Shown one piece after another: positions 1 through 64,000 of a stretch of DNA of 64,000 nucleotides. Origin of the DNA: Pseudomonadales bacterium (lineage in GTDB: Bacteria; Pseudomonadota; Gammaproteobacteria; Pseudomonadales; UBA7239); NCBI GenBank assembly GCA_028280345.1, contig JANQLY010000023.1, positions 196,201 through 260,200 on the forward strand, given 5' to 3'. Numbering within the stretch: the first letter of the stretch is position 1; the number at the start of each line of letters is the position of its first letter. The notes under the pieces are model-generated. The model made no database searches. It saw nothing but the letters and a program-made list of their open reading frames with translations, and was not told where the DNA came from. The position numbers and the translations under genes are program-made.

Positions 1-125
1 GTGTCTACCAATTCCACCACTTCCGCACACCGAAGGCGCGCTATTATGCCACTGTGTCGGTGTGTGATAAAGAGACAAAAGTAGTAGAAAATCCAGACAC
101 CACGGCCAGAGCCTGCTTGCAACTG

Positions 126-1238
126 TTATTGAATTTTTTCTGCCTGGTATTTATCCGCAGGCTTGTGCTCACTGTAGTGCAACTGACCTTGCTCATCACG
201 CCAGCGATAAATGGTTTTTTTCTCCACGGGTTTGGAGCTGGCACTGTTACGATGACTACCCGGTGCTGCATCATTGTGCTGTTCCCGATAAGCCTCCATA
301 TCAAGGTCAGCCACAATTTCGCCGAGCTCCTTGAGCTTCGGGTTGGTCAGCAAAGCCATCGGATCGGGATCCTCGAGGATTTTTTTCACTTCGGGATCTT
401 CTGTCATTTTCTGAAAGCGCGCATCGTTTTGTAAGGCATCTGCCGTCTGCCAGATATTACTCAAAAACATAGCAACCGCCGCTTCTTCACTGACACCATC
501 TTGCTGATATTCACGACTCATCGTGACAAGAAAATCCCGCGCGCCAGGCTGTTGCAACAGTTGCTCAAATGACTCTGTGCTTTCGAGCTTTTTGATTTTC
601 CCTGCACTCATTAAATCGCGCGTATGCTCATCGGTAAACAGATTGCGAAAATCTTCACTGCCAACAATACGACTTAAATCATCCCCAACCTTGACCGGGT
701 TCTTGATAAGTTTTGCCGCCATATCCGGCAACGGTGAGTTTTCCTCAACCTGGGTATCCAGTGCCACCTTGACCATACCACCCACCATATTACTCGCTGT
801 CTGTTGCAGTAAGTCTTCTTTCGTATCGGCAACCTCAGTACCATCTTGTAACAACAGGGCATCCTTGACTGTTCCGACAAGCCAGACCAGCAACAAACCG
901 ATAAACACACCAATAAAAGTTCCACTTAGTGCTCCAGCAGAGCGAATCGGCTCGCGGCCTTTACCAAGCACAAGGCGCATCGACAAAGCGATCACAATAT
1001 TGACCAACAGCGCCACACCAAAAAACACCAACACAGAGCTGGCAATAAAGCTGGCTGCGCCCTGCAAGCGTGTATTGGCCTCCACGACTTCAGCAAACGG
1101 AACAGTAAACACAAATGCTGCTCCATAACCGCAAGCAAGCGAGACAATACGTTGCAATACACTGCCCACACCCGCCTGATAACCACGCCAGGCAAAGAAC
1201 AGTACACAGCCCAATAAAACAATCCAGCTCACAGACAT
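126..1238 (-). CDS. CvpA-family membrane protein with an additional C-terminal domain (DUF4124-like end, YRWRDEQGQLHY)
   Basis: 370-aa ORF. N-terminal ~170 aa has multiple TM helices and resembles colicin V production protein CvpA. Long soluble C-terminal extension. Confidence 0.55.
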   Translation of the reverse strand: MSVSWIVLLGCVLFFAWRGYQAGVGSVLQRIVSLACGYGAAFVFTVPFAEVVEANTRLQGAASFIASSVLVFFGVALLVNIVIALSMRLVLGKGREPIRSAGALSGTFIGVFIGLLLVWLVGTVKDALLLQDGTEVADTKEDLLQQTASNMVGGMVKVALDTQVEENSPLPDMAAKLIKNPVKVGDDLSRIVGSEDFRNLFTDEHTRDLMSAGKIKKLESTESFEQLLQQPGARDFLVTMSREYQQDGVSEEAAVAMFLSNIWQTADALQNDARFQKMTEDPEVKKILEDPDPMALLTNPKLKELGEIVADLDMEAYREQHNDAAPGSHRNSASSKPVEKKTIYRWRDEQGQLHYSEHKPADKYQAEKIQ

Positions 1239-1301
1239 TTGTTTTTCCTTACTATAAGGTTAAGAGCCGCAAGGCCAGGATCACAAACTTGAAACGATAA
1301 A

Positions 1302-2675
1302 TCAGGATACGGCATCAGGACTTGCCAATAATAAAATCACTTCACGCTTACCCGCAGTGAGCTTCAAATCCTGCCCACAAGGCAAAAGCAGCGCCTGCCC
1401 TGCCTCCAACGTTTGCTGCCTGAGTGTAATCTCTCCATCCACAACCAACAACAACTTGTACGCTGCCTGCCCCAAACGCCAGCTGGCGCCTGGCTGCAAT
1501 ATGATGCGCTGTACGGCAAAATCATCGAAGCTGACAACCTCCTCACGGCAAATATTGACCGCTTTTTCCAGTACCGGCAGCGACTGCTGTGGTGCTGCAT
1601 TGAGGCTAACTCTATCTATCGCTTCACGGGTATCCCAGTGATCTTGCGTTAATACTTTTTGTGCAAACGACAGTATCTTGCGCTCGTACACCGGCGTTTG
1701 AAACTCCACTGTGCGCACACCATGTTGTAGCGAGTGAGGGAACTGTGTCGGCACTTTTACCACATCACCAACCGCAAGCTCCTTGACATAAATAAATGCT
1801 TCCATCTCCCGGCGTTTGGCTTCCTCCTGTTCACCCAGGTCTCCAGGCAATGCCTGTTGCCACTCTCTCAGCGTCTCTGCCAGCACTGGCGCATCGGGGG
1901 CAATTTGTGCAGCACGGCGTTTCTCGTCAAACAACACATCGATTTCCCGACGCACTGCTTCATAGCTGGCTACCGCATCAAGGTAGGCTTGTTTAAATGC
2001 ATCGTCCGAAGCGTAGCTCGTGCGTTTATCCTGGTTAAAACCAAAGCGGATACCGCCCCTGCCATCAGGCCAGGCGTTTTTATCGATATGGGTTACCACA
2101 TAAACTTCCTGCTTCTCCTCGTGCATTTCAAAATACAGATCGCCGTACACTTCATCAGGCAAGGGATCGAGTATCTTTAGCAATACCGGCGCTACATCCT
2201 GCAAAGCCTCTCCCATAATCTGCTCTGCCGCTGCCGCAAGCACCCAGGAAAGTGGTGAGACTCCCTGTTCACTTACCACCTCTGACACACCACGCGCCTC
2301 AATGCCGGTATACCAGATCTCCTGCCCCCAGGGTTTGGGGATATGCACCGGGCGCAGCAGCAATCCCTGTCCAAGCTCCACCCAGGCCACACCAAGCTCT
2401 GCTGCAATATCAGGACCTGGCAGACCGCGCTCAAATGCCGCAATCAGTATCTCAGGCTGATCACTGACCAACAGGGATATTTGTGTATGCGGGGATTTGC
2501 TGATTTCATAGAGCGCCATAAGCTCCAGCACAGGCTCACCGGGAAGATAAAACTGCTTATGATCAAATCGCGCTATAAACTGTATTTTCTCAAGACCCTC
2601 AACTTCAAAGCACGCCATTTGCTGACGAATAAAGAAACCGGGGGTGGAAACTTTGACAATTTCCTCTACACGCAT
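1302..2675 (-). CDS. cupin-fold protein, possibly type I phosphomannose isomerase-like
   Basis: 457-aa ORF. N-terminal PKPWGQEIWY motif resembles the PMI/cupin W-G-x-E motif. C-terminal cupin-like segment. Assignment is tentative. Confidence 0.35.
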   Translation of the reverse strand: MRVEEIVKVSTPGFFIRQQMACFEVEGLEKIQFIARFDHKQFYLPGEPVLELMALYEISKSPHTQISLLVSDQPEILIAAFERGLPGPDIAAELGVAWVELGQGLLLRPVHIPKPWGQEIWYTGIEARGVSEVVSEQGVSPLSWVLAAAAEQIMGEALQDVAPVLLKILDPLPDEVYGDLYFEMHEEKQEVYVVTHIDKNAWPDGRGGIRFGFNQDKRTSYASDDAFKQAYLDAVASYEAVRREIDVLFDEKRRAAQIAPDAPVLAETLREWQQALPGDLGEQEEAKRREMEAFIYVKELAVGDVVKVPTQFPHSLQHGVRTVEFQTPVYERKILSFAQKVLTQDHWDTREAIDRVSLNAAPQQSLPVLEKAVNICREEVVSFDDFAVQRIILQPGASWRLGQAAYKLLLVVDGEITLRQQTLEAGQALLLPCGQDLKLTAGKREVILLLASPDAVS

Positions 2676-2974
2676 GACTGACTCACTGGCAATTGATCAT
2701 GGTATTTTATAACAAAACCTCACCATAAGGCTTCATAATGAAAGCTTGATCTCACACCACTTGACCACGGATATGAAAAAGAAAACGGCAATATGCACTG
2801 GTTGCGCAGGCATGACTTTATTAATAGACATGACCGATATTGATAGCCTTGAGCGAAACAAGGAATATAACCACTATCAATTTATAAGCAGTCCTGAGCA
2901 GCAATACCTCCCACGCTCGCTGCAATAATTGTTTACTGCTAGAATCCTGTTAACCGGTTTGAGCGATATCTGAT

Positions 2975-4432
2975 ATGAAAGCTATTTTCCCATGCTTGCT
3001 ACTAACATTCTTTTTGTGCAGTTGCAGCGGCATTCCTGTCGAGGATCGAGACGCCGTGCGCGAGAAAATCAATCAGGATGCAGCACTGGCACTTAAAGAA
3101 CTGCTTGATACCCAGCCCCTTGTACAGGAAAACCTCGACAAATCTATCGGTTATTTCGTCGGTGAAATCTCTTCCGTTCAAGCCGCAATTATTGGTGGCG
3201 GCACCGGCATTGGGGTGCTGCATGATACAGAAAAACAAACACGCACTTATGTCAACGCCGACCGCTTCGACCTCGGACCGGGACTTTCTGCTACTGTTAA
3301 TACCGTCGTGATTCTTTTTTACGACCGCGAAGCCATGGAAGAGTTTGGCAAAGGTAAAACCTACACAGGCATAGCAGCGGCATCTTCTGCCGGCACTAGC
3401 GGAGGCTCAGCCGTTTCCATGATCGGCCACAAGGCAGATACCTATTATCTTTCACAAAGTGGCGTTGCCGTTACAGCCACTGCCCGGCTCGTCACCACAT
3501 CGGTCAATACCGATCTGACAGACGTAGGCCTGTCAGAAATCAGTATTCCCGCCACACGCAGTGCCTCCACAACCGGTGAACAAGGCGATGATGCACCACG
3601 ACAATGGAATCGCGCACTGCCCTTTCTCGCCCAGGAAGTGATCGACCGCGGTTATGATCTGCCACTTCCCTATGGCCTAAGCCTCATCTATAGCAAGGTA
3701 GATCAGGAGCAATATATTACCGATCTGAATGTCGGCATTAACGGCCGTCCGATAGAGCCTTTTGAGTTTGTCACGTTTGATGAAGCCTACTCCAAAAGTG
3801 ACAGCGTACAACTCAAGTTTGACGCCTGGTTATTTCCGTTTATGAATATCTTTGGCATGTTTGGCAAAGTTGAAGGTGAAGCACCACTGGAAATATCACT
3901 TGACGGCAATGGCATGCTCGACCATCTCGGTCGGGACTGCACAAAACCCGGTCCGAAACCGCTATGCAATCTGCTACAGGATAAAACATTCAATTTACCA
4001 ACCATTACGCCGGATTTCTCCGGTGAAACTTACGGTGTCGGTACAATACTTGCTGCCGGATGGGATGACTGGTTTGTTACATTACCATTAACCCTTACCT
4101 ATGCGGATATGGAAGGCAAATACACTGAGGGAATCTCAACAACAGTGACTCCTCGTGTCGGCCACCTGTTCTCACTCGATAATGCAGGTAACCTTGCACT
4201 CTATGCTGGCGGTAATTATCTAAAAACCGAACTGGATATCGAAGGTGTCGCACAAGATCCAATGGGCCTGTTTACGTTTGAATACACCGTTGAACAGAGT
4301 AATTCTGATCGCTGGAATGCACTGGTCGGCGGTAATTGGAATATTGACAAACGCTGGTCCGTACAGGCGGAATATAATGGCTTTATTGGCTCACGCGATG
4401 CGTTTATCGCTTCATTAAATTTTCGTTACTAA
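2975..4432 (+). CDS. lipoprotein with SYLF (Ysc84/DUF500) lipid-binding domain
   Basis: 485-aa ORF. Signal peptide with lipobox (LCSCSG). SYLF-like segment GYFVGEISSVQAAIIGGGTGIGVL...YYLSQSGVAV. Confidence 0.55.
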   Translation: MKAIFPCLLLTFFLCSCSGIPVEDRDAVREKINQDAALALKELLDTQPLVQENLDKSIGYFVGEISSVQAAIIGGGTGIGVLHDTEKQTRTYVNADRFDLGPGLSATVNTVVILFYDREAMEEFGKGKTYTGIAAASSAGTSGGSAVSMIGHKADTYYLSQSGVAVTATARLVTTSVNTDLTDVGLSEISIPATRSASTTGEQGDDAPRQWNRALPFLAQEVIDRGYDLPLPYGLSLIYSKVDQEQYITDLNVGINGRPIEPFEFVTFDEAYSKSDSVQLKFDAWLFPFMNIFGMFGKVEGEAPLEISLDGNGMLDHLGRDCTKPGPKPLCNLLQDKTFNLPTITPDFSGETYGVGTILAAGWDDWFVTLPLTLTYADMEGKYTEGISTTVTPRVGHLFSLDNAGNLALYAGGNYLKTELDIEGVAQDPMGLFTFEYTVEQSNSDRWNALVGGNWNIDKRWSVQAEYNGFIGSRDAFIASLNFRY

Positions 4433-4472
4433 TTTCTTGATTTTCACAGTAGACAATATAATAGAGAGCAAT

Positions 4473-4502
4473 AAAAAACCGCAGCCTTTGCTGCGGTTTT
4501 TT
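4473..4502. terminator. bidirectional rho-independent terminator between convergent genes
   Basis: aaaaaaccgcagcctttgctgcggtttttt: GC stem flanked by an A-run and a T-run. Confidence 0.6.
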
Positions 4503-4524
4503 ATTGCCTGTTTAGCGCAAGCTC

Positions 4525-5268
4525 TTACCAATTAAATGTTAAACCAACAAAAGCTCCACCCGCTTTTTCATCAAATTCAAACTGATTGTTTTCATATTCA
4601 AGGCCTGCATAGCGGTAACCAAATTTCAAATCGAGCAAATCAGTCATCGTATAATTAAAACCCAAGGTAAGAATATAACTCAATTCATCGCTATAATCGG
4701 TCGCTATATCGCCTTTGACTGCTACATCCCAATTTTCCGCCAAGGGAAAGCTCTTCTGTACCCCCAGCAACAGATTCGTCCAGCTCTCATTCAGATTAAT
4801 GTTCCGATTAAACCCGGGAATAGCAGAACTTGTTGTAATACCCATTTCCAGATCAATATAGCGAGCACCAAAAATAACCAGACCTGTACCATCATCACCA
4901 ATGCGGTAAGTCCCGGCAAAATCATAGATACCCTGCTTGCTGTTTACCTTTGCAGAAGCAACTCCGGCAATTGGGGCCGATTTTGTATCTGACAAGTCAA
5001 AGTAAATAATTTCATTGAGAAAACCCCAGCGTCCATTGTTAATATCCAGGTGGTGCATATAAGTCATATCGAGCTTATCAAGAATATCATCAAAATCCAG
5101 GCTACCACTTCCACCGGCTGGCCCGAGCTTCACATCAGCATCCAGCGATGCCGCCCAGATATAGGGTGTCCAACTCACGTTCCATGAATCACCACTCTCG
5201 GCCTCTTCCGCATAAGTTAGTTGCGTACACACCATCAACAAGAGAAAAACACCAAGTAATTTCTGCAT
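4525..5268 (-). CDS. outer-membrane beta-barrel protein (hypothetical)
   Basis: 247-aa ORF. Signal peptide (MQKLLGVFLLLMVCTQLTYA). Alternating amphipathic strands. C-terminal aromatic residue (...LTFNW). Confidence 0.5.
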   Translation of the reverse strand: MQKLLGVFLLLMVCTQLTYAEEAESGDSWNVSWTPYIWAASLDADVKLGPAGGSGSLDFDDILDKLDMTYMHHLDINNGRWGFLNEIIYFDLSDTKSAPIAGVASAKVNSKQGIYDFAGTYRIGDDGTGLVIFGARYIDLEMGITTSSAIPGFNRNINLNESWTNLLLGVQKSFPLAENWDVAVKGDIATDYSDELSYILTLGFNYTMTDLLDLKFGYRYAGLEYENNQFEFDEKAGGAFVGLTFNW

Positions 5269-5549
5269 TTCATTACCTCCACGATTAAGACTACTAATGG
5301 AAAGCAGTCTAGCACCATTTGTTTGGATGTACTAACCTGCCCGGGCAGGTATTTCCGTTATTCTGCGTATGGATTTTGTTCAGCTCACATAATCTTTAAC
5401 TATTTTTCCTGCCTGTTCCCCACCCAGGAATGTTAACCACGTCACACTTACAGAGCAGACAACATCCTCATCCCCTACGGAAAGTACTGACAAGCAGCCG
5501 GAAGCTGCATTAGAATCATGCGGCGAACAGGATTTAACATTTTTGAAGG

Positions 5550-8015
5550 ATGAACGAGAGCCATAACTACATCACCAGGCTAAGTACCTGCTTCTCCAAA
5601 ATGGCACTGTGGTCTTATGATCACAAGTGGCAAGTATTTGGAGCCTGTCTATCATTACTTGTCCTCTGTGCCTGGCTTGCCAGCTCCCTGCGCGTCGATA
5701 ACAGCTTTGAAGCCTATTTTGATCACGACGATGAGGTATACAGCGCCTATCTGAAATTTCGCGATGACTTTGGTTCGGATGAAGTCTCTTTTATTCTCTA
5801 TGAAGTACCTGACAGGGAATATGGGCCGTTTGATCTCAGGGCCATGATGCAAATCGCCCATCTCACCAACGCCTTGCAGGAAGAAGTACCTTTTGTGTAT
5901 CAGGTCAGCAGCCTCGCCAATGCTGAAATTGTAGAGGGCGACGAAGGCGGTCTGGAGATTATTTCCTGGCAACGGGATTTTCCGGAAGATCAATACGCCC
6001 TGCTCGCATTCCGCGATGAACTGATGAGCAAAACTATTTACCTTGATGGCTTTGTCAGTCGCGACCGCCGCCATGGCGCAATTATTATTGACATGGATCG
6101 TTCCAGTGTTGATCCAATTGAAGATATTCGCCTCAACCCAAACGGTGGCGATGAACTCGACAATCTCTATCCCCAGGTATCTTTTGACAAGATTGAAGAA
6201 ATTCTCAAGCGTTCTGAATACGAGGGCATTCGTTTCTGGCACTCCGGTGATGTGGCACTCAATTCGGAAATGAACCGCGCTCTGAAACACGATAGCCAAA
6301 AGCTTGGCGCCATGAGTTTTATTCTTATCGCCCTGTTATTACTGATCCTGTTTCAGTTCCGCATCCTCGGCGTGCTCGGCCCATTGCTTATTGTGACATG
6401 TAGCGTAATGTGTACCGTCGCGTTTATGGCAGTGATGGACTGGCACTGGGACATGATGGCGATGATGATACCAACCATGATTTTTGCCATCGGTGTCGCG
6501 GCCTCAGTACATGTTCTTTCCGAATTCTGGTTCTATTATGAAAAGTCAGGAAATCGGCGCGAGGCAATACGCGAGACGCTCTACCTGGTAGGCCCACCCT
6601 GTCTACTCACGAGCCTGACTACGGCTGCAGGATTTATGGTCATGAGTATTTCACCGATCAAGGCCATTTCCCATATGGGCTGGGCCGTACCCATCGGTGT
6701 CATTGCCAGTTTTATACTTTCAGTAACGTTACTGATGTTCTTTCTGTCTTTCGGCAAAGACAACCAACGCAAAAGCCGCCATCCTTTCTTTCGACACGGC
6801 AGTGAGATGGCCTCCAGTGGCTTGCTTGCTATTGCTGATTTTAATATTCGACACCGCGTCGCGGTTTTATCTGTTTCAGCAGGTATTTTTCTGTTGGCTT
6901 TACTCGGCATTACACGCCTCGAAGTAGATTCCAACTATATCGAAGATTTCTCCGATCATATGCAAATTAAAACCACAACAAAATATATCGACGAAGTCAT
7001 GGGCGGTACTGCCGGCATCGTCTATTTGTTTGATACCGGAGTTAAAGGCGGCATCAAGGATCCCGCCCTTCTCAAGGAAATTGAACGAGTTCAACTTGAA
7101 GCGGCGAAACATGACTATCTCGCCAAAAAAACCTGGTCCATCGTTGACTTGCTCAAGGATATTAACAAAACCTTTCACGGTGGCGACGAGAAATACTACA
7201 GGATTCCCGAATCCAGGGAGCTAATCGCCCAATTACTACTGGTGTACGAGCTGTCTGGAGGCGAAGAGCTTGGCGAGTATGTTTCTACAGATTATTCCCG
7301 GGCAAATTTGCAAATACGCTGCCGCAACACTAAAACCAGTGAATTTGCGCGCTTCAACGACAGCATGAATGAATACCTTGACAACAATCCGATTTCCCAT
7401 GCTGACATGACCATGACCGGCATTGGTCGCCTTTGGCTGCAATTAATTGAACACATTACGACCAGTCAGATCAAGGGACTGATGCTCGCGTTTGTGGTGA
7501 TCTCTGCCCTGATGTGTTTTATTTTTCGCTCGGTCAAGGTGGGCATGCTGACAATGATTCCAAATATGACCCCCGTGTTTCTCACCTTCGGCATTATGGG
7601 CTGGAGCGGTATAGACCTCGATTACACACGCCTGATGATTGCCACCATTGCCATCGGTATTGCGGTTGATGACACCATTCATATGGTGACGCGCTTCCAG
7701 CACGAGTATCAGCGCTTTGGCAATTATCAAACCGCCCTGCGCAGCACTTTTGAGAGTGTCGGGCGCGCACTCATGATTACTACCATCGTGCTCGTTTTAG
7801 GGTTTATGGTCTTTGTCAGCTCCGCAATGAACGGCACGATGATGTTTGGCCTGCTCATGGCAACAACCATTTTTCTCGCACTCATTGGTGATTTTTTCCT
7901 GATGCCTGCACTGATGATGACCTTCAAGCCATTTGGCCCTGAGTTCCATGTCGACACACCGCGGCGCAGCATCTCGGAACAGGTTCCCGCAGTTAGCGTC
8001 GCCAAAAGTAGCTAG
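5550..8015 (+). CDS. MMPL/RND-superfamily transporter (HpnN-like, sterol-sensing-domain type)
   Basis: 821-aa ORF. Two blocks of ~6 TM helices separated by large periplasmic loops, typical MMPL topology. Confidence 0.7.
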   Translation: MNESHNYITRLSTCFSKMALWSYDHKWQVFGACLSLLVLCAWLASSLRVDNSFEAYFDHDDEVYSAYLKFRDDFGSDEVSFILYEVPDREYGPFDLRAMMQIAHLTNALQEEVPFVYQVSSLANAEIVEGDEGGLEIISWQRDFPEDQYALLAFRDELMSKTIYLDGFVSRDRRHGAIIIDMDRSSVDPIEDIRLNPNGGDELDNLYPQVSFDKIEEILKRSEYEGIRFWHSGDVALNSEMNRALKHDSQKLGAMSFILIALLLLILFQFRILGVLGPLLIVTCSVMCTVAFMAVMDWHWDMMAMMIPTMIFAIGVAASVHVLSEFWFYYEKSGNRREAIRETLYLVGPPCLLTSLTTAAGFMVMSISPIKAISHMGWAVPIGVIASFILSVTLLMFFLSFGKDNQRKSRHPFFRHGSEMASSGLLAIADFNIRHRVAVLSVSAGIFLLALLGITRLEVDSNYIEDFSDHMQIKTTTKYIDEVMGGTAGIVYLFDTGVKGGIKDPALLKEIERVQLEAAKHDYLAKKTWSIVDLLKDINKTFHGGDEKYYRIPESRELIAQLLLVYELSGGEELGEYVSTDYSRANLQIRCRNTKTSEFARFNDSMNEYLDNNPISHADMTMTGIGRLWLQLIEHITTSQIKGLMLAFVVISALMCFIFRSVKVGMLTMIPNMTPVFLTFGIMGWSGIDLDYTRLMIATIAIGIAVDDTIHMVTRFQHEYQRFGNYQTALRSTFESVGRALMITTIVLVLGFMVFVSSAMNGTMMFGLLMATTIFLALIGDFFLMPALMMTFKPFGPEFHVDTPRRSISEQVPAVSVAKSS

Positions 8016-8464
8016 GCCATCGTCGCATTGTGACTTGCCAGCACCTCGGCAATGAAGTCTTCAACACCGCCGTCAAACTCTGCCAACTGCTTTTTGGCAA
8101 AATCAAATAACAACATTCCCATTTTGGCATGGGCAACTTCACGTCCCGAAGTTTTCTCCGTGACACGAAAAAACAAATCAAAACCACGCTTGTGATAATC
8201 CCCCGGGGCTATCTCAACACAAAGCACCTCACCATACATTGCCTCTGATTTATAAATCACCGCCAGGTCAGCGTTAATCATCGCATTGCCATCGAGCGCC
8301 GGATTATTAATTTGCTCTGGCAAAAAGCGTACCCGTGCTTCATTAAGAAATGAAATCAATGCATCATTTCCCACATGATTACCACGATTGATATGCTGGA
8401 TACGCACCTCAAGTTCGGTACTAAACGGATACTCGTTCGGCATATCAATATTCACTCTTGCCAT
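8012..8464 (-). CDS. hotdog-fold acyl-CoA thioesterase (YbgC/4HBT family)
   Basis: 150-aa ORF. Size and sequence consistent with 4HBT thioesterases. Overlaps the MMPL gene stop by 4 bp. Confidence 0.55.
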   Translation of the reverse strand: MARVNIDMPNEYPFSTELEVRIQHINRGNHVGNDALISFLNEARVRFLPEQINNPALDGNAMINADLAVIYKSEAMYGEVLCVEIAPGDYHKRGFDLFFRVTEKTSGREVAHAKMGMLLFDFAKKQLAEFDGGVEDFIAEVLASHNATMA

Positions 8465-8516
8465 AGCTCGCTACTCTCTATTTTCTTTAAAACCGCGTCT
8501 TTACAACTGGCTGCTG

Positions 8517-10550
8517 TTATACCATCCGGCCGCGCCACTGCCGCACCCGTTTTGATAAATCATCAAGGGTCTCTCGGTCTCGCCGCCCCGTCTGATAAAA
8601 AAGACGGTTAAAGTCATCCATTATGCTCTCAAGTTCCTGAGCATTTGCCACCCCACTACGGGCCGCAATATCTAATGGCGTATCGCTCGTGTGAATTTCC
8701 ACGCCAGCACGGGAAAGTTTTTTCAACAAACGCCGATATAAGCGCACCGCGGGATCAGCAGTTCTATCACGCTCTCGCCACAGTAGATAGAGATAAACCA
8801 AAACTAAAAAGCCCACTGAAAACGCAAGAAACACCATTGCAAGACGCGCTACAGAATAGGCACCGAGCAGTTTTTCCAGCATGCTTTTCTGTTTGCCCGC
8901 ATCGTAGCCAAGTACCCAGCGCGCCCAGAGATAGTTAAGCCGGTCAAACTGTAACTGCAAATTATAAAACATTGACAAATTAGCTACATCATCGAACCCA
9001 AAGCCCGTAGTAGCAAGCTCTTCGCTACCCTCAAACGCACGACTGAAGCCATCGAGAATTCTTTCCGGAGCAACCGCAAAGGTCGGATCATAGCGCACCC
9101 ACCCCTTGTCTTTTATCCATACCTCGGTCCATGCATGAGCATCGTATTGACGCACAAGCATATAATCTTGATAGGGGTTTGCTTCTCCGCCCTGATAGCC
9201 CGCCACCACACGCGCAGGAATCTCCACAGCACGCAGCATAAAAGTAAAACTACTGGCAAAGTGTTCACAAAAGCCTCGCTGACTATCAAACAGAAATTCA
9301 TCCACAGAGTCGTTACCGAGCGCTGGTGGCTGCAAGGTGTAATAAAACGACTGGTTAAAATAGTCGAGCAGCTTTTCCACATAGGCCTCATCAGAACCTG
9401 CTTCCTGGTACCAGCGCGTCGCCAACTCCCTGGAGCGTGGATTAACCGCTTCAGGTATCGCTGTTTCAAGCTCGCGACGCCACTGCGGCAAATCACGTTC
9501 AATCACCGCATCCGGGTAACTATAGACGTTGTATTTGAAACGCGTAGTAACAGGTCCTTGCTTGAGCAGGCGAAAATCACTCACCAGCCCAACCCCATCT
9601 GTTTCCGGCACTGGCACACCAAGAGCAAACAACCAGGGCTGGTGAGTTTCTTCCAGAATCACTTCATAATCGAGCACACGCTCACCCTGTTCGAAATCCA
9701 TGGTTGCCAGATCATTGCGAAAACGGTAACTGCCGCTTTCATACCAGATTACGGTTTTACCAAGTCCACGATTAATTAACTGTTCAGGTTCCGCCTGGCG
9801 CCAGGTACGGCCATCAAAATTGGAAAACACCAACCCACGCCAGTACAACTGCTGCGGTATCGGTTTTTCTCCGTTAAACGTAACACGCATCACAAGTTCA
9901 TCAGAACGAGTCAGATCAACAAAATTTCCCGGCGACATCGTATCACTCACTCCTGTTTTTGCGCCTTCCTGCTGCACCGGCACATTCCAGAATGCGGGCA
10001 ACCGTGGCAACACGAGAAACATGACCACCATCAGTGGCACTGACTGCAATAACATCGCCGTAGACATACGAAACGTACGCAGCGGAAACACATAACCTTT
10101 CTCCTGGTTAAGGCCAATCATGCAGGTCATCACCACAATCACAGTGATAAAGTTGTAGAGCGCAAGCAAAATATTCTGATCAAATAGAAAACCGGTCATC
10201 AAAATAAATAATGACAAGTAAATAACTACCAGCGCATCACGCTTGCTATACATTTCGAGTAACTTTAGTGAATAGGCGACAAACAGAAATGCCACCATCG
10301 CCTCCAGGCCAAGTACCCGGGGAAAGCTCAATAAAACAAATAATATCGCAAGCCCGAGCAGGCCAAATTTTACCGGGCGTCGCGGGTACGACCAGTGCCC
10401 ACGATACACCTGTACACGCCAGACAATACAAACCAGTAACAGGCCGGCAAGCCATATCGGCATACGGCTATAGTGCGGCAGAAAGACCATTATCTGGGCA
10501 ATAAAAAGCCAGACAAGGGTTTGCCGGGATATTTGTATCGCCGGAATCAC
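8517..10550 (-). CDS. transglutaminase-domain membrane protein TgpA family (DUF3488-TGase-DUF4129)
   Basis: 677-aa ORF. N-terminal TM helices. Transglutaminase core GFCEHFASSFTFMLRAVEIPARVVAGYQGGE. C-terminal TM segment. Confidence 0.75.
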   Translation of the reverse strand: MIPAIQISRQTLVWLFIAQIMVFLPHYSRMPIWLAGLLLVCIVWRVQVYRGHWSYPRRPVKFGLLGLAILFVLLSFPRVLGLEAMVAFLFVAYSLKLLEMYSKRDALVVIYLSLFILMTGFLFDQNILLALYNFITVIVVMTCMIGLNQEKGYVFPLRTFRMSTAMLLQSVPLMVVMFLVLPRLPAFWNVPVQQEGAKTGVSDTMSPGNFVDLTRSDELVMRVTFNGEKPIPQQLYWRGLVFSNFDGRTWRQAEPEQLINRGLGKTVIWYESGSYRFRNDLATMDFEQGERVLDYEVILEETHQPWLFALGVPVPETDGVGLVSDFRLLKQGPVTTRFKYNVYSYPDAVIERDLPQWRRELETAIPEAVNPRSRELATRWYQEAGSDEAYVEKLLDYFNQSFYYTLQPPALGNDSVDEFLFDSQRGFCEHFASSFTFMLRAVEIPARVVAGYQGGEANPYQDYMLVRQYDAHAWTEVWIKDKGWVRYDPTFAVAPERILDGFSRAFEGSEELATTGFGFDDVANLSMFYNLQLQFDRLNYLWARWVLGYDAGKQKSMLEKLLGAYSVARLAMVFLAFSVGFLVLVYLYLLWRERDRTADPAVRLYRRLLKKLSRAGVEIHTSDTPLDIAARSGVANAQELESIMDDFNRLFYQTGRRDRETLDDLSKRVRQWRGRMV

Positions 10551-11542
10551 GACACCTCTCCTCCCGACTGACCATATAGTGCCAGCGCTGTAAGCACCTG
10601 TTCCATGTGTTTGGCTCCGCTGTCAGGCAACACTTCTACACCTGGCATACGTAAACCGTAGACTTCCCCACTCTTTTCGGATTCCAGCGCCCAGTAACAC
10701 AGTGTGGACAGCCGCTCCTCGACTCCCAGTGTCGGCAGCGTTTCCCAGTCAAGCCAAAGAAAGCTCTCGGTGTAATCAATAAACTCTCTGGCTTTTAATC
10801 CTTGCCCCTTGGCCGCATGTTTCCAGGAAACCTGACGCAGTGACATACCCGGTATGTAATCCTGCAGGCTGTCGAACTCTTCGCTACCTTTTTGTGTGCC
10901 ACTTTCCTCACCCTCACCATCAGCACTTTTCACTGCTTGTAAATCGGCAAAGCGCACAGGTTTGGGGTACGTCAGAATACGCACATCCATATCCATATGG
11001 GTCCAGCTGCGAATAATGCCGAGAGGAAATGTGGTCTGAATCGTAATGCGACCGGGATTAAACCAACCTCGCCGCGTAGCCTGCACCGGCACTTTAATTC
11101 TTTGTTGAGGTGTATTTACCAGCCCGGTATGGATATAGTGTTCCTTGTGCCAGCCAATATGCAGGCTATCTCTGTTCTGTCCTTCCCGTGTTTGCAACAA
11201 AAACTCTACATCGGCATATTCTCCGGCAAATACCGTCGGCACATGAACCACCGACAACTGTAATCCGGACATATTGTTAAACGTATGTAATATGGCAACA
11301 ACAAACAATGCAATTAATAAAAAGCCGAGACCAAATGCGAGATTGTTTTCATAATTGGTAGCTGCTATCCATAGTGTGGCAACCACAATAAAGTAAAACA
11401 GCGCGTGGCGATTGGGAAAAATAAAAATATTCTTCTGGGTCAGCGTGACCTGCTGCGAAGGGGGAATACGCCGGTCAATCCAGCTCTTGTAGCGGCTGCG
11501 CCCCTGTTCAATCAGTGTGTTGACGAGCGCTGGTCTCGCCAC
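10547..11542 (-). CDS. DUF58-domain protein (MoxR-associated, vWA-like)
   Basis: 331-aa ORF translationally coupled between the MoxR ATPase and TgpA. Classic MoxR-DUF58-TGase operon. Confidence 0.7.
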   Translation of the reverse strand: MARPALVNTLIEQGRSRYKSWIDRRIPPSQQVTLTQKNIFIFPNRHALFYFIVVATLWIAATNYENNLAFGLGFLLIALFVVAILHTFNNMSGLQLSVVHVPTVFAGEYADVEFLLQTREGQNRDSLHIGWHKEHYIHTGLVNTPQQRIKVPVQATRRGWFNPGRITIQTTFPLGIIRSWTHMDMDVRILTYPKPVRFADLQAVKSADGEGEESGTQKGSEEFDSLQDYIPGMSLRQVSWKHAAKGQGLKAREFIDYTESFLWLDWETLPTLGVEERLSTLCYWALESEKSGEVYGLRMPGVEVLPDSGAKHMEQVLTALALYGQSGGEVS

Positions 11543-11544
11543 GC

Positions 11545-12462
11545 TCAGGCCACCACTTCAACACTGTTCAGTATCCATTCTCCGAGAGAACGATCCCCCT
11601 GGGAATAATCAGCCCCATCGCGCAGGCGATGCACCACTACGGCGTCAAAAACCGCCTGCACATCTTCGGGAATCACATGATCGCGGCCTTCTATTAATGC
11701 CCAGGCCCGCGCAGAGCGGATAATCGCAAGCGCTGCACGCGGCGATAATCCCCAGGCAAGACGCGCATTGCTGCGAGTAAACTGTACAAGGCGCTCGACA
11801 TAGCTCAACAGCGTTTCCGTAGCCTGAATACTGTTAACCTGATTCTGTATTTGCATCAACTCTGCCGTATTGACAACAGCCTGCAACTGGCGCAACTGAT
11901 CACGGGGGTCAAGCCCTTCATAAAGTTGTCGCTCGTATTTCTGATCGGGATAACCGAGCTGAATACGCATAAGAAACCGGTCGAGCTGTGATTCCGGCAG
12001 GCGGTAGGTACCAGACTGATCCGACGGGTTCTGTGTGGCAATCACAAAGAAAGGCTCAGGCAAATCGCGGGTTTCTCCTTCCACAGTAACCTGACGCTCC
12101 TCCATCGCTTCCAGCAGTGCACTCTGGGTTTTTGACGAGGTACGATTGATTTCATCTGCCAATAACACCTGGGTAAACACCGGCCCGGGATGGAAATTGA
12201 AACTGCCATCCTGCTGGTTAAATGTCGACACACCGAGAATATCAGCAGGCAGCATATCACTTGTGCATTGCACACGTTGATAGTCAAGACCGACAACCTT
12301 TGCCAGCGCATGTGCTAACGTGGTTTTACCCATTCCAGGTAAATCCTCAATCAACAGATGACCTTTTGCCAGCAGACAAGCTAACGAAAGTTTGACCTGC
12401 TCTTCCTTACCGAGCAGTACCCGACCTACTTCGGTGATTACCGACTGTAATTGTGCCTGCAT
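11545..12462 (-). CDS. MoxR-family AAA+ ATPase
   Basis: Walker A GMGKTTLAHALAKVVG. Start moved to MQAQLQ to avoid overlap with metZ; the tracked ORF extends to 12573. Confidence 0.8.
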   Translation of the reverse strand: MQAQLQSVITEVGRVLLGKEEQVKLSLACLLAKGHLLIEDLPGMGKTTLAHALAKVVGLDYQRVQCTSDMLPADILGVSTFNQQDGSFNFHPGPVFTQVLLADEINRTSSKTQSALLEAMEERQVTVEGETRDLPEPFFVIATQNPSDQSGTYRLPESQLDRFLMRIQLGYPDQKYERQLYEGLDPRDQLRQLQAVVNTAELMQIQNQVNSIQATETLLSYVERLVQFTRSNARLAWGLSPRAALAIIRSARAWALIEGRDHVIPEDVQAVFDAVVVHRLRDGADYSQGDRSLGEWILNSVEVVA

Positions 12463-12505
12463 CGCTGCTTTATTCCCGCTGTTAACTTTTGTATCCACCG
12501 TCAAC

Positions 12506-13714
12506 TCACAACGCCGAGAGACCGCGTTCCATATCCCGCTGCAAATCAACGAGATCTTCAAGCCCCACCGCAACCCGAATCAGGTTGTCGCGAATACCTG
12601 CTTCGTCACGTTCTTCCTGCGCCAAACGACCATGGGTTGTTGTCGCCGGGTGAACAATCGTGGATTTCGCATCACCGAGGTTGGCTGTGAGTGACACCAG
12701 TTCAGTGTTATCAATAAAACGCCACGCGGCAGACTTGTCACCTTTGACTTCAAATGACAACACACCACCATAGGCACGCTGCTGCCTACTCGCAAGCTCA
12801 TGGCCAGCATGACTGGGCAACCCACCGTAGTAGACTTTCTCTATCTGCGACTGCTCATCAAGCCACTGCGCCAGTGCCAGCGCATTTGCAGAGTGGGCGT
12901 CCATTCTCAGACGCAAGGTTTCCAAGCCTTTCAGAAATACCCAGGCATTAAACGGGCTCATGGTTGGCCCGGCAGTACGCAAAAAACCCACACACTCTTC
13001 CATGACCTTTGCATCACCGGCAAGCACGCCGCCGAGACAACGCCCCTGACCATCAATGTACTTGGTTGCCGAATACCAGGTAATATCAGCACCGAATTCA
13101 CGAGGTTTTTGTAACGCCGGGGTACAAAACGTATTATCGACAATCAGCAAGGCATTGTTATTATGAGCAATATCCGCCAGCTGCTGAATATCCACCACCT
13201 CACCAAGCGGATTGGATGGGGTTTCCAGCAGCAGAAAACGGGTTTTATCTGTTATTGCCTGCTTCCAGCCATCAATATCTGTTAACGTGACATAGCTGAC
13301 GTCCACATTGAATTTTTTAATATAGCGATTAAACAACGAGATCGTTGAACCGAACACACTCTTTGAACAGATAATATGATCACCCGCTTCGAGCAAAACC
13401 ATGCACAGAGTCAAAATACCGGCCATTCCTGAAGAAGTTGCCACCGCTTGCTCTGCGCCATCGAGCGCAGCAAAACGCTGTTCAAACGTGCGCACCGTCG
13501 GGTTGGTGTAACGCGAATACACATTACCTGCTTCTTCACCGGCAAACCTTGCCGCAGCGTGAGCAGCGCTCTCAAACACGTAACTCGAAGTAGGAAAAAT
13601 CGCTTCACTGTGTTCACCTTCCGGTGTGCGCACCTGCCCCGCCCGGATAGCAAGGGTGTCTATACCTTCTATATCTGAAGGCAAGCCAGATTGTTGTTCA
13701 AGTTCTTCATCCAT
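12506..13714 (-). CDS. metZ: O-succinylhomoserine sulfhydrylase (PLP-dependent trans-sulfuration enzyme)
   Basis: 402-aa ORF of the Cys/Met-metabolism PLP family. Sits next to purF as in Pseudomonas. Confidence 0.75.
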   Translation of the reverse strand: MDEELEQQSGLPSDIEGIDTLAIRAGQVRTPEGEHSEAIFPTSSYVFESAAHAAARFAGEEAGNVYSRYTNPTVRTFEQRFAALDGAEQAVATSSGMAGILTLCMVLLEAGDHIICSKSVFGSTISLFNRYIKKFNVDVSYVTLTDIDGWKQAITDKTRFLLLETPSNPLGEVVDIQQLADIAHNNNALLIVDNTFCTPALQKPREFGADITWYSATKYIDGQGRCLGGVLAGDAKVMEECVGFLRTAGPTMSPFNAWVFLKGLETLRLRMDAHSANALALAQWLDEQSQIEKVYYGGLPSHAGHELASRQQRAYGGVLSFEVKGDKSAAWRFIDNTELVSLTANLGDAKSTIVHPATTTHGRLAQEERDEAGIRDNLIRVAVGLEDLVDLQRDMERGLSAL

Positions 13715-13765
13715 TGTCTTTATCCGCTAAAGGATTTTTCAGAAGCTCACGCTACCGGTTAATTA

Positions 13766-15274
13766 CTAACCAGTAAAGGTACCACTATTATCGGCGCTTG
13801 CTGCATTGGACTTCGCCTTTGCCGCATCGTTCCGTCGCGCATCGAGCCGATCCAGATAACCCTGATCTACGTCACCGGTAATATAATCACCATCAAATAC
13901 CGAGCACTCAAAATTTTCGATTTCCGCATACTCACCACGCGTGCTTTCAATCAGATCTTCAATATCCTGATAAACGAGCCAGTCTGCACCAATTTCCTTA
14001 CACACCTCTTCATCACTGCGCCCATGGGCAATCAGTTCATTGGCCGAAGGCATATCAATGCCATAGACATTCGGGTATTTCACTGCTGGTGAGGCCGACG
14101 CGAAATACACCTTGTTCGCACCCGCATCTCGTGCCATCTGAATAATCTGTTGGCAGGTTGTGCCACGCACAATGGAGTCATCCACCAGCATGACATTCTT
14201 ACCTTGAAACTCCAGTTCAATCGCATTGAGTTTCTGACGCACGGACTTCTTGCGCTGGGTTTGCCCGGGCATAATAAATGTGCGGCCAATGTAGCGGTTT
14301 TTCATCAGCCCCTCACGAAATTTCACACCAAGATTATGAGCGAGAATCTGACCCGCTACCCGGCTGGTATCCGGCACGGGAATAACTACATCAATATCGT
14401 GATCCGGTCGCAGGCGCTCAATTTTTTCCGCCAGTTTTTCCCCCATACGCAACCGTGCTTTATACACCGAGATACCATCAATGATTGAATCGGGACGCGC
14501 AAAATACACATGCTCAAACACACAGGGCACGAGGGATGGATTGGTTGCACACTGCTTACTGTGGAAGGTGCCGTCGGGCTCAATAAAAATAGCTTCGCCT
14601 GGCAGCACATCCCTGACCAGTTCAAAACCCTGCACATCGAGCGCCACACTTTCCGAAGCGATCATGTACTCCACTCCCTGTTCAGTTTCGCATTTGCCAA
14701 ACACCAGCGGGCGAATACCATAGGGGTCGCGAAACGCCACGATACCATAATTGGCGATCATCGCTGTGACCGCATAGGCACCGCGACAGTACTCGTGCAG
14801 CTTGGCAACAGAGGCAAAAATATCTTCAGCTTCCGGAATCAGCTTGCCACGCTGTTGCAATTCAAACGCAAAGATATTCAGTAGCACTTCGGAATCCGAG
14901 TCAGTATTCACATGGCGCAGCCCGGTTTTAAATAACTGCTCCATGAGTTCCTCACTATTGGTAAGGTTACCATTATGGGAAAGGCTGATACCGTAAGGTG
15001 AATTCACATAGAATGGCTGCGCAAGCGCCGGACTTGAGCTACCCGCTGTTGGATAACGTACATGACCAATCCCCATTGTGCCAACCAGACGCTCCATATG
15101 GGAGGTACGAAACACATCCTTGACGAGGCCATTACCCTTCTGTTGATAAACCTTGCCATTGTCACAAGTGGCAATGCCAGCCGCATCCTGACCACGGTGT
15201 TGCAACATCGTTAATGCATCATACAGGCGCACATTAACTTCACTTCGCCCAACTATACCTACAATGCCACACAT
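13766..15274 (-). CDS. purF: amidophosphoribosyltransferase
   Basis: N-terminal MCGIVGIVG (Ntn catalytic Cys). PRT domain. 502 aa. Confidence 0.9.
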
Positions 15275-15302
15275 AAAATCTTACCTGCCTAAATTGTATC
15301 TG

Positions 15303-15803
15303 CTACTTTGTATTACCAATCAAATCCGATGCGAGACCGGTAATCTCATCCGCGGTTTCCCTTGCCCAGGACTCCATGGTGAGAAAATGTGGAATCAATG
15401 TCGACTGCCTCCACCAGGAGTCCTGCTGGAATGTAGACGGCATAAAAATTAACACCACCAGCACTACCATAACCCCGCGAGCCGCACCAAACAACACACC
15501 AAAAAAACGGTCGGTTCCAGACAACCCGGTCATTCGCACAAGCTCGGCAATCAGGTAATTCACCATCGCACCTACCACAAGAGTAGCCGCAAACAATATG
15601 GCCATAGCAACAGTGAGCCGTAGTGACGGTGTAGTGATCTGATCCTGCAGCAACACTGCGAGCTTCTCGCCAAACAGAAACGACACTGCAATCGCCGTAA
15701 CCCAGACAATCAACGACAACACTTCCTTGACGAAACCACGTTTGAGACTTATCAGGGCAGAAATAACAATAACTGCTATCAATACCCAGTCTGCCACATT
15801 CAC
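15303..15803 (-). CDS. cvpA: colicin V production protein CvpA
   Basis: 166-aa four-TM protein immediately upstream of purF (conserved cvpA-purF arrangement). Confidence 0.8.
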   Translation of the reverse strand: MNVADWVLIAVIVISALISLKRGFVKEVLSLIVWVTAIAVSFLFGEKLAVLLQDQITTPSLRLTVAMAILFAATLVVGAMVNYLIAELVRMTGLSGTDRFFGVLFGAARGVMVVLVVLIFMPSTFQQDSWWRQSTLIPHFLTMESWARETADEITGLASDLIGNTK

Positions 15804-15821
15804 GCTCTACTGTACCTCATA

Positions 15822-16361
15822 CTACACTTCAAACTTAATCACCAGCGACTTAAGCTGGTATTGCTTATCGACTTTCTGTTTAACCACAAGCGCACTTTGT
15901 TTATCCAGTTTTGGCCCGATCATCACACGGGTTATCGACTTGCCATTACTTTGTACGGTGCGGGTAAATGATTTGTAACCCTGTTGCTGCAAGTCCGCTG
16001 CAAACTTGTCAGCCTTGTCCCGATCAGAAAAACTGCCGACCTGTACAACCCAGGCTTTTGGAGTGCCGGATTCCGTCAAACCTGGCGGCTCTGCCTTGGT
16101 GGCTTCTTCAACACTCTCCTCAACCTCCTCAGGTGTTGGCTCCAGAGTGTACATTTCCTGAACCGGCCGGCTGTCGGCGGGCAGCTCCGGGCGCTGCGCC
16201 TGCTTCACTTCGATTGGCTCCAATGCGGGCATAGGAGGAATTTCCTTGAGGGTATCAACAGCGTCAGGACGGCCACCGTTAAACAGTGCCGGTAGAAATA
16301 TTACCGCCAGCGCTACCAGTACCACTGCGCCCACCAGGCGTTGCTTTAAAGCCTGATCCAT
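15822..16361 (-). CDS. dedD: SPOR-domain cell-division protein DedD
   Basis: N-terminal TM helix, Pro/Glu-rich linker, C-terminal SPOR domain (WVVQVGSFSDRDKADKFAADL). Conserved folC-dedD-cvpA-purF order. Confidence 0.65.
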   Translation of the reverse strand: MDQALKQRLVGAVVLVALAVIFLPALFNGGRPDAVDTLKEIPPMPALEPIEVKQAQRPELPADSRPVQEMYTLEPTPEEVEESVEEATKAEPPGLTESGTPKAWVVQVGSFSDRDKADKFAADLQQQGYKSFTRTVQSNGKSITRVMIGPKLDKQSALVVKQKVDKQYQLKSLVIKFEV

Positions 16362-16406
16362 CTAACCCCCTAATTTGAAACTGTTCACTCGTACATCGTC
16401 GAGCAG

Positions 16407-17690
16407 CTAATCCACCGTTTTACCCAGTGCCAGTAATGCCTCTGCAACGGTAAAAAACGAACCACACACGAGCAAACAGCCTCCCCTGTCTACACGGTGT
16501 AACGCCGCCTCCAGTGCAGCGCCTATAGTATCAAATACCTGCGCCTCGACCCTAACATCCTGTGCCGCCTGCGCCAGTTTTTTTGCCGTCAGTGCTCTGG
16601 GCACTGGCAGTGGCGCCAGATACCAGTGATCGACACAGCTATCCAGTACGTGCATCACCTCACAATAGTCCTTGTCCTGCAAGCTTGAAAAGACACAACT
16701 CACCCCCTGGATCCCACGCTCTTGCAAGCTCTCGGAAAGCTGTGTCGCCGCTGCCGGATTGTGGGCTACATCGCAAATCACGATAACACCATTGTGTTCA
16801 ATTTGCTGGAAACGGCCTGCCAGTTCAAGTTCCTGCAACGCACGGTTTACATGAGCTGCCGTCAGACCATAATCAAGCAGCTGTAAAGCCTGTATTGCGC
16901 AAGCTACACTCGCAGCCGGCAGATTGGTGCGCGGCAACTGAGTAAAATCCTCTGTTTGCCTGTCCTGCGTTTGACCAAACCAGGTATCAACCATTTCGCC
17001 AGACATATCCACCCGCCAACCAAAATCATGGCCTAAACAGTAGTACTGTGCCGGACTAAGAGCCAGCGCAGCCTCAACAACACTGGCTGGAGGCATTGCC
17101 TCCCCGACAATTAGCGGAATATCCGCACGGAAGATACCGGCCTTTTCTTTGCCAATAGTTTCCCGATCAGAGCCAAGCCAGCTTTGATGATCCAGAGCGA
17201 TATTGGTAACAATTGCAATCGTCGGATCGATAATATTTACCGCATCCAGACGGCCACCCAGCCCAACTTCGAGCAACTGTATATCGACCTGCTCCTGCGC
17301 AAAAATATCCAGTGCTGCGAGCGTACCAAACTCAAAGTACGTCAGGCTCGTTTTGCCGCGCGCCTTATCAATACGGGTAAACGACGCACACAGCGCATCA
17401 TCCTCTACCATGGCGCCATTGATACGAACTCTTTCGTTGTAGCGCAACAAGTGTGGCGAAGTATAGGCTCCAACCTTAAGCCCAAGCTCGCACAGTATGG
17501 CTTGCAGTGCCGTAACACAGGAGCCTTTGCCGTTAGTTCCGGCTACGGTGATCGTTGGTATATTGGAAAAGCGACTGTAGGAACCCAGTTTTTGCGCAAC
17601 GCCACTGACCCGTTGCAACCCAAGCTCAATCGACTCTGGATGTAACTGCTCCTGCCAAGCCAGCCACTCATCAAGATTCCTGGTTGGCAT
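16407..17690 (-). CDS. folC: bifunctional folylpolyglutamate synthase/dihydrofolate synthase
   Basis: 427-aa Mur-ligase-family protein with P-loop TVAGTNGKGS. Position downstream of accD. Confidence 0.85.
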   Translation of the reverse strand: MPTRNLDEWLAWQEQLHPESIELGLQRVSGVAQKLGSYSRFSNIPTITVAGTNGKGSCVTALQAILCELGLKVGAYTSPHLLRYNERVRINGAMVEDDALCASFTRIDKARGKTSLTYFEFGTLAALDIFAQEQVDIQLLEVGLGGRLDAVNIIDPTIAIVTNIALDHQSWLGSDRETIGKEKAGIFRADIPLIVGEAMPPASVVEAALALSPAQYYCLGHDFGWRVDMSGEMVDTWFGQTQDRQTEDFTQLPRTNLPAASVACAIQALQLLDYGLTAAHVNRALQELELAGRFQQIEHNGVIVICDVAHNPAAATQLSESLQERGIQGVSCVFSSLQDKDYCEVMHVLDSCVDHWYLAPLPVPRALTAKKLAQAAQDVRVEAQVFDTIGAALEAALHRVDRGGCLLVCGSFFTVAEALLALGKTVD

Positions 17691-17724
17691 ATTTTTGTAC
17701 TATGTTGCTATAACAGAGATAACA

Positions 17725-18600
17725 TCAAGCCGTTTTTTTATAGTGTGTGAACATGCTTAGCAGAGAGCTGATGCGATCACGCATCTCCGCACGGTGTACA
17801 ATCATATCAATCGCACCGTGGTCGAGCAGGAACTCACTACGCTGAAAGCCCTTTGGTAATTTTTGGCGAATCGTTTGCTCAATAATATTCGGACCGGCAA
17901 ACCCTGCCCGCGCACCGGGTTCTGCGACATTCACATCGCCAAGCAAAGCCAGACTCGCTGACACCCCCCCGTAAACCGGATCAGTCATAATAGAAATATA
18001 AGGCACACCCTTTTCTTTCATACGCTCAAGGATTGCACTGGTTTTTGCCATTTGCATCAGCGAAATCAACGCTTCCTGCATACGCGCCCCACCGGTTGCA
18101 GAAAAGCAAATCAATGGAATTTCTTCATCGAGAGCCAGTTGTGCCGCGCGAGTAAACTTTTCTCCCACCGCGTAGCCCATTGAGCCACCGTGAAACGCAA
18201 ACTCAAACACACAGACAACCACATCCTGATCTTTTAAAGTACCACGTACAGCAACCAGCGCATCTTTTTCACCGGTTTGTTTTTGTGCCGATGTGAGTCG
18301 ATCTTTGTACTTTTTAACATCCTTGAAATTGAGGCGATCAATCGGTTCAACTTCATCAGCGAGTTCAATCTGCTCACCTTCATCAAGAAACAGGCTCAGA
18401 CGGCGGCGAGCACCGATACGCATATGGTGGTCACATTTGGGACACACATCGAGTTTTTTGTCGAGATCCGGGCGATAGAGCACGGCCTCACATTTCGGAC
18501 ATTTTTTCCACAAACCTTCCGGTATATCACTACTACCTTTCTGTTTGCGTTTTTCAGAACGTATTGCTGCCGGTTTTATCTTGTCTAGCCAACTCGCCAT
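17725..18600 (-). CDS. accD: acetyl-CoA carboxylase carboxyltransferase beta subunit
   Basis: N-terminal Zn ribbon CPKC...CPKC. Carboxyltransferase domain. 291 aa. Confidence 0.9.
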
Positions 18601-18684
18601 GGTCTTCTCTCTACTAAACCTCGTTACCCTTACTCTCTTCCACTGCCACCTGATTTAACTCAGGCCACTCATTATAGTACGTTG

Positions 18685-19500
18685 TTAAAGGCTGTCTATT
18701 GCCTCGCGCATTTCACCGAGGAGTGATGCTACATCATCTACAGCACTCTCCGCCGTTGCGCCCGAATCGCTGACAGCAGCCATTTTGTCTACGAGCACGC
18801 TGCCCACAACAGCACCTTCAGCAAGACTCGCAATCTGCTTCGCAGAGTCCGCATCCTTGATACCAAAACCGACGCAAAACGGCAAATCGGTATACTGTTT
18901 ATATTCTGCCACTTTGCTTTTCACATCTTCAATATCCAGGTGTCCGGCACCGGTCACCCCTTTCAGGGAAACATAATACAGATAGCCCGTTGCCATGGCA
19001 CAAATTCGCTGCGCACGCTCACCGGTTGTGGTCGGCGCAAGCAGAAAAATATTGTCGATACCGACACGCTGCAGCTCCCTGTGCAAATCCCCCGCTTCTT
19101 CTGCGGGCAGATCAACGGTCAAAACCCCATCAACACCGGCCTCACTGGCATGATCAGCAAATGTGGCGTAACCCATACGCTCAATGGGATTGGTATAACC
19201 CATCAATACCACCGGGGTCTGATTATCTTGCTCGCGAAACTGTGCAACCAGATCCAGTGTCATGCGCAAACTCACATGGTGAACCAGGGCGCGCTCATGC
19301 CCTTTCTGAATCACAGGTCCCTCTGCCATCGGGTCGGAAAATGGCACACCGAGCTCGATAATACTCGCACCTTTTCCCACCATCGCATGCATGGCAGCAA
19401 GGGTTGCTTCTACAGAAGGGTCTCCACATACAATATAAGGCACCAGCGCTTTTTTATTTGCGTCAGCTAATGCCTGCAAACAGCTTGCAATTCTACTCAA
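18685..19500 (-). CDS. trpA: tryptophan synthase alpha chain
   Basis: 271 aa. Follows trpB. Confidence 0.9.
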   Translation of the reverse strand: MSRIASCLQALADANKKALVPYIVCGDPSVEATLAAMHAMVGKGASIIELGVPFSDPMAEGPVIQKGHERALVHHVSLRMTLDLVAQFREQDNQTPVVLMGYTNPIERMGYATFADHASEAGVDGVLTVDLPAEEAGDLHRELQRVGIDNIFLLAPTTTGERAQRICAMATGYLYYVSLKGVTGAGHLDIEDVKSKVAEYKQYTDLPFCVGFGIKDADSAKQIASLAEGAVVGSVLVDKMAAVSDSGATAESAVDDVASLLGEMREAIDSL

Positions 19501-19517
19501 CAGTCCAGCTCCGTTTA

Positions 19518-20789
19518 CTACACTTTAATACCATCAATGTCTGCCACAGTGAGAATATCCTTATCACCACGGCCCGACAGATTCACAACAATAATTTGCT
19601 CTTTTGACATACTCGGCGCAAGTTTTTCCAAATACGCCACAGCATGACTCGATTCCAGCGCAGGCATAATACCTTCAATGCGCGTCAGCTTACGAAAAGC
19701 GGCAAGCGCTTCATCATCATTCACGGCAACATAGCTGGCACGCCCGGTATCGCGTAACCACGAGTGTTCCGGACCGACCCCCGGATAGTCGAGGCCCGCC
19801 GACACTGAATGGGTTTCAATAATTTGTCCATCTTCATCGGACATCAGATAGGTGCGGTTACCGTGCAGTACACCGGGCAAACCGGCATTGAGAGGCGCTG
19901 CATGACGGCCAGTTTCAACACCATCCCCACCAGCTTCCACACCATAAATAGCCACTCCCTCATCTTCCAGGAAGGGATGAAACAAACCAATTGCATTAGA
20001 GCCACCGCCAACACAGGCCACAAGTGCATCGGGCAATTTCCCGGTTTGCTCAAGGCATTGGCGACGCGCTTCACGTCCAATTACACACTGGAAATCACGC
20101 ACGAGCATCGGATAAGGATGCGGGCCAGCCACTGTACCAATAATGTAAAAGGTATTGTCAACATTAGTAACCCAGTCGCGCATCGCTTCGTTCATTGCAT
20201 CCTTCAACGTACGCGAACCTGAAGTTACAGAAACGACCTCTGCACCAAGCAGCTTCATGCGATACACGTTAAGCGCCTGGCGACGCACATCTTCTTCCCC
20301 CATATAAACCACACATTCCATACCCATGCGTGCAGCTACGGTAGCCGTTGCCACACCGTGCTGCCCGGCACCGGTTTCTGCGATCACACGTTTTTTACCA
20401 CTGTGCTTGGCAAGCAAGGCCTGACCGATCGTATTGTTAACCTTGTGCGCACCAGTATGATTGAGATCTTCCCGTTTCAGATAAATCTGTGCACCACCGA
20501 GATCCTGCGTTAAACGCTCGGCAAAATACAATGGTGAGGGACGCCCTACATAATGCGCCAGATCACGATCAAACTCAGCGAGAAAATCCGGATCACTTTT
20601 CAACCTGGCATAACTCTCATCCAGTTCGGTAACCGCAGCCATCAACGTTTCCGACACAAAACGACCACCGTAAATACCAAAATGCCCATCTGCATCCGGG
20701 TATTCACCGTAGGTGGTATCTGTCGACTTCTCTACTTCACTCACAACTTTCTTTCTCTTCGTTAATCGATTGCTGTTACGGAGCGCCAC
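19518..20789 (-). CDS. trpB: tryptophan synthase beta chain
   Basis: PLP-lysine motif HTGAHK. 423 aa. Confidence 0.9.
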
Positions 20790-21427
20790 TACTCTGAACT
20801 GTTCCGAACAGCCTCAATGAATGCACTAATTTTGCCGCGATCTTTTTTGCCTGGAGCACTTTCAACACCACCGCTCACATCTACCGCACAGGGTTTGACA
20901 GTGCGAATAGCGTCGGCAACATTGTCTGGATTCAAACCGCCCGCAAGTACCAGGCTATGACGAATACTCGCGGGCAATAGTGACCAGTCAAATGTTTCAC
21001 CAGTTCCACCAGGCACCCCGGGCTTGTAACTGTCCACGAGAATACCACTGGCTGCTGCATAGTCTGCCATGGCAGACTCTACCTGCGTATCCGGTTTAAT
21101 ACGCAATGCCTTGATCCACGGGCGCTGAAATTGTGTGCAATATGCAGCGTCTTCACTGCCGTGAAATTGCAGAACATGTAACGGCACCTGCTGCAGAACC
21201 TTCTCAACCTCATCAGGCTGCGCATCGACAAACAGACCCACAAGGGTTGTAAATGGCCCTACTGCCTGTGCGATTTCACGTGCCTGCCCAATGGATACTG
21301 CACGCGGGCTCGGCGCATAAAACACCAGACCAATCGCATCCGCACCACTCTCACACGCATGCACCGCATCGCCGGAATCGGTAATACCACAGATTTTTAT
21401 CCGCGGTTGTGCTGCCTTGGTAGCCAC
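20789..21427 (-). CDS. trpF: phosphoribosylanthranilate isomerase
   Basis: 212-aa TIM-barrel protein. trpF-trpB-trpA operon order. Confidence 0.85.
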
Positions 21428-21505
21428 GGGTTTGTTTACCTATCGTCTAACCTTGTTGAGTTTGCAGAAACCTGCATTCAGGACGTTACAAAGCTGGTTA
21501 TTTTA

Positions 21506-22366
21506 TCAGATTCCACTAATCACTGCTTCAAACATACCACCATTAAGGTCAGGGTTTTCAGAGGCTGTTATTGGCAGATTAAAGCTCGGCGGATAGTCCA
21601 CGCGATACAAATACAATCCGCTCGGTGCTGCCGTTTTACCCGCACAACGCCGATCCCTGCTCGCCAGTACTTCCGCAATCCATCGTGGCGGCTTATTGCC
21701 ACATCCCACTTCAAGCAGAGTACCAACGATATTGCGTACCATATTGTGAAGAAAAGCATTGGCTCTGATCTCTACCATTACCAGAGCGCCATAGCGACTC
21801 ACGCTCACTGATTCCACACAGCGAAACGGCGTACGTGACTGGCACGAAGCTCCACGAAACGCACTGAAGTCCTGCTCACCGAGCAACTGCTGTGCCGCAT
21901 CGTGCATACACGACTCATCAAGAGGACGTTTCTCCCAGGTCAACAGTTCACTGCCCAGTGCCGGACGTATCGTGCGATTAACAATAAAGTAGCGATAGGT
22001 TCGCGCCTGTGCCGAGAAGCGCGCATGAAACTCCTGGGGCACCACCTGCACCCATAGCACCTTGATATCGTCCGGCAAGCGCGTATTCACACCGTTTAAC
22101 CAGGCACGTAGTGGACGTTGAACCTGTGTATCAAAATGCACCACCTGACCACTCGCGTGCACACCACTATCGGTGCGCCCTGCGCAGATAACGGTTATCG
22201 GGCTGTCCGCAATGCTCGAAAGCGCCTCTTCCAGTTGCGCCTGAACACTGGGCTCGGGGTGGCCGGTCTGGCGCTGCCAGCCATGATAGCGAGTGCCGCG
22301 GTACTCAATGCCCAGCGCATAGCGCATAGAATGAAAAATGCCCGATGAGTCTGACTCACCGGGCAT
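21506..22366 (-). CDS. truA: tRNA pseudouridine(38-40) synthase
   Basis: TruA family with catalytic Asp in the RTDSGVHA motif. True start may be MRYALG at ~22327. Confidence 0.85.
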   Translation of the reverse strand: MPGESDSSGIFHSMRYALGIEYRGTRYHGWQRQTGHPEPSVQAQLEEALSSIADSPITVICAGRTDSGVHASGQVVHFDTQVQRPLRAWLNGVNTRLPDDIKVLWVQVVPQEFHARFSAQARTYRYFIVNRTIRPALGSELLTWEKRPLDESCMHDAAQQLLGEQDFSAFRGASCQSRTPFRCVESVSVSRYGALVMVEIRANAFLHNMVRNIVGTLLEVGCGNKPPRWIAEVLASRDRRCAGKTAAPSGLYLYRVDYPPSFNLPITASENPDLNGGMFEAVISGI

Positions 22367-22431
22367 TGTTTGGGATGGTTGCGATTCAGAAATTGTCGCA
22401 AGTCCTCTTCAAGGATTACGCGCTCATGCGC

Positions 22432-25431
22432 TTAAAGACCATTGAGTAATTGTTGCGCTTCCTGTTTCTGGGCATCCTGACCTTCCTCAAGTACTTCTTC
22501 GAGGATATCTTTCGCACCGTCCTTGTCGCCCATATCAATATAAGCACGAGCCAGATCAAGCTTGGTGGCAGCCTCATCGGCATCGGCAAGGAAGTCAAAC
22601 TCCTCGTCGAGTTCGGTATCTGCCGGTGTCGGCTCATCCTCTACTGGTCCCTTCTCCTCAGCAGCGGGCTCAGGTTCGGCAACCGGTTCCGGTACAGGCT
22701 CTTCTGCAACACTGTCGAGATCCAGCTCAGGGCGTGTTTCTGTCGGCGCTTCACTGACATTAACCGCCGGAGAAACTGCTGTCGGAGTCTCACTAATATC
22801 CAGAGCCGGTGTCTGCAAGGTCGGTGATTCACTGATACTTACTGAAGGCGACTCCGCGGTCGGTGCTTCGGAAGGCTCGTCCAGACCAGACAGGTCAAGA
22901 TCAAAGTCATCCTCTGCTGTCGCTGCCACTTCCGGTTCTGGCTCACTGAGGTCTTCGCTCAGGTCGAGGTCGAAATCCAGATCACTATCAAGGCTGGCAT
23001 CTTCTGTTGTCGCCGCATCCTCGGTCTCTTCGCTGAGATCGAGGTCAAAATCTGTCTCTGCAGGTTCTTCGCTCACATCGGCACTCAGATCACCGTCGTC
23101 GCTGAGATCCAGATCGAGGTCAAAATCATCATCTGCCGCTGTATCAGCATCACTACTATCGAGGTCGAGATCAAGGTCGAGCCCCAGGTCTTCTTCAATG
23201 GCCTCTGACGGATCGTCTTCAATACCGTCAAGATCCAGATCAAAATCACCATCATCAGCTGCGGCCGGACTCTCACCTGCAGCAGGTAAGTCAACACCGG
23301 AAGCGCCATCAATTTTGCCGCGGAGTTCCTGAGCGCGTTCAATCGCACCGGCATCACCGAGGCCGGACAATTCCTGATACTGAGCATCAAAGGACTGCAG
23401 ATTCTGTTCTTCCGCATGAACTTCAAGCAACTTGAGGCGCAGATCGGTACGTCCGGGTTCCGCCGCAATCGCCGTCTTCAGCAAACTTTCTGCCTTGTCA
23501 TAGTTACCGAAAGAGATATAGATGTCCGCTTCACCGAGCACATCACCGGTTTCAGCTTCCGCCGGAGCCTCTTCTTCAGCAGGCTCTGCACTCTCGCCAT
23601 CTTCGTCATCCGTATCAAACATTGCATCGAGATCACTGAAATCTTCATCATCACTGCTGCTATCACTGTCATCAGCACCTTCAAGCAGATCATCAAAATC
23701 CAGTTCGTCCTCTTCTTCAGCGCTGCTACCACCACGGCTACGTAATTTCAGGGCAACCACTACCAGCACCAACAAGGCGAGGATAGCGCCGGCAATCACA
23801 ATCAGGTTATCCATGAGCATGCCGACAATGCCACGATCTTCTGGCTGAGCAGGAGGTGTTTCGTCGATAATCGCTGTCGGCTCTACCGGAGTAGTCTCAA
23901 CAACAGTTTCTTCAACAACTACCTCGTCGGTCACCTCGACCGGCTCCTCATACACACTTTCTGTATCAACGACTTCTTCTTCAAGCGCCGTATCTTCTAC
24001 CGGAATGCCATCACTCACCTGTCCAGCCATTGCGGCTTCCAGAGCTTCAAGTTCGCTATTGCGCACTTCCAGCATCTGTTCCATGGTTTCAATCTGATCA
24101 TCCAGTTCGCTAATCGCGCCACTGATCTCGCGCTCTTCGCGCTTATGGCGATCCAGCTCTTCCATCGAGATAACCAATTCATTTTGCAGGGCTTCCGTAC
24201 TACCTTCTTCAAGACCGCTACCTTTACCCGCCATGCTGCCGTCGGATTCGCCCGGCACAGATAGTTTCAGGTGACCTTCTTCTTCATCCACCACAGTTTC
24301 ACTGAAGTCCACCTCGCGAGTCGTCGCATCGAGCTGCTCCGCTTCAGGTGCCTTGCGGCCATCCGGATCACCGGACCATTCAATATTCTGGCGACGTACT
24401 TCGGAGAAAGCTTCACGGTTGGTAATATCGGTAATCTGGTCCCGGGTCGGCATGCGCAGCACACGACCTTTCTTGAGCAGGTTGATATTGCCGTCAATAA
24501 AGGCTTCCGGGTTCAGGCGCTGAATCGCCAACATAGTTTGCTGTACGCTGACACCAGCATCAGGGCGATGGCGGCTGGCAATAGTCCAGAGATTATCTCC
24601 GGCCTGAACAGGGCCATATTCACCTTCACTATAGCTGCTTGAATACACCGGAATCGAAGATTCATAGGTAGGCTGCGGCTCAGGCTCAACGGCTGGCATA
24701 GGCTCAGGTTCTACAACCTGCTCCTCAACCATTTCCACCGGTGCAGCCTCCTCTACCGGGGCTTCTTCTACCGGCGCTTCTTCATAGCCGAGTTCCTCAA
24801 CAGGTGGCTCCGGCACATCTTCTGTCTCAATAACGGTTTCTGCGACTGCTGTTTCTTCAGCCTCTGCATAGGCAGGCGGCGCCGGAGGGCGGGCCGTCAC
24901 AGAAGTGGTTTCAAGGGCCTGAAGCTCTGCTTCAAGTTCAGCGATGTCCAGAGGTTCGGGCTCAGGCTTCGCAGGCGGGGGAGCCATACGGGTTTCCGTG
25001 CCGCGGATTGCACGCGCACTGGAATGCTCATCAGCATAAACCGGCAGATCCATAAGCAACGTGTATTCACGCAGCAAACGGCCATTAGGCCATTGAATTT
25101 CAAGTAAAAAGTTCAGGTAGGGTTCACGTACCGGGGTTTCCGTGCTGACGCGAACAATCGGCCCCGTTTCATTGTCGAGTTCGAGGGAAAAACGCAAACT
25201 GGTAAGGAAAAAGGCACGTTCTACGCCGGCAGCTTCGAAATCTTCTTTCGGGGCAAGATTAACAAGAATCTCGTTTTCGCTGAGGTTATTAACCTGCAAG
25301 AGCTCAATTTCAGCATCCAGTGGCTCATTAAGTGGTGTTTTGAGCTTGATTTCCCCAAGACCTATTGCGAAAACCTGGCTCGACACCATTGAAGCCAATA
25401 CAAACAATATTAATTTTACTTTATGAAACAT
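22432..25431 (-). CDS. fimV: FimV/HubP-family peptidoglycan-binding protein
   Basis: 999 aa: signal peptide; LysM motif (YGPVQAGDNLWTIASRH); TM; very long acidic DFDLDLS-type repeats; C-terminal TPR-like segment. Conserved truA-fimV-asd-leuB context. Confidence 0.75.
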   Translation of the reverse strand: MFHKVKLILFVLASMVSSQVFAIGLGEIKLKTPLNEPLDAEIELLQVNNLSENEILVNLAPKEDFEAAGVERAFFLTSLRFSLELDNETGPIVRVSTETPVREPYLNFLLEIQWPNGRLLREYTLLMDLPVYADEHSSARAIRGTETRMAPPPAKPEPEPLDIAELEAELQALETTSVTARPPAPPAYAEAEETAVAETVIETEDVPEPPVEELGYEEAPVEEAPVEEAAPVEMVEEQVVEPEPMPAVEPEPQPTYESSIPVYSSSYSEGEYGPVQAGDNLWTIASRHRPDAGVSVQQTMLAIQRLNPEAFIDGNINLLKKGRVLRMPTRDQITDITNREAFSEVRRQNIEWSGDPDGRKAPEAEQLDATTREVDFSETVVDEEEGHLKLSVPGESDGSMAGKGSGLEEGSTEALQNELVISMEELDRHKREEREISGAISELDDQIETMEQMLEVRNSELEALEAAMAGQVSDGIPVEDTALEEEVVDTESVYEEPVEVTDEVVVEETVVETTPVEPTAIIDETPPAQPEDRGIVGMLMDNLIVIAGAILALLVLVVVALKLRSRGGSSAEEEDELDFDDLLEGADDSDSSSDDEDFSDLDAMFDTDDEDGESAEPAEEEAPAEAETGDVLGEADIYISFGNYDKAESLLKTAIAAEPGRTDLRLKLLEVHAEEQNLQSFDAQYQELSGLGDAGAIERAQELRGKIDGASGVDLPAAGESPAAADDGDFDLDLDGIEDDPSEAIEEDLGLDLDLDLDSSDADTAADDDFDLDLDLSDDGDLSADVSEEPAETDFDLDLSEETEDAATTEDASLDSDLDFDLDLSEDLSEPEPEVAATAEDDFDLDLSGLDEPSEAPTAESPSVSISESPTLQTPALDISETPTAVSPAVNVSEAPTETRPELDLDSVAEEPVPEPVAEPEPAAEEKGPVEDEPTPADTELDEEFDFLADADEAATKLDLARAYIDMGDKDGAKDILEEVLEEGQDAQKQEAQQLLNGL

Positions 25432-25590
25432 AGACTTATCCTGATATCCGCCAACGCTAATACCTATGCTTGTTTTTGAATGAATCCCCGATTCATCCCC
25501 CCCAATAACCCAACTGTAGGCAAGGTCGCCCTAGACTTTACCGGAAATTACAGTTAAAAGCTAGAATAAACCTTTACTAAGTGACGTAAG

Positions 25591-26619
25591 TTACCATTTT
25601 AGATAGCTTTTTAGCAACTCTTCCGCAATCTGGATGCTATTCAGTGCCGCCCCTTTTCTCACATTATCAGACACGACCCAAAGGTTGAGCCCCCGATCAC
25701 AGGAAATATCCTCGCGAATACGGCCCACAAATACCGGATCTTCGCCCGCAGAATCCCCCACCGCTGTTGGATAGCCACCATCAGCACGCTCATCCATGAC
25801 AACAATGCCTGGCGCCTTGCTCAATAATTCACGGGCTTGTTCAGCAGAAATTTTATCCCGGGTTTCTATATGTACAGCTTCAGAGTGACCATAGAATACC
25901 GGCACCCGCACACAAGTCGGATTAACAGTGATATTGTCATCTTCAAATATCTTGCGTGTCTCCCAGACCATTTTCATTTCTTCTTTTGTGTATCCATTGT
26001 CCTGGAATGCATCAATATGGGGCAACGCATTAAAGGCAATTTGTTTTGGATACACATTGCAGTCTGCCGGCTGACCATTAAGCAAGCTCGCAGTTTGTGA
26101 AGCAAGTTCTTCAATCGCATCCTTGCCAGTGCCAGACACCGCCTGATATGTAGCTACATTAATGCGTTCGATACCCACTGCATCGTAGATTGGTTTCAAT
26201 GCAACCAGCATCTGAATCGTGGAACAATTCGGGTTCGCAATAATATTGCGATTGGTATAGTTCGCGATCGCATGCGCATTCACCTCGGGAACAATTAAAG
26301 GAATGTCATCGTCATAACGAAACTGCGACGTATTATCAACAACGACACAGCCCGCCTCTCCGGCTTGCGGCGCATAAATAGCAGAAACACTTGCACCGGG
26401 TGAGAACAAACCAATCTGCACTTTGGAAAAATCAAATTCGGCAAGGTTTTCCACCATCAAGGGCTTGTTTTTAAACATCACTGTAGAACCTGCTGAGCGC
26501 TCACTAGCCAACGGGTAAAGAGTACCCACAGGGAAGTCCCGTTCTTCAAGAATGGACATCATGGTTTCACCAACAGCGCCAGTAGCACCGACTACAGCAA
26601 CATCTACGGTCTTGCTCAT
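25591..26619 (-). CDS. asd: aspartate-semialdehyde dehydrogenase
   Basis: N-terminal NAD-binding fold (VAVVGATGAVG). 342 aa. Confidence 0.9.
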   Translation of the reverse strand: MSKTVDVAVVGATGAVGETMMSILEERDFPVGTLYPLASERSAGSTVMFKNKPLMVENLAEFDFSKVQIGLFSPGASVSAIYAPQAGEAGCVVVDNTSQFRYDDDIPLIVPEVNAHAIANYTNRNIIANPNCSTIQMLVALKPIYDAVGIERINVATYQAVSGTGKDAIEELASQTASLLNGQPADCNVYPKQIAFNALPHIDAFQDNGYTKEEMKMVWETRKIFEDDNITVNPTCVRVPVFYGHSEAVHIETRDKISAEQARELLSKAPGIVVMDERADGGYPTAVGDSAGEDPVFVGRIREDISCDRGLNLWVVSDNVRKGAALNSIQIAEELLKSYLKW

Positions 26620-26678
26620 TATCTCTTAACCTGCCTTACTCATTAATTACACCCATGCACATCTATCTGCATCATCTA

Positions 26679-27758
26679 TCAAAGTGCTGCAACCACGGCC
26701 TTTCCCATGTCTGCCGTGGAAACACGCTGCATCCCTTCTGAAAAAATATCTGCGGTGCGCAGATTTTGATCCAGCACCTGACTCACAGCCTGCTCAATCG
26801 CTGCTGCCGCTTCACCAGCACCGAGGGAATAGCGCAACAACATCGCTACAGACAAAATTGTTGCCAGCGGATTGGCTATGCCCTGCCCTGCAATATCCGG
26901 AGCCGAGCCATGGCATGGCTCATACAAACCCTTGCTGTTCTTATCCAACGATGCCGATGGCAACATGCCGATAGAGCCGGTTAACATCGCTGCTTCATCA
27001 GAAAGGATATCACCGAACATATTACCGGTGACAATCACATCAAACTGTTTCGGTTCACGCACCAGTTGCATTGCAGCATTATCAACATACATATGGCTTA
27101 ACTCTACTTCCGGGTATTCCTTTGCCAGCTCTTCCATCACCTCACGCCACAACACCGTCACCTCAAGTACATTCGCCTTGTCGACAGAGCAAACCCGTTT
27201 GTTGCGCTTCATTGCCGACTCAAATGCAAGACGTCCGATACGCAAGATTTCACTTTCAGCATAACGATAGGTGTTAAAACCTTCTCGCTCACCCTGCTCA
27301 TTGTTATGCACGCCGCGAGGTTGACCAAAATAGATACCGCCAGTCAGCTCACGCACAATCAGAATATCAAGCCCTGCTACAATCTCGGGCTTGAGCGACG
27401 AGGCATCGGCGAGCTGCGGATAAAGTATTGCCGGGCGTAAATTGCCAAATAGCTCAAGGCGTGAACGTATCGCAAGCAAGCCTTTTTCCGGACGAATCGC
27501 CGTATCAAGTTCATCCCATTTCGGGCCGCCAACAGCTCCGAGCAAAATGGCATCTGCCTGTTCCGCTTTGGCATGGGTTTCATCAGGATACGGTACGCCA
27601 TGTGCATCAATCGCTGCGCCACCAATCAGGGCGTGCTCAAGCTCAAGGCCGAGCTGGAACTTGTCATTCGCCAGGCGCAGCACTTTCTCCGCCTCGCTGA
27701 CGATCTCCGGACCAATGCCATCACCGGGCAGAATCAGAACAGTTTTTGCTTCACTCAC
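26679..27758 (-). CDS. leuB: 3-isopropylmalate dehydrogenase
   Basis: Isocitrate/isopropylmalate dehydrogenase family. 359 aa. Confidence 0.9.
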
Positions 27759-27790
27759 AGCACACTCTCAACCAGATAAAATAAACCAAT

Positions 27791-27820
27791 AAAAAACCAC
27801 GGCATCAGAACCGTGGCTTT
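27791..27820 (-). terminator. rho-independent terminator of the AAA/SPOR gene
   Basis: Minus-strand reading aaagccacgg ttctgatg ccgtggtttttt: hairpin plus U-run. Confidence 0.5.
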
Positions 27821-27865
27821 AATGATTCCTGAATTAACGGCGGCGGATTATATCAGATAGACGTA

Positions 27866-29572
27866 CTACAGCGAATCCGCCTCAATCAGGCCGTGAATAT
27901 CCGCCATCTTGCGCGCCCATGGGGAGTGTTTTTTAATTTCGTCCGGCAGTTGCCCGGTTGCTTCAATCGCACTGGCCCGATCCGCATAGACACCATACAA
28001 CACTGAATACCAGTCCTTACCATTGCGACGAGTACGGAAATAATACAAATCACCCGTACCGCTGTATCCCGCAATAAAGTTCTCTATCGTCTTTTTCGAG
28101 CCTGCACCAAGCACCTGAATGGAATAATTACCCGGGGGTAGCGCCATGAGGAAAGCTTCATCCCCGCCGGAAGTGGGCCGCTTATCAGTTGCCACGGTAC
28201 GCGTGGGCGGCAGCGTCGACAAGCTTGCCAGTTCTACTCGCTCTACCGCTGCAACCGGTTCTGGCTCTGGATCAGGTATCGGTTCTGCTATGGGTTCTGG
28301 ATCTGCCAGGGTCTCTTCCACCTCAGCAACAGGTTTTTCCATCACTTCAGACCGTTCCTCGGTACCAGTTGTTTCCGTCTCAGGTGTTTCGGTTGATGCC
28401 AGCAAGGCCATCTGCCGATTTAAAAACTCATCGTCCTCCGCCGCAACAACTTGCGGTGAAACATCTGCAACGGTCGTTTCAGCCTCCAGCGGTTCACTTC
28501 GGGTTGTCACTACCGGCGCCACCGTTTTCTCAACCTGTTCCAGCTTTGTTTCTGTCGGCGGCGCTACTGTTTCCACAGCAGTTTTCTGTGACAGCGACGA
28601 CTTGCCATCCCCGGTAAACATACTGATGGCCTGATATGTGAGTAGAAAGACCACAATGACCACGATTACATAAAACGGCATGGTGCGACTGAAACCGGAG
28701 AAGTATTCCGCCAGTGATGTCGTAGCCGTTGCATTGTGTGCCTGCTCCCGCTTCTCCGCCTCTCGCTCCAGCGCGGCAAGATTTCCCTCTGTGGTGACAA
28801 CAATATCTTCAAACTCATCATCCTTGAGATTAAACGGCAGACGCCAGTGAATAAATTGGCGAATCTCTTCACGATTCAGCGGCTTGAGCGGAATCTCGTG
28901 AGTTGTCAGATTCTCGATATGAAAATGCTTGAGCATTTCCTTGAGGTTGTTATCGCCAGAAAGAATCAGATTCATACCACGAAATGCCCCAAGCAGCTGG
29001 ATCAGCGCATCAATCATACTCAAGGAAAAACTTTGCACATCGTCGACAGCAATAATTACCGGGCGATGGCGGCGCAAGCAATTTTCCAGGTAAGTTTGCA
29101 CACGATCAACCAGTGGCTCATTTTCAACATCGTCGAGCTCAAAACCTTTGGCCAGCGCTTCGTTCTCAATACTTTTCTGTACGTAATCAGCTACCTGATC
29201 CGGGTTATCATCATCACCACTTTCAGGATCGAGCTCAAAACCTTTGGCAATCGCTTCATAAAGTTGTATCTCTGTTTGCACCACAGAGTCAATCACACAG
29301 ATCTTGCCCTGTTTGTTTTTCAGGCGATCCTTGAGCCCGGCAAGAATGACACTACGCCCCGAGCCTTCATCACCCATAAGCATCATCAATCCGGGCTTGA
29401 ACTTACACAGATTGAAAATATGAACAAGAGCCTTGCCGCGACCGGCTTCCTTGAAAAATACATCACCGGTTTCCTCTTTACGTGAAGAGGAAACAGCAAA
29501 GTAATTGCCAAGATCGGGTGATTGTGCGCTTGCAGCCATTATCCGTTTTATTAAAATCGAGAACCAACGCAC
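27866..29572 (-). CDS. AAA ATPase (ExeA/GspA-like) with C-terminal SPOR peptidoglycan-binding domain
   Basis: Walker A LMGDEGSGRSV. TM segment. Pro/Glu/Thr-rich linker. C-terminal SPOR (YSIQVLGAG...WYSVLYGVYADRASAIEA). Internal ~90-bp direct repeat encodes duplicated A(L/I)AKGFELD. Confidence 0.6.
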   Translation of the reverse strand: MRWFSILIKRIMAASAQSPDLGNYFAVSSSRKEETGDVFFKEAGRGKALVHIFNLCKFKPGLMMLMGDEGSGRSVILAGLKDRLKNKQGKICVIDSVVQTEIQLYEAIAKGFELDPESGDDDNPDQVADYVQKSIENEALAKGFELDDVENEPLVDRVQTYLENCLRRHRPVIIAVDDVQSFSLSMIDALIQLLGAFRGMNLILSGDNNLKEMLKHFHIENLTTHEIPLKPLNREEIRQFIHWRLPFNLKDDEFEDIVVTTEGNLAALEREAEKREQAHNATATTSLAEYFSGFSRTMPFYVIVVIVVFLLTYQAISMFTGDGKSSLSQKTAVETVAPPTETKLEQVEKTVAPVVTTRSEPLEAETTVADVSPQVVAAEDDEFLNRQMALLASTETPETETTGTEERSEVMEKPVAEVEETLADPEPIAEPIPDPEPEPVAAVERVELASLSTLPPTRTVATDKRPTSGGDEAFLMALPPGNYSIQVLGAGSKKTIENFIAGYSGTGDLYYFRTRRNGKDWYSVLYGVYADRASAIEATGQLPDEIKKHSPWARKMADIHGLIEADSL

Positions 29573-29773
29573 ATATTTTTATGCAAGCATCGGTTTGAGT
29601 AAAGAAAAATTCTTTGTCCTGCCTTCACCAGTTAACCAACGGTTCCAATTCTATCACCAACGGCGAACATACCGGGTTGTTTCAACGCTTCGATACCAAT
29701 ACAGACAATCCAGATGAGGTATAGCGCGTAAGTGACTGAAAACTATAGATACCGAAACGCCCTTGAGTATTTA

Positions 29774-30109
29774 TTAAGCAATAATCAGCTTAATCACTAT
29801 CGAAATCGAGATAATAATCAGAATCACGTACCACAGCGCAGTGAAGAACACCATGGTACTGCGTACAATTTCACTCGCGCGACGAATCCAGCTTGGGCGG
29901 TGATCCGTGGAAAGATAAATCGGAATCAGTAAAGTCAGACCAAGACTCCAGGTAATACCAATAAAATACAACAACTGGTGTAGCCCTTCTCTCACCCACA
30001 GCGCTTCGAGCAAGCCACCCAGGCTAATAAATCCCACGATGCGCAGGGTATCGCGCCGCGGTAACAAACGCTGTGCTGCGCGTTCGAAAAATATCAGCAT
30101 ACCTTCCAA
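29774..30109 (-). CDS. small polytopic membrane protein (hypothetical)
   Basis: 111 aa with 3 predicted TM helices. No recognisable family. Confidence 0.3.
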   Translation of the reverse strand: MEGMLIFFERAAQRLLPRRDTLRIVGFISLGGLLEALWVREGLHQLLYFIGITWSLGLTLLIPIYLSTDHRPSWIRRASEIVRSTMVFFTALWYVILIIISISIVIKLIIA

Positions 30110-30168
30110 GGTCTACTCCCCTCTTAACGCTAAAGGTTCAGGTCATGGCCAGAAGTTATTTGACCATA

Positions 30169-31110
30169 TCACTGAAATTTCTCGCCGACAATGTCCTCGG
30201 TCAAACTCCACAAACTCTCTGCCGCCTGCTCATCCAATGCATAGGCATAGTAACCGTTACCCCCTTCACCATCAGCAACCTGTGTCGCAATCTGGCAGTC
30301 TTCCAGATATAACGCCCCGCTCTCTGCAAGTGCCGGCGACGTTGCTGCCCACACCGACGTCGCTGCACCCTGGGGAATGGTTTTCATTGTCAATGCAACT
30401 TCACCACGGGTACCTTCCATAAGATCCTGAATATCCTTATCGGTCAGATGGCGCCCCAGGTCTGTCACAATCACCCCCGGGTGCACGGCAAAACTGCGCA
30501 CACCCTTGTCACGCACACGTTTATCCAGCGCAACAGTGAACAGGGCATTCGCCGTTTTTGCCTGACCATAGGCAAGCCACTTGTTGTACTCGCGGTTTTG
30601 CCAGTGCAGATCCGAAAAGTCGACACCACCGTATTTATGTCCTCCGGAGCTGAGATTCACGACACGTGCAGTCGGTGCTTTTTCCAGCAACGGCATCAAT
30701 AAATTGGTTAACAGAAAGTGCCCTACATGACAGGCAGCAAACTGCATTTCACATCCATCTGCGGTACGCTGTAACGGACAAGCCATCACACCGGCGTTAT
30801 TGATTAATATATCCAGCTTATCCAGCTGTTCACTAATTTGCGCTGCACAGGCGCGCACAGAGTCATAATCGGTTAACTCAAGCGCCACAACAGACACATC
30901 ATTATTGCCAGTGGAAGCCTTGATACCATCCGCCGCCGTTTGCGCCTTAGTCTGGTCACGTGCCGTGATAATAACCTCGCAGCCCTTGCTCGCCAGCGCA
31001 CGTGCTGTCTCTTCACCAAGTCCGCCAGAGGCACCGGTAACCACCGCAGTTTTTCCAGCCAGATCAATATCCGCCAGCACCTCATCGGTGGTTGTTTCAA
31101 AACCGTACAT
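30169..31110 (-). CDS. SDR-family NAD(P)-dependent oxidoreductase
   Basis: TGASGGLG Rossmann motif. Retinol-dehydrogenase-like SDR. 313 aa. Confidence 0.75.
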   Translation of the reverse strand: MYGFETTTDEVLADIDLAGKTAVVTGASGGLGEETARALASKGCEVIITARDQTKAQTAADGIKASTGNNDVSVVALELTDYDSVRACAAQISEQLDKLDILINNAGVMACPLQRTADGCEMQFAACHVGHFLLTNLLMPLLEKAPTARVVNLSSGGHKYGGVDFSDLHWQNREYNKWLAYGQAKTANALFTVALDKRVRDKGVRSFAVHPGVIVTDLGRHLTDKDIQDLMEGTRGEVALTMKTIPQGAATSVWAATSPALAESGALYLEDCQIATQVADGEGGNGYYAYALDEQAAESLWSLTEDIVGEKFQ

Positions 31111-31145
31111 AACACTCTCCCACTACTTACATCCTGTTTAACCTG

Positions 31146-32855
31146 CTATTTACCTGTCGGCTGGGTAGCAATCTGTCCAACATTTGAAGCATTGCCAAGA
31201 ATACTCGGGTTCGCCAGAATCGCCGCCATACCTTCAAGCGAACTGCCACCACCATAGTTAACAACCCCCGGCACCTTGACGATATCCGGATTCTCCTTGG
31301 CGGCATCAATCGTGAGTTCGAGCGCTTTGAGATAGGCGGTTTTCTCCTGACCCAATACATCTACACGCGCCTTTTCACCTTTGGCAATTTCGATGAGTTT
31401 GAGTTTTTCACCCTCACCGAGCAAACGCATTTTCTCTTTCTGTTGTTCAGCTGCCTGTTTTTCAATCTGGGCTTTAACCAGCATCGATTGCTGATCTGCC
31501 TCGGCACGAGATTTTTCCACCGCAATACGTTGCGACTGAGCGACACGCTCTTTTTCATAAGTGACTTTTAACTGATCCGCCAGTTGTTGACGCAGTTGTG
31601 GCAGTAGCACTTCCGGCGGCAACGCGGGTTCCCCAAGGCGCACCTCCTGAATATTTACCCCGGCCTTCAAACCCTCAGGAATCAGAACCTCTTCAAGCTT
31701 GGCAACAATGTCATCGCGATGGCTAACAAAGTCGAGCGCCTTGCGCTCCTCATGACCGCCGATGGTGCGCAACAGATCGCGCAGACTGGGTGTGATCACA
31801 TTGTTTTCCACTTGCTCCAGACTACCAACCGCTGCTACAACTTTTGGCGCGAGACGCGGGCTCACCTGCACCACAATGCGCGCTTCAACCGGTACCGTCC
31901 AACCTTCTACACGAACGTTGATTGCTTTATCCGCAGCGTCTTTGGGAACCGGCACATTAAAGCTCTCCACGCTCTGCACGATCTTGCCTTCATCAGTAAC
32001 CTCAAGGTTAACCTTGCGCGTAGTGTATCCTCCCTTGTAAGTCCAGACCTGTACGCGAGTTGGAATCAGTGTACTTACATAAGCTTTCGGATTCAGGTAG
32101 TAACGTCCTGGTGTCAACGGTTCATCCCATACACCAACGCAGCCTTTCGGCACAATCGGTGTCGCCAGCTCTGCATCCGGCGCACCACCCGCTGTCTGCA
32201 AGGCTGACGGGCAGTTTGCTGTCGTTTCCACATTGGAACGAATCACCGCCACGGTTCCTGTCGGAATATCCAGGGCATTGTGAATCTGCACATCGAACAG
32301 ATAGAGATTAATACGATGGTCACCGGGTTTAAGGGTAAACAGTTGTGGACCTTTTTGCCCCCCGCCCTCGGTTAAAAAGTATTTGGCATCCAGCATTTGT
32401 TGCTCAGTGCCGTCAGCCCATTTATCGGCAATGTACTGGGTCTCACGCAGTGGCATACCGTCTTTTGCAATCAAGACACCGAGCTTACCCTCAGGTATGC
32501 GCACAATCGGCAACATCTCTATCTCGTTAATCAGGTTTATCAGCGGCTCAAAGTGAAATCCCGGCGGAATAATACGCGCCTGCGGGCCTTTCTCTCCATT
32601 TGCACCAATGATACGGCCGCTTTGTAAATCCTCACCGAGATAGATTTTTTTCAAATGCCCGGTTTGATCAGAATCGACAAACACAAACGACAGCGACACA
32701 AAGAAAAACAAGCCCAGGAAAACACTCAACACACCAAGCTTCTGTGCGTGCGACTGAATAAAACCTGGCAATTTTTCCCTGAACCCTGTGGAGCGACTTG
32801 AAAGCAGTGCAACCCCCAGCACAAAACAAACAACAGCATAAATCAGTTGTAACAT
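31146..32855 (-). CDS. SPFH/band-7 (flotillin-like) membrane protein
   Basis: N-terminal TM. SPFH core. Long C-terminal coiled coil rich in E/A/Q/K repeats. 569 aa. Confidence 0.6.
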   Translation of the reverse strand: MLQLIYAVVCFVLGVALLSSRSTGFREKLPGFIQSHAQKLGVLSVFLGLFFFVSLSFVFVDSDQTGHLKKIYLGEDLQSGRIIGANGEKGPQARIIPPGFHFEPLINLINEIEMLPIVRIPEGKLGVLIAKDGMPLRETQYIADKWADGTEQQMLDAKYFLTEGGGQKGPQLFTLKPGDHRINLYLFDVQIHNALDIPTGTVAVIRSNVETTANCPSALQTAGGAPDAELATPIVPKGCVGVWDEPLTPGRYYLNPKAYVSTLIPTRVQVWTYKGGYTTRKVNLEVTDEGKIVQSVESFNVPVPKDAADKAINVRVEGWTVPVEARIVVQVSPRLAPKVVAAVGSLEQVENNVITPSLRDLLRTIGGHEERKALDFVSHRDDIVAKLEEVLIPEGLKAGVNIQEVRLGEPALPPEVLLPQLRQQLADQLKVTYEKERVAQSQRIAVEKSRAEADQQSMLVKAQIEKQAAEQQKEKMRLLGEGEKLKLIEIAKGEKARVDVLGQEKTAYLKALELTIDAAKENPDIVKVPGVVNYGGGSSLEGMAAILANPSILGNASNVGQIATQPTGK

Positions 32856-32909
32856 CCTCGTTCTCCTCTTCTCTACTCGTCAAATACGACTGTGGTCAAC
32901 GACATCTCT

Positions 32910-33524
32910 TTAGGAGAATGGCCACCACCAACTGCTTTGATAACGTTTTTCACAGCCAGCAAGCTGTGATTGATAGCGCGCTGATCGCGCAGAAACTTTC
33001 TTTGCAATGTTTTTCAAATCGGATTTACCACTGTAGCTGCGCCGTGAGAAACCACCATGTCCTTCATGGTAAGCCAGATATAGATGATAGGCATCGTTGC
33101 GGTCAATGCCATTACGTTTGTGGCTCACGTTGTTATACCAACCGATAAAATCAATTGCATCATCAAAGTCATCCCTGTCTGCGCCTTTGTTTTTCGTTTC
33201 TTTCTGATACCACTCCCAGGTAGCATCCTTGGCCTGGGAATAACCATAGGCATCACTTTTGCGTGGCCCCGGAATAAAACCGAGAATCTTTGTGCGTTCA
33301 GGCTTGGCATCGTGCTTGAATGTGGATTCCTGATACATAAACGACATCATGATCGGAATTGGCGAGCCCCACTTATCTTGAGACTTTTTCGCAGCTTTGT
33401 ACCAGCCACCTTTCTGATCAAATATATCGCAAATATTATCGGGGTTTGTCGGCGGCAGTGTCGTACAACTACCAAGCAGCACAGCAAGCACCCCGACACA
33501 AAACAGTTTGATTGAACAACGCAT
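32910..33524 (-). CDS. lipoprotein with lytic-transglycosylase (SLT) domain
   Basis: Likely start MRCSIKL, with lipobox LLGSC. QESTFKHDAKP matches the family-1 LT catalytic E-S motif. The tracked ORF extends to 33572. Confidence 0.5.
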   Translation of the reverse strand: MRCSIKLFCVGVLAVLLGSCTTLPPTNPDNICDIFDQKGGWYKAAKKSQDKWGSPIPIMMSFMYQESTFKHDAKPERTKILGFIPGPRKSDAYGYSQAKDATWEWYQKETKNKGADRDDFDDAIDFIGWYNNVSHKRNGIDRNDAYHLYLAYHEGHGGFSRRSYSGKSDLKNIAKKVSARSARYQSQLAGCEKRYQSSWWWPFS

Positions 33525-33528
33525 ATGA

Positions 33529-34011
33529 TTAGTCTCTGAAATTTTGATATTGCAGTGGCATGTCAATGTCACTTTCTTTCAACAAGGCAATTACAGCTTG
33601 CAGGTCATCGCGTTTTTTTCCTGTTACGCGAACCTGATCCCCCTGAACCGAAGATTGTACCTTCATCTTCTGGTCCTTGATCATTTTCACAATCTTTTTC
33701 GCAAGCATCTGCTCAAGGCCCTCGCGCAGCGTCACTTTCTGCCGAGCCTGTTTTCCCGATTGTTCAGCCTCTCCCACTTCAAGGCATTTCACATCAATGC
33801 CGCACTTATGCAAGGCGCTACTTAACATATCGAGCATTTGCTGTAATTGAAAATCCGCCTCGGCAGTTATCGTAACAATATTGCCTTCGCGTTCAAATTT
33901 TGCGTCGACCCCCTTAAAGTCAAAACGGTTATCGACAATACGATTTGCCTGATCCACCGCATTCGCCACCTGGTGCATGTCCAGTTCCGACACCACATCA
34001 AATGAAGGCAT
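33529..34011 (-). CDS. yajQ: YajQ-family nucleotide (c-di-GMP)-binding protein
   Basis: 161 aa from MPSFDVVSELDMHQVANAVDQ, a typical YajQ/UPF0234 family N-terminus. The tracked 243-aa ORF over-extends upstream. Confidence 0.75.
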   Translation of the reverse strand: MPSFDVVSELDMHQVANAVDQANRIVDNRFDFKGVDAKFEREGNIVTITAEADFQLQQMLDMLSSALHKCGIDVKCLEVGEAEQSGKQARQKVTLREGLEQMLAKKIVKMIKDQKMKVQSSVQGDQVRVTGKKRDDLQAVIALLKESDIDMPLQYQNFRD

Positions 34012-34102
34012 GCTGCCCCTCCCCCTTTCATATTTGCGCCCAATCATAACACCTCCACAGCGTTTACTGGCATACTGAACGCACTTTTCAGGAGCAAAAA
34101 TC

Positions 34103-34999
34103 ATGCAATACCGGCGTCTTGGTAAAACCGAACTGCAAGTCTCCACGATTGGCCTGGGCACATGGCAATTTGGCGGCGCCTGGGGCAAGACTTTCACCCA
34201 GCCCGAAGTTGACAACCTGATACACGGCGGCGCCGAATACGGCATCAATTTTATCGACACGGCAGAATGTTACGGTCACCATGTATCCGAGGGTTTTATT
34301 GGCCAGGCACTACAAGGCCAACGGGACAAATGGATTATTGCCACCAAGTTTGGTCACAACTGGCACAACGGTCTGAGCCAGGATGAAAACTATCAGCCGG
34401 CGCAGGTACTGCTACAACTCGAGGAATCCCTGCGCGCCCTGAATACCGATTACATTGATATTTACCAATTGCATTCTGGCAAGCGCGAACACTTTGATAA
34501 CGACGAACTCTGGACTGTACTCGACAAGCAGGTGCAGGCAGGCAAGGTACGCTTTCTCGGCAATTCCATCGGCAACCCGAATATGCTGTTTCAGGTACAA
34601 AAGTCCCGGGACTTCGGTATCTCGGTTATCCAGACCGTTTATAACGCCGTCAAACGCAAGGCCGAAGAAACCGTCTTTCCTGTTAGTGAGCAGCAAGATC
34701 TCGGCGTTATCGCCAGAGTACCGTTGGCAAGTGGCTTTCTTACCGGCAAATACCAGCCCGGCCATATTTTTCCCGATAACGACGTGCGCTCGCAACGCCC
34801 GCAGGAAGGTCGCGACGAGGAAATTGCCACAGCACTGAAAGCACTCGAGGAAAAGCCGGCAGATATGGAAGCCTCTACCTGGGCCAACGCCTGGTGCCTG
34901 CAACAGTCGCGTGTTGCCACTGTGATCCCAGGCAGCAAGGATCTGCAACAACTTGCACTCAACGCTGCAGCGGGCACTATCAACCTGATCAGCCCTTAA
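34103..34999 (+). CDS. aldo/keto reductase
   Basis: AKR-family 298-aa protein (MQYRRLGKTELQVSTIGLGTWQFGG...). Confidence 0.8.
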   Translation: MQYRRLGKTELQVSTIGLGTWQFGGAWGKTFTQPEVDNLIHGGAEYGINFIDTAECYGHHVSEGFIGQALQGQRDKWIIATKFGHNWHNGLSQDENYQPAQVLLQLEESLRALNTDYIDIYQLHSGKREHFDNDELWTVLDKQVQAGKVRFLGNSIGNPNMLFQVQKSRDFGISVIQTVYNAVKRKAEETVFPVSEQQDLGVIARVPLASGFLTGKYQPGHIFPDNDVRSQRPQEGRDEEIATALKALEEKPADMEASTWANAWCLQQSRVATVIPGSKDLQQLALNAAAGTINLISP

Positions 35000-35080
35000 C
35001 TGTCCTGCACCTGCAACAGACACAAACCGTGTAAAATAGCTGCTTCTGTTTATTCAGGTACTTACACAAGGCAGCAAGGC

Positions 35081-35809
35081 ATGACACAACGGGATACGAT
35101 TTACCAAACCCCGATTGATCGCATTGGCGACTTTGCATTCGACGACAATGTCGCTGATGTTTTCCCTGATATGATCGAACGCTCAGTGCCCGGTTACAGC
35201 ACCATTATCGCTATGACCGGCGTGCTTGCGGGTCGCTACAGTCAGAATCACAGCCATTGCTATGATCTCGGTAGTTCGCTTGGAGCCTCGACATTCTCCA
35301 TGGCACAACAAATCGAGCATAATGATTGCACAATTATTGCGATTGATAACTCTGCTGCCATGGTAGAGCGCTGCACCGATCTTTTAACCCAGCAAACGTT
35401 TACACCGGACATTGAGCTGCGCTGTGAAAATATCGAAGACACCACCATAGAAAATGCCTCTGTGGCAGTGATGAATTTTTCCTTGCAATTTATTCCGGTT
35501 GCACAGCGCCAGGCGATCATCAACACTATTTATAACAATCTGAACCCCGGCGGCATTCTGGTGTTATCAGAGAAAATTGCGTTTGATGATCCGCACCTGC
35601 AACAACTTAACACCGAACTGCATCATGAATTTAAAAAAGGCAATGGTTACAGCGAGCTGGAAATCAGCCAGAAACGTACTGCGCTGGAGAATGTACTGAT
35701 TGCTGAAACTCTGCCCACCCACGCAGAGCGTCTCAGAGCGGCGGGGTTCAGTAGTTACGATGTCTGGTTCCAATGTTTTAACTTTATGTCACTGGTTGCG
35801 ATCAAATAA
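35081..35809 (+). CDS. cmoA: carboxy-S-adenosyl-L-methionine synthase
   Basis: SAM-MTase fold. Immediately followed by cmoB (conserved pair). 242 aa. Confidence 0.85.
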   Translation: MTQRDTIYQTPIDRIGDFAFDDNVADVFPDMIERSVPGYSTIIAMTGVLAGRYSQNHSHCYDLGSSLGASTFSMAQQIEHNDCTIIAIDNSAAMVERCTDLLTQQTFTPDIELRCENIEDTTIENASVAVMNFSLQFIPVAQRQAIINTIYNNLNPGGILVLSEKIAFDDPHLQQLNTELHHEFKKGNGYSELEISQKRTALENVLIAETLPTHAERLRAAGFSSYDVWFQCFNFMSLVAIK

Positions 35810-35811
35810 CC

Positions 35812-36789
35812 ATGTCCACCATTGATTTCAGTGCACTCTATGCACAGCTTGCCGACACAGAACTGGCACCGTGGCTGGAAACACTACCCGATACCATTAA
35901 AAACAATTTTAATGCGCAACGCTGGGGTGACCTGCCACGCTGGCTTGAAGCACTTGAACAACTGCCAACTGTTACACCCTCTCGTATTGATTTAAACCGC
36001 AACGCAGTACAGGTCGGCAGCAGCGACGACTGCGATAACACAACCCGGGAACAATTGGCGGATACACTGCGTCGCTTTCACCCCTGGCGCAAGGGACCAT
36101 TTAATCTGTTCGGCACCATTATCGACACAGAATGGCGCTCGGACTGGAAATGGGACCGACTCTGTAATGCAATTGAACCACTGACAGGCAAAACGGTGCT
36201 TGATGTTGGCTGCGGCAGCGGTTACCACTGCTGGCGGATGCGTGGCGCTGGCGCTGAACTCGTCATTGGTATCGAACCAACACCTTTGTTTGTGGTGCAA
36301 TTCCAAGTATTGCAAAAGTATATTAATGACACCCATGTGCATGTTATTCCCGCACGCATGGAAGAAGTACCTAACAAACTTGCAGCCTTCGACAGCACGT
36401 TTTCCATGGGCATCCTCTATCACCGCCGCTCACCGATGGATCACTTGCTGGAGCTGAAAGACACATTAAAACCTGGCGGTCAGTTGATTCTCGAAACTCT
36501 GGTAATAGAGGGCAACGAAGGCGATACTCTGGTTCCCAAAGGGCGCTATGGAAAAATGGGCAATGTCTGGTTTATTCCTGCACCTGACACGCTGAAACTC
36601 TGGCTGGAAAAAACCGGCTTCCGCGATATTCAATGTGTTGACGTATCCCCCACTACCACTGACGAACAGCGCAGTACTGAATGGATGACCTTTCAGTCTC
36701 TCAAGGACTTTCTTGACCCACAAAATAACAGTAAAACCGTTGAGGGTTATCCTGCCCCACAAAGAGCCATCTTTATTGCATTTAAATAA
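35812..36789 (+). CDS. cmoB: tRNA U34 carboxymethyltransferase
   Basis: Class I SAM-MTase motif LDVGCGSGYH. 325 aa. Confidence 0.85.
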   Translation: MSTIDFSALYAQLADTELAPWLETLPDTIKNNFNAQRWGDLPRWLEALEQLPTVTPSRIDLNRNAVQVGSSDDCDNTTREQLADTLRRFHPWRKGPFNLFGTIIDTEWRSDWKWDRLCNAIEPLTGKTVLDVGCGSGYHCWRMRGAGAELVIGIEPTPLFVVQFQVLQKYINDTHVHVIPARMEEVPNKLAAFDSTFSMGILYHRRSPMDHLLELKDTLKPGGQLILETLVIEGNEGDTLVPKGRYGKMGNVWFIPAPDTLKLWLEKTGFRDIQCVDVSPTTTDEQRSTEWMTFQSLKDFLDPQNNSKTVEGYPAPQRAIFIAFK

Positions 36790-36933
36790 GTGCACTTAAG
36801 TAGTTGACCCTATTGATCACCACACTGCTGGACAACAGAATAACAGGCAAGCTATGAAGCCTGAATTTACAGGAAGTACACCTCTGAATTTTGCAGTAGA
36901 GGTCTTGCTATTAAACATTTTGCCGCCCATGCT

Positions 36934-38208
36934 GTGTTTCCCGGCACAGCACTATTGGTCGCGTTATATTCTTTATACGTTGCCTACACCTATTCCAGCC
37001 ACGCGATGATCGGCTGGGACGAAGCCCGTTATATCATTGCAAGCTCGCTTACTATATTGCAATCCGAAAGCTGGTCCGAAGTCGCCCTGGGGCTCACAAC
37101 CGCCCATGGCACACTTGTACACTTCGGCATGCAGTTGGTAAACATGCTCTCCTACTTTACTGTTAACACTGTCAGCTTTAAATTTATCAATATGTTTGGC
37201 ATTGCTTCACTATGTGGCGCCTGCTTACTCATCCTCTACTCACTCAACCTACCGCTTGCCAAGAAGCTGATTCTGGCTGCCATTATGTTTCCTTTGGTGC
37301 TCACCCCTGTACACAACATGTGTGCAGTCAACTCCTCATGCACCAGCCTGCATTATCTCGGTCTATCCCTGAGTATTTTCTCTCTGTATTGCTTCAGTCG
37401 TAACAACAAGTGCAATTACTGGTTTTTATCAGGTAGTGCTTTAATGGCAACAGCCGTGCTCACCCTAACCGCAACCTTGCCACTATTTTTTATTGCTCTG
37501 TATTTTATTTGGCAAAGTCCACAGCGCAAACTCCAGCTCACCGTCCACTGCATCATATTATTACTAACGCTGGTTATTTATTTCAGCCGCACGTGGCCAC
37601 TTCCAGAGACACGCCTTTCTATAGAAAACACTGAGGACTTTTTTCGCTTTCTTATACCGTTGATGCTGATGTTTTTTCGCACACTCGCTTCAAACTTTTT
37701 CTCATACTATGGTATCAATTTCGCCCTAACCTCACTGCTTGGCTTGCTCCTGTTCAGCTATACGCTATATTTCCTGATAAGCAATCGAAAGTTATTACAC
37801 AAACTTAACAATCCCTTTCTATTAAGCTGCCTATTACTTGCTCTAAGTATCATCGCCGCCATCAGCTATGGGCGCCTGCACAGTCCCGGCAGCTCACGCT
37901 ATGCCGCACATGCCGGCATGTTCCTTTCTCTTCTTGTCACAATTATTTTTTGCTTGCGTGAGACCCGACCTGCCAACCCGGTCAGCTTGAAGCCCTATCG
38001 TCTTGCCTCACATATTTCCATGATCTACTTCTTTGGTGCGCTTTATATCCATACTCCACCATTAAAAGGGCTCGGCGCAGAGAACAGGTTTTGTGAAGCA
38101 AGCTGGGAAGAACGCGGCATACTCTGCGGCAAAATGATGAAGCACAAGGACGCAACCAGGCTTGCTATCGAAGCAGAAAAGGCCGGCATCTACCACGTTA
38201 CCCGCTAG
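36934..38208 (+). CDS. polytopic integral membrane protein (hypothetical; glycosyltransferase/polymerase-like topology)
   Basis: 424 aa with ~12 TM helices. AT-richer codon usage than neighbours. No confident family. 3' end overlaps the PaaI gene by 11 bp. Confidence 0.4.
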   Translation: MFPGTALLVALYSLYVAYTYSSHAMIGWDEARYIIASSLTILQSESWSEVALGLTTAHGTLVHFGMQLVNMLSYFTVNTVSFKFINMFGIASLCGACLLILYSLNLPLAKKLILAAIMFPLVLTPVHNMCAVNSSCTSLHYLGLSLSIFSLYCFSRNNKCNYWFLSGSALMATAVLTLTATLPLFFIALYFIWQSPQRKLQLTVHCIILLLTLVIYFSRTWPLPETRLSIENTEDFFRFLIPLMLMFFRTLASNFFSYYGINFALTSLLGLLLFSYTLYFLISNRKLLHKLNNPFLLSCLLLALSIIAAISYGRLHSPGSSRYAAHAGMFLSLLVTIIFCLRETRPANPVSLKPYRLASHISMIYFFGALYIHTPPLKGLGAENRFCEASWEERGILCGKMMKHKDATRLAIEAEKAGIYHVTR

Positions 38209-38674
38209 ACATACGCCACTGATAATAGTCTTCGGCCGCCATACCTGGCAATGCATCAATATCATTAGGCAACTTAAAGCAACCGCTCACTCTTGCAACA
38301 TGACCCTGCGGCCCCTCAATCATCGCATTAACAAAACCCAGAGTACGGGTGAGATTCACAGAAAGAATATCAACATAAATCCAGTCACCCTGCTGTGCAG
38401 CTGCCATAAAATCAAAGCTGATACTCACAGTAGGTGTACTGGTGTATTTTCCGAGGACATGGCATACCGCACCTGACAGCACAATATCCGTCAATGTCAT
38501 CATCGCTCCGCCGTGGGTAATACCAATATAGTTGCAATGCTTTTTCCCAACCACCATACCAATAACAGGTCCTTTTTCTTCATCCAATTTGAAATACAAT
38601 GGCGCCACCACATCATTAAAGGTGTCATCGGTACGAAACGGTTTAAAACCTTCAGGCACTATTGATTCAGTCAT
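38198..38674 (-). CDS. PaaI-family hotdog thioesterase
   Basis: HGGAMMTLTD motif typical of the PaaI/YigI/4HBT-II family. 158 aa. Confidence 0.7.
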   Translation of the reverse strand: MTESIVPEGFKPFRTDDTFNDVVAPLYFKLDEEKGPVIGMVVGKKHCNYIGITHGGAMMTLTDIVLSGAVCHVLGKYTSTPTVSISFDFMAAAQQGDWIYVDILSVNLTRTLGFVNAMIEGPQGHVARVSGCFKLPNDIDALPGMAAEDYYQWRMSSG

Positions 38675-38698
38675 ATTTTCTCTCTTTTTATGCTATCA

Positions 38699-39601
38699 CT
38701 ACGCATCAGGAGCCAGCATTTCCAACAACTCCATATTCGGCCCCATCTCACCATCACTTTGGTAAGTCTGAATACAAACATGATTCGCACCTGCATCCCA
38801 TTGTTGTTTCAAACGCCCCTTGATTGCATCAAGATCACCCCAGGCAAAAATTGCATCAACAAGACGATCACTGCCATTATTTTCAAAATCTTCATCGTCA
38901 AAGCCAAACTGACGCAGATTATTACGATAGTTTTCGAGACCCACGTAAGTCTCCATCTGCTTGCGTGCAATGGTACGCGCTTTATCCGCATCGGTTTCCA
39001 GCAAAACCATTTGCTCCGGGCACAACAGCGCTTCGCTACCAAGCACTTCCCGCGCCTGCCGGGTGTGTTCTACCGGCGCAAAATACGGATGTGCACCATT
39101 GGCCAGTTCAGCACTGAGTGCGAGCATCTTCGGGCGCAACGCGCCAAGTAATACCGGAGCCGGTTGCTCAGGAGCAGCCCCAAGGTACAGTGACTGCTGC
39201 ATACCTTCAAGATAGTGACGCATGGTAGTTACCGGCTTCTTATAATCGTGACCGCGCATATCACTGACGAGTGGCGCATGGGAAACACCAAGGCCCAACA
39301 CAAAACGCCCCGGCGCAAGCTCTGCCACCGTATTGCGGATCGCATTCATCGCCATTGCATCGCGGGCATAGATATTGGCAATACCGGTCGCAAACACGAG
39401 CTTTTCTGTATGTGCCGCAAGGAAGCTGATAATCGAAAATGGATCGCGCCCCACCGCCTCCGGTACCCACAAAGTACCGTAACCCCAACTTTCCAACTGA
39501 CGGACAAATTGCACCGCTTCACGGCTCGACATCGTATCAATAAACGACCAGACACCCAGCTTGCCCAAATCCGTTCCCGATTGCGCAGTCTCTACTGTCA
39601 T
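38699..39601 (-). CDS. luciferase-like (LLM-class) flavin/F420-type oxidoreductase
   Basis: LLM family (GKLGVWSFIDT...GTLWVPEAVGRDPFS). Start set at MTVETAQ. Confidence 0.7.
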   Translation of the reverse strand: MTVETAQSGTDLGKLGVWSFIDTMSSREAVQFVRQLESWGYGTLWVPEAVGRDPFSIISFLAAHTEKLVFATGIANIYARDAMAMNAIRNTVAELAPGRFVLGLGVSHAPLVSDMRGHDYKKPVTTMRHYLEGMQQSLYLGAAPEQPAPVLLGALRPKMLALSAELANGAHPYFAPVEHTRQAREVLGSEALLCPEQMVLLETDADKARTIARKQMETYVGLENYRNNLRQFGFDDEDFENNGSDRLVDAIFAWGDLDAIKGRLKQQWDAGANHVCIQTYQSDGEMGPNMELLEMLAPDA

Positions 39602-39697
39602 CACACACTCCTGCAATAGTTTCGAGTGATCATTCTACTGAGAGGCAACAAACTGTTTAGCCCGTATTAACCGCTGATCACTAGTTGCTCCTTAATT

Positions 39698-40159
39698 TTA
39701 TGGTTTCGGTCGCCCTCGCACACTCGCATCCATCGGGTCATTGATTAACCAGGCTTCAATCGTTCGTATCACTTCCTGCTGCGGCAGTTTCTCCTTTCCC
39801 TTGAGCGCACACTCCCAGATCACAAGGATTTTCCAACCCAACTTCTGCAACTGTTCCTGAGTGGCTTTATCCCGCTCCACATTGCCGAGGATTTTTTTGC
39901 GCCAGAACTCACTGCGTGTAGATGGCCACTTAAACAAATGACAGTCATGGCGATGCCAGAAACAGCCCTGTACCTGAATCACCGCCCGATAGCGCGGAAA
40001 CACCAGATCCGGCTTGCCCGGCAAGGTTTTATCGTGCAGGCGAAAGCGAAAACCGCGGCGATGTAGCGCCTTGCGTATCCACACCTCGGGGCGGGTGTCC
40101 TTGCCGCGAATACCGGACATCATGCGCGAACGTTTTTCTGAATCAACAATATCAACCAT
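39698..40159 (-). CDS. vsr: very-short-patch-repair endonuclease
   Basis: Aligns end to end with E. coli Vsr (RSRMMSGIRGKDTRPE...GCFWHRHDCHLF...NVERD...VIWECAL). Confidence 0.85.
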   Translation of the reverse strand: MVDIVDSEKRSRMMSGIRGKDTRPEVWIRKALHRRGFRFRLHDKTLPGKPDLVFPRYRAVIQVQGCFWHRHDCHLFKWPSTRSEFWRKKILGNVERDKATQEQLQKLGWKILVIWECALKGKEKLPQQEVIRTIEAWLINDPMDASVRGRPKP

Positions 40160-40265
40160 TTCCCACCAACGCGGTAACAACTGTATATTCATACAGAATT
40201 AAATTGACGAAAAGGGACAAATCGGGTAATTTACCACCCAAATTTCCCTTCGACCAGGAATCCGT

Positions 40266-41696
40266 ATGGATCAGCAGGCACTGACACTCATTGACCAGGA
40301 GACTCTCGACCTCTTCGAGCTATTTGACTGGTGGCAACCCGCACGCCTGGCCGAACAAACCACTCTGAGTCCCGACCGTGCCAAATACCTGACCCGCCTG
40401 CGCAAGGAGTTTAACAAGCTCGCTACCGGGAAAGGCAATTTTCTCACGGAAACCCAGGTAGATATTGCCACCACGTTTTACAAAGGGCTGCGGGCACAGG
40501 AATATAAAGAGCTGCGCAAGCTGTTACCAGGCAAAATTGGCGGGCAGCGTTTTCGCTACGTCGATCTATTCGCCGGTATCGGAGGCATCGGCAAGCCCTT
40601 TGCCGATATCGGTGGCCAGTGTGTCCTGACTTGCGAGTGGGACGAATACGCCCGAAAGACCTATCGGGCCAACTGGGCGCTCGGTCCCCACCATCGCTTT
40701 GTTTCCGATATTAAGTCTATTTCGCAACCGCTTGATAAAAGAGGCAACAAACTCAAAGCCACTTGCCAGGCCAATTACATTCGCAAGCATATGCCCGATC
40801 ACGATGTGCTACTCGCCGGCTTTCCCTGCCAACCATTTTCTATCGCCGGTGTTTCGAAAAAAAATGCTTTGAATCGCGCCCACGGTTTTGATTGTGAGGA
40901 TCAGGGGCAGCTGTTCTTTGATATCTGTCGCATTCTCAGTGTTAAACAACCACCCATTGCGGTACTGGAAAATGTTAAAAACCTGAAAAGCCATAACAAA
41001 GGCACTACTTTTCAAGTTATCCAGGAAATGCTCACCCACTTACCCGAACACCAGAAAACCCTGTTTGGCAGCAAAATTAACAAGGGTGCGCAGGCCTACT
41101 GGATTGCCAATCTCGATGAAGACAAACCAGACCCTAAAGTCATTGATGGGCAGCATTTTCTGCCACAACACAGGGAACGTATCGTGCTGGTCTGTATTCG
41201 CCAGGATATTGTGGAACAGCTCAATTTGGCAACAGCGATCGATCTGAGAAAACTTCAGACACCGGAAAAGCCGTTAACCCTCAAAGACGTCCTCGACCCC
41301 AATAAAAGCGTCAACGAGAAATATACACTGACACCTAAGCTCTGGAAGTATCTTGAAGACTATGCAAAAAAACACAAAGCCAAAGGCAACGGTTTTGGCT
41401 ACGGCATGGTAAGACATAGCAGCAAGGATGTTGCACGCACACTATCAGCACGTTACTACAAGGATGGTTCGGAAATACTTATCAATCAGGACAATATTAA
41501 AAAACGGCCGCGTCGCCTCACCCCGGAAGAATGTGCTCGCCTGATGGGGTTTGTACGCAAGGGAGAAACTTTTCATATCCCTGTTTCCGACACTCGTGCC
41601 TATAAACAGTTTGGCAACTCGGTGGTTGTTCCGGTTTTTGCTGCCGTAGCCAACCTGCTGGAGCCCCATATTGATAACATCAGAAAAAATTACTGA
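40266..41696 (+). CDS. dcm: DNA (cytosine-5)-methyltransferase, M.EcoRII/Dcm-like (predicted CCWGG)
   Basis: C5-MTase motifs I (DLFAGIGG), IV (GFPCQPFS), VI (ENV) and X ([10 protein letters not shown]). ~95-aa N-terminal extension as in M.EcoRII. Confidence 0.9.
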
Positions 41697-42967
41697 TACA
41701 ACATTTTTATTTCCTGAATAAAGTCGGCGAGCGACAGTAGCTGTTTGCGTACAGCTTCAGGATATTTGCCATGCAAAGGCTCTGGTGCTACCAGCCGTAC
41801 AGACTCCCCCGCCATCTCATTAAACTGGTTTTCTGACACACCTTCCTGCAAGGTAAACAGATAAGGTGATTTAATCCGGTCCGCTTCATTAATAATCTGC
41901 CGCCAGCGATCCTTACAGGTTGTTTTCACCGCAAGCATTGCCAGCTTTTCCATCGGATAAGACTTATCCTGATACTCTGCACACCCTGGAAAAATAAAAT
42001 CAGGACGTTTATTCACTTCAGTTATACATTGTGCGCTGTACACATTACCAAGTCCTTCTTCCACAAAAATTTTTTCCAGATGGTACTCTAGCGACCTACC
42101 CGAGCGAGCCTTGCGACGGTTACTGATAGAGTTGGCGGTCTGAATAAATTCTTCTACCGAAGCAAAACCGGCTTCGATAGTTTCCTGAACATGGGCCTTT
42201 TCAACTTCAAGGAAAATGGCATATTCCATCTCACGACGTTTTAACAAACGCTTGTCGGCGCCGAGATCGGAAAAAGAAAAACGCTCAATCACATAATCAA
42301 TAAGCTCACCACCGGATGGGAACATCGACAACCAGGCCTCGGGAATATCAATATCAACAGGGTAAGCACCTGGCAAACTGACCACACCATCAAACAGCAG
42401 GTGTGCCGGTTGGCATACTGACTCGCCAGGAAGAATAGAACCCAGTTTGGTTTCAATAAAGCTCTCTTCTGCTTCAGAATCACAAACCCACACCGAAAGG
42501 CTCACAACATCACCCCCTTCTGCAGGTAGCAAAAAAGCAAACAATGCAAGCGCTCCGGTCATTTCCGGATCCTGCAACGGTGTGTAATTAACCCCCTGCT
42601 TCCAGCGCGTTATGCGTTGCTCGTCCCGACTCCCTGAAAAAGCCTTGTCATTGTAATAAACAAACCGTACTTCTTTTGTCGGCACATCATGGGAAGGTAC
42701 CTCGGCACGCAATAACTGATCCGGGTTTTGTTCATCCGTTCTAATAATTGAGGGGCATACCTGGCGGGTAACAGACTCCGGAATATAGATGCCCGACTGA
42801 TGACCACCGGTAAGGCCAGTATCGTTACTTGATAGACGCTTGATATACACAAGGTCATTGCGTTGCACGATCTGACTCAGCCATTGCTCCTGACTGATCG
42901 AACTATTCCATAACTCAGGTTGCTTCATTATGTAATAAAACCACCCTTCTGTTTTTGCATCTTGCAC
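41690..42967 (-). CDS. Type II restriction endonuclease, R.EcoRII family
   Basis: Strong similarity to EcoRII throughout ([24 protein letters not shown]; [21 protein letters not shown]; FTLQEGVS; KYPEAVR). Convergent with the MTase gene, overlapping it by 7 bp. Confidence 0.8.
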
Positions 42968-43339
42968 AACCTCCCAGTGATATGTGGCATAACAGGCAGC
43001 ATTTTATGTCAGGCAAAAAGTTTTAGCTGGCAAAATACTACAAAATCATAGACTTAAAGCCACTTTCTCATACTATTCCGGAAAAGATTCGTTCTGTTAT
43101 TCGCAATTACTAGCGTATTCCTGCCAATACAGTGACATATTCATCCATTCTGACAATTCCTATTATGTAGTATTTTTACTTTTGGGGTTTTGGAGCCATA
43201 AATTTTTATACTTTTCCAGATAGTTTGTAACAAAAACTTTGTGTATGCTGCGCAGCGCAAAATGTCACCTGGCCTCACAAGGGAAAGGTGGCAACGATGG
43301 CTAGTACCACTAACCAATATCTACATATGAGGACACCAA

Positions 43340-44482
43340 ATGATCATTGGCATACCCAAAGAAACTGCTGCCGGTGAGACTCGGATACCCTTTATCCCGG
43401 ACTCAGTCAAACGGCTTACCGATCAGGGAGCAGACGTTCATATTGAAACAGGCCTTGGGGATTCTCTCGGAATAAAAGACAGCGACTACGAAGCAGTCGG
43501 CGCAAAAGTCAGTAATGACCGCGCAGCTCTGCTCAGCAGTGCTGATCTGGTATTACGCTTGCGTAAACCGGCACTTGAGGAAGTTTCCCAACTCAAAAAA
43601 GGCGCGATTCACGTTTCATTTCTCAATCCGTTCACTGATAACGACCTTGTTGATGCGTTTGCCGCTAACAACATTACCGCGATCAGTATGGAAATGATTC
43701 CGCGCACCACGCGCGCCCAGAAAATGGATGCACTGAGTTCCCAGGCATCACTTGCAGGTTATGCGATGGTCATTCTCGGTGCTGAGCGCATGAACAAGAT
43801 CCTGCCAATGATGATGACACCCGCCGGTACGATTTCTCCGGCTCGTGTGTTTGTACTCGGTGCCGGTGTGGCCGGACTGCAGGCAATTGCAACAGCGAAG
43901 CGTCTCGGCGCTCGTGTTGATGCCTTTGATGTACGCCCGGACACCAAAGAGCAAATTGAATCTCTCGGTGGCAAATACCTTGAGATTGATCTCGGCGAAA
44001 CCGGGGAAACTTCCGGTGGTTATGCCAAAGAGCTGACCGAGGAACAGAAAAAACTGCAAATCGAAGGCCAGAAAAAAGCCATTGCTCAATCTGACCTTGT
44101 GATTACTACGGCCCAGGCCATGGGTGGTTTGCGACCGGCCCCGCGCCTGGTTACCAAAGACATGGTAGAAGGCATGCAACCCGGCTCGGTGATTATCGAT
44201 CTTGCAATTGAATCCGGCGGCAACGTGGAAGGCGCTGTCCCCGGTGAAGAAATCGAGGTTAACGGCGTAAAAGTTGTCGGCCTTGAGAATATGCCAGGCC
44301 GTGTTGCGATGAATGCTACACAAATGTACTCGTCCAACATGCACAACCTGATTCTCGAATACTGGGACAAAGAAGAGAAAATTTTCAAGCTTGACCTTGA
44401 AGATGACATTCTCGGCGGCTGTGTGATTACCCACAGCGGCGAGATCATTAATGAAATGACATTAAAAGAGAGGAGCAAATAA
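43340..44482 (+). CDS. pntAA: NAD(P) transhydrogenase subunit alpha, part 1
   Basis: NAD-binding GAGVAGL motif. 380 aa. Confidence 0.85.
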   Translation: MIIGIPKETAAGETRIPFIPDSVKRLTDQGADVHIETGLGDSLGIKDSDYEAVGAKVSNDRAALLSSADLVLRLRKPALEEVSQLKKGAIHVSFLNPFTDNDLVDAFAANNITAISMEMIPRTTRAQKMDALSSQASLAGYAMVILGAERMNKILPMMMTPAGTISPARVFVLGAGVAGLQAIATAKRLGARVDAFDVRPDTKEQIESLGGKYLEIDLGETGETSGGYAKELTEEQKKLQIEGQKKAIAQSDLVITTAQAMGGLRPAPRLVTKDMVEGMQPGSVIIDLAIESGGNVEGAVPGEEIEVNGVKVVGLENMPGRVAMNATQMYSSNMHNLILEYWDKEEKIFKLDLEDDILGGCVITHSGEIINEMTLKERSK

Positions 44483-44760
44483 TGGACGCTATCTATCTGA
44501 CCTTTATTCTAGTGCTCGCAATCTTTCTCGGTTTTGAGTTGATTTCCAAGGTGCCCGCTACCTTGCACACCCCGCTGATGTCTGGCTCCAATGCGATCTC
44601 CGGCATCACTCTGGTCGGCGCCATTGTCTCTGCCCAAAGTGGCAGCGATCAGATGGCCCTTTATCTCGGCACTGCTGCGGTAACCCTCGCCACGATTAAC
44701 GTGGTCGGTGGTTATCTGGTAACCGATCGCATGCTCGGCATGTTTAAGAAGAAAGACTAG
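44482..44760 (+). CDS. pntAB: NAD(P) transhydrogenase subunit alpha, part 2 (membrane)
   Basis: 92-aa three-TM protein between pntAA and pntB. Confidence 0.8.
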   Translation: MDAIYLTFILVLAIFLGFELISKVPATLHTPLMSGSNAISGITLVGAIVSAQSGSDQMALYLGTAAVTLATINVVGGYLVTDRMLGMFKKKD

Positions 44761-44773
44761 GGGGTAGCAAATA

Positions 44774-46174
44774 ATGGATACAGCATTGTTAATTAATCTG
44801 GCCTATATAGTCTCGGCAATTTTATTTGTCCTGGGCCTGAAGAGACTGGGTTCTCCCGCTACCGCTCGCAGCGGTAACCTGATGTCTGCTACCGGTATGC
44901 TTATCGCGGTAGTCGTAACCCTGATGGAACAAGCCAAATTGCCATGGGAATATATTATTACCGGTATGGTACTTGGCGGCCTGATCGGTGCGAGTGCTGC
45001 ACGCCTCGTACAAATGACTTCCATGCCGGAAATGGTTGCCCTGTTTAATGGCTTCGGTGGCGCTGCGTCGCTGCTCGTAGGCTGGACAGCGCTCTACCCT
45101 GCACCTGGCGCAAGCGGTTTGCTTGCTACGGTTCAAGGCATCTCTACCTTCACAGCAATTACTATCGTGCTGTCGATTCTGATTGGTGGCGTCACATTGA
45201 CCGGCTCACTGATTGCCTACGGAAAGCTGTCAGAAAAAATGAGTAGCGCCGCGATTCAGTTTACTGGCCAACAAGTGGTTAACGCAGCCATCGTACTTGG
45301 CATTCTCGCGTCTGCGGTGATGCTCGTACAAAATCCAGGCTTCGACAGCCCGTGGTTCTATGCGGTACTCGGTCTGTCGCTGCTGTTTGGCATTATGGTC
45401 GTGATTCCGATTGGCGGTGCCGATATGCCCGTCGTTATCGCCCTGCTTAACAGCTACTCAGGTCTCGCAGCCTGTGCCGCAGGTTTTGTACTCAACAACA
45501 ACCTGCTGATTGTTTCGGGCTCTCTGGTTGGTGCCAGCGGTATTATTCTCACCAACATTATGTGTAAAGCGATGAACCGCTCCCTGAGCAATGTACTGTT
45601 CAGCGGTTTTGGCGCAGCGAAAAAATCCACCACCAAAGTGGAAGGCGAACCCAAACCGATTACTGCCGAAGATGCCTACTATATACTCGAGGCTGCCCAG
45701 CGTGTCTGTATTGTTCCAGGTTACGGTATGGCCGTTGCCCAGGCACAGCACGTAGTAAAAGAACTTATGGATAATCTTGAAGCCAATGGCTGCGAAGTTT
45801 CTTTTGCGATTCACCCGGTTGCCGGCCGCATGCCCGGCCACATGAACGTACTGCTTGCTGAAGCCAATGTACCCTACGATCAGCTGATCGAAATGGATGA
45901 CATTAATCCGCAAATGAGCAATATGGATGTGGCGATTGTTATCGGCGCAAACGATGTCGTCAACCCTGCGGCTAACGAAGACGAAGGCAGCCCTCTCTAC
46001 GGCATGCCGGTTATTAACGTCAATGAAGCACGTACCGTGTTTGTTCTCAAACGTTCCATGAAGGCCGGTTATGCCGGTGTAGATAACCCGCTGTTTGTGG
46101 GCGAGAACACACGCATGCTGTTTGGCGATGCGAAGGAATCTATCTCAACAGTTGTCGGGGAATTCTCCGATTAA
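44774..46174 (+). CDS. pntB: NAD(P) transhydrogenase subunit beta
   Basis: 466 aa: membrane N-terminal domain plus C-terminal NADP(H)-binding domain. Confidence 0.85.
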   Translation: MDTALLINLAYIVSAILFVLGLKRLGSPATARSGNLMSATGMLIAVVVTLMEQAKLPWEYIITGMVLGGLIGASAARLVQMTSMPEMVALFNGFGGAASLLVGWTALYPAPGASGLLATVQGISTFTAITIVLSILIGGVTLTGSLIAYGKLSEKMSSAAIQFTGQQVVNAAIVLGILASAVMLVQNPGFDSPWFYAVLGLSLLFGIMVVIPIGGADMPVVIALLNSYSGLAACAAGFVLNNNLLIVSGSLVGASGIILTNIMCKAMNRSLSNVLFSGFGAAKKSTTKVEGEPKPITAEDAYYILEAAQRVCIVPGYGMAVAQAQHVVKELMDNLEANGCEVSFAIHPVAGRMPGHMNVLLAEANVPYDQLIEMDDINPQMSNMDVAIVIGANDVVNPAANEDEGSPLYGMPVINVNEARTVFVLKRSMKAGYAGVDNPLFVGENTRMLFGDAKESISTVVGEFSD

Positions 46175-46193
46175 TTATCTGTATCACACAAGC

Positions 46194-46234
46194 ACAAAAA
46201 AAGGGGCAACAGTTGTTGCCCCTTTTTTATTACC
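46194..46234. terminator. bidirectional rho-independent terminator
   Basis: aaaaaaaaggggcaacagttgttgccccttttttat between convergent pntB and the hydrolase gene. Confidence 0.6.
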
Positions 46235-46258
46235 TGTGACTTATTTTACTGTTGCCAG

Positions 46259-47425
46259 TTAACCGTCATAATCCCCTGCATCCACAGTAACCCGGCTATT
46301 TTCTTCTGATAGTGTTGTTAATAAGAACTCCCGGCGCTGCTGCCGAATCTGCTCGTCGGAATTAAACAGACTTTCAAAGAAACTGAATACAGCGAGGGTT
46401 GTAAGCATTTGCTGCTGTGCGGGGCGCATGGCTTCGGGCAAAGCATCCTGAGCACATCGCCCGGTACGCTGTGCTGCTACAACGCCGTACTCTTCATCTT
46501 CAATATCCGCATAAAAACTTTTATCCGGTGTCGTTGTCTCTGCAAGGTTTTTACGCAAGCTGCGACAACCTACACTGTCAGGGTTCTTGAGCCATTTAAA
46601 GATATAAGCGGAAATGCCTGCAAAACCGGTATGACTCCCGCCTTTCAGTGTCACCAGCACACGGTCAGGGTCGCGCTCCTTTACCAGCAAGGCGTTGTTC
46701 TCATAATCCACCATCGCATCAATATCGGCAGCAACCATCATAAACGGCACATCCGCATAACTGAAAAAAGTATCGGTAAACATACGCGCCGGACCTGCAA
46801 TCGACACCGCTGCTCTGATACGTTCGTCGCGCAGACGACCATCAAAGGTCACCAGTTCTGTTGTCATACCACCGAGCGATAAACCCAGCGCACCGATACT
46901 CTGCTCATCAACCTGGCCGAAGAGACTGTCATCCGGATCGTTGTTTCTCTTCAGCACCGCATCAATAATAAATCTTACATCACCTGGCTGGTTAACCACA
47001 TCACCTGGGTAGGGGCCTCCCGGTGCAAAATAATTTGTAGAGGGAAAATCTGCGAGTACGACAATATAACCATGACTTGCAAGAAAGCGGGCAAGATAGG
47101 TCCCTTCATCATGGAAAGACATAAACCCGTGGCTATAGACAAGAAACGGGTAACCCGAGCCCTGTGCGGTTTCGGCAGGTCGCCATAACTTGCCCTCGAG
47201 CACGCGCTTGTCACTACCCTGAAATGACTGAAATGCTGCTGTCGCGCGACTACTGTCGACAGCTTTAAACGGCTCACTGACAACACCGTAGTTACCCTCG
47301 GTAAACAGTGCGCGACTTTCCACCCCCGTAGGCACTGCCTTGGCGGGTAGCAATACCACGACCAATCCGCACACCAACATGAAGATGACCCCCAGACCCC
47401 AGACAGCGGATTTAGTCATATTCAT
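46259..47425 (-). CDS. secreted alpha/beta-hydrolase (PAF-acetylhydrolase/chlorophyllase-like lipase/esterase)
   Basis: Signal peptide. Nucleophile elbow GLSLGG. YSHGF motif. 388 aa. Confidence 0.6.
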   Translation of the reverse strand: MNMTKSAVWGLGVIFMLVCGLVVVLLPAKAVPTGVESRALFTEGNYGVVSEPFKAVDSSRATAAFQSFQGSDKRVLEGKLWRPAETAQGSGYPFLVYSHGFMSFHDEGTYLARFLASHGYIVVLADFPSTNYFAPGGPYPGDVVNQPGDVRFIIDAVLKRNNDPDDSLFGQVDEQSIGALGLSLGGMTTELVTFDGRLRDERIRAAVSIAGPARMFTDTFFSYADVPFMMVAADIDAMVDYENNALLVKERDPDRVLVTLKGGSHTGFAGISAYIFKWLKNPDSVGCRSLRKNLAETTTPDKSFYADIEDEEYGVVAAQRTGRCAQDALPEAMRPAQQQMLTTLAVFSFFESLFNSDEQIRQQRREFLLTTLSEENSRVTVDAGDYDG

Positions 47426-47591
47426 CCCGCTTTTAACCCTCGTTTGTAATTCTTTCTAATAGCTATAAATTAATTGGCGCGAATCTTAACAGAGGCTACC
47501 GCAAAGCGGTAATCTTTCTTTGTTAGATCAAATTCAGAACTCAAATTAAACCCTTTAAAAACAAAGACTTGGAAAGCCTTGCATAACCTTC

Positions 47592-47625
47592 GGTAATTTA
47601 CATTGCATTTGCAATGTAAATTACC
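47592..47625. promoter_or_regulatory. perfect 16-bp-arm palindrome, candidate operator upstream of the P450 gene
   Basis: ggtaatttacattgca tt tgcaatgtaaattacc, ~40 bp upstream of the P450 start. Confidence 0.4.
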
Positions 47626-47663
47626 TAGCATAGCCCCCAATATTCAATTGATGGTTACCAGAG

Positions 47664-48884
47664 GTGAACGTTATGAGTCAGACAGACCTTGAGCTAAACC
47701 CCTACTCCCACGACTTTCACAACAATCCCTACCCCACCTATCAGCGCCTGCGCGATGAGCAGCCTGCCTATTACAATGACAAACTCAACTTCTGGGCACT
47801 GTCACGCCACGCCGATGTACAGGCTGCATTCAAGGACTGGAAAACCTTCTCAAACAAGGAAGGGGTCGCGCTTGAGGCCCAGAAAGAGAGTGTTGCCAAG
47901 GTCATGTCGATTCTCGGCATGGATCCACCGGATCATAACAAGGTACGAAAAATTCTTATCCATGTGTTTACTGCTCGCGCCATGGACGAAATGGAAGATC
48001 GCGTGCGTGAAATGGCCAAAGACTTTATCGCTAATCTGGCAGACAAAACCCGCGCCGGGGAGCCGATTGACTTCATTGAAGACTTTGCCGGTTTACTGCC
48101 GATGGATGTGATCAGCGATATGATCGGTGTTCCTCCGGCTGACCGCGATATGGTGCGTGACTGGGCCAATACGATGATGGATCGCACCGATGGCAGCGAG
48201 GAAATCCCCCCCCATGCTATAGAAGCTTCCACCAATATTCTGGTTTACTTCACCAAAATGGTGGCTCAACTGCGCGAGGAAGGTCTCAACGAAGATCTTA
48301 CCGCCAAAGTTATGGCCGCCGAAGTGGATGGCGATTCGCTGTCGGATGAAGACGTTGTCTCGTTTCTGTTCTTAATGGTAGTCGCCGGCAACGAAACCAC
48401 CACCAAGCTGCTCGGTAACGCCCTGTATTGGGGGAAAAGGCACCCGGAGCAAATGGCACTGGTCAAGACAGATCCGGGCAAAGTTGTAAACTGGGTAGAA
48501 GAAACCCTGCGCTTCGATAACTCTTCGCAGATTGTTTACCGCACGATTACCTGCGACAAGGAATACCACGGCAAGGTGATTCCGCAAGGTTCCCGAGTCG
48601 CCATGCTGATAGGCTCTGCCAACCGCGATGACCGCGTATTTGATAACCCGGAACACTATGACCTCAACCGCGATTGCAGCGAAACCCTGTCATTCGGAAA
48701 AGGGGTACATTTCTGCCTCGGCGCACGCCTCGCCCGGCTGGAGGGGCGTGTTTGCCTGGAGGAATTTCTCAAGGTCTTTAGTGACTGGGATTACAGCGAA
48801 GACGATCTCGTGCGCATTCACAATTCCAATGTGCGCGGCTTCCTCAATATGCCGATTGCCCTCACACTTAAGGATGGAAATTAG
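47664..48884 (+). CDS. cytochrome P450
   Basis: Heme-ligand motif FGKGVHFCLGARLA. I-helix AGNETT. ETLR (K-helix). 406 aa. Confidence 0.85.
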   Translation: MNVMSQTDLELNPYSHDFHNNPYPTYQRLRDEQPAYYNDKLNFWALSRHADVQAAFKDWKTFSNKEGVALEAQKESVAKVMSILGMDPPDHNKVRKILIHVFTARAMDEMEDRVREMAKDFIANLADKTRAGEPIDFIEDFAGLLPMDVISDMIGVPPADRDMVRDWANTMMDRTDGSEEIPPHAIEASTNILVYFTKMVAQLREEGLNEDLTAKVMAAEVDGDSLSDEDVVSFLFLMVVAGNETTTKLLGNALYWGKRHPEQMALVKTDPGKVVNWVEETLRFDNSSQIVYRTITCDKEYHGKVIPQGSRVAMLIGSANRDDRVFDNPEHYDLNRDCSETLSFGKGVHFCLGARLARLEGRVCLEEFLKVFSDWDYSEDDLVRIHNSNVRGFLNMPIALTLKDGN

Positions 48885-49073
48885 AAACGGGTTTCAGCAA
48901 GGCTCCGCCTCGCCTTGTTGAAAGCCCTGCTATTTCACGCTTCACCGCTTGAGATAATCTGACTTTGGGTTGATAATGCCTTGTATATGGCTTGCACAAA
49001 TGCACAGTCAGGCCCTTATGGACAAATGGCTTAACGAACTTTTATATAACAAGGTATCGAGACTAGTAGAGAA

Positions 49074-50018
49074 ATGAAACGTTGGGACGGTATTGATGAG
49101 TTTATTGCCGTAGTAGAAACCGGGAGTTTCTCCAAAGCCGGAGCAAGCCTTGGTGTCGGTGTATCCCAGATCAGCAAACGTATCAGCCAGCTTGAGAGTC
49201 GCCTCGGCACGCGACTGCTGAACCGTTCAACGCGCACCATGCGTCTGTCGAATCACGGCAAGGCCTACTATGACGCCTGTAAAAAGATCGTTGAAGAGAT
49301 GAACCGGGTTGAAGATCTGATTCAGGAAAACGAAGGGCAAGTTTCCGGCAATCTCAAACTATGCTGTGTCGGCGGTTCTCGCTCCTCTTTCCAGACCAAT
49401 ATTTTAAGTGGCTTTAGCAAGCGCTACCCCACTATTACGCTTGAAACCGAATTTCTCGACGAGTTACCCAACCTGATCGAAAAAGGTATCGACATATCAC
49501 TGGTTACCGGCGAAGTTTCCAACCCTGCCTATTTCTCAATGCGCATCGCCTGGACCGATTACCGCTTCTGTGCCTCTCAGGCTTTTATTGATGAACACGG
49601 TATGCCGCAGCACCCGGAAGAGCTTAAGGACTATATGTGTATTCGCGATAGCAACGATAGCTGGACCGTATGCCATCAGGATGGAGAGCTGGTCAATGTG
49701 GAGGTCTCTGGCAACTGGAAGAGCCCCAATCTGCAGGCCTGCATTAACGCCTGCATTGATGGTCTCGGTATCTTTATGATCCCGGCGTTTTCCGCTCGCG
49801 GAATATTCGCCGACCAACGGCTTGTGCCTTTGCTAACGGAATGGCGCCTGCGTAAACCACTCCACCTCGTATTACCACAGCAAGGTTATCTGTCAAACAA
49901 TGCACAACTATTCCGCGACTATCTCGTCGACGGTACCTTGCAAACGGCTGATGGCGCTGTGTCCGGTGTTATTCCAGCTATCACAGAAGAACAGCTCAGT
50001 CTCATCAGCAAGATGTAG
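49074..50018 (+). CDS. LysR-family transcriptional regulator
   Basis: N-terminal HTH (FIAVVETGSFSKAGASLGVGVSQISKRISQLE) plus LysR substrate-binding domain. 314 aa. Confidence 0.8.
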   Translation: MKRWDGIDEFIAVVETGSFSKAGASLGVGVSQISKRISQLESRLGTRLLNRSTRTMRLSNHGKAYYDACKKIVEEMNRVEDLIQENEGQVSGNLKLCCVGGSRSSFQTNILSGFSKRYPTITLETEFLDELPNLIEKGIDISLVTGEVSNPAYFSMRIAWTDYRFCASQAFIDEHGMPQHPEELKDYMCIRDSNDSWTVCHQDGELVNVEVSGNWKSPNLQACINACIDGLGIFMIPAFSARGIFADQRLVPLLTEWRLRKPLHLVLPQQGYLSNNAQLFRDYLVDGTLQTADGAVSGVIPAITEEQLSLISKM

Positions 50019-50037
50019 CCCCATCTTCCATCCAGGG

Positions 50038-52221
50038 CTAATCAATTTCCCTGTCCTGCAATAATGGTTCGGTGTAGGTACATTCCGGGTAACCTGAACA
50101 TCCGGCAAACACACCCCGCTTGCCTTTGCGTTTAACGAGCGGCCGATGACACTCAGGGCAATTCTTGCCCACCTGCTGTGCCTGTTTGCGCTGTTTCTTC
50201 GCACCACCATCCCTGGCGTTAAAATCCGGCTTGCCATTTTTGTCCGGCACGGTAGTGCGACATTCAGGGTAGCGACTGCAGCCCCAGAACTTACCGTTTT
50301 TACCTTTGCGCTGCACCATCACGGCTGAACAGGTTGGGCAATTATGTTTTTCAGTTTTATTCAAACCCAGCACATCATCAGCCGTGGTGATCACCACCAT
50401 CTTCTGCGCCCTTGCCTGGTCAATCAAATCGCGCACCTGGTGCTCAAGATCATGTATAAAACGATTATAGGGATACTCACCTTCAGCCATTTGCGCCAGC
50501 GTAGACTCCCACAGTGCCGTCATGTCCGGGCGCGCCGCCATTTCCGGCAAGGCATGTATCAAATCGCGTCCGATCTGCGTAGACATAATCGTTTTGCGTC
50601 CTTTCAATAAATAACCACGTTTAAATAACAAATCGATAATCATCGCACGCGTCGCTTCTGTACCAAGTCCATCTGTTTCACGCAATGTTCTTTTAATTTC
50701 CGGATCATCGACAAAACGTGCAATACCGGTCATCGCTGCCATCAGTGTTGCATCGGTGAAGCGCTGCGGTGGACGAGTTTTCTTTTCACGCACCAGAGCA
50801 TTGGTACACAATGCCCTGTCAGATAATTTCCACGGCGCCAGTTGTTCCGCCTTGTCTTCATCCTCCTGCAACAGCACCAGTTTCCAACCCGGGTGGTCGA
50901 TATGTTTGCCCTTGACCACAAAGCGCTCACCAGCAACCTCAAAGAAAACGGATGTGCGCGTAAAACGATGATCTGTGTAGAACTGGGCAAGATAGCGCCT
51001 CGCAATCAAACCATAAACGGAAAGCTCCTCTTCACTTAAAGCACCGCTATCACCGTGGCGCAAGGTAGGCACAATCGCATGGTGAGCGGTCACTTTTTTA
51101 TTATTCCAGGCCCGGTTCTTCTGCCAGCTATCTGCCTGTCTGACAAGTTCCAAAAGGGAATCATCGGTTGCCACCATAGCATCGAGCACATCATTAGCCT
51201 GCTCAAAATGATCTTCGGGTAAATAACGGCAATCGGAACGCGGATAGGTAATTAACTGGTGTTTTTCATACAAGGTCTGACAAATATCAAGCACTTCCCT
51301 CGCGGAATAACCAAAGATATTGGCGCAATCAATTTGCAAGCTCGAAAGATTATAAGGTAGCGGCGCCGGCTCCGACTCTTCCTTGTCAATACGATCCACC
51401 ACCTGCGCAGGCTGACCGTCCACCGCCTGGGCAACCGCTTCACAGATAGCACGATTGTGTACACGACCCTCCTCATCCAGCGATTCTGTATCAGGCCCGG
51501 GCAACCACAATGCATCACTACGCAATGTTTCATTATCCGTACCGGTAAACGTAGCGGTTAAATCAAAATACACCTGAGGAGTAAAGTTCTCAATTTCTTC
51601 ATCGCGCTTGACCACAAGACCAAGCACCGGCGTTTGCACCCGACCCACCGACAACACACCACTATCATAACCGGCACGCTGGCCGAGCAAAGTATAAGCC
51701 CGGGTCATATTCATACCATAAAGCCAGTCAGCACGACTGCGCGCCAAAGCCGAAGTAGAAAGGTGCCGAAAGTCGTGATTATCCTGGAGTTTATTGAGTG
51801 CTTTCTTTACTGCAACGACATTCAGGTCATTAATCAATAAACGTTGCACAGGCAAACGGTTGTCAAGAAAGTGCAGCACTTCATCAACCAGTAGTTGTCC
51901 TTCGCGGTCCGGGTCACCGGCGTGAATCACCTCATCAGCCTCTTTAAGAAACTGACGAATCAGCTTAAGTTGGTCGCGAGTGCGGCTGCGCTGCACCACT
52001 TGCCACTTTTCAGGAATGATCGGTAAGTTTTCCATGCGCCACTGTTTGTGAGCCGGGTCATAATCTTCCGGCTCAGCCTGATCGAGCAAGTGGCCCACAC
52101 ACCAGGTCACAACATCGCCACTCCCCAGGCGGTAAAAGCCCTTTTCGCGATGGTGGGGTTTCGGCAGAGCGGCAACGATGGCCCTGCCCAAAGAAGGTTT
52201 TTCAGCAATATACAGTTTCAT
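50038..52221 (-). CDS. topB: DNA topoisomerase III with C-terminal zinc ribbons
   Basis: TOPRIM N-terminus MKLYIAEKPS. Type IA core. Two C-terminal C4 zinc ribbons (CPTC...C..C). 727 aa. Confidence 0.85.
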   Translation of the reverse strand: MKLYIAEKPSLGRAIVAALPKPHHREKGFYRLGSGDVVTWCVGHLLDQAEPEDYDPAHKQWRMENLPIIPEKWQVVQRSRTRDQLKLIRQFLKEADEVIHAGDPDREGQLLVDEVLHFLDNRLPVQRLLINDLNVVAVKKALNKLQDNHDFRHLSTSALARSRADWLYGMNMTRAYTLLGQRAGYDSGVLSVGRVQTPVLGLVVKRDEEIENFTPQVYFDLTATFTGTDNETLRSDALWLPGPDTESLDEEGRVHNRAICEAVAQAVDGQPAQVVDRIDKEESEPAPLPYNLSSLQIDCANIFGYSAREVLDICQTLYEKHQLITYPRSDCRYLPEDHFEQANDVLDAMVATDDSLLELVRQADSWQKNRAWNNKKVTAHHAIVPTLRHGDSGALSEEELSVYGLIARRYLAQFYTDHRFTRTSVFFEVAGERFVVKGKHIDHPGWKLVLLQEDEDKAEQLAPWKLSDRALCTNALVREKKTRPPQRFTDATLMAAMTGIARFVDDPEIKRTLRETDGLGTEATRAMIIDLLFKRGYLLKGRKTIMSTQIGRDLIHALPEMAARPDMTALWESTLAQMAEGEYPYNRFIHDLEHQVRDLIDQARAQKMVVITTADDVLGLNKTEKHNCPTCSAVMVQRKGKNGKFWGCSRYPECRTTVPDKNGKPDFNARDGGAKKQRKQAQQVGKNCPECHRPLVKRKGKRGVFAGCSGYPECTYTEPLLQDREID

Positions 52222-52292
52222 TATTTATCATCCAGCGTCCGTGCTTGCAAAGATGCTACCCCATCCTGGAGCGCACTGCCAGTCACAGCAAA

Positions 52293-52613
52293 TTAACCCG
52301 CTTTATCAGCCTTGCTGCCACCCAGACAATCCGGGCTATCAGGCGCGCCCTGCTTCTCCTGCCATTCATCTTGCGTATAGGTATGCAAAGCCAGTGCGTG
52401 GATTTTGCCCATCGAGTCACCAAGCGCGGCATAAACCAGCTGATGCTGCTGCACTGGGCGCTTGCCCGCAAACTGATCTGACACAATGACCGCTTTAAAA
52501 TGCGACTCGGAACCCTCCGGCACCGAGTGCATATAACTCTCATTCACCAGCTCAAGATGAGCCGGACTCAACCCATCGACAATTTTCTGTTTAAGCTCAT
52601 TCTGGATAACCAC
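52293..52613 (-). CDS. BolA/IbaG-family protein
   Basis: 106-aa BolA-like protein (HF...GxSxHF style motif SESHFKAVIVS). Confidence 0.65.
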   Translation of the reverse strand: MVIQNELKQKIVDGLSPAHLELVNESYMHSVPEGSESHFKAVIVSDQFAGKRPVQQHQLVYAALGDSMGKIHALALHTYTQDEWQEKQGAPDSPDCLGGSKADKAG

Positions 52614-52805
52614 AATCTATCCTCACAGACAATCATGAATAAAGAGACACTATTCTACGCTGCCCGGCGTGCCAGCCAAACCCCGAATTAAATGGCCAAA
52701 TCCGGTAAAATCCCATTGACTGAAACCGCTGTGCCCCCTATAGTACGCCACCTTCAACTTCAGCTCTGATTTGGCTCGGATACGAGAAAAATCAATAGCT
52801 TACAT

Positions 52806-53013
52806 GCGCTGGTAGCTTTAGTGCTATCTGACACGAAGTGCCTGCAAGCACTTATACTCTGGAGTACAGTTGGATAGAGCCTCTCGCCTAAAAGTAGAAG
52901 GGCTACGAACCAGAGGGGTGAGCAGAGCGAAGTTGGCAAAGCATCGCTTTGCGCGATGCGAACGACGGAAATCTGTGATTTCCGGCCGGGCCGCGGGGTG
53001 TAACCCCCGACCC
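52806..53013 (+). pseudogene. degenerate, insertion-riddled tRNA-Arg-like copy
   Basis: Begins with the exact 5' 12 nt of the downstream tRNA (gcgctggtagct). Later carries cagttggatagag and ggctacgaaccagagg blocks, interrupted by unrelated inserts. Confidence 0.3.
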
Positions 53014-53037
53014 ATACAAAATCTTGAAAGAATTGAT

Positions 53038-53114
53038 GCGCTGGTAGCTCAGTTGGATAGAGTATCTGGCTACGAACCAGAGGGTCGGGGGTTCGAATCC
53101 TCCCCAGCGCGCCA
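53038..53114 (+). tRNA. tRNA-Arg (anticodon ACG)
   Basis: Cloverleaf: acceptor GCGCTGG/CCAGCGC; D-loop AGTTGGATA; anticodon loop CTACGAA; T-loop GGTTCGAATCC; encoded CCA. Confidence 0.85.
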
Positions 53115-53116
53115 TC

Positions 53117-53155
53117 CAATAAAAAAGCACCCCCTGTGGGTGCTTTTTTATTGGA
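53117..53155. terminator. palindromic bidirectional terminator after the tRNA
   Basis: ccaataaaaaagcaccc cctgt gggtgcttttttattgg. Confidence 0.6.
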
Positions 53156-53470
53156 TGTTGGGTTGGTGCTGATTGGAGGCAAATCCCCCGGTTCGACAAA
53201 TTTGCAGGAGCAAATTTGGGCGTCAGCTTTGCTGACGGGTCGAAGACCCGAGGGGCATGGATGCCCCGAGTCAATCCTCCCCCTTTCCAGCACAATTAAA
53301 CTATCCCCCCTGTGGGTGCTTTTTTATTGGATGTTGGGTTGGTGTTGATTGGAGGCAATGCCCCCGGGTTCGACTAATTGCGTCAGCAATTTGGACGTCG
53401 CAACGCCGACGCCCCGAAGGGGTGAAAAAACGCCTTAGCGTTTTTGAATCCATCCTCCCCAGCTTAGCCC
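53129..53470 (+). repeat. two tandem ~170-bp units, each with the terminator fragment plus a degenerate tRNA T-arm/3' end
   Basis: The block cctgtgggtgcttttttattggatgttgggttggtg(c/t)tgattggaggcaa is duplicated at ~53131 and ~53306. Each unit ends with gaatcc..cctcccc, like the tRNA-Arg 3' end. Confidence 0.5.
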
Positions 53471-53480
53471 CCTAAACCAC

Positions 53481-54320
53481 TCACAAACCAGAAACAACCT
53501 CAACAAGCTCCAACTCGTAAACCAGAGTTGCTGTTGCGGGTATCTCCCCACCTGTAATACCCGGCAAACCATAAGCCATATTTGCAGGTACAAATAGTTG
53601 CCAGTGAGATCCCTCGCTCATCATCGGTAGCACTTCTTGCCAACCGGGAATCACTTCTTCCATTGCAAAGGTCGATGGAGCTCCTCTTTTATACGAACTA
53701 TCAAATTCCTGAAGTTGATTTTTATCATCAACAAAACTAACGGCATAATGTACACGAATCTTGCTATCAGCATTCGGCTTATTGCCACTCCCCTGCTGCA
53801 CAATCCTGTATTGCACACCACTCGAGATTTGCTGAATACCATCTTTCTCTTTGTTTACCTGTAAAAGCTTTTCGCCAGCTTCCTCGATAGCAGAGTTTTT
53901 AATATTGTGCTTTTCTTGTAGATCGCGTTGCTGTTTCTCATTGTATTCTTGTATGGACAACTTGAGCTGATGCATGGTTCTCTGCAGCTCCATTTCGCTC
54001 ATGCGAAAGACTTTTTTATTTTGTACGTCTTCAATACCCAACAACACAAAATCTTTATCCAGCTGCAAAACTTCTACAGGAACCCCGTTTGCCAAATTAA
54101 TGCCCAATATATAAGAAATCTTCTCTTCCTCTGTCATAGGCGCTCTGTTTATTGCCGCACGAGTTATATCTGTTGATGCGTCTAATGCACCCGCACTCTG
54201 CACTTCAGGCCCTGCACGAGGCACACCTTCTGCCTCCTCTTTACCGCAAGCTGCTGCAAGGAAACATAAGACCAATAGAATGGTGTAACGAATCGCAGAA
54301 CCCAAACACAGTATTTTCAT
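53481..54320 (-). CDS. fkpA: FKBP-type peptidyl-prolyl cis-trans isomerase lipoprotein (FkpA/Mip-like)
   Basis: Lipobox LAAAC. N-terminal dimerisation helix. C-terminal FKBP domain (...GGEIPATATLVYELELVEV). 279 aa. Confidence 0.75.
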   Translation of the reverse strand: MKILCLGSAIRYTILLVLCFLAAACGKEEAEGVPRAGPEVQSAGALDASTDITRAAINRAPMTEEEKISYILGINLANGVPVEVLQLDKDFVLLGIEDVQNKKVFRMSEMELQRTMHQLKLSIQEYNEKQQRDLQEKHNIKNSAIEEAGEKLLQVNKEKDGIQQISSGVQYRIVQQGSGNKPNADSKIRVHYAVSFVDDKNQLQEFDSSYKRGAPSTFAMEEVIPGWQEVLPMMSEGSHWQLFVPANMAYGLPGITGGEIPATATLVYELELVEVVSGL

Positions 54321-54323
54321 CGA

Positions 54324-55136
54324 TTAGCTCCCTATATCAGCCTTAAACTGGCCACCTTTATAATCTCCATCCAGCGGCAGTGGTTCGGCTGGTGGCACGT
54401 AGGGAGGCTCTTCACCCTCTGCTTCATGGATAACAGCGACTGCATCCAGATCAAGACCCGCACTACCTACTGTTGGGTAAGGGTCATAAATAATATGGGG
54501 GCCACCAACAACAGCCGGATAGTCATCATAGGCAGAGCCATCACCGACTATATCGATAAGCTTCACATGTGTAATCGCACTAATATCCAGCCCAGGTGTT
54601 CCTGTCAGGACATTCAGATCAAAGGGCGTTCCCTCCCCTCCTTTATATTTACTTGCATAGCCCGTAATGTTGGTTGGATCAACAACCCCAAAACCGCCGA
54701 CCGGGCTGGCAGTAAAAGAAATATTCGGATAGCGTGTAAAATTGACACCATCGGAAGAAACCTCGACCCATGCAATCTCTAAAAAAGTATCACTGAACGA
54801 GTTCTCAAAAATCAGAAAGTCAGCACCGGGGCCATCTGTAATAGGCTTATTAAATGTCAAAGTAATTTGCCCGCCTCTACCAAGTGAAACAATATCGTAA
54901 GTAAAACCCTGGTTATTACCATCCGAGTTACCTGCCAGCCCCAATGCTTTTTGCGGTGTCTGCCAGGTAGCGTCTACATTAGTTCCCATATTGTAGTTTT
55001 CATAACCCGTTGCCCAAGCAACAATACTGCTATCATTCCAGGCCACAGCCGTCGAACCGGGCTGCCCCGCAGCTGGCGCATAGGGGCCCGCATAAAGTGA
55101 CTGAACGAAGACGCCCGAAAGCATACCAATCAGCAT
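54324..55136 (-). CDS. secreted hypothetical protein (beta-rich, Gly/Asp-rich)
   Basis: Start set at [16 protein letters not shown] (signal peptide). Sits downstream of the TonB-dependent receptor. No recognised family. The tracked ORF extends to 55319. Confidence 0.45.
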
Positions 55137-55218
55137 GACACCCCAGCGCTTGCTTTTAATCCGGTTTTGCACTGTTTTCTGATAGTTCACAAAAGCCTCC
55201 TCATCGTTATAAGCAGGG

Positions 55219-57282
55219 TTAGTAATAAGAATATTTAATCCCTGCCATAAAGTTTCTTTCTGGCATCGGGTAAAACGTTCCACTGTAGCCTGAAGTTGAA
55301 TAAACCTCATCAAAAACATTCAGGACAGAGAGGAAGATTTCTACTTCATTTTCCTGCCATGACAGTTTTATATCTGTGACTCTATAGGCATCCAGTTTTG
55401 GATAAGTGCTGTTGTTAAAATCATTACCATCAAAACGCTCATCTGTATAACTGGTTGAAATAGCCCCATAAAAAGATGCCGTGGGCTGCCATTCAAGGCC
55501 TATGGTTGCATTAACCCGTGGCACCAGGGGAATAAAGGTTCCACTTTCGATAAAGGCAGCATTTATATATCCTGCTTTCACATAAGCGGATAGTGAATCC
55601 TCTAAAAAACCGTATTGAATATCCAGTTCAACACCATCGCGACGTGTTACCTGATCAGCATTTCGATTAACAGCCAGCCTTGTTACCGGGTCAATCCCGT
55701 AAAGAATTTCATCTTCAATTTTTATAGTAAAAAGCGTCACACTACCATCAAGGTCTCCATGCTCAAATCGCACACCTATATCCCAGTGCTTGCCGGTTTG
55801 CGGCGCGAGGTCTTCATCAGACAACACCAACTCATCAACATTTGGGTTTCGGAAACTTGTGGCGTATCCAACAAAGCCATCTATATTTTCACTAATTTGA
55901 TAAACAGCCCCAACTTCAAATGCCGTGTTATTCCAGGTTTCATCTCGGTGAGCAGTATTGAGCCACTCACTTCTACAATTAGTTTCCACCGGGATCGGGA
56001 ACAGAAAAGGCGGGATGATCATATCAACATAATCACATACCCTCGTCAGATTCTCTTCGTCCTGCTCCAACTCGGATTTATCAAAACGCCCCCCTGTACT
56101 AATACGCCAACCTTCACCGTTGAGCGCCCAATCTGCGAAAAATGCCTGATTGGATAAATCACCTTTTTTTTCCTGGCTTTGATCCAGAACATTCCGACCA
56201 TTACGATATTGCTGGTAGTCTGTGATAAATGCTTCAAATCCATAGCTGAACTCACTCTCAAACTCACCTAGCGAGTCATAACGACTGAGAATCAAATCAC
56301 CGCCGTAACGTCGGTCTTCAATCGATAGAATCTGATCCTCTACAGGAGCTGTTGGCGTATACTGAAGCAATGTGTCACTAAAGCGTTCCCGATAATACAA
56401 ATGACTATCAACAAGCCAGCCAGATGGCGAGGTGTAATCTGAGTGCCATTGAATTAAACGCTCCTTGCTTTCACCACCGTCTTGCGGTGCAGTCGTCGAT
56501 TTTCGTTGAGCACCGGAACCTTCGTAATTCTCACGACTGACTGGACCGGGCAAGCCAAATTCATCACGGTGATTTTTAAACATCAGTCCATGTTCAAACT
56601 GATCATTGATTTGATGCTTTATACTAAACAGAACGTCCTGTTTGGATAGATATCCATTATCTCTGTAACCATCGGTGTCATAGTCAGCAAGATTGACTTT
56701 GAAAGTCAGATTATCATTATCTGTATTGACGTAATTAAAACGCAGATCATGGGTATCGAATGATCCCGCCGCCGCATAAACATCCAATGCCGCCTGATTG
56801 CTTTTGGTAATAATATTGACCACGCCACCCACAGCACCATTACCATAGCGCACTGTTCCTCCACTACGAACCACTTCAATACGCTCTATTTGAGAGATTG
56901 AAATAGTCGATAGATCAGGACCGGACAGGTCGTCGTTATTCAAACGTACGCCATCAACGAGCACAAGCACATTACTACTACTGGTATCACCCATACCACG
57001 AATGTCGATGCTGCTATATTTATCATTTCCTGTAAACGAGCGCAGATTGATATTAGCTTCCTGAGATAGCAGCTCTGACAACTGGGTAGCCGTTGAGCGC
57101 GCAATATCATCCGAGTCGATAACTGTAACATTTTTTGGGATCTGGCTTTCCGGGGTCTGACGCACACCAGTGACAACAATCGTATCCAACTCAGTCACTT
57201 CATTTTCAGCGAAACTGTTTGTGCTTGTCAGTAGCATTGCCATCATTCCACCAAAAATTAATTTACAGCTATAAATTTGCAC
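55219..57282 (-). CDS. TonB-dependent outer-membrane receptor
   Basis: Signal peptide. TonB-box-like DTIVVTG. Plug plus 22-strand barrel. C-terminal aromatic residue. 687 aa. Confidence 0.8.
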
Positions 57283-57385
57283 ACCCGGGACTTAAACCAA
57301 ATTAACTTTATAAAACTGAAACGCTCGCATTCTCGCGTTAATGCAAAACGGCAAGATCGCCGATAACTAGCGCTTTTCCCGACTG

Positions 57386-57419
57386 CCCGCAATACCTGGC
57401 ACTAGCCAGGTATTGCGGG
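57386..57419. other. 15-bp-arm perfect hairpin between the beta-propeller gene and the TonB receptor gene
   Basis: cccgcaatacctggc acta gccaggtattgcggg, with no adjacent U-tract. Confidence 0.4.
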
Positions 57420-57429
57420 TATCAGATAA

Positions 57430-59604
57430 TTACTGATTACTCAGGATCAGTTGACCAGTGTTAATCCCTAACCATTTCGCGCCACCAACTTTAGAGCCAT
57501 TCTGCAGCTCAATCAGCGCCACGTTACCAGAACCGTCCTGCAAAGCGATATCCACATCACCATCGGCATCCGCATCAAGTACATTTTTCACATCGTAGGC
57601 AATGGTAGTGAGCCAGCGAGCGGTGACCTTGATTCCGTTCTCGATTTCAACCACCTGCACAGAACCGGTACCACTGTTTTGTTGGATCAGATCGGCATCA
57701 CCGTCGTTATCAATATCACCGACGGCCAGTACCGCAGTACCCGCCCAGGCACCGAGCCAACGACCCGTGACTTTAACACCGTTCTCAAGCTCAACCACCA
57801 TTACATCACTACCGCTGGCGCCAGCCATGAAGATGTCGTCATCACCGTCGGCATCCGCATCACCGGCTCCGACTACAGTACGGCCACTCCAGACACCGAG
57901 CCAACGGGCAGCGACTTTAGCGCCATTTTCCATTTCAATGACATTGACATTGCCGGAGGCATCCTGGGTCACGATATCGTCATCACCGTCACGGTCGATA
58001 TCCGCTGTCGCAGCTACTGTGTGACCGGCCCATTGTCCAAGCCAGGCGGCAGACTGCTTCGCACCGCTTTCCATAATCCAGACAATAACATTGCCCGAAC
58101 CATCACCGAATACCAGGTCGGCATCACCGTCACCATCAAGGTCACCAGTAAAGCTCAACGTGTAACCACTTTGAGCACCGAGAGAAACTACCGACTCCCG
58201 TGCACCGTATTGCATTACCCAGAGGATAACCTCACCAGTACCGGCATTCTGGAACAGCAGATCTGAGTCGCCGTCATTGTCTACATCCGCATTGCCGAGC
58301 AGACTCGCAGTGCTGTTGGTACCGAGCCATACCGCGCTATCTTTATTCGCATCCTGCATGGTCCACAGCACAACGGAGCCAGAGCCATCCTGGAACAGCA
58401 TATCGCCATCGCCATCCGCATCAACGTCATTGGGCACATCCAGGTCACTGACCGTCGGATCTGTACCAAGAACGTATTCCTCGAGGTTGGTGACACCGTC
58501 ACCATCCTGGTCATCCCCGCTATCGTCAACCAACGGATTAAGGCCATAGTTGTTCTCCCAGCTATCGGGCATACCGTCGTTATCATCGTCGGTATCTACT
58601 GTGTCAGGGTAACGATCCCCATCAGTATTCACACCCGGAATAACTTGATAAATACCATCCTGGTCAGAAAAATAGGTTTGCCCTTGATATAAGCGTACCG
58701 ATGTCATGCGATTAGAGGATTGCGCGGTAATTTCAGCCGTACCCAGATAATCGCCGCTATCATCCATATAAAAAGTCACCAGGTCCGAAGGCGCACCAAA
58801 AGAAGTCAGAGTCACCACCAGGTGGCCATTACTATCAAACTCCATGCCGGTAGCACCCGCGTGACCAAAGCTATTGAAATCAATAATCTCATGACCTGCC
58901 GGGTCTGTCAGCGGCGTACCCGCAATGGCCAATGCGACTTCAGCAGCAGAGTATTTGTGAATTTTTCCAGCACTGTAACCGGAGGCATAATACAGATTAC
59001 CTGCTGCATCAAAAGCAATAGGGCCGGAAGGACTGCCCATAAAGCCCAGGTCAACTAAAGGCCCGGTTAAATCACCATTACCATCCAATGCAGAGTAATA
59101 CAATTTGGCATCCCAATTAACATCTGCTCCGGCAATAAACAAACCATTATTATGAATCGTATATCCCCAGGCATTACTTTGCTGAAACACCTGTGTAGCC
59201 GCACCACCCCCAATGGAGTCATATTTAAACAAGGCGGTGAGACTACCATCGTCAAAATAAATGTTATCCCCATCACTCAAAACCCATGTACCCGAGTAGG
59301 AAGCTGCCGTATAGATAGCACTGAGCGTATTACCATCAAACTTATGGACTTTTAAATCCTGGGCAAAATTGTTATCCCCTTCCATCCAATATAAGTCACC
59401 GCCACTACTCCAGTTAAAACTGGCAACGTTTTTACCAACAAAAGGGTTTTGGTAATAGGTTAATACATTACCGCTCGTGATAGCGGCCAGTGAATTACTA
59501 GCCATCAGAGAAAGAAACAAAAAGCAGAATATTTTGTTTGACCAAAATTGCTTGAGTGAAGTTTGCTTACTATCGTTTGTAGATAGAAAAATCATTGAAG
59601 CCAT
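57430..59604 (-). CDS. secreted protein with N-terminal beta-rich domain, TSP3-like Ca-binding repeat and 8 FG-GAP repeats (beta-propeller)
   Basis: Signal peptide (KIFCFLFLSLMASNSLAA). DTDDDNDGMPDSWE...DQDGDGVTN TSP3-like motifs. Eight DxDxDGDxD + VLW/VIW FG-GAP units. Start set at ATG 59604; the tracked ORF starts at TTG 59652. Confidence 0.6.
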   Translation of the reverse strand: MASMIFLSTNDSKQTSLKQFWSNKIFCFLFLSLMASNSLAAITSGNVLTYYQNPFVGKNVASFNWSSGGDLYWMEGDNNFAQDLKVHKFDGNTLSAIYTAASYSGTWVLSDGDNIYFDDGSLTALFKYDSIGGGAATQVFQQSNAWGYTIHNNGLFIAGADVNWDAKLYYSALDGNGDLTGPLVDLGFMGSPSGPIAFDAAGNLYYASGYSAGKIHKYSAAEVALAIAGTPLTDPAGHEIIDFNSFGHAGATGMEFDSNGHLVVTLTSFGAPSDLVTFYMDDSGDYLGTAEITAQSSNRMTSVRLYQGQTYFSDQDGIYQVIPGVNTDGDRYPDTVDTDDDNDGMPDSWENNYGLNPLVDDSGDDQDGDGVTNLEEYVLGTDPTVSDLDVPNDVDADGDGDMLFQDGSGSVVLWTMQDANKDSAVWLGTNSTASLLGNADVDNDGDSDLLFQNAGTGEVILWVMQYGARESVVSLGAQSGYTLSFTGDLDGDGDADLVFGDGSGNVIVWIMESGAKQSAAWLGQWAGHTVAATADIDRDGDDDIVTQDASGNVNVIEMENGAKVAARWLGVWSGRTVVGAGDADADGDDDIFMAGASGSDVMVVELENGVKVTGRWLGAWAGTAVLAVGDIDNDGDADLIQQNSGTGSVQVVEIENGIKVTARWLTTIAYDVKNVLDADADGDVDIALQDGSGNVALIELQNGSKVGGAKWLGINTGQLILSNQ

Positions 59605-59734
59605 GATATCCCCTTGCGCCCACCGCGCTGTGTTTAACTCAGGCAGGAGCAAAGAAATAGGGCTTCAGGAAAAGCGGTAAAAAAACCACCGAAGACCTGC
59701 ACTTTGCGTTACCCACCGTAACTCGTTGCATATG

Positions 59735-59870
59735 TCATTAAAGGCCGGTCTCCGGACTTATGAGCTGCAAAAACTCGCAGGTTTCTCACTTACCGTTGCG
59801 GGGGCAGTGCTGGATTCTCACCAGCTTCCCGTTTCACTGGATAACTCCAGCACCTTTAAGGCGCGCAAAG
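59735..59870 (-). promoter_or_regulatory. cobalamin (B12) riboswitch
   Basis: Minus-strand RNA reads ...CUUAAAGGUGCUGG...GGGAAGCUGGUGAGAAUCCAGCACUGCCCCCGCAACGGUAAGUG...AAGUCCGGAGACCGGCC(UUUAA). This matches the conserved GGGAA/GGUG/AAUCC/CCCGC core and the B12 box, with P1 closure. It lies ~85 nt upstream of the beta-propeller gene. Confidence 0.7.
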
Positions 59871-60171
59871 ATACCACACTTCCATACAAATTCGCCAGGT
59901 AGATACCGTGAAGTTGGCCCGGATTACTAGAAAAGAGAATTTCTTTTTTAATATCAATAGCTTAAGGAGGTGTTTTTTTAAGCTCCCGCCACCATTGCTG
60001 CCAGCACAGGGGTCTCCATCTACTCTCAAATCAGATTTTTTTGCAGTAAACGGCACTTATCACATCCCGCCGCCACCCTGAAAACGGGTATTTCCAACAG
60101 GACACAGGGTTAAGGCTCGGCTCGTTATACCCAAAATAATCCCTGTCACAAACCTAAATACGCAAAATATT

Positions 60172-61089
60172 TTGCAGCGAATCTCGGATTTTAATCCACA
60201 AAAAGCTGAGGCTATTCAAGTCATCGTCGCCGGGGAAGTCATTCCAGACATGCATACCACTCCTCCTGATCAATCATTCTCTATTTTTTGGAACAGAGAA
60301 CGAGAAACCAGGATGCACGTTTACGCGGTCTATGAAAGAATACGCAGGCATAGAGTTACAAATTTATCTACATCCAAAATGATTTCTTTTCCTGAATTAA
60401 ACATGTCTTTAGAGGCATGCGAAACTTTTACCCGTTTATCCTTTGATCGGCCTGTCAACGTCTTAAGCTCTGCGGTATTAAATGGCGGTTTCACTAAAGC
60501 CTCTCAAATTATAAACCTGAAGGTAGATAAACACGGCAGCAGCAACGAAGCACCGCAGATTAGTTTGCAGAAATTCTGTGATCAGCAATGTTGGCCCGGC
60601 ACTGCTGTCGGCATGATGACAGCAGCCTCAATGAAGTCTTTGCGCCATTCATTTTTATCAGAGCAAAATATTGCATTGGCCACATTCGTAACGGCAGGAC
60701 TTAGTAATTTGCGTCGCATTGGTGACAAAGCGGATCAGCAGACAATAAGTGTAGAAGAAGAAATAGAAGCAGGCACAATTAACATTATTCTGGCAACTAA
60801 TGCGGACTTAAATACGGCCGCAATGGCGGAGGCGTTAATGATGGTGACCGAAGCCAAAACAGCCGTTATGCAGCAAATGAATCTGCCGAGTCCGATATCC
60901 GGCGCTGTGGCAAGCGGTACCGGAACAGATTCAGTGGCTATTGTCAGCACAGCACAGGCACTCCCATTGCAATACTGCGGTAAACATGTGCGCTTTGGTG
61001 AGCTGATCGGTAAACAAGTGATTGAGAATGTCAGCGCTGCAGTTGAGGCCTGCTTGCAAAGTGAAAAAGATACAGCCGCTCAGGGGTGA
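60172..61089 (+). CDS. cbiZ: adenosylcobinamide amidohydrolase CbiZ family
   Basis: CbiZ-like core (VNVLSSAVLNGG...GTGTDSVAIV). True start may be downstream (MISFPEL, ~60379). Confidence 0.6.
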   Translation: MQRISDFNPQKAEAIQVIVAGEVIPDMHTTPPDQSFSIFWNRERETRMHVYAVYERIRRHRVTNLSTSKMISFPELNMSLEACETFTRLSFDRPVNVLSSAVLNGGFTKASQIINLKVDKHGSSNEAPQISLQKFCDQQCWPGTAVGMMTAASMKSLRHSFLSEQNIALATFVTAGLSNLRRIGDKADQQTISVEEEIEAGTINIILATNADLNTAAMAEALMMVTEAKTAVMQQMNLPSPISGAVASGTGTDSVAIVSTAQALPLQYCGKHVRFGELIGKQVIENVSAAVEACLQSEKDTAAQG

Positions 61090-61865
61090 GAATCCTTTAT
61101 ACGATACATCGGAGTTACGCTGACACCTTCGCCTTCACAGTTAACCAGACTCTTAACACCGTAAACCTGAGCAATATTTTCGTCACTGAGCACTTCCACA
61201 GGTGTTCCCTGAGAAAAGACTTCGCCATGATTTAACAGGTAAAGCTTGTCGCAAAAGCGTGCTGCGAGGCTCAAGTCATGTAATACCACTACCCCGGCCC
61301 GCGTATCTGTTGCGTGGTTTCGCAGCAATTCCATAACGTGTAGCTGATGATAGGGATCCAATGCAGCAACCGGTTCATCAGCAAAAATAATTTGTGGCTC
61401 TGTGGCAAAAATTCGCGCCAACATAACCAGGGTTTGCTCACCGCCGGATAGCGTGGTGACTACGCGATTTCGATAGGCCTTTGTTTCAGTTAATGCCAGT
61501 GCAGCCTCAACTTTTTCCTTATCTTGCTCACCCATAGACTGCCACCACTGCTGGTGGGGTAAGCGACCCAGCTCTACAACTTTTTCTACGGAGAATGGCC
61601 AGTGCGCCCTGGCACCCTGCACAAGATAGGCAAGAGTTTTTGCTCTCTCACCAGGGCTTATTTCCCGAAGAGTCTTGCCGTTGTAAAAAATATCGCCCCT
61701 ATCTGCCTTCAATACACCGGTTATCAACCGTAATAAAGTACTTTTTCCCGCACCATTTGGGCCAATTAGGCCCACCAGTTCCCCCGCGGCCACCTCAATA
61801 TTGAGGTTCTTTAACAAAGGAATGCTGTCAATACTGTAATCAAGTGAATGGGCTTTTAACAACAT
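61080..61865 (-). CDS. btuD: ABC transporter ATP-binding protein (BtuD/FecE family)
   Basis: Walker A GPNGAGKST. LSGGE signature. Walker B IFADEP. 261 aa. Confidence 0.8.
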   Translation of the reverse strand: MLLKAHSLDYSIDSIPLLKNLNIEVAAGELVGLIGPNGAGKSTLLRLITGVLKADRGDIFYNGKTLREISPGERAKTLAYLVQGARAHWPFSVEKVVELGRLPHQQWWQSMGEQDKEKVEAALALTETKAYRNRVVTTLSGGEQTLVMLARIFATEPQIIFADEPVAALDPYHQLHVMELLRNHATDTRAGVVVLHDLSLAARFCDKLYLLNHGEVFSQGTPVEVLSDENIAQVYGVKSLVNCEGEGVSVTPMYRIKDSHP

Positions 61866-61871
61866 AGCAGT

Positions 61872-62882
61872 TTAGACCAGCGTGTTTCGGTTTTTCAAAA
61901 TCAAGTAAAGAAAGAAAGGCCCACCCACGAGAGCAGTAATCACACCCAGCTTTATTTCTCCGCTAGTAGATATTAACTGCACACCGAGATCGGCGATCAA
62001 TAGTAGACAGGCACCGCCAAGAGCACTGCTTAATAATAATTTTCTCGGCTCGTAGGCTACCAACGGGCGTAGCAAGTGGGGAATAACCAGACCAATAAAG
62101 CCAATATTACCGGATACGGAAACTGCAGCCCCAACGCTGGTAGCAACTCCAAGCACCAATATCCAGCGTAAACGTTTAACGGCAAAACCCATTGAGATAG
62201 CTGTCTCTTCCCCCAGTGTCAGTGCATTGAGAAATCGACCACAGTAGAGAATCATTATCCAACCTGGCAACATAAACGGCAGAGCAATTGCAACATCATT
62301 CATGCTGCGATTTGACACAGAGCCTAATAGCCAGAAAATAATTTCCTGCATGGCGTAGGGATTGGGTGCGAAGTTCAATGCCAGTGCGATCAGAGCACCA
62401 CCAATGGCGTTAATAGCAATACCCGCAAGGATCAGTGTTACGGTAGAACTGTTATTGCCTGTTAATAGAAAAATAATAATGACCGAAGCAAAAGCGCCAA
62501 TTAAACCGCCCAATGGCAAGGCAAACCAGGCCAGACCGGAAAACCCGAAATAAAATACAATAACAGCACCGAGGGCGGCACCGTTTGAAACTCCGATAAT
62601 ACCCGGTTCCGCCAACGGGTTCTTTAACAAACCCTGCAATGCTGCACCTGCTATGCCAAGGGTGGCGCCGATAAATAAAGCCAATAGTGCTCGAGGCAAT
62701 CGGATATCAAACAAAATCAATGCATCAATACTATTCTGATCATTAAGGAAATCCGCAAAGGCTTTATGTAGTGAAATATCGACAGAGCCAATATTCAGAG
62801 ACATGACAAAGACGAACAGTAGCAACCCCGCTAACAGAGGTAATAACATTACTGAAGCAAAGTTGAGAGGTTTCATATTCAA
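61872..62882 (-). CDS. btuC: FecCD-family ABC permease (BtuC-like)
   Basis: 336 aa with ~10 TM helices. FecCD family. Confidence 0.8.
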   Translation of the reverse strand: MNMKPLNFASVMLLPLLAGLLLFVFVMSLNIGSVDISLHKAFADFLNDQNSIDALILFDIRLPRALLALFIGATLGIAGAALQGLLKNPLAEPGIIGVSNGAALGAVIVFYFGFSGLAWFALPLGGLIGAFASVIIIFLLTGNNSSTVTLILAGIAINAIGGALIALALNFAPNPYAMQEIIFWLLGSVSNRSMNDVAIALPFMLPGWIMILYCGRFLNALTLGEETAISMGFAVKRLRWILVLGVATSVGAAVSVSGNIGFIGLVIPHLLRPLVAYEPRKLLLSSALGGACLLLIADLGVQLISTSGEIKLGVITALVGGPFFLYLILKNRNTLV

Positions 62883-63703
62883 CGCTTGTCCGCCAGATAA
62901 GCTACTACTTCAGCAGTAGCAGGCCCCGCACATGCGCGCAGCCGCGAAGGAACAAACAGGCGCTTGTTATCCGGTACCATATGTTCTAATACCGGGTGGC
63001 GAATATAAGCACTGGCCAGTGAATTTGAATTGTATACGTGATTATCAATTTGCAAAAAGTCCGGCTTGCTGGCAATTAATATCTCCAGAGAAATTTGCTG
63101 AAACCCGGAAATACCGGATTCGGCAGATAAGTTACGGAAACCGGCATGGTTCAATACATCGTTTTCCAGAGTATCTGCACCAATTGTGTAGCCGTTTGGT
63201 GAGTAGATCACAATGGATTGCATAGCTTTATGGGCATTACGCCGTTGCGCTTCGGCAATGGTAGCATCCATCTCGCGTATCAGGATTTCAGCTTTTTGTT
63301 CCGCACCAACCAGTTTTCCAAAGCTTCTCAGATGACTGCGGATTTCATCGATAGAGCGAGGCAGATCAACCAACTCAACGCGATAATCCAGAAGTTTTAG
63401 CATCCTGACCGTATCGTATGCGGCAAATGCACTACCCACGACCAAATCCGGCTTAAAAGCAATAACCTCTTCAACCATAATATGATTGATTGGGATATCA
63501 CCAACATGCTCTGCCATATAAGACATTTGCCGATCTGTTGATGTGTGAGTTAATGAAGCAATGCGTTCTCTTTCCACCATCATCAGCAGCAGTTGGTCGG
63601 TACAAAGCCCCAAAGAAACAATGCGCTGCGGCACCTGCGCATTCGTTAAAGCGGATGCGAAGACGAGCAAGATAAGCAATAAAAAAGGCATGACAGACTT
63701 CAT
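62879..63703 (-). CDS. btuF: periplasmic cobalamin/siderophore-type substrate-binding protein (BtuF-like)
   Basis: Signal peptide. Class III PBP fold (RIVSLGLCTDQLLLMM). Forms an operon with btuC/btuD. 274 aa. Confidence 0.7.
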   Translation of the reverse strand: MKSVMPFLLLILLVFASALTNAQVPQRIVSLGLCTDQLLLMMVERERIASLTHTSTDRQMSYMAEHVGDIPINHIMVEEVIAFKPDLVVGSAFAAYDTVRMLKLLDYRVELVDLPRSIDEIRSHLRSFGKLVGAEQKAEILIREMDATIAEAQRRNAHKAMQSIVIYSPNGYTIGADTLENDVLNHAGFRNLSAESGISGFQQISLEILIASKPDFLQIDNHVYNSNSLASAYIRHPVLEHMVPDNKRLFVPSRLRACAGPATAEVVAYLADKR

Positions 63704-63906
63704 AGGCCGGTATTATGCCTGAAAAGTCTCAACGCATAACGATTGACAGCAAAAATATATACTGCCAGACATGGCGCACTGCTTGAGACCCAGACTTGTT
63801 CTGAAGAGCATCAGTAGATAAACTTCCCTGACAAACATGCCCTTCGCCAGTCACTTTTCAGGGCAAACTATATAAATAATGACTAATAAACCATGATTAA
63901 CAAACT

Positions 63907-64000
63907 ATGACCAACGACATCGAAAACCCCTACAAAGCCCCTGATAGCAACCTGCTACCAGAAAATGACAGCCTGCTAAAAAGAAAGAAGGGATATATTA
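63907..64000 (+). CDS. 5' end of an ORF running off the window (unknown function)
   Basis: ATG at 63907, open to the window end (MTNDIENPYKAPDSNLL...). Confidence 0.2.
   Translation, partial: MTNDIENPYKAPDSNLLPENDSLLKRKKGYI

Follow-up and report, generated by a model that had tools for sequence, protein, structure and literature searches.

The tRNA-Arg(ACG) gene and its surroundings

The locus holds, in agreement with the first-pass annotation, a single intact tRNA-Arg(ACG) gene with encoded CCA on the + strand at 53038-53114, identified by ARAGORN and by Rfam model RF00005 (65.4 bits). Coordinates are those of the window, the whole 64-kb stretch of DNA analyzed, in which neither ARAGORN nor the Rfam tRNA model found any other tRNA gene. 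A sigma-70-type promoter of the tRNA operon is located at 52716-52744 (+ strand) and consists of TTGACT, 17 nt, TATAGT and then a GC-rich discriminator, ACGCC; a consensus scan gave 10 of 12 matches. The same arrangement, TTGACT-17-TATAGTACGCC, is found upstream of the bolA-adjoining tRNA-Arg(ACG) in five related contigs (L086, L089, L090, L171 and L174), whose BolA proteins are 71-76% identical to that of the window. These five are the usable relatives; L089, L090 and L171 end within a tRNA, and each side of the tRNA is covered by only two informative relatives.

Immediately after the gene is a strong bidirectional intrinsic terminator (53115-53155), an 18-bp perfect hairpin with an A-run and a U-run that was missed by the terminator scan and confirmed by folding (-27.2 kcal/mol, z=-8.4). 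It is the center of a longer imperfect palindrome at 53093-53177 (inverted repeat I2, 40 nt, 80%). Folding of the complete region is far more stable than that of shuffled sequence (z=-8.2), mostly from the terminator and the hairpins described below.

Flanking genes with domain calls encode BolA, a topoisomerase, a LysR regulator, an FKBP protein and a TonB receptor; no ORF of integrase size is apparent in the flanks, in line with the earlier note. Gene order breaks at the tRNA, with the BolA-TopB side kept in L086 and the other side different, and in L083, a relative on the FKBP side, no tRNA adjoins the gene. A scan of GTDB genomes with the neighboring topoisomerase III found relatives of at most 54% identity, mostly Vibrionaceae, and no shared locus. 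A metagenome scan with a BolA alignment yielded 80 loci of at most 71% identity, none of which has a tRNA within 2.5 kb, which restricts the bolA-tRNA-Arg linkage to a narrow clade.

The pseudo-tRNA of the leader

Between promoter and gene, on the same strand, is a pseudo-tRNA-Arg of about 208 bp (52806-53013), a dead promoter-proximal copy recognized by exact blocks shared with the real gene. The first, ATGCGCTGGTAGCT (52804-52817), is identical to 53036-53049 at 14/14 positions: two leader nt and the 12 nt of 5' acceptor and D-stem (52806-52817), those 12 being all that the first-pass annotation had counted. A D-loop block, CAGTTGGATAGAG (52867-52879), equals 53050-53062 (13/13), and a block of anticodon loop, 3' stem and variable region, GGCTACGAACCAGAGGG (52901-52917), equals 53068-53084 (17/17). 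The three blocks are collinear with the intact gene and separated by unrelated inserts of 49 nt and 21 nt; a further insert of about 70 nt follows, and the element terminates in a long hairpin at 52988-53013. An upstream pseudo-copy of roughly 200 bp interrupted by unrelated inserts, as first described, is thus borne out. As a functional tRNA, 52806-53013 received no ARAGORN call and no Rfam tRNA match at E<=10, upstream of 53038 there is no CCAGCGC 3' acceptor strand, and the 5' part of the element is no more structured than shuffled sequence (z=+0.6).

The position of the pseudo-tRNA is informative. It begins 61 nt past the -10 element, where the real tRNA of the relatives begins 12-50 nt past it, and occupies the site of the relatives' only tRNA, just behind the conserved promoter. 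In L086 and L174 the tRNA follows the promoter directly, with no pseudo-tRNA leader, and L090 carries a pseudo-tRNA and then the real tRNA. The 208-bp element is probably a decayed promoter-proximal copy from a tandem tRNA duplication that would now form part of the leader to be removed in processing of the real tRNA. Tandem arrays of the same tRNA species are common in Gammaproteobacteria and are found in E. coli (serV-argVYZQ, four copies) and Aeromonas caviae (csrA-serV-5x argV), and this proneness of tRNA-Arg(ACG) to tandem duplication accounts for the dead copy. Unlike those arrays, the present locus has one surviving copy, and its dead copy is a mosaic in which exact blocks alternate with unrelated inserts; no upstream pseudo-tRNA was seen in the two E. 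coli operons inspected. That the blocks are 100% identical yet the inserts unrelated is odd for gradual decay, and hints at conversion, insertion events or constraint.

The insert in the variable loop contains a hairpin pair at 52941-52984 (+ strand; GCATCGC-TTTGC-GCGATGC, GAA, CGA, CGGAAATC-TGT-GATTTCCG) within a segment, 52915-53037, that folds with z=-2.45. This pair looks similar to the hairpin module of the downstream units discussed below and has GGG on each side.

The 3' end of the pseudo-tRNA, AACCCCCGACCC (53002-53013, + strand), is a perfect reverse complement (inverted repeat I4, 12/12) of the variable loop and 5' T-stem strand of the real tRNA (53082-53093). It constitutes the 3' arm of the pseudo-T-arm hairpin, a long perfect stem in the minimum-energy fold of the full region. 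L090 has an analogous GGATTCGAACC placed 20 nt ahead of its real tRNA, so that both pseudo-tRNA leaders carry an 11-12-nt perfect complement to the T-arm region of the real tRNA, which could be functional. One reading of the locus is that leader and trailer are putative functional RNAs, the anti-T-arm segment of the leader modulating tRNA folding or processing, or acting as a decoy for tRNA-binding enzymes. The 12/12 complement lying 25 nt upstream of the tRNA and its 11-nt counterpart in L090, directed to the T-loop region, are in keeping with such a role. However, the leader is entirely missing in L086 and L174, neither the sequence nor the complement target is the same in the two leaders, and GGATTCGAACC is near-palindromic and may be a mere T-arm remnant. 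Evidence on the trailer is taken up below; for leader and trailer together, the reading seems unlikely.

Downstream tandem units and their relation to tRNA-linked repeats

The terminator is followed on the + strand by two tandem units. Unit 1 (53156-53292) comprises GGAGG (53175-53179), GGTTCGAC (53190-53197), the hairpins hp0 (53197-53218), hp1 (53221-53237) and hp2 (GGTC-GAA-GACC, 53238-53248), CGA (53249-53251), hp3 (53252-53267), GAGTC (53268-53272) and AATCCTCCCC (53273-53282), a 10-nt copy of tRNA nucleotides 53096-53105. Unit 2 (53293-53470) opens with a terminator copy (53293-53331) and continues with GGTTCGAC (53367-53374), hp0 (53376-53391), hp1 (53396-53411), hp2 (CCCC-GAA-GGGG, 53412-53422), TGA (53423-53425), hp3 (AAAAACGC-CTTA-GCGTTTTT, 53426-53445), GAATCC (53446-53451) and ATCCTCCCCAGC (53452-53463), a 12-nt copy of tRNA nucleotides 53097-53108 (repeat D10, 12/12). 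Common to both is the order GGTTCGAC, hp0, hp1, hp2 with a GAA loop, CGA, hp3, GAGT, and AATCC with the tRNA 3' strand. The second terminator copy (folded as 53291-53336) has lost its 5' arm and is dead (-5.5 kcal/mol, z=+0.5). Of the earlier description of two tandem units of about 170 bp, each with a terminator, the tandem arrangement therefore stands, at about 177 bp, and a working terminator hairpin is present only in the first.

The units form a direct repeat of about 100 nt with 79% identity and a spacing of 176 (D1), and the tRNA-derived segment recurs as AATCCTCCCC at 53096 and 53273 and as ATCCTCCCCAGC at 53452, a period of 177-178. The low identity of the unit 3' halves to each other (45-55%) explains why Tandem Repeats Finder reported no repeat at the locus. 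In short-read assemblies of the source sample, breaks fall within the tRNA and within unit 2, as is typical of repeats. Identity between the units is very uneven, at 95-100% over 53135-53175 and only 45-55% in the hairpin region, and simple neutral decay after one duplication is inadequate to explain this contrast. The stems are perfect, with compensatory changes; all four hairpins appear in the fold of unit 1, and the centroid fold of unit 2 shows a closing stem (GGAGG/CCUCC) plus hp0, hp2 and hp3. In both units, as in the E. coli tyr tRNA-linked repeats (TLRs), the conserved cluster of three or four hairpins falls exactly between GGTTCGA and AATCC, i.e., within the T-loop.

As one of two possibilities, the first-pass annotation had attributed both the upstream and downstream fragments to decay of a multi-copy tRNA-Arg array, the units then being former complete tRNAs of which only the T-arm and 3' ends are recognizable. 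The upstream element is clearly a dead copy, tRNA-Arg(ACG) is tandemly multi-copy in Photobacterium as well as in E. coli (4) and A. caviae (5), and a period of 177-178 nt fits a gene plus spacer. Against this, tRNA positions 1-59 align locally with the units only at GGTTCGA or GGGTTCGA, and shuffled sequences score as well in 1135/2000 trials for unit 1 and 365/2000 for unit 2; beyond GGTTCGA and the 3' strand, the units have no significant similarity to the tRNA. The perfect, covarying stems of the units also differ from the unstructured 5' part of the pseudo-tRNA, and the units are recognized by a model of TLR cores from E. coli, themselves not tRNA copies. Units as decayed whole tRNAs are rejected by the shuffle tests, and a decayed array as the source of the whole region is improbable; the array explanation holds for the upstream copy, given its position relative to the relatives' tRNA and its counterpart in L090.

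The downstream units are better compared with TLRs, which were already known in 1978 from stable-RNA operons of E. coli (Egan & Landy 1978, Rudd 1999; summarised in PMC8144298). A covariance model, R1, built from four E. coli K-12 TLR cores only, matches unit 1 at 53219-53283 (32.9 bits, E=2.9e-8) and unit 2 at 53394-53461 (22.2 bits, E=6.9e-5). Across the 64-kb window it finds exactly these two, the next best match scoring 8.2 bits (E=1.8), and in a background of 1.1 Mb of unrelated gammaproteobacterial loci, taken from the topoisomerase III scan of GTDB, the best score is 16.5 bits. MAFFT places units 1 and 2 collinear with the E. coli tyr TLRs. In the joint alignment of E. coli cores and units, 94.7% of cells pair and seven pairs are changed on both sides, a level of pairing and covariation reached by 0/500 shuffles, and slid controls pair at 35-64%. 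The unit cores are thus homologous to E. coli TLRs, with covarying stems, and the proviso of the first-pass annotation that the fragments might prove to be a conserved structured element and not tRNA debris applies to the downstream units. The hairpin pair in the pseudo-tRNA (52941-52984) was also considered as a third TLR core and rejected; its layout is similar, but with the combined model R2 it scores no more than 9.2 bits (E=1.6).

The likeness extends beyond the core. In E. coli K-12 this layout is seen behind tyrT/tyrV as well as behind argV, argZ and argQ, tRNA-Arg(ACG) thus being among the TLR-bearing tRNAs there as here. Like E. coli TLRs, the units are on the same strand as the tRNA and directly after it and its terminator, their period of 177-178 nt compares with 178 nt in tyrT, and each ends with a copy of the 3' half of the tRNA T-loop and the 3' strand of the T-stem. 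The core order is also the same: (GGTTCGAC, hp0), hp1, hp2 with GAA loop, C/UGA, hp3, GAG/AU, AAUCC. The hallmark of TLRs is that their last 18-19 nt are identical to the upstream tRNA or rRNA 3' end, CCA included (PMC8144298), whereas the identity here is 10 nt (AATCCTCCCC) and 12 nt (ATCCTCCCCAGC), and the acceptor 3' strand and CCA are missing from both units. Unlike E. coli TLRs, both units include an intrinsic terminator copy, alive in one case and dead in the other. The host is also a marine-type gammaproteobacterium of a lineage distant from E. coli, the best named relatives of its BolA being Pseudomonadales-type, including Halopseudomonas and Aestuariicella. The A. caviae array, with short spacers of 25-94 nt, has no TLR core, nor was one found in the Photobacterium tRNA-Arg array, and L086 has a reduced remnant after its terminator (GGTTCGAC, GA, a hairpin and GAGT).

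Rfam models match unit 2 only below their gathering thresholds, which for RtT weighs against the TLR assignment. The RtT family (RF00391), with which E. coli copies score 133-138 bits, matches unit 2 at 53322-53465 with 16.5 bits (E=2.9; threshold 45 bits) and does not match unit 1. The best non-tRNA Rfam match on unit 2 is RF02902 (AaHKsRNA22), with 25.2 bits (E=0.022; threshold 39.8) at 53368-53456. The four hairpins and the linkers are shared by the consensus of this family (hp0, GA, ACGUUGGC-UUU-GCCAACG, CCCC-AAA-GGGG, CGA, hp3, GAGU), which suggests that RF00391 and RF02902 describe one wider class. RF02902 (Aggregatibacter sRNA 22) is defined as an expressed small RNA of a Pasteurellaceae species.

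The other explanation offered at first, that the fragments are scars of integration and excision, found little support. Here they would be attL/attR-type scars from genomic islands or phages with the T-loop as target, which repeatedly integrated site-specifically and were imprecisely lost. The repeated segment, from the 3' half of the T-loop to the tRNA 3' end, is an identity block of the kind used by T-loop-targeting tyrosine integrases, and gene order changes at the tRNA. Yet no integrase or mobile DNA was found adjoining or between the tRNA-fragment repeats, the neighbors with domain calls being housekeeping genes, and a BLAST search with 52750-53480, covering 50,697 phage and 72,556 plasmid records, gave no match beyond the intact tRNA. 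An attR would hold an uninterrupted GGTTCGAATCC rather than GGTTCGA, about 75 nt and AATCC, and in tRNA operons of E. coli the same hairpin core, by which R1 finds the units, stands between tRNA genes that are functional. Scars of this type are very improbable.

Origin, possible roles and significance

Taken together, these findings indicate that the locus is quite probably a diverged, eroding TLR locus with a decayed promoter-proximal tRNA duplicate upstream, and it may be viewed as a single-gene tRNA-Arg(ACG) operon with two kinds of tRNA-derived baggage. The downstream units of about 177 bp would be diverged TLR (RtT-type) members, of the class found in E. coli tRNA and rRNA operons; the locus is not new in kind, being a diverged example in a new lineage. 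Slippage or unequal exchange, acting on the short direct repeats of the tRNA 3' end, may let the units multiply and shrink, which would yield the 177-178-bp period and the birth-and-death pattern seen in relatives, and either selection on structure or palindrome-templated repair could preserve the hairpin stems. Both sides of the stems have changed and the linkers (GGTTCGAC, CGA, GAGU, AAUCC) have been kept, which argues that the core is structurally constrained or regenerated by a specific mechanism.

A role for the trailer, the second part of the functional RNA reading, would have the units give rise to read-through small RNAs with tRNA-like 3'-end processing, by analogy with RrA, RrB and RrF, TLRs that E. 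coli carries between the T1 and T2 terminators of rrnA, rrnB and rrnD. Both settings present a stable-RNA gene, a first terminator, a TLR and a second terminator-like hairpin; by the T1-TLR-T2 arrangement of rrnB, the units would be transcribed only by read-through of the 53115-53155 terminator. Consistent with such RNAs are the covariation of stems between E. coli and this lineage, the folding of the region (although largely due to terminator and hairpins), and the expression of E. coli rrn TLRs through terminator read-through, with binding of Hfq and CsrA (PMC8144298). Unlike the units, RrA, RrB and RrF repeat the 5S rRNA 3' end and bind CsrA through GGA motifs, and, as far as compared, their sequences are not similar to the units. 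The acceptor 3' strand and CCA required for tRNA-like 3' processing are absent from the units, a terminator of -27 kcal/mol precedes them, and the 19 TLRs of E. coli tRNA operons have no known function (PMC8144298). If TLR RNAs were processed, the 3' ends of stable RNAs from 53156-53470 would fall just after AAUCCUCCCC.

To return to the diverged TLR locus, its units are eroding, with 3' identity of 10-12 nt, no CCA and a dead second terminator. Any role they have is probably limited to that of a hairpin buffer or terminator zone separating the tRNA from the convergent FKBP gene, and importance of this eroded-looking locus to the cell is unlikely.

A more speculative view of the core is that the four-hairpin module (hp0, hp1, hp2, CGA, hp3, GAGU; 70-80 nt) is a discrete cassette whose points of entry into tRNA genes are loops, as suggested by its T-loop position in the units and in E. 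coli tyr TLRs and by the similar-looking pair in the variable loop of the pseudo-tRNA. This is decidedly doubtful, but if true, a small insertion element targeting tRNA loops, or RNA-templated insertion, would have left TLRs as its relics or live copies, and the module would be common to gammaproteobacterial orders (Enterobacterales, Pasteurellales and this lineage) and not a by-product of local duplication.

In summary, the same hairpin core persists beside tRNA-Arg(ACG) in a gammaproteobacterium outside the enterobacteria, with its stems changed and its linkers kept, which argues that the TLR core is not local junk. For annotation, apparent "tRNA debris" 3' of tRNA genes should be labeled as TLR-type repeats and not taken as evidence of lost islands. 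A merged RF00391/RF02902 class would be a starting point for a more inclusive TLR model and for surveying these repeats across the phylogeny.

The tRNA-Arg gene and its downstream units

A gap of 867 bp separates bolA (52293-52613) from an FKBP-type isomerase gene (53481-54320), both on the minus strand, and contains one intact tRNA-Arg(ACG) gene at 53038-53114, the single gene noted in the first-pass annotation. A promoter (TTGACT-17-TATAGT, then ACGCC) is present at 52716-52744, and a bidirectional intrinsic terminator at 53115-53155, the latter an 18-bp perfect hairpin of -27.2 kcal/mol (z=-8.4 relative to shuffles). The two tandem units reported 3' of the tRNA (unit 1, 53156-53292; unit 2, 53293-53470) were recovered as a direct repeat of about 100 nt with 79% identity and a spacing of 176, and the tRNA segment AATCCTCCCC at 53096 occurs again at 53273 and, as ATCCTCCCCAGC, at 53452. 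Unit 1 consists, in order, of GGTTCGAC, a first hairpin hp0 (53197-53218), hp1 (CGTCAGC-TTT-GCTGACG), GGTC-GAA-GACC, CGA, GGGGCAT-GG-ATGCCCC, GAGTC and AATCCTCCCC; unit 2 of GGTTCGAC, hp0, CGTCGC-AAC-GCCGACG, CCCC-GAA-GGGG, TGA, AAAAACGC-CTTA-GCGTTTTT, GAATCC and ATCCTCCCCAGC. The palindromic terminator had also been described as reproduced downstream; there is a copy per unit, and the duplicated segment is therefore tRNA 3' end, terminator and repeat, but only the first copy is alive; in the second the 5' arm is missing, and it folds to only -5.5 kcal/mol (z=+0.5).

The units are 95-100% identical over 53135-53175 and 45-55% identical in the hairpin region, and the near-identical segment could have been converted recently or be under constraint. 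On the minus strand, a C/A-rich stretch (53125-53196, with a copy at about 53301-53372) runs into the bidirectional terminator, gives a sub-threshold match to Rfam asX2 (29.6 bits, E=0.0015), and coincides with a segment of ~97% identity (53133-53177 vs 53309-53353; 45-70% in the remainder of the units). An antisense small RNA is one possible identity for this stretch and a recent conversion tract another, and it is one candidate source of constraint on 53135-53175. Exact-protein look-ups matched only two short-read contigs, both from the source sample, and for the neighboring topoisomerase III a search of GTDB genomes found no relative above 54% identity. Of the Logan short-read contigs of that sample, L001 stops at 53073, inside the real tRNA, and L082 near 53315, in conserved sequence of unit 2; repeats would cause such breaks, so the locus is unresolved in the Logan assembly and copy number there is untrustworthy.

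Homology to E. coli tRNA-linked repeats

In a permissive Rfam scan unit 2 gave two sub-threshold matches, to RtT (RF00391, 16.5 bits) and to Aggregatibacter sRNA22 (RF02902, 25.2 bits, E=0.022). Because RtT is the tyrT-operon repeat of E. coli, the tyrT-tyrV and serV-argVYZQ regions of E. coli K-12 were examined. Units of 134-178 nt follow tyrT, tyrV, argV, argZ and argQ, every one of them ending in the tRNA's final 18-19 nt, and all comprise ACGTTGC-loop-GCAACG, CCC-GAA-GGG, CGA, a third hairpin, GAGT and then AATCC; tyr-type units begin this series with an additional hairpin and also have GGTTCGAC. The window units show the same element order and are diverged members of the tRNA-linked repeats, or TLRs (Egan & Landy 1978; Rudd 1999; PMC8144298). 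In E. coli the class numbers 22 copies at 10 loci, of which the three rrn TLRs bind Hfq and CsrA and the others are without known function (PMC8144298).

The unit core is homologous to the E. coli TLRs, and its stems covary. A covariance model built from four E. coli cores only, and searched against the whole window with filters off, detected unit 1 (53219-53283, 32.9 bits, E=2.9e-8) and unit 2 (53394-53461, 22.2 bits, E=6.9e-5), with nothing significant elsewhere in the 64 kb (next match E=1.8) and a best background score of 16.5 bits in 1.1 Mb of unrelated gammaproteobacterial loci. When the window copies were aligned jointly with those of E. coli, giving 6 distinct rows, pairing was seen in 94.7% of cells; slid controls reached only 35-64%. 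Both partners vary in seven of the 15 pairs, which none of 500 shuffles attained. This alignment was fitted to the model and is thereby biased toward the structure. An independent MAFFT alignment was also collinear, and the hairpins were recovered by single-sequence folds. The 3' identity of the units to the tRNA is, however, only 10 and 12 nt rather than 18-19, with the acceptor 3' strand and CCA both absent, and the units fall below both Rfam thresholds; they are therefore filed as a diverged, eroding TLR variant in a new lineage, whose best named BolA relatives are Pseudomonadales-type bacteria.

Two origins were first proposed for the locus. Decay of a whole tRNA-Arg array fits the upstream pseudo-copy, but not the downstream units, whose similarity to tRNA positions 1-59, apart from GGTTCGA and the 3' strand, is no greater than that of shuffles. 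Scars of integration and excision at the tRNA are not upheld, as no element is present, the units are not visibly mobile (phage and plasmid collections match the intact tRNA only), and the core is common to island-free E. coli operons.

Several side observations concern the repeat class. The RF02902 consensus, aligned to 53368-53456, and E. coli RF00391 have a common hairpin order and linkers (ACGUUG.., CCC-RAA-GGG, CGA, hairpin, GAGU) and look like one wider class, although Rfam treats the two as unrelated and groups them in no clan. The first hairpin of the TLR model (CGUUGC..GCAACG) aligns weakly with tRNA-Arg(ACG) CGUAGC (positions 6-11) and GCUACG (31-36), as in related contig L090 (4-69, minus strand) and L177 (459-525), at a non-significant 9.4-9.5 bits; this complementarity may be chance, or the core may derive from an internally deleted tRNA-Arg. 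The circular 'plasmid' record L177, of 1000 bp (Photobacterium toruni NZ_CP101699.1), is almost entirely a tRNA-Met gene and five tRNA-Arg-like repeats, several with aberrant anticodon loops, and probably represents a misassembled tRNA array, not a plasmid.

The upstream pseudo-tRNA and related loci

The upstream copy (52806-53013), broken by inserts as originally described, was confirmed by three exact blocks collinear with the tRNA gene (14 nt, 52804-52817; 13 nt, 52867-52879; 17 nt, 52901-52917), with unrelated stretches of 49 and 21 nt between them. No tRNA finder called it, even at E<=10, and its 5' part is without excess structure (z=+0.6). Its last part is a long hairpin (52988-53013) whose 3' arm, AACCCCCGACCC, is the perfect complement of the variable loop and T-stem of the real tRNA; L090 contains the analogous GGATTCGAACC. 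An insert of ~70 nt in the pseudo-tRNA variable loop resembles hp1, GAA, CGA and hp3, but was unsupported as a TLR core by the TLR model (9.2 bits, E=1.6). A further reading, in which the hairpin module is a cassette inserting into tRNA loops, is very unlikely.

Five related contigs were reached through BolA homologues 71-76% identical to that of the window, and all five have the same promoter before tRNA-Arg(ACG), divergent from bolA. The tRNA lies 49 nt past the -10 element in L086 and 12 nt past it in L174, both without a pseudo-copy, and the window pseudo-copy begins 61 nt past this element. In L090 a pseudo-tRNA is the first element past the promoter, followed by the real tRNA; its 5' acceptor and D-arm are intact, but 17 nt are inserted at position 26, the anticodon loop is mutated and the T-arm scrambled. 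The sequences of L089 and L171 stop within the D-arm, too early to be informative. The promoter is thus conserved, the pseudo-tRNA occupies the ancestral tRNA position, and the same arrangement recurs in one relative. Each pseudo-copy agrees with the tRNA of its own lineage (GCGCTGG in the window, GCGCCCG in L090), which implies either recurrent duplication or concerted evolution of the copies. No tRNA lies near the BolA genes of more distant loci (80 metagenome contigs, <=71% identity). A role as functional leader or trailer RNAs is a less likely alternative: the leader is lacking in two relatives, and the units lack processing determinants. Since L086 has, 3' of its terminator, a reduced remnant (GGTTCGAC, GA, CCGCCAT-GG-ATGGCGG, GAGT), a TLR was probably in the common ancestor of the bolA-tRNA-Arg clade, with fast turnover.

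As to the surroundings, the tRNA/TLR region is exactly where gene order is disrupted (window 53481-57282 compared with L086 2744-3220): L086 keeps bolA-topB, but on the far side the window has the FKBP and TonB-receptor cluster and L086 a 4HBT thioesterase. In another relative, L083 (1-891, 6001-7135), the FKBP cluster is beside crcB, and a tmRNA gene next to an integrase lies ~5 kb away. In the window, a cobalamin riboswitch (RF00174, 59726-59872, minus strand, 89.7 bits) is directly 5' of a 740-aa ORF (57430-59652, minus strand), followed on that strand by a TonB-dependent receptor (ORF 55219-57282), a 331-aa ORF and the FKBP gene; a B12-controlled operon does not usually open with a repeat-rich, secreted-looking protein such as this 740-aa one.

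Proposed turnover and significance of the locus

Most likely, the locus works like E. coli TLRs. The tRNA 3' end recurs as short direct repeats, which would promote slippage or unequal exchange, duplicating and deleting ~177-bp units and whole tRNA copies (cf. the 178-bp repeats of E. coli tyrT), and redundant copies would decay afterwards. Persistence of the hairpins may reflect selection on RNA structure or palindrome-templated repair. Transcription of the units would occur only via read-through of the strong terminator, as in rrnB T1-TLR-T2 (PMC8144298), and at most they would now provide a buffer of hairpins and terminator toward the FKBP gene, which is convergent with them.

The interest of the finding is modest. 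It corrects the reading of the locus as tRNA debris or an island scar, would link RF00391 with RF02902, and extends an old and unexplained repeat class, with covariation, beyond the enterobacteria.

Follow-up and report, generated by a model that had tools for sequence, protein, structure and literature searches.

Few microbes make vitamin B12 and many need it, so that competition for it shapes marine, soil and gut communities. Proteins that capture B12 at the cell surface and pass it to a receptor have so far been a Bacteroides story. In the BtuB-BtuG-BtuH(-BtuJ/K) relay of B. thetaiotaomicron (PMC10404256, PMC8941943, PMC13616437) a B12 riboswitch, a TonB-dependent receptor, a propeller and a BtuH-type protein go together, the propeller being BtuG. 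Reports of BtuH are limited to Bacteroidota and three Firmicutes (PMC8941943; PMC13616437), and publications up to September 2026 assign it almost exclusively to Bacteroidota (PMC13616437). A further group of B12 binders, DUF4465/BtuJ, consists of secreted beta-sandwich proteins, often with PEP-CTERM, that are found in B12-transport neighbourhoods across many phyla (bioRxiv 10.1101/2025.08.21.671476). The E. coli-type btuB system puts outer-membrane B12 uptake behind an RF00174 leader in which the ribosome-binding site is sequestered, and the inner-membrane step is carried out by BtuFCD.

We analysed a 64,000-nucleotide stretch of DNA from a Pseudomonadales bacterium (hereafter the window), which contains a locus that resembles both systems and differs from both. 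As in the Bacteroides relay, it has a B12 riboswitch, a TonB receptor, a propeller and a BtuH-type protein, with a BtuFCD importer nearby; unlike that relay, it has an FKBP gene in place of DUF4465, and its host is a gammaproteobacterium rather than a gut Bacteroides. As in E. coli, the leader is RF00174, here with the ribosome-binding site sequestered in a predicted fold, but the gene next to the riboswitch is not that of the receptor, and the locus also encodes two secreted accessory proteins and a PPIase. Taken as a whole, the locus is probably a riboswitch-controlled corrinoid capture-and-import operon, similar in working to Bacteroides BtuB/G/H but with components that are different or only very distantly related, and with corrinoid binding as a prediction. 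In the literature searched we found no description of B12 capture proteins of this kind outside Bacteroidota, in agreement with a preliminary description of this DNA that knew of no such riboswitch-controlled accessory protein in gammaproteobacteria; nor did the searches bring up anything relevant on BtuH outside Bacteroidota, or joining PEP-CTERM with cobalamin riboswitches.

The riboswitch-headed cassette

The features of the locus are as follows.

53481..54320 (-), FKBP-type PPIase with FKBP_N and FKBP_C domains and the lipoprotein signal LAAAC
54324..55190 (-), H270, a secreted protein of 270-288 aa, predicted BtuH-like beta-sandwich
55219..57282 (-), divergent BtuB-like TonB-dependent receptor with Plug and barrel domains
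57430..59604 (-), 724-aa secreted protein (ORF and translation, Pfam, homologue alignment, AlphaFold2, Foldseek)
57433-58428 (-), aa 393-724 of that protein, seven FG-GAP/VCBS-like repeats (repeat count)
aa ~331-392 of that protein, Asp-rich TSP3-like linker (PF18884, E 3e-4, below cut-off)
58615-59484 (-), aa 41-330 of that protein, predicted six-bladed propeller, 'N-dom'
59596..59725 (-), expression platform (RNA fold of 59880-59590, terminator-like site, sequence)
59726..59872 (-), cobalamin riboswitch aptamer, RF00174 (cmscan, 89.7 bits, E 7e-21, full model)
60172..61089 (+), CbiZ, adenosylcobinamide amidohydrolase of corrinoid salvage/remodelling (PF01955, 9e-51)
61080..63703 (-), BtuF-, BtuC- and BtuD-like importer (Peripla_BP_2, FecCD, ABC_tran)
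61080-61865 (-), BtuD-like ATPase
61872-62882 (-), BtuC-like permease
62879-63703 (-), BtuF-like periplasmic binding protein

The minus-strand B12 riboswitch of the preliminary description was confirmed by cmscan: the match exceeds the gathering threshold of 31.5 bits by a wide margin, extends over model positions 1-189 and has the B12 box within a full aptamer. Alignment with five orthologous riboswitches showed that the window copy lacks ~47 nt of a peripheral extension present in those loci. In the expression platform a terminator-like site scan found a weak hairpin with a U-run at 59691-59675, and RNA folding placed the Shine-Dalgarno sequence AAGGGGA and the AUG at 59604 in paired positions inside a predicted long hairpin (about 59668-59596); control of translation and/or termination is thus the mechanism suggested by the fold.

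The order riboswitch, secreted propeller protein, BtuB-like TonB receptor, 270-288-aa secreted protein and FKBP lipoprotein recurs in five independent relatives (L001, L002, L004, L006 and L008) whose flanks are otherwise unrelated, each cassette being preceded by an RF00174 match of 96-115 bits. The riboswitch-propeller-receptor order proposed for checking in orthologous loci was thus kept in five independent contigs, and the placement of the riboswitch before a non-receptor gene is conserved rather than accidental. The FKBP gene starts 3 nt past the H270 stop and is kept after H270 in L001, L002, L004 and L008; this fourth cassette gene had been absent from the preliminary description. On the other side lie cbiZ and the btuFCD-type importer, as had been claimed. 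The cbiZ gene is transcribed away from the riboswitch operon and does not have the riboswitch in front of it, and the permease scores 237 bits with the BtuC model PRK03784, below its cut-off.

The receptor, correctly described as following the propeller gene, has 687 aa from a GTG start (672 aa, beginning MMAML..., in the public call). In NCBIfam it matches TonB-B12 TIGR01779 best, with 164 bits where the cut-off is 599.7, and it scores 127 bits with the BtuB equivalog PRK10641 (cut-off 836); these two models rank best although both scores lie far below equivalog cut-offs, in which the receptor differs from E. coli BtuB. E. coli BtuB is also its best PDB sequence match (1.4e-20), mostly over the plug.

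One could argue that only the first gene is under the riboswitch, and that the receptor, H270 and FKBP genes make up a unit of their own, independent of B12, whose imported substrate is a different one, for instance a siderophore or haem. The window does have a gap of about 150-190 nt before the receptor gene, with a weak terminator-like hairpin at 57362-57349, and haem and siderophore subfamily models score the receptor comparably. Against this, the promoter/terminator scan found sites no more often than expected by chance (terminator-like sites: 7, against 6.1 in shuffled sequence), the propeller and receptor genes are just 29-52 nt apart in four relatives, other lineages that have no propeller gene at the locus carry the riboswitch immediately ahead of a receptor-H270 or H270-receptor pair, and BtuB is the top match of the receptor in both NCBIfam and PDB. 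We consider such a split very unlikely, and the four genes are presumably co-transcribed.

The propeller protein and its FG-GAP domain

The first gene had been described as encoding a 740-aa secreted protein, which is the length of a TTG-initiated ORF starting at 59652; from the ATG at 59604 it has 724 aa, and its secretion stands, with a signal peptide over aa 1-40 ending ...SNSLAA/ITSG. Inspection of the translation found no lipobox cysteine at this end. The thrombospondin-type-3-like, Ca-binding Asp motifs that had been reported correspond to the TSP3-like linker, an Asp-rich segment whose PF18884 match remains below cut-off, and the FG-GAP repeats, given as eight, number seven: D-x-D-x-D-G-D repeats (n=7) run through residues 393-724, where FG-GAP_3 (PF13517) scores 44.6 bits against a gathering threshold of 26.9.

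Conservation with homologues is confined to aa 1-~390. The N-terminal domain had been noted only as beta-rich, which it is, but the emphasis was misplaced, as this domain is itself a predicted propeller and, unlike FG-GAP, the conserved element. An AlphaFold2 model of aa 41-330 (pLDDT 87, pTM 0.86) is all-beta, with about 25 strands forming six blades. Its best Foldseek matches are NHL-type, Pizza6 and PknD propellers, and the best PDB sequence match of the family profile is the six-bladed DFPase, so that we predict a six-bladed NHL/DFPase-like propeller for the conserved N-terminal ~290 aa. This distinguishes it from Bacteroides BtuG, whose PF16819 (DUF5074) propeller is seven-bladed. The fold is a generic one and resembles neither BtuG nor BtuK in any specific way.

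Homology of N-dom to BtuG was rejected by Pfam, hhalign, profile-against-PDB and Foldseek comparisons. No window protein matches PF16819 in Pfam; none of 36 family members scanned has a significant Pfam match, the single one that hits PF16819 doing so at E 0.18; hhalign of the family against the PF16819 protein of L107 gives a probability of 5%; and the top 50 Foldseek matches of the N-dom model, the kind of structure search that had been proposed for BtuG-like propellers, include no BtuG chain. What the gene shares with BtuG is its position, adjoining the receptor gene in a riboswitch-headed cassette as BtuG adjoins btuB. BtuG is further characterised by capping BtuB stably and by binding B12 with femto- to picomolar affinity.

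The parallel to BtuG had originally been drawn through the other end of the protein, with the C-terminal FG-GAP propeller as a BtuG-like corrinoid binder handing B12 to the receptor. FG-GAP_3 repeats are genuinely present, and seven of them would make a seven-bladed propeller, the blade number of BtuG (fold: PMC13616437). Yet the five closest homologues (405-423 aa), all within the same riboswitch cassette, all lack the FG-GAP module; the module recurs at 53-62% identity at the C-terminus of unrelated large secreted proteins (P0009, on the same contig, P0007 and P0008); and it has no similarity to PF16819. The segment coding for it also has a GC content of 53.8%, against 45.4% for the remainder of the gene, a difference for which its Asp/Gly-rich composition is a possible cause. 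On these comparisons the FG-GAP domain is a lineage-specific C-terminal add-on, and a BtuG-like role for it is highly improbable.

H270 and the BtuH domain

The third gene had been treated as a bystander, a 331-aa secreted hypothetical at 54324-55136. It does encode a secreted hypothetical protein, but those coordinates hold 270 aa; the public call has 288 aa, from a start that gives the signal peptide a proper basic n-region. H270 turned out to be the most informative component of the locus, with a remote BtuH-like domain. The mature end produced by signal cleavage is ...SLYA/GPYAP, and the translation contains no lipobox. No Pfam domain was found in H270, nor a PEP-CTERM, its C-terminal tail being PLDGDYKG.

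Among known structures the predicted fold of H270 is nearest to the globular domain of BtuH proteins of the BT1956/BT1488/BT1490 type: two independent methods, searching 350,542 and 48,164 chains, both give the first two places to the only BtuH-domain entries, two in number. The link in sequence is more distant. The sole PDB sequence-profile match of H270 falls within the BtuH domain, as placed by the domain layout of 8BLW (PMC10404256), with an E of 0.056 over one motif only, and a broader alignment with Bacteroidota members (E 0.14, one motif) did not improve it. Comparison by hhalign with a BtuG1 H-domain homologue gave a probability of 73% (E 3e-5, 34 columns), a rough value because that domain was stitched from a frameshift-ridden contig. 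H270 thus differs from Bacteroides BtuH in being too remote for BLAST-level searches, the sequence-homology criterion of the describing paper being BLAST E<=0.03.

The invariant H270 motif F-E-N-S-F...L-E aligns with ...ILGNA... of BtuG1-H. We compared it with the corrin-contact and Ca/Na-site residues of BtuH2 (N399, F401, E406, D522, S582 and E584); from their published spacing, the BtuH2 sequence itself lying outside the alignment, we infer that the motif Asn may be the counterpart of N399, and a C-terminal S/D-x-D motif is only suggestive of a BtuH-type site. Together, structural models and profiles suggest that H270 is distantly related to the domain with which Bacteroides BtuH binds B12.

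Assignment of H270 to DUF4465/BtuJ was rejected, since 0 of 27 members match PF14717 even at an E of 10; no BtuJ chain occurs among the Foldseek top 50. The window operon is likewise without a DUF4465: none was found among window proteins, and jackhmmer from validated DUF4465 reached no window ORF.

Distant loci and proposed function

Both families extend far beyond the close relatives. The N-dom family comprises 86 cluster representatives with E<1e-10, which usually have 330-350 aa and a PEP-CTERM, and RF00174 or RF01482 lies directly upstream of the N-dom gene, on the same strand, in 14 of 17 distant loci. H270 loci have a B12 riboswitch upstream in 57 of 80 species genomes from many phyla, an adjacent same-strand TonB receptor in 48, a DUF4465/BtuJ-like gene, a partner known from the Bacteroides relay, in 57 (where the two genes are adjacent), and at least one B12-uptake signal in 78. 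Several riboswitches of distant phyla escaped the model R1, and Rfam recovered eight more, so that counts from R1 alone are underestimates; six loci of Verrucomicrobiota that share this gene set (L042, L048, L051, L055, L056 and L072) showed no riboswitch within up to 8 kb upstream. One of the two families has >3,600 detected homologues, with matches in at least 578 species genomes.

The two families also occur with each other. An H270-family gene directly follows the N-dom gene in L090-L092, L096, L105, L043 and L083, and, as in BtuG1 of Bacteroides, propeller and BtuH-type domain are sometimes joined, within one reading frame in L093, L095 and L100-L102 and by direct domain fusion in L094. 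Unlike the Bacteroides lipoproteins, neither the propeller nor H270 is a lipoprotein; anchoring elsewhere would be by the PEP-CTERM or T9SS tails that H270 relatives carry, and here neither tail is present.

Such tails would be accounted for if the accessory proteins were not corrinoid binders but envelope or exopolysaccharide scaffolds organising or protecting the receptor, H270 being a CBM32/discoidin-type glycan-binding module and the propeller an adhesin. This is unlikely, given the tight coupling of both families to cobalamin riboswitches (57/80 and 14/17 loci) and to experimentally validated B12-binder families (DUF4465 in 57/80 loci, BtuG in L085), and the first rank of the two BtuH-domain structures by both methods, of 350,542 and 48,164 chains. 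This comparative context lends strong support to the general idea of the preliminary description that, as in Bacteroides, secreted accessory proteins feed a B12 receptor.

In the capture-and-import operon that we favour, sufficient intracellular cobalamin would act through the riboswitch to repress four genes for outer-membrane corrinoid acquisition. The receptor would be a divergent BtuB-type TonB-dependent transporter with one secreted partner encoded before and one after it. The first partner, a putative six-bladed propeller of a previously unnamed family, may either bind corrinoid too or dock on the receptor for hand-over; its calcium-type linker and seven-bladed FG-GAP extra, seen in this genome only, probably serve surface attachment. 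The second, the beta-sandwich H270, would bind corrinoid outside the cell. The FKBP lipoprotein probably aids folding or assembly of the beta-rich envelope proteins, and the neighbouring BtuFCD importer and CbiZ would complete uptake and remodelling.

With two uncharacterised secreted families linked to B12 switches in many phyla, surface capture of B12 may not be confined to gut Bacteroides. These unannotated families are concrete candidate corrinoid binders, suggest a tie between B12 scavenging and exosortase/T9SS surface display, and could explain many 'hypothetical' genes of B12 regulons. A broader proposal, which we put forward tentatively and at somewhat less than even confidence, is that N-dom and H270 form a widespread, lipoprotein-free corrinoid-capture system of environmental Gram-negatives, displayed via PEP-CTERM/exosortase, T9SS or a tail of the window type, in which the propeller, though not homologous to BtuG, has come by convergence to play its part, capping or loading a BtuB-type receptor. 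If so, multi-protein extracellular B12 relays would be general in marine, soil and sediment bacteria rather than a speciality of gut Bacteroidota.

Two distant loci serve as examples. Methyloversatilis has riboswitch, H270, DUF4465 (Pfam 6e-48) and receptor, in that order; in a Flavobacteriales MAG (L085) the riboswitch is followed by a T9SS-sorted protein, an H270 that ends in a T9SS tail, the receptor, BtuG (PF16819, 1e-23) and a BtuF-like protein.

The riboswitch-headed locus

The window holds a single cobalamin riboswitch aptamer, at 59872-59726 on the minus strand, which matches the full Rfam model at 89.7 bits (gathering score 31.5) and so bears out the B12 riboswitch of the preliminary description. 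Compared with the orthologous riboswitches of L001, L002, L004, L006 and L008, loci bearing homologues, the aptamer is short by ∼47 nt in the peripheral P6-extension region and reaches its score nonetheless. An ATG at 59604 lies ∼120 nt 3′ of the aptamer. In the predicted fold of the leader the Shine-Dalgarno sequence and AUG are within a long hairpin, and a weak hairpin with a U-run falls right 3′ of the aptamer; as a prediction only, the leader resembles the usual proteobacterial B12 ‘off’ switch. The surrounding genes are:

59604-57430, minus: 724-aa open reading frame, ATG start with AAGGGGA upstream
57282-55219, minus: TonB-dependent receptor
55190 or 55136 to 54324, minus: H270, a secreted protein without a Pfam domain
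54320-53481, minus: FKBP-type PPIase with a lipobox, starting 3 nt past the H270 stop
other side of the riboswitch, plus: cbiZ
other side of the riboswitch, minus: btuF-C-D-like importer, placed there with cbiZ by the preliminary description also

The riboswitch and first four genes are here termed the cassette; the remaining window genes are ordinary chromosomal context (e.g. topoisomerase, transhydrogenase, FimV). The top NCBIfam and PDB matches of the receptor are BtuB, but far under the equivalog cut-offs. With the NCBIfam BamJ model (cut-off 100) the FKBP lipoprotein (53481-54320, minus) reaches 87 bits; BamJ being a beta-barrel-assembly accessory protein, this sequence match hints at a role in receptor assembly. 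A tRNA gene (53038-53111, plus) adjoins the end of the window cassette, and the L001 cassette begins right past a tmRNA gene flanked by integrases (L001 8980-9332 and 7521-8786).

On the contigs of the five nearest homologues of the first gene, the order of first gene, receptor, ∼280-aa protein and FKBP is kept where the contig is long enough, with 29-52 nt between the first two genes in four of the five. RF00174 (96-115 bits) lies directly 5′ on the same strand in 5/5, so that the proposed riboswitch-propeller-receptor order holds in relatives. The flanks are otherwise unrelated, some of them including genes for aldehyde dehydrogenase and P450; differing in every relative, they are consistent with a cassette that moves as a unit.

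A mosaic first gene with an unnamed propeller

The 740-aa length given previously belongs to an upstream TTG, and we count seven D-x-D-x-D-G-D repeats rather than eight FG-GAP repeats; these follow a TSP3-like ‘MPDSWE..GLNPL’ linker in the C-terminal part. The only full-length database match is the window's own protein. Its five nearest homologues (405-423 aa; 57-66% identical along the aligned region and up to 76% in the N-terminal domain) span just the N-terminal ∼330 residues, an Asp-rich linker and a short tail. The TSP3 and FG-GAP module (57433-58428) is also C-terminal, at 53-62% identity, on the unrelated large secreted proteins P0007, P0008 and P0009, the last encoded outside the window on the same 308,945-bp contig; towards the N terminus these unrelated proteins have RCC1, H-lectin or other FG-GAP domains. 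Because it is absent from the five homologues and recurs on unrelated secreted proteins, the FG-GAP propeller, previously likened to BtuG, is a shuffled, lineage-specific add-on and not the conserved B12-linked element. The module, with its shared ending ...GGAKWLGxNTGxxKLF, behaves like a common C-terminal anchoring or sorting domain.

The conserved part is the N-terminal domain (aa 41-330), here N-dom, modelled confidently (pLDDT 87, pTM 0.86) as an all-beta fold of ∼25 strands. The PDB structures closest to it are NHL-type propellers with six blades (Pizza6, PknD, TRIM/Brat NHL), with virginiamycin B lyase likewise near the top, and the sole PDB sequence match of the family profile is the six-bladed DFPase. 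By exhaustive profile search the family numbers 86 cluster representatives (E<1e-10), most of them 330-350 aa long; a PEP-CTERM tail ends 32 of 36 members. Since none of those 36 has a significant Pfam match, no BtuG chain is among the top 50 structural neighbours, and hhalign puts the probability of a match to a PF16819 (BtuG-family) protein at 5%, N-dom is an unnamed propeller family and not a BtuG member. RF00174 or RF01482 lies directly upstream in 14 of 17 distant N-dom loci (∼30-37% identity; L089, 53%), the remaining three having <500 nt of upstream sequence.

H270, a BtuH-like partner

The third gene, H270, is the key one. More than 3,600 homologues are detectable, with best matches typically 55-64% identical and a PEP-CTERM end usual, and no Pfam or NCBIfam family is above threshold. 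Its model (pLDDT 81; core >90) was searched with Foldseek against 350,542 chains, returning 8blw_B (E 2e-4) and 7biz_B (E 3e-3) as best; a second, independent method ranked the same two first. These are the only two entries with a BtuH B12-binding domain, one being BtuH2 and the other BtuG1 with a C-terminal BtuH domain (PMC8941943, PMC10404256). The family profile's only PDB match (E 0.056) falls within the BtuH domain (residues 426-472), and hhalign pairs the family with a stitched BtuG1-H homologue at 73% probability (E 3e-5; over the motif SLGxGGxITLxFxxPIxNxxGxDFxxxxN).

Across the whole set of fetched loci, profile searches find N-dom and H270 coupled in three arrangements. The H270 gene directly follows the N-dom gene in L043, L083, L090-L092, L096 and L105; the two share one stop-free frame, separated by a PEP-CTERM and then a signal-like segment, in L093 (499-2430), L095 (6926-8773), L100 (3212-5146), L101 (6491-8737) and L102 (6635-8824); and L094 has a direct H270-to-N-dom fusion. 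These arrangements echo the propeller-BtuH fusion of Bacteroides BtuG1. In the shared frames the propeller's PEP-CTERM is complete and the H270 domain has its own; each looks like a polyprotein that would require two processing events. Cobalamin riboswitches are tandem or repeated in L094 (4630-4810, 4982-5104), L097 (1453-1642, 3006-3176) and L095 (6581-6795, 10967-11176), in some of these with a second one separating the propeller gene from the gene that follows.

At least 578 H270 relatives turned up in a scan that took a single genome for each species. The best 80 loci cover Gamma- and Betaproteobacteria, Desulfobacterota, Myxococcota, Planctomycetota, Verrucomicrobiota, Kiritimatiellota, Lentisphaerota, Spirochaetota and Bacteroidota. 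A cobalamin-class riboswitch is upstream on the same strand in 57 of them (our own model and Rfam combined; Rfam confirmed 10/10 of the weakest own-model matches rechecked), a same-strand TonB receptor within 1.5 kb in 48, an adjacent or fused DUF4465/BtuJ-like gene in 57, and BtuC/D/F-like genes in 26; 78/80 carry one or more of the four. DUF4465 is a B12-binding family by experiment (bioRxiv 10.1101/2025.08.21.671476; PMC13616437). Methyloversatilis has the order riboswitch, H270, DUF4465 (Pfam 6e-48), receptor, and a Flavobacteriales MAG riboswitch, T9SS-sorted protein, H270 with T9SS tail, receptor, BtuG (PF16819, 1e-23), BtuF-like protein. Verrucomicrobiota loci L042, L048, L051, L055, L056 and L072 carry DUF4465, receptor, H270 and BtuCD, with no riboswitch at the Rfam gathering score within ≤8 kb of upstream sequence; their regulation may differ. 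In the Desulfobacula MAG locus L040 a c-di-GMP-I-GGC riboswitch (RF03167, 64 bits, 794-877), instead of a cobalamin riboswitch, lies directly 5′ of a DUF4465-like gene (895-1728).

A proposed corrinoid acquisition unit

The locus is most economically read as a B12-repressed outer-membrane unit for corrinoid acquisition, for which we infer corrinoid binding, surface location and co-transcription of the cassette. BtuH-like H270 would capture the corrinoid; the propeller would also bind it, or dock on the receptor and hand it over; the divergent BtuB-type receptor would import it; and the adjoining BtuFCD and CbiZ would complete transport and remodelling, the FKBP lipoprotein plausibly being an envelope folding helper. 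Riboswitch-controlled TonB receptors with surface B12-binding helpers are known in Bacteroides, and the proposed system is of the same kind. Here, however, the propeller is six-bladed and non-homologous, the protein related to BtuH is so distant that BLAST-level searches would miss it, the capture proteins are not lipoproteins, and the phyletic range is different. A September 2026 review still places BtuH predominantly in Bacteroidota, with three Firmicutes besides (PMC13616437), and our literature search found no published description of the N-dom or H270 family. This B12-capture variant offers good experimental tractability.

The anchoring device varies by host (PEP-CTERM, T9SS tail) and in the window is neither; speculatively, the TSP3 and FG-GAP module and a P-L-x-G-x-Y-K-G tail may take this role in the window lineage. 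There the tail, P-L-x-G-x-Y-K-G-S-x-I, ends both propeller and H270 homologues (54324-54400; P0002-P0006, P0124, P0126, P0128), and because it stands at the exact place of PEP-CTERM in relatives from other lineages, it may act as a so far unrecognised signal for sorting or docking.
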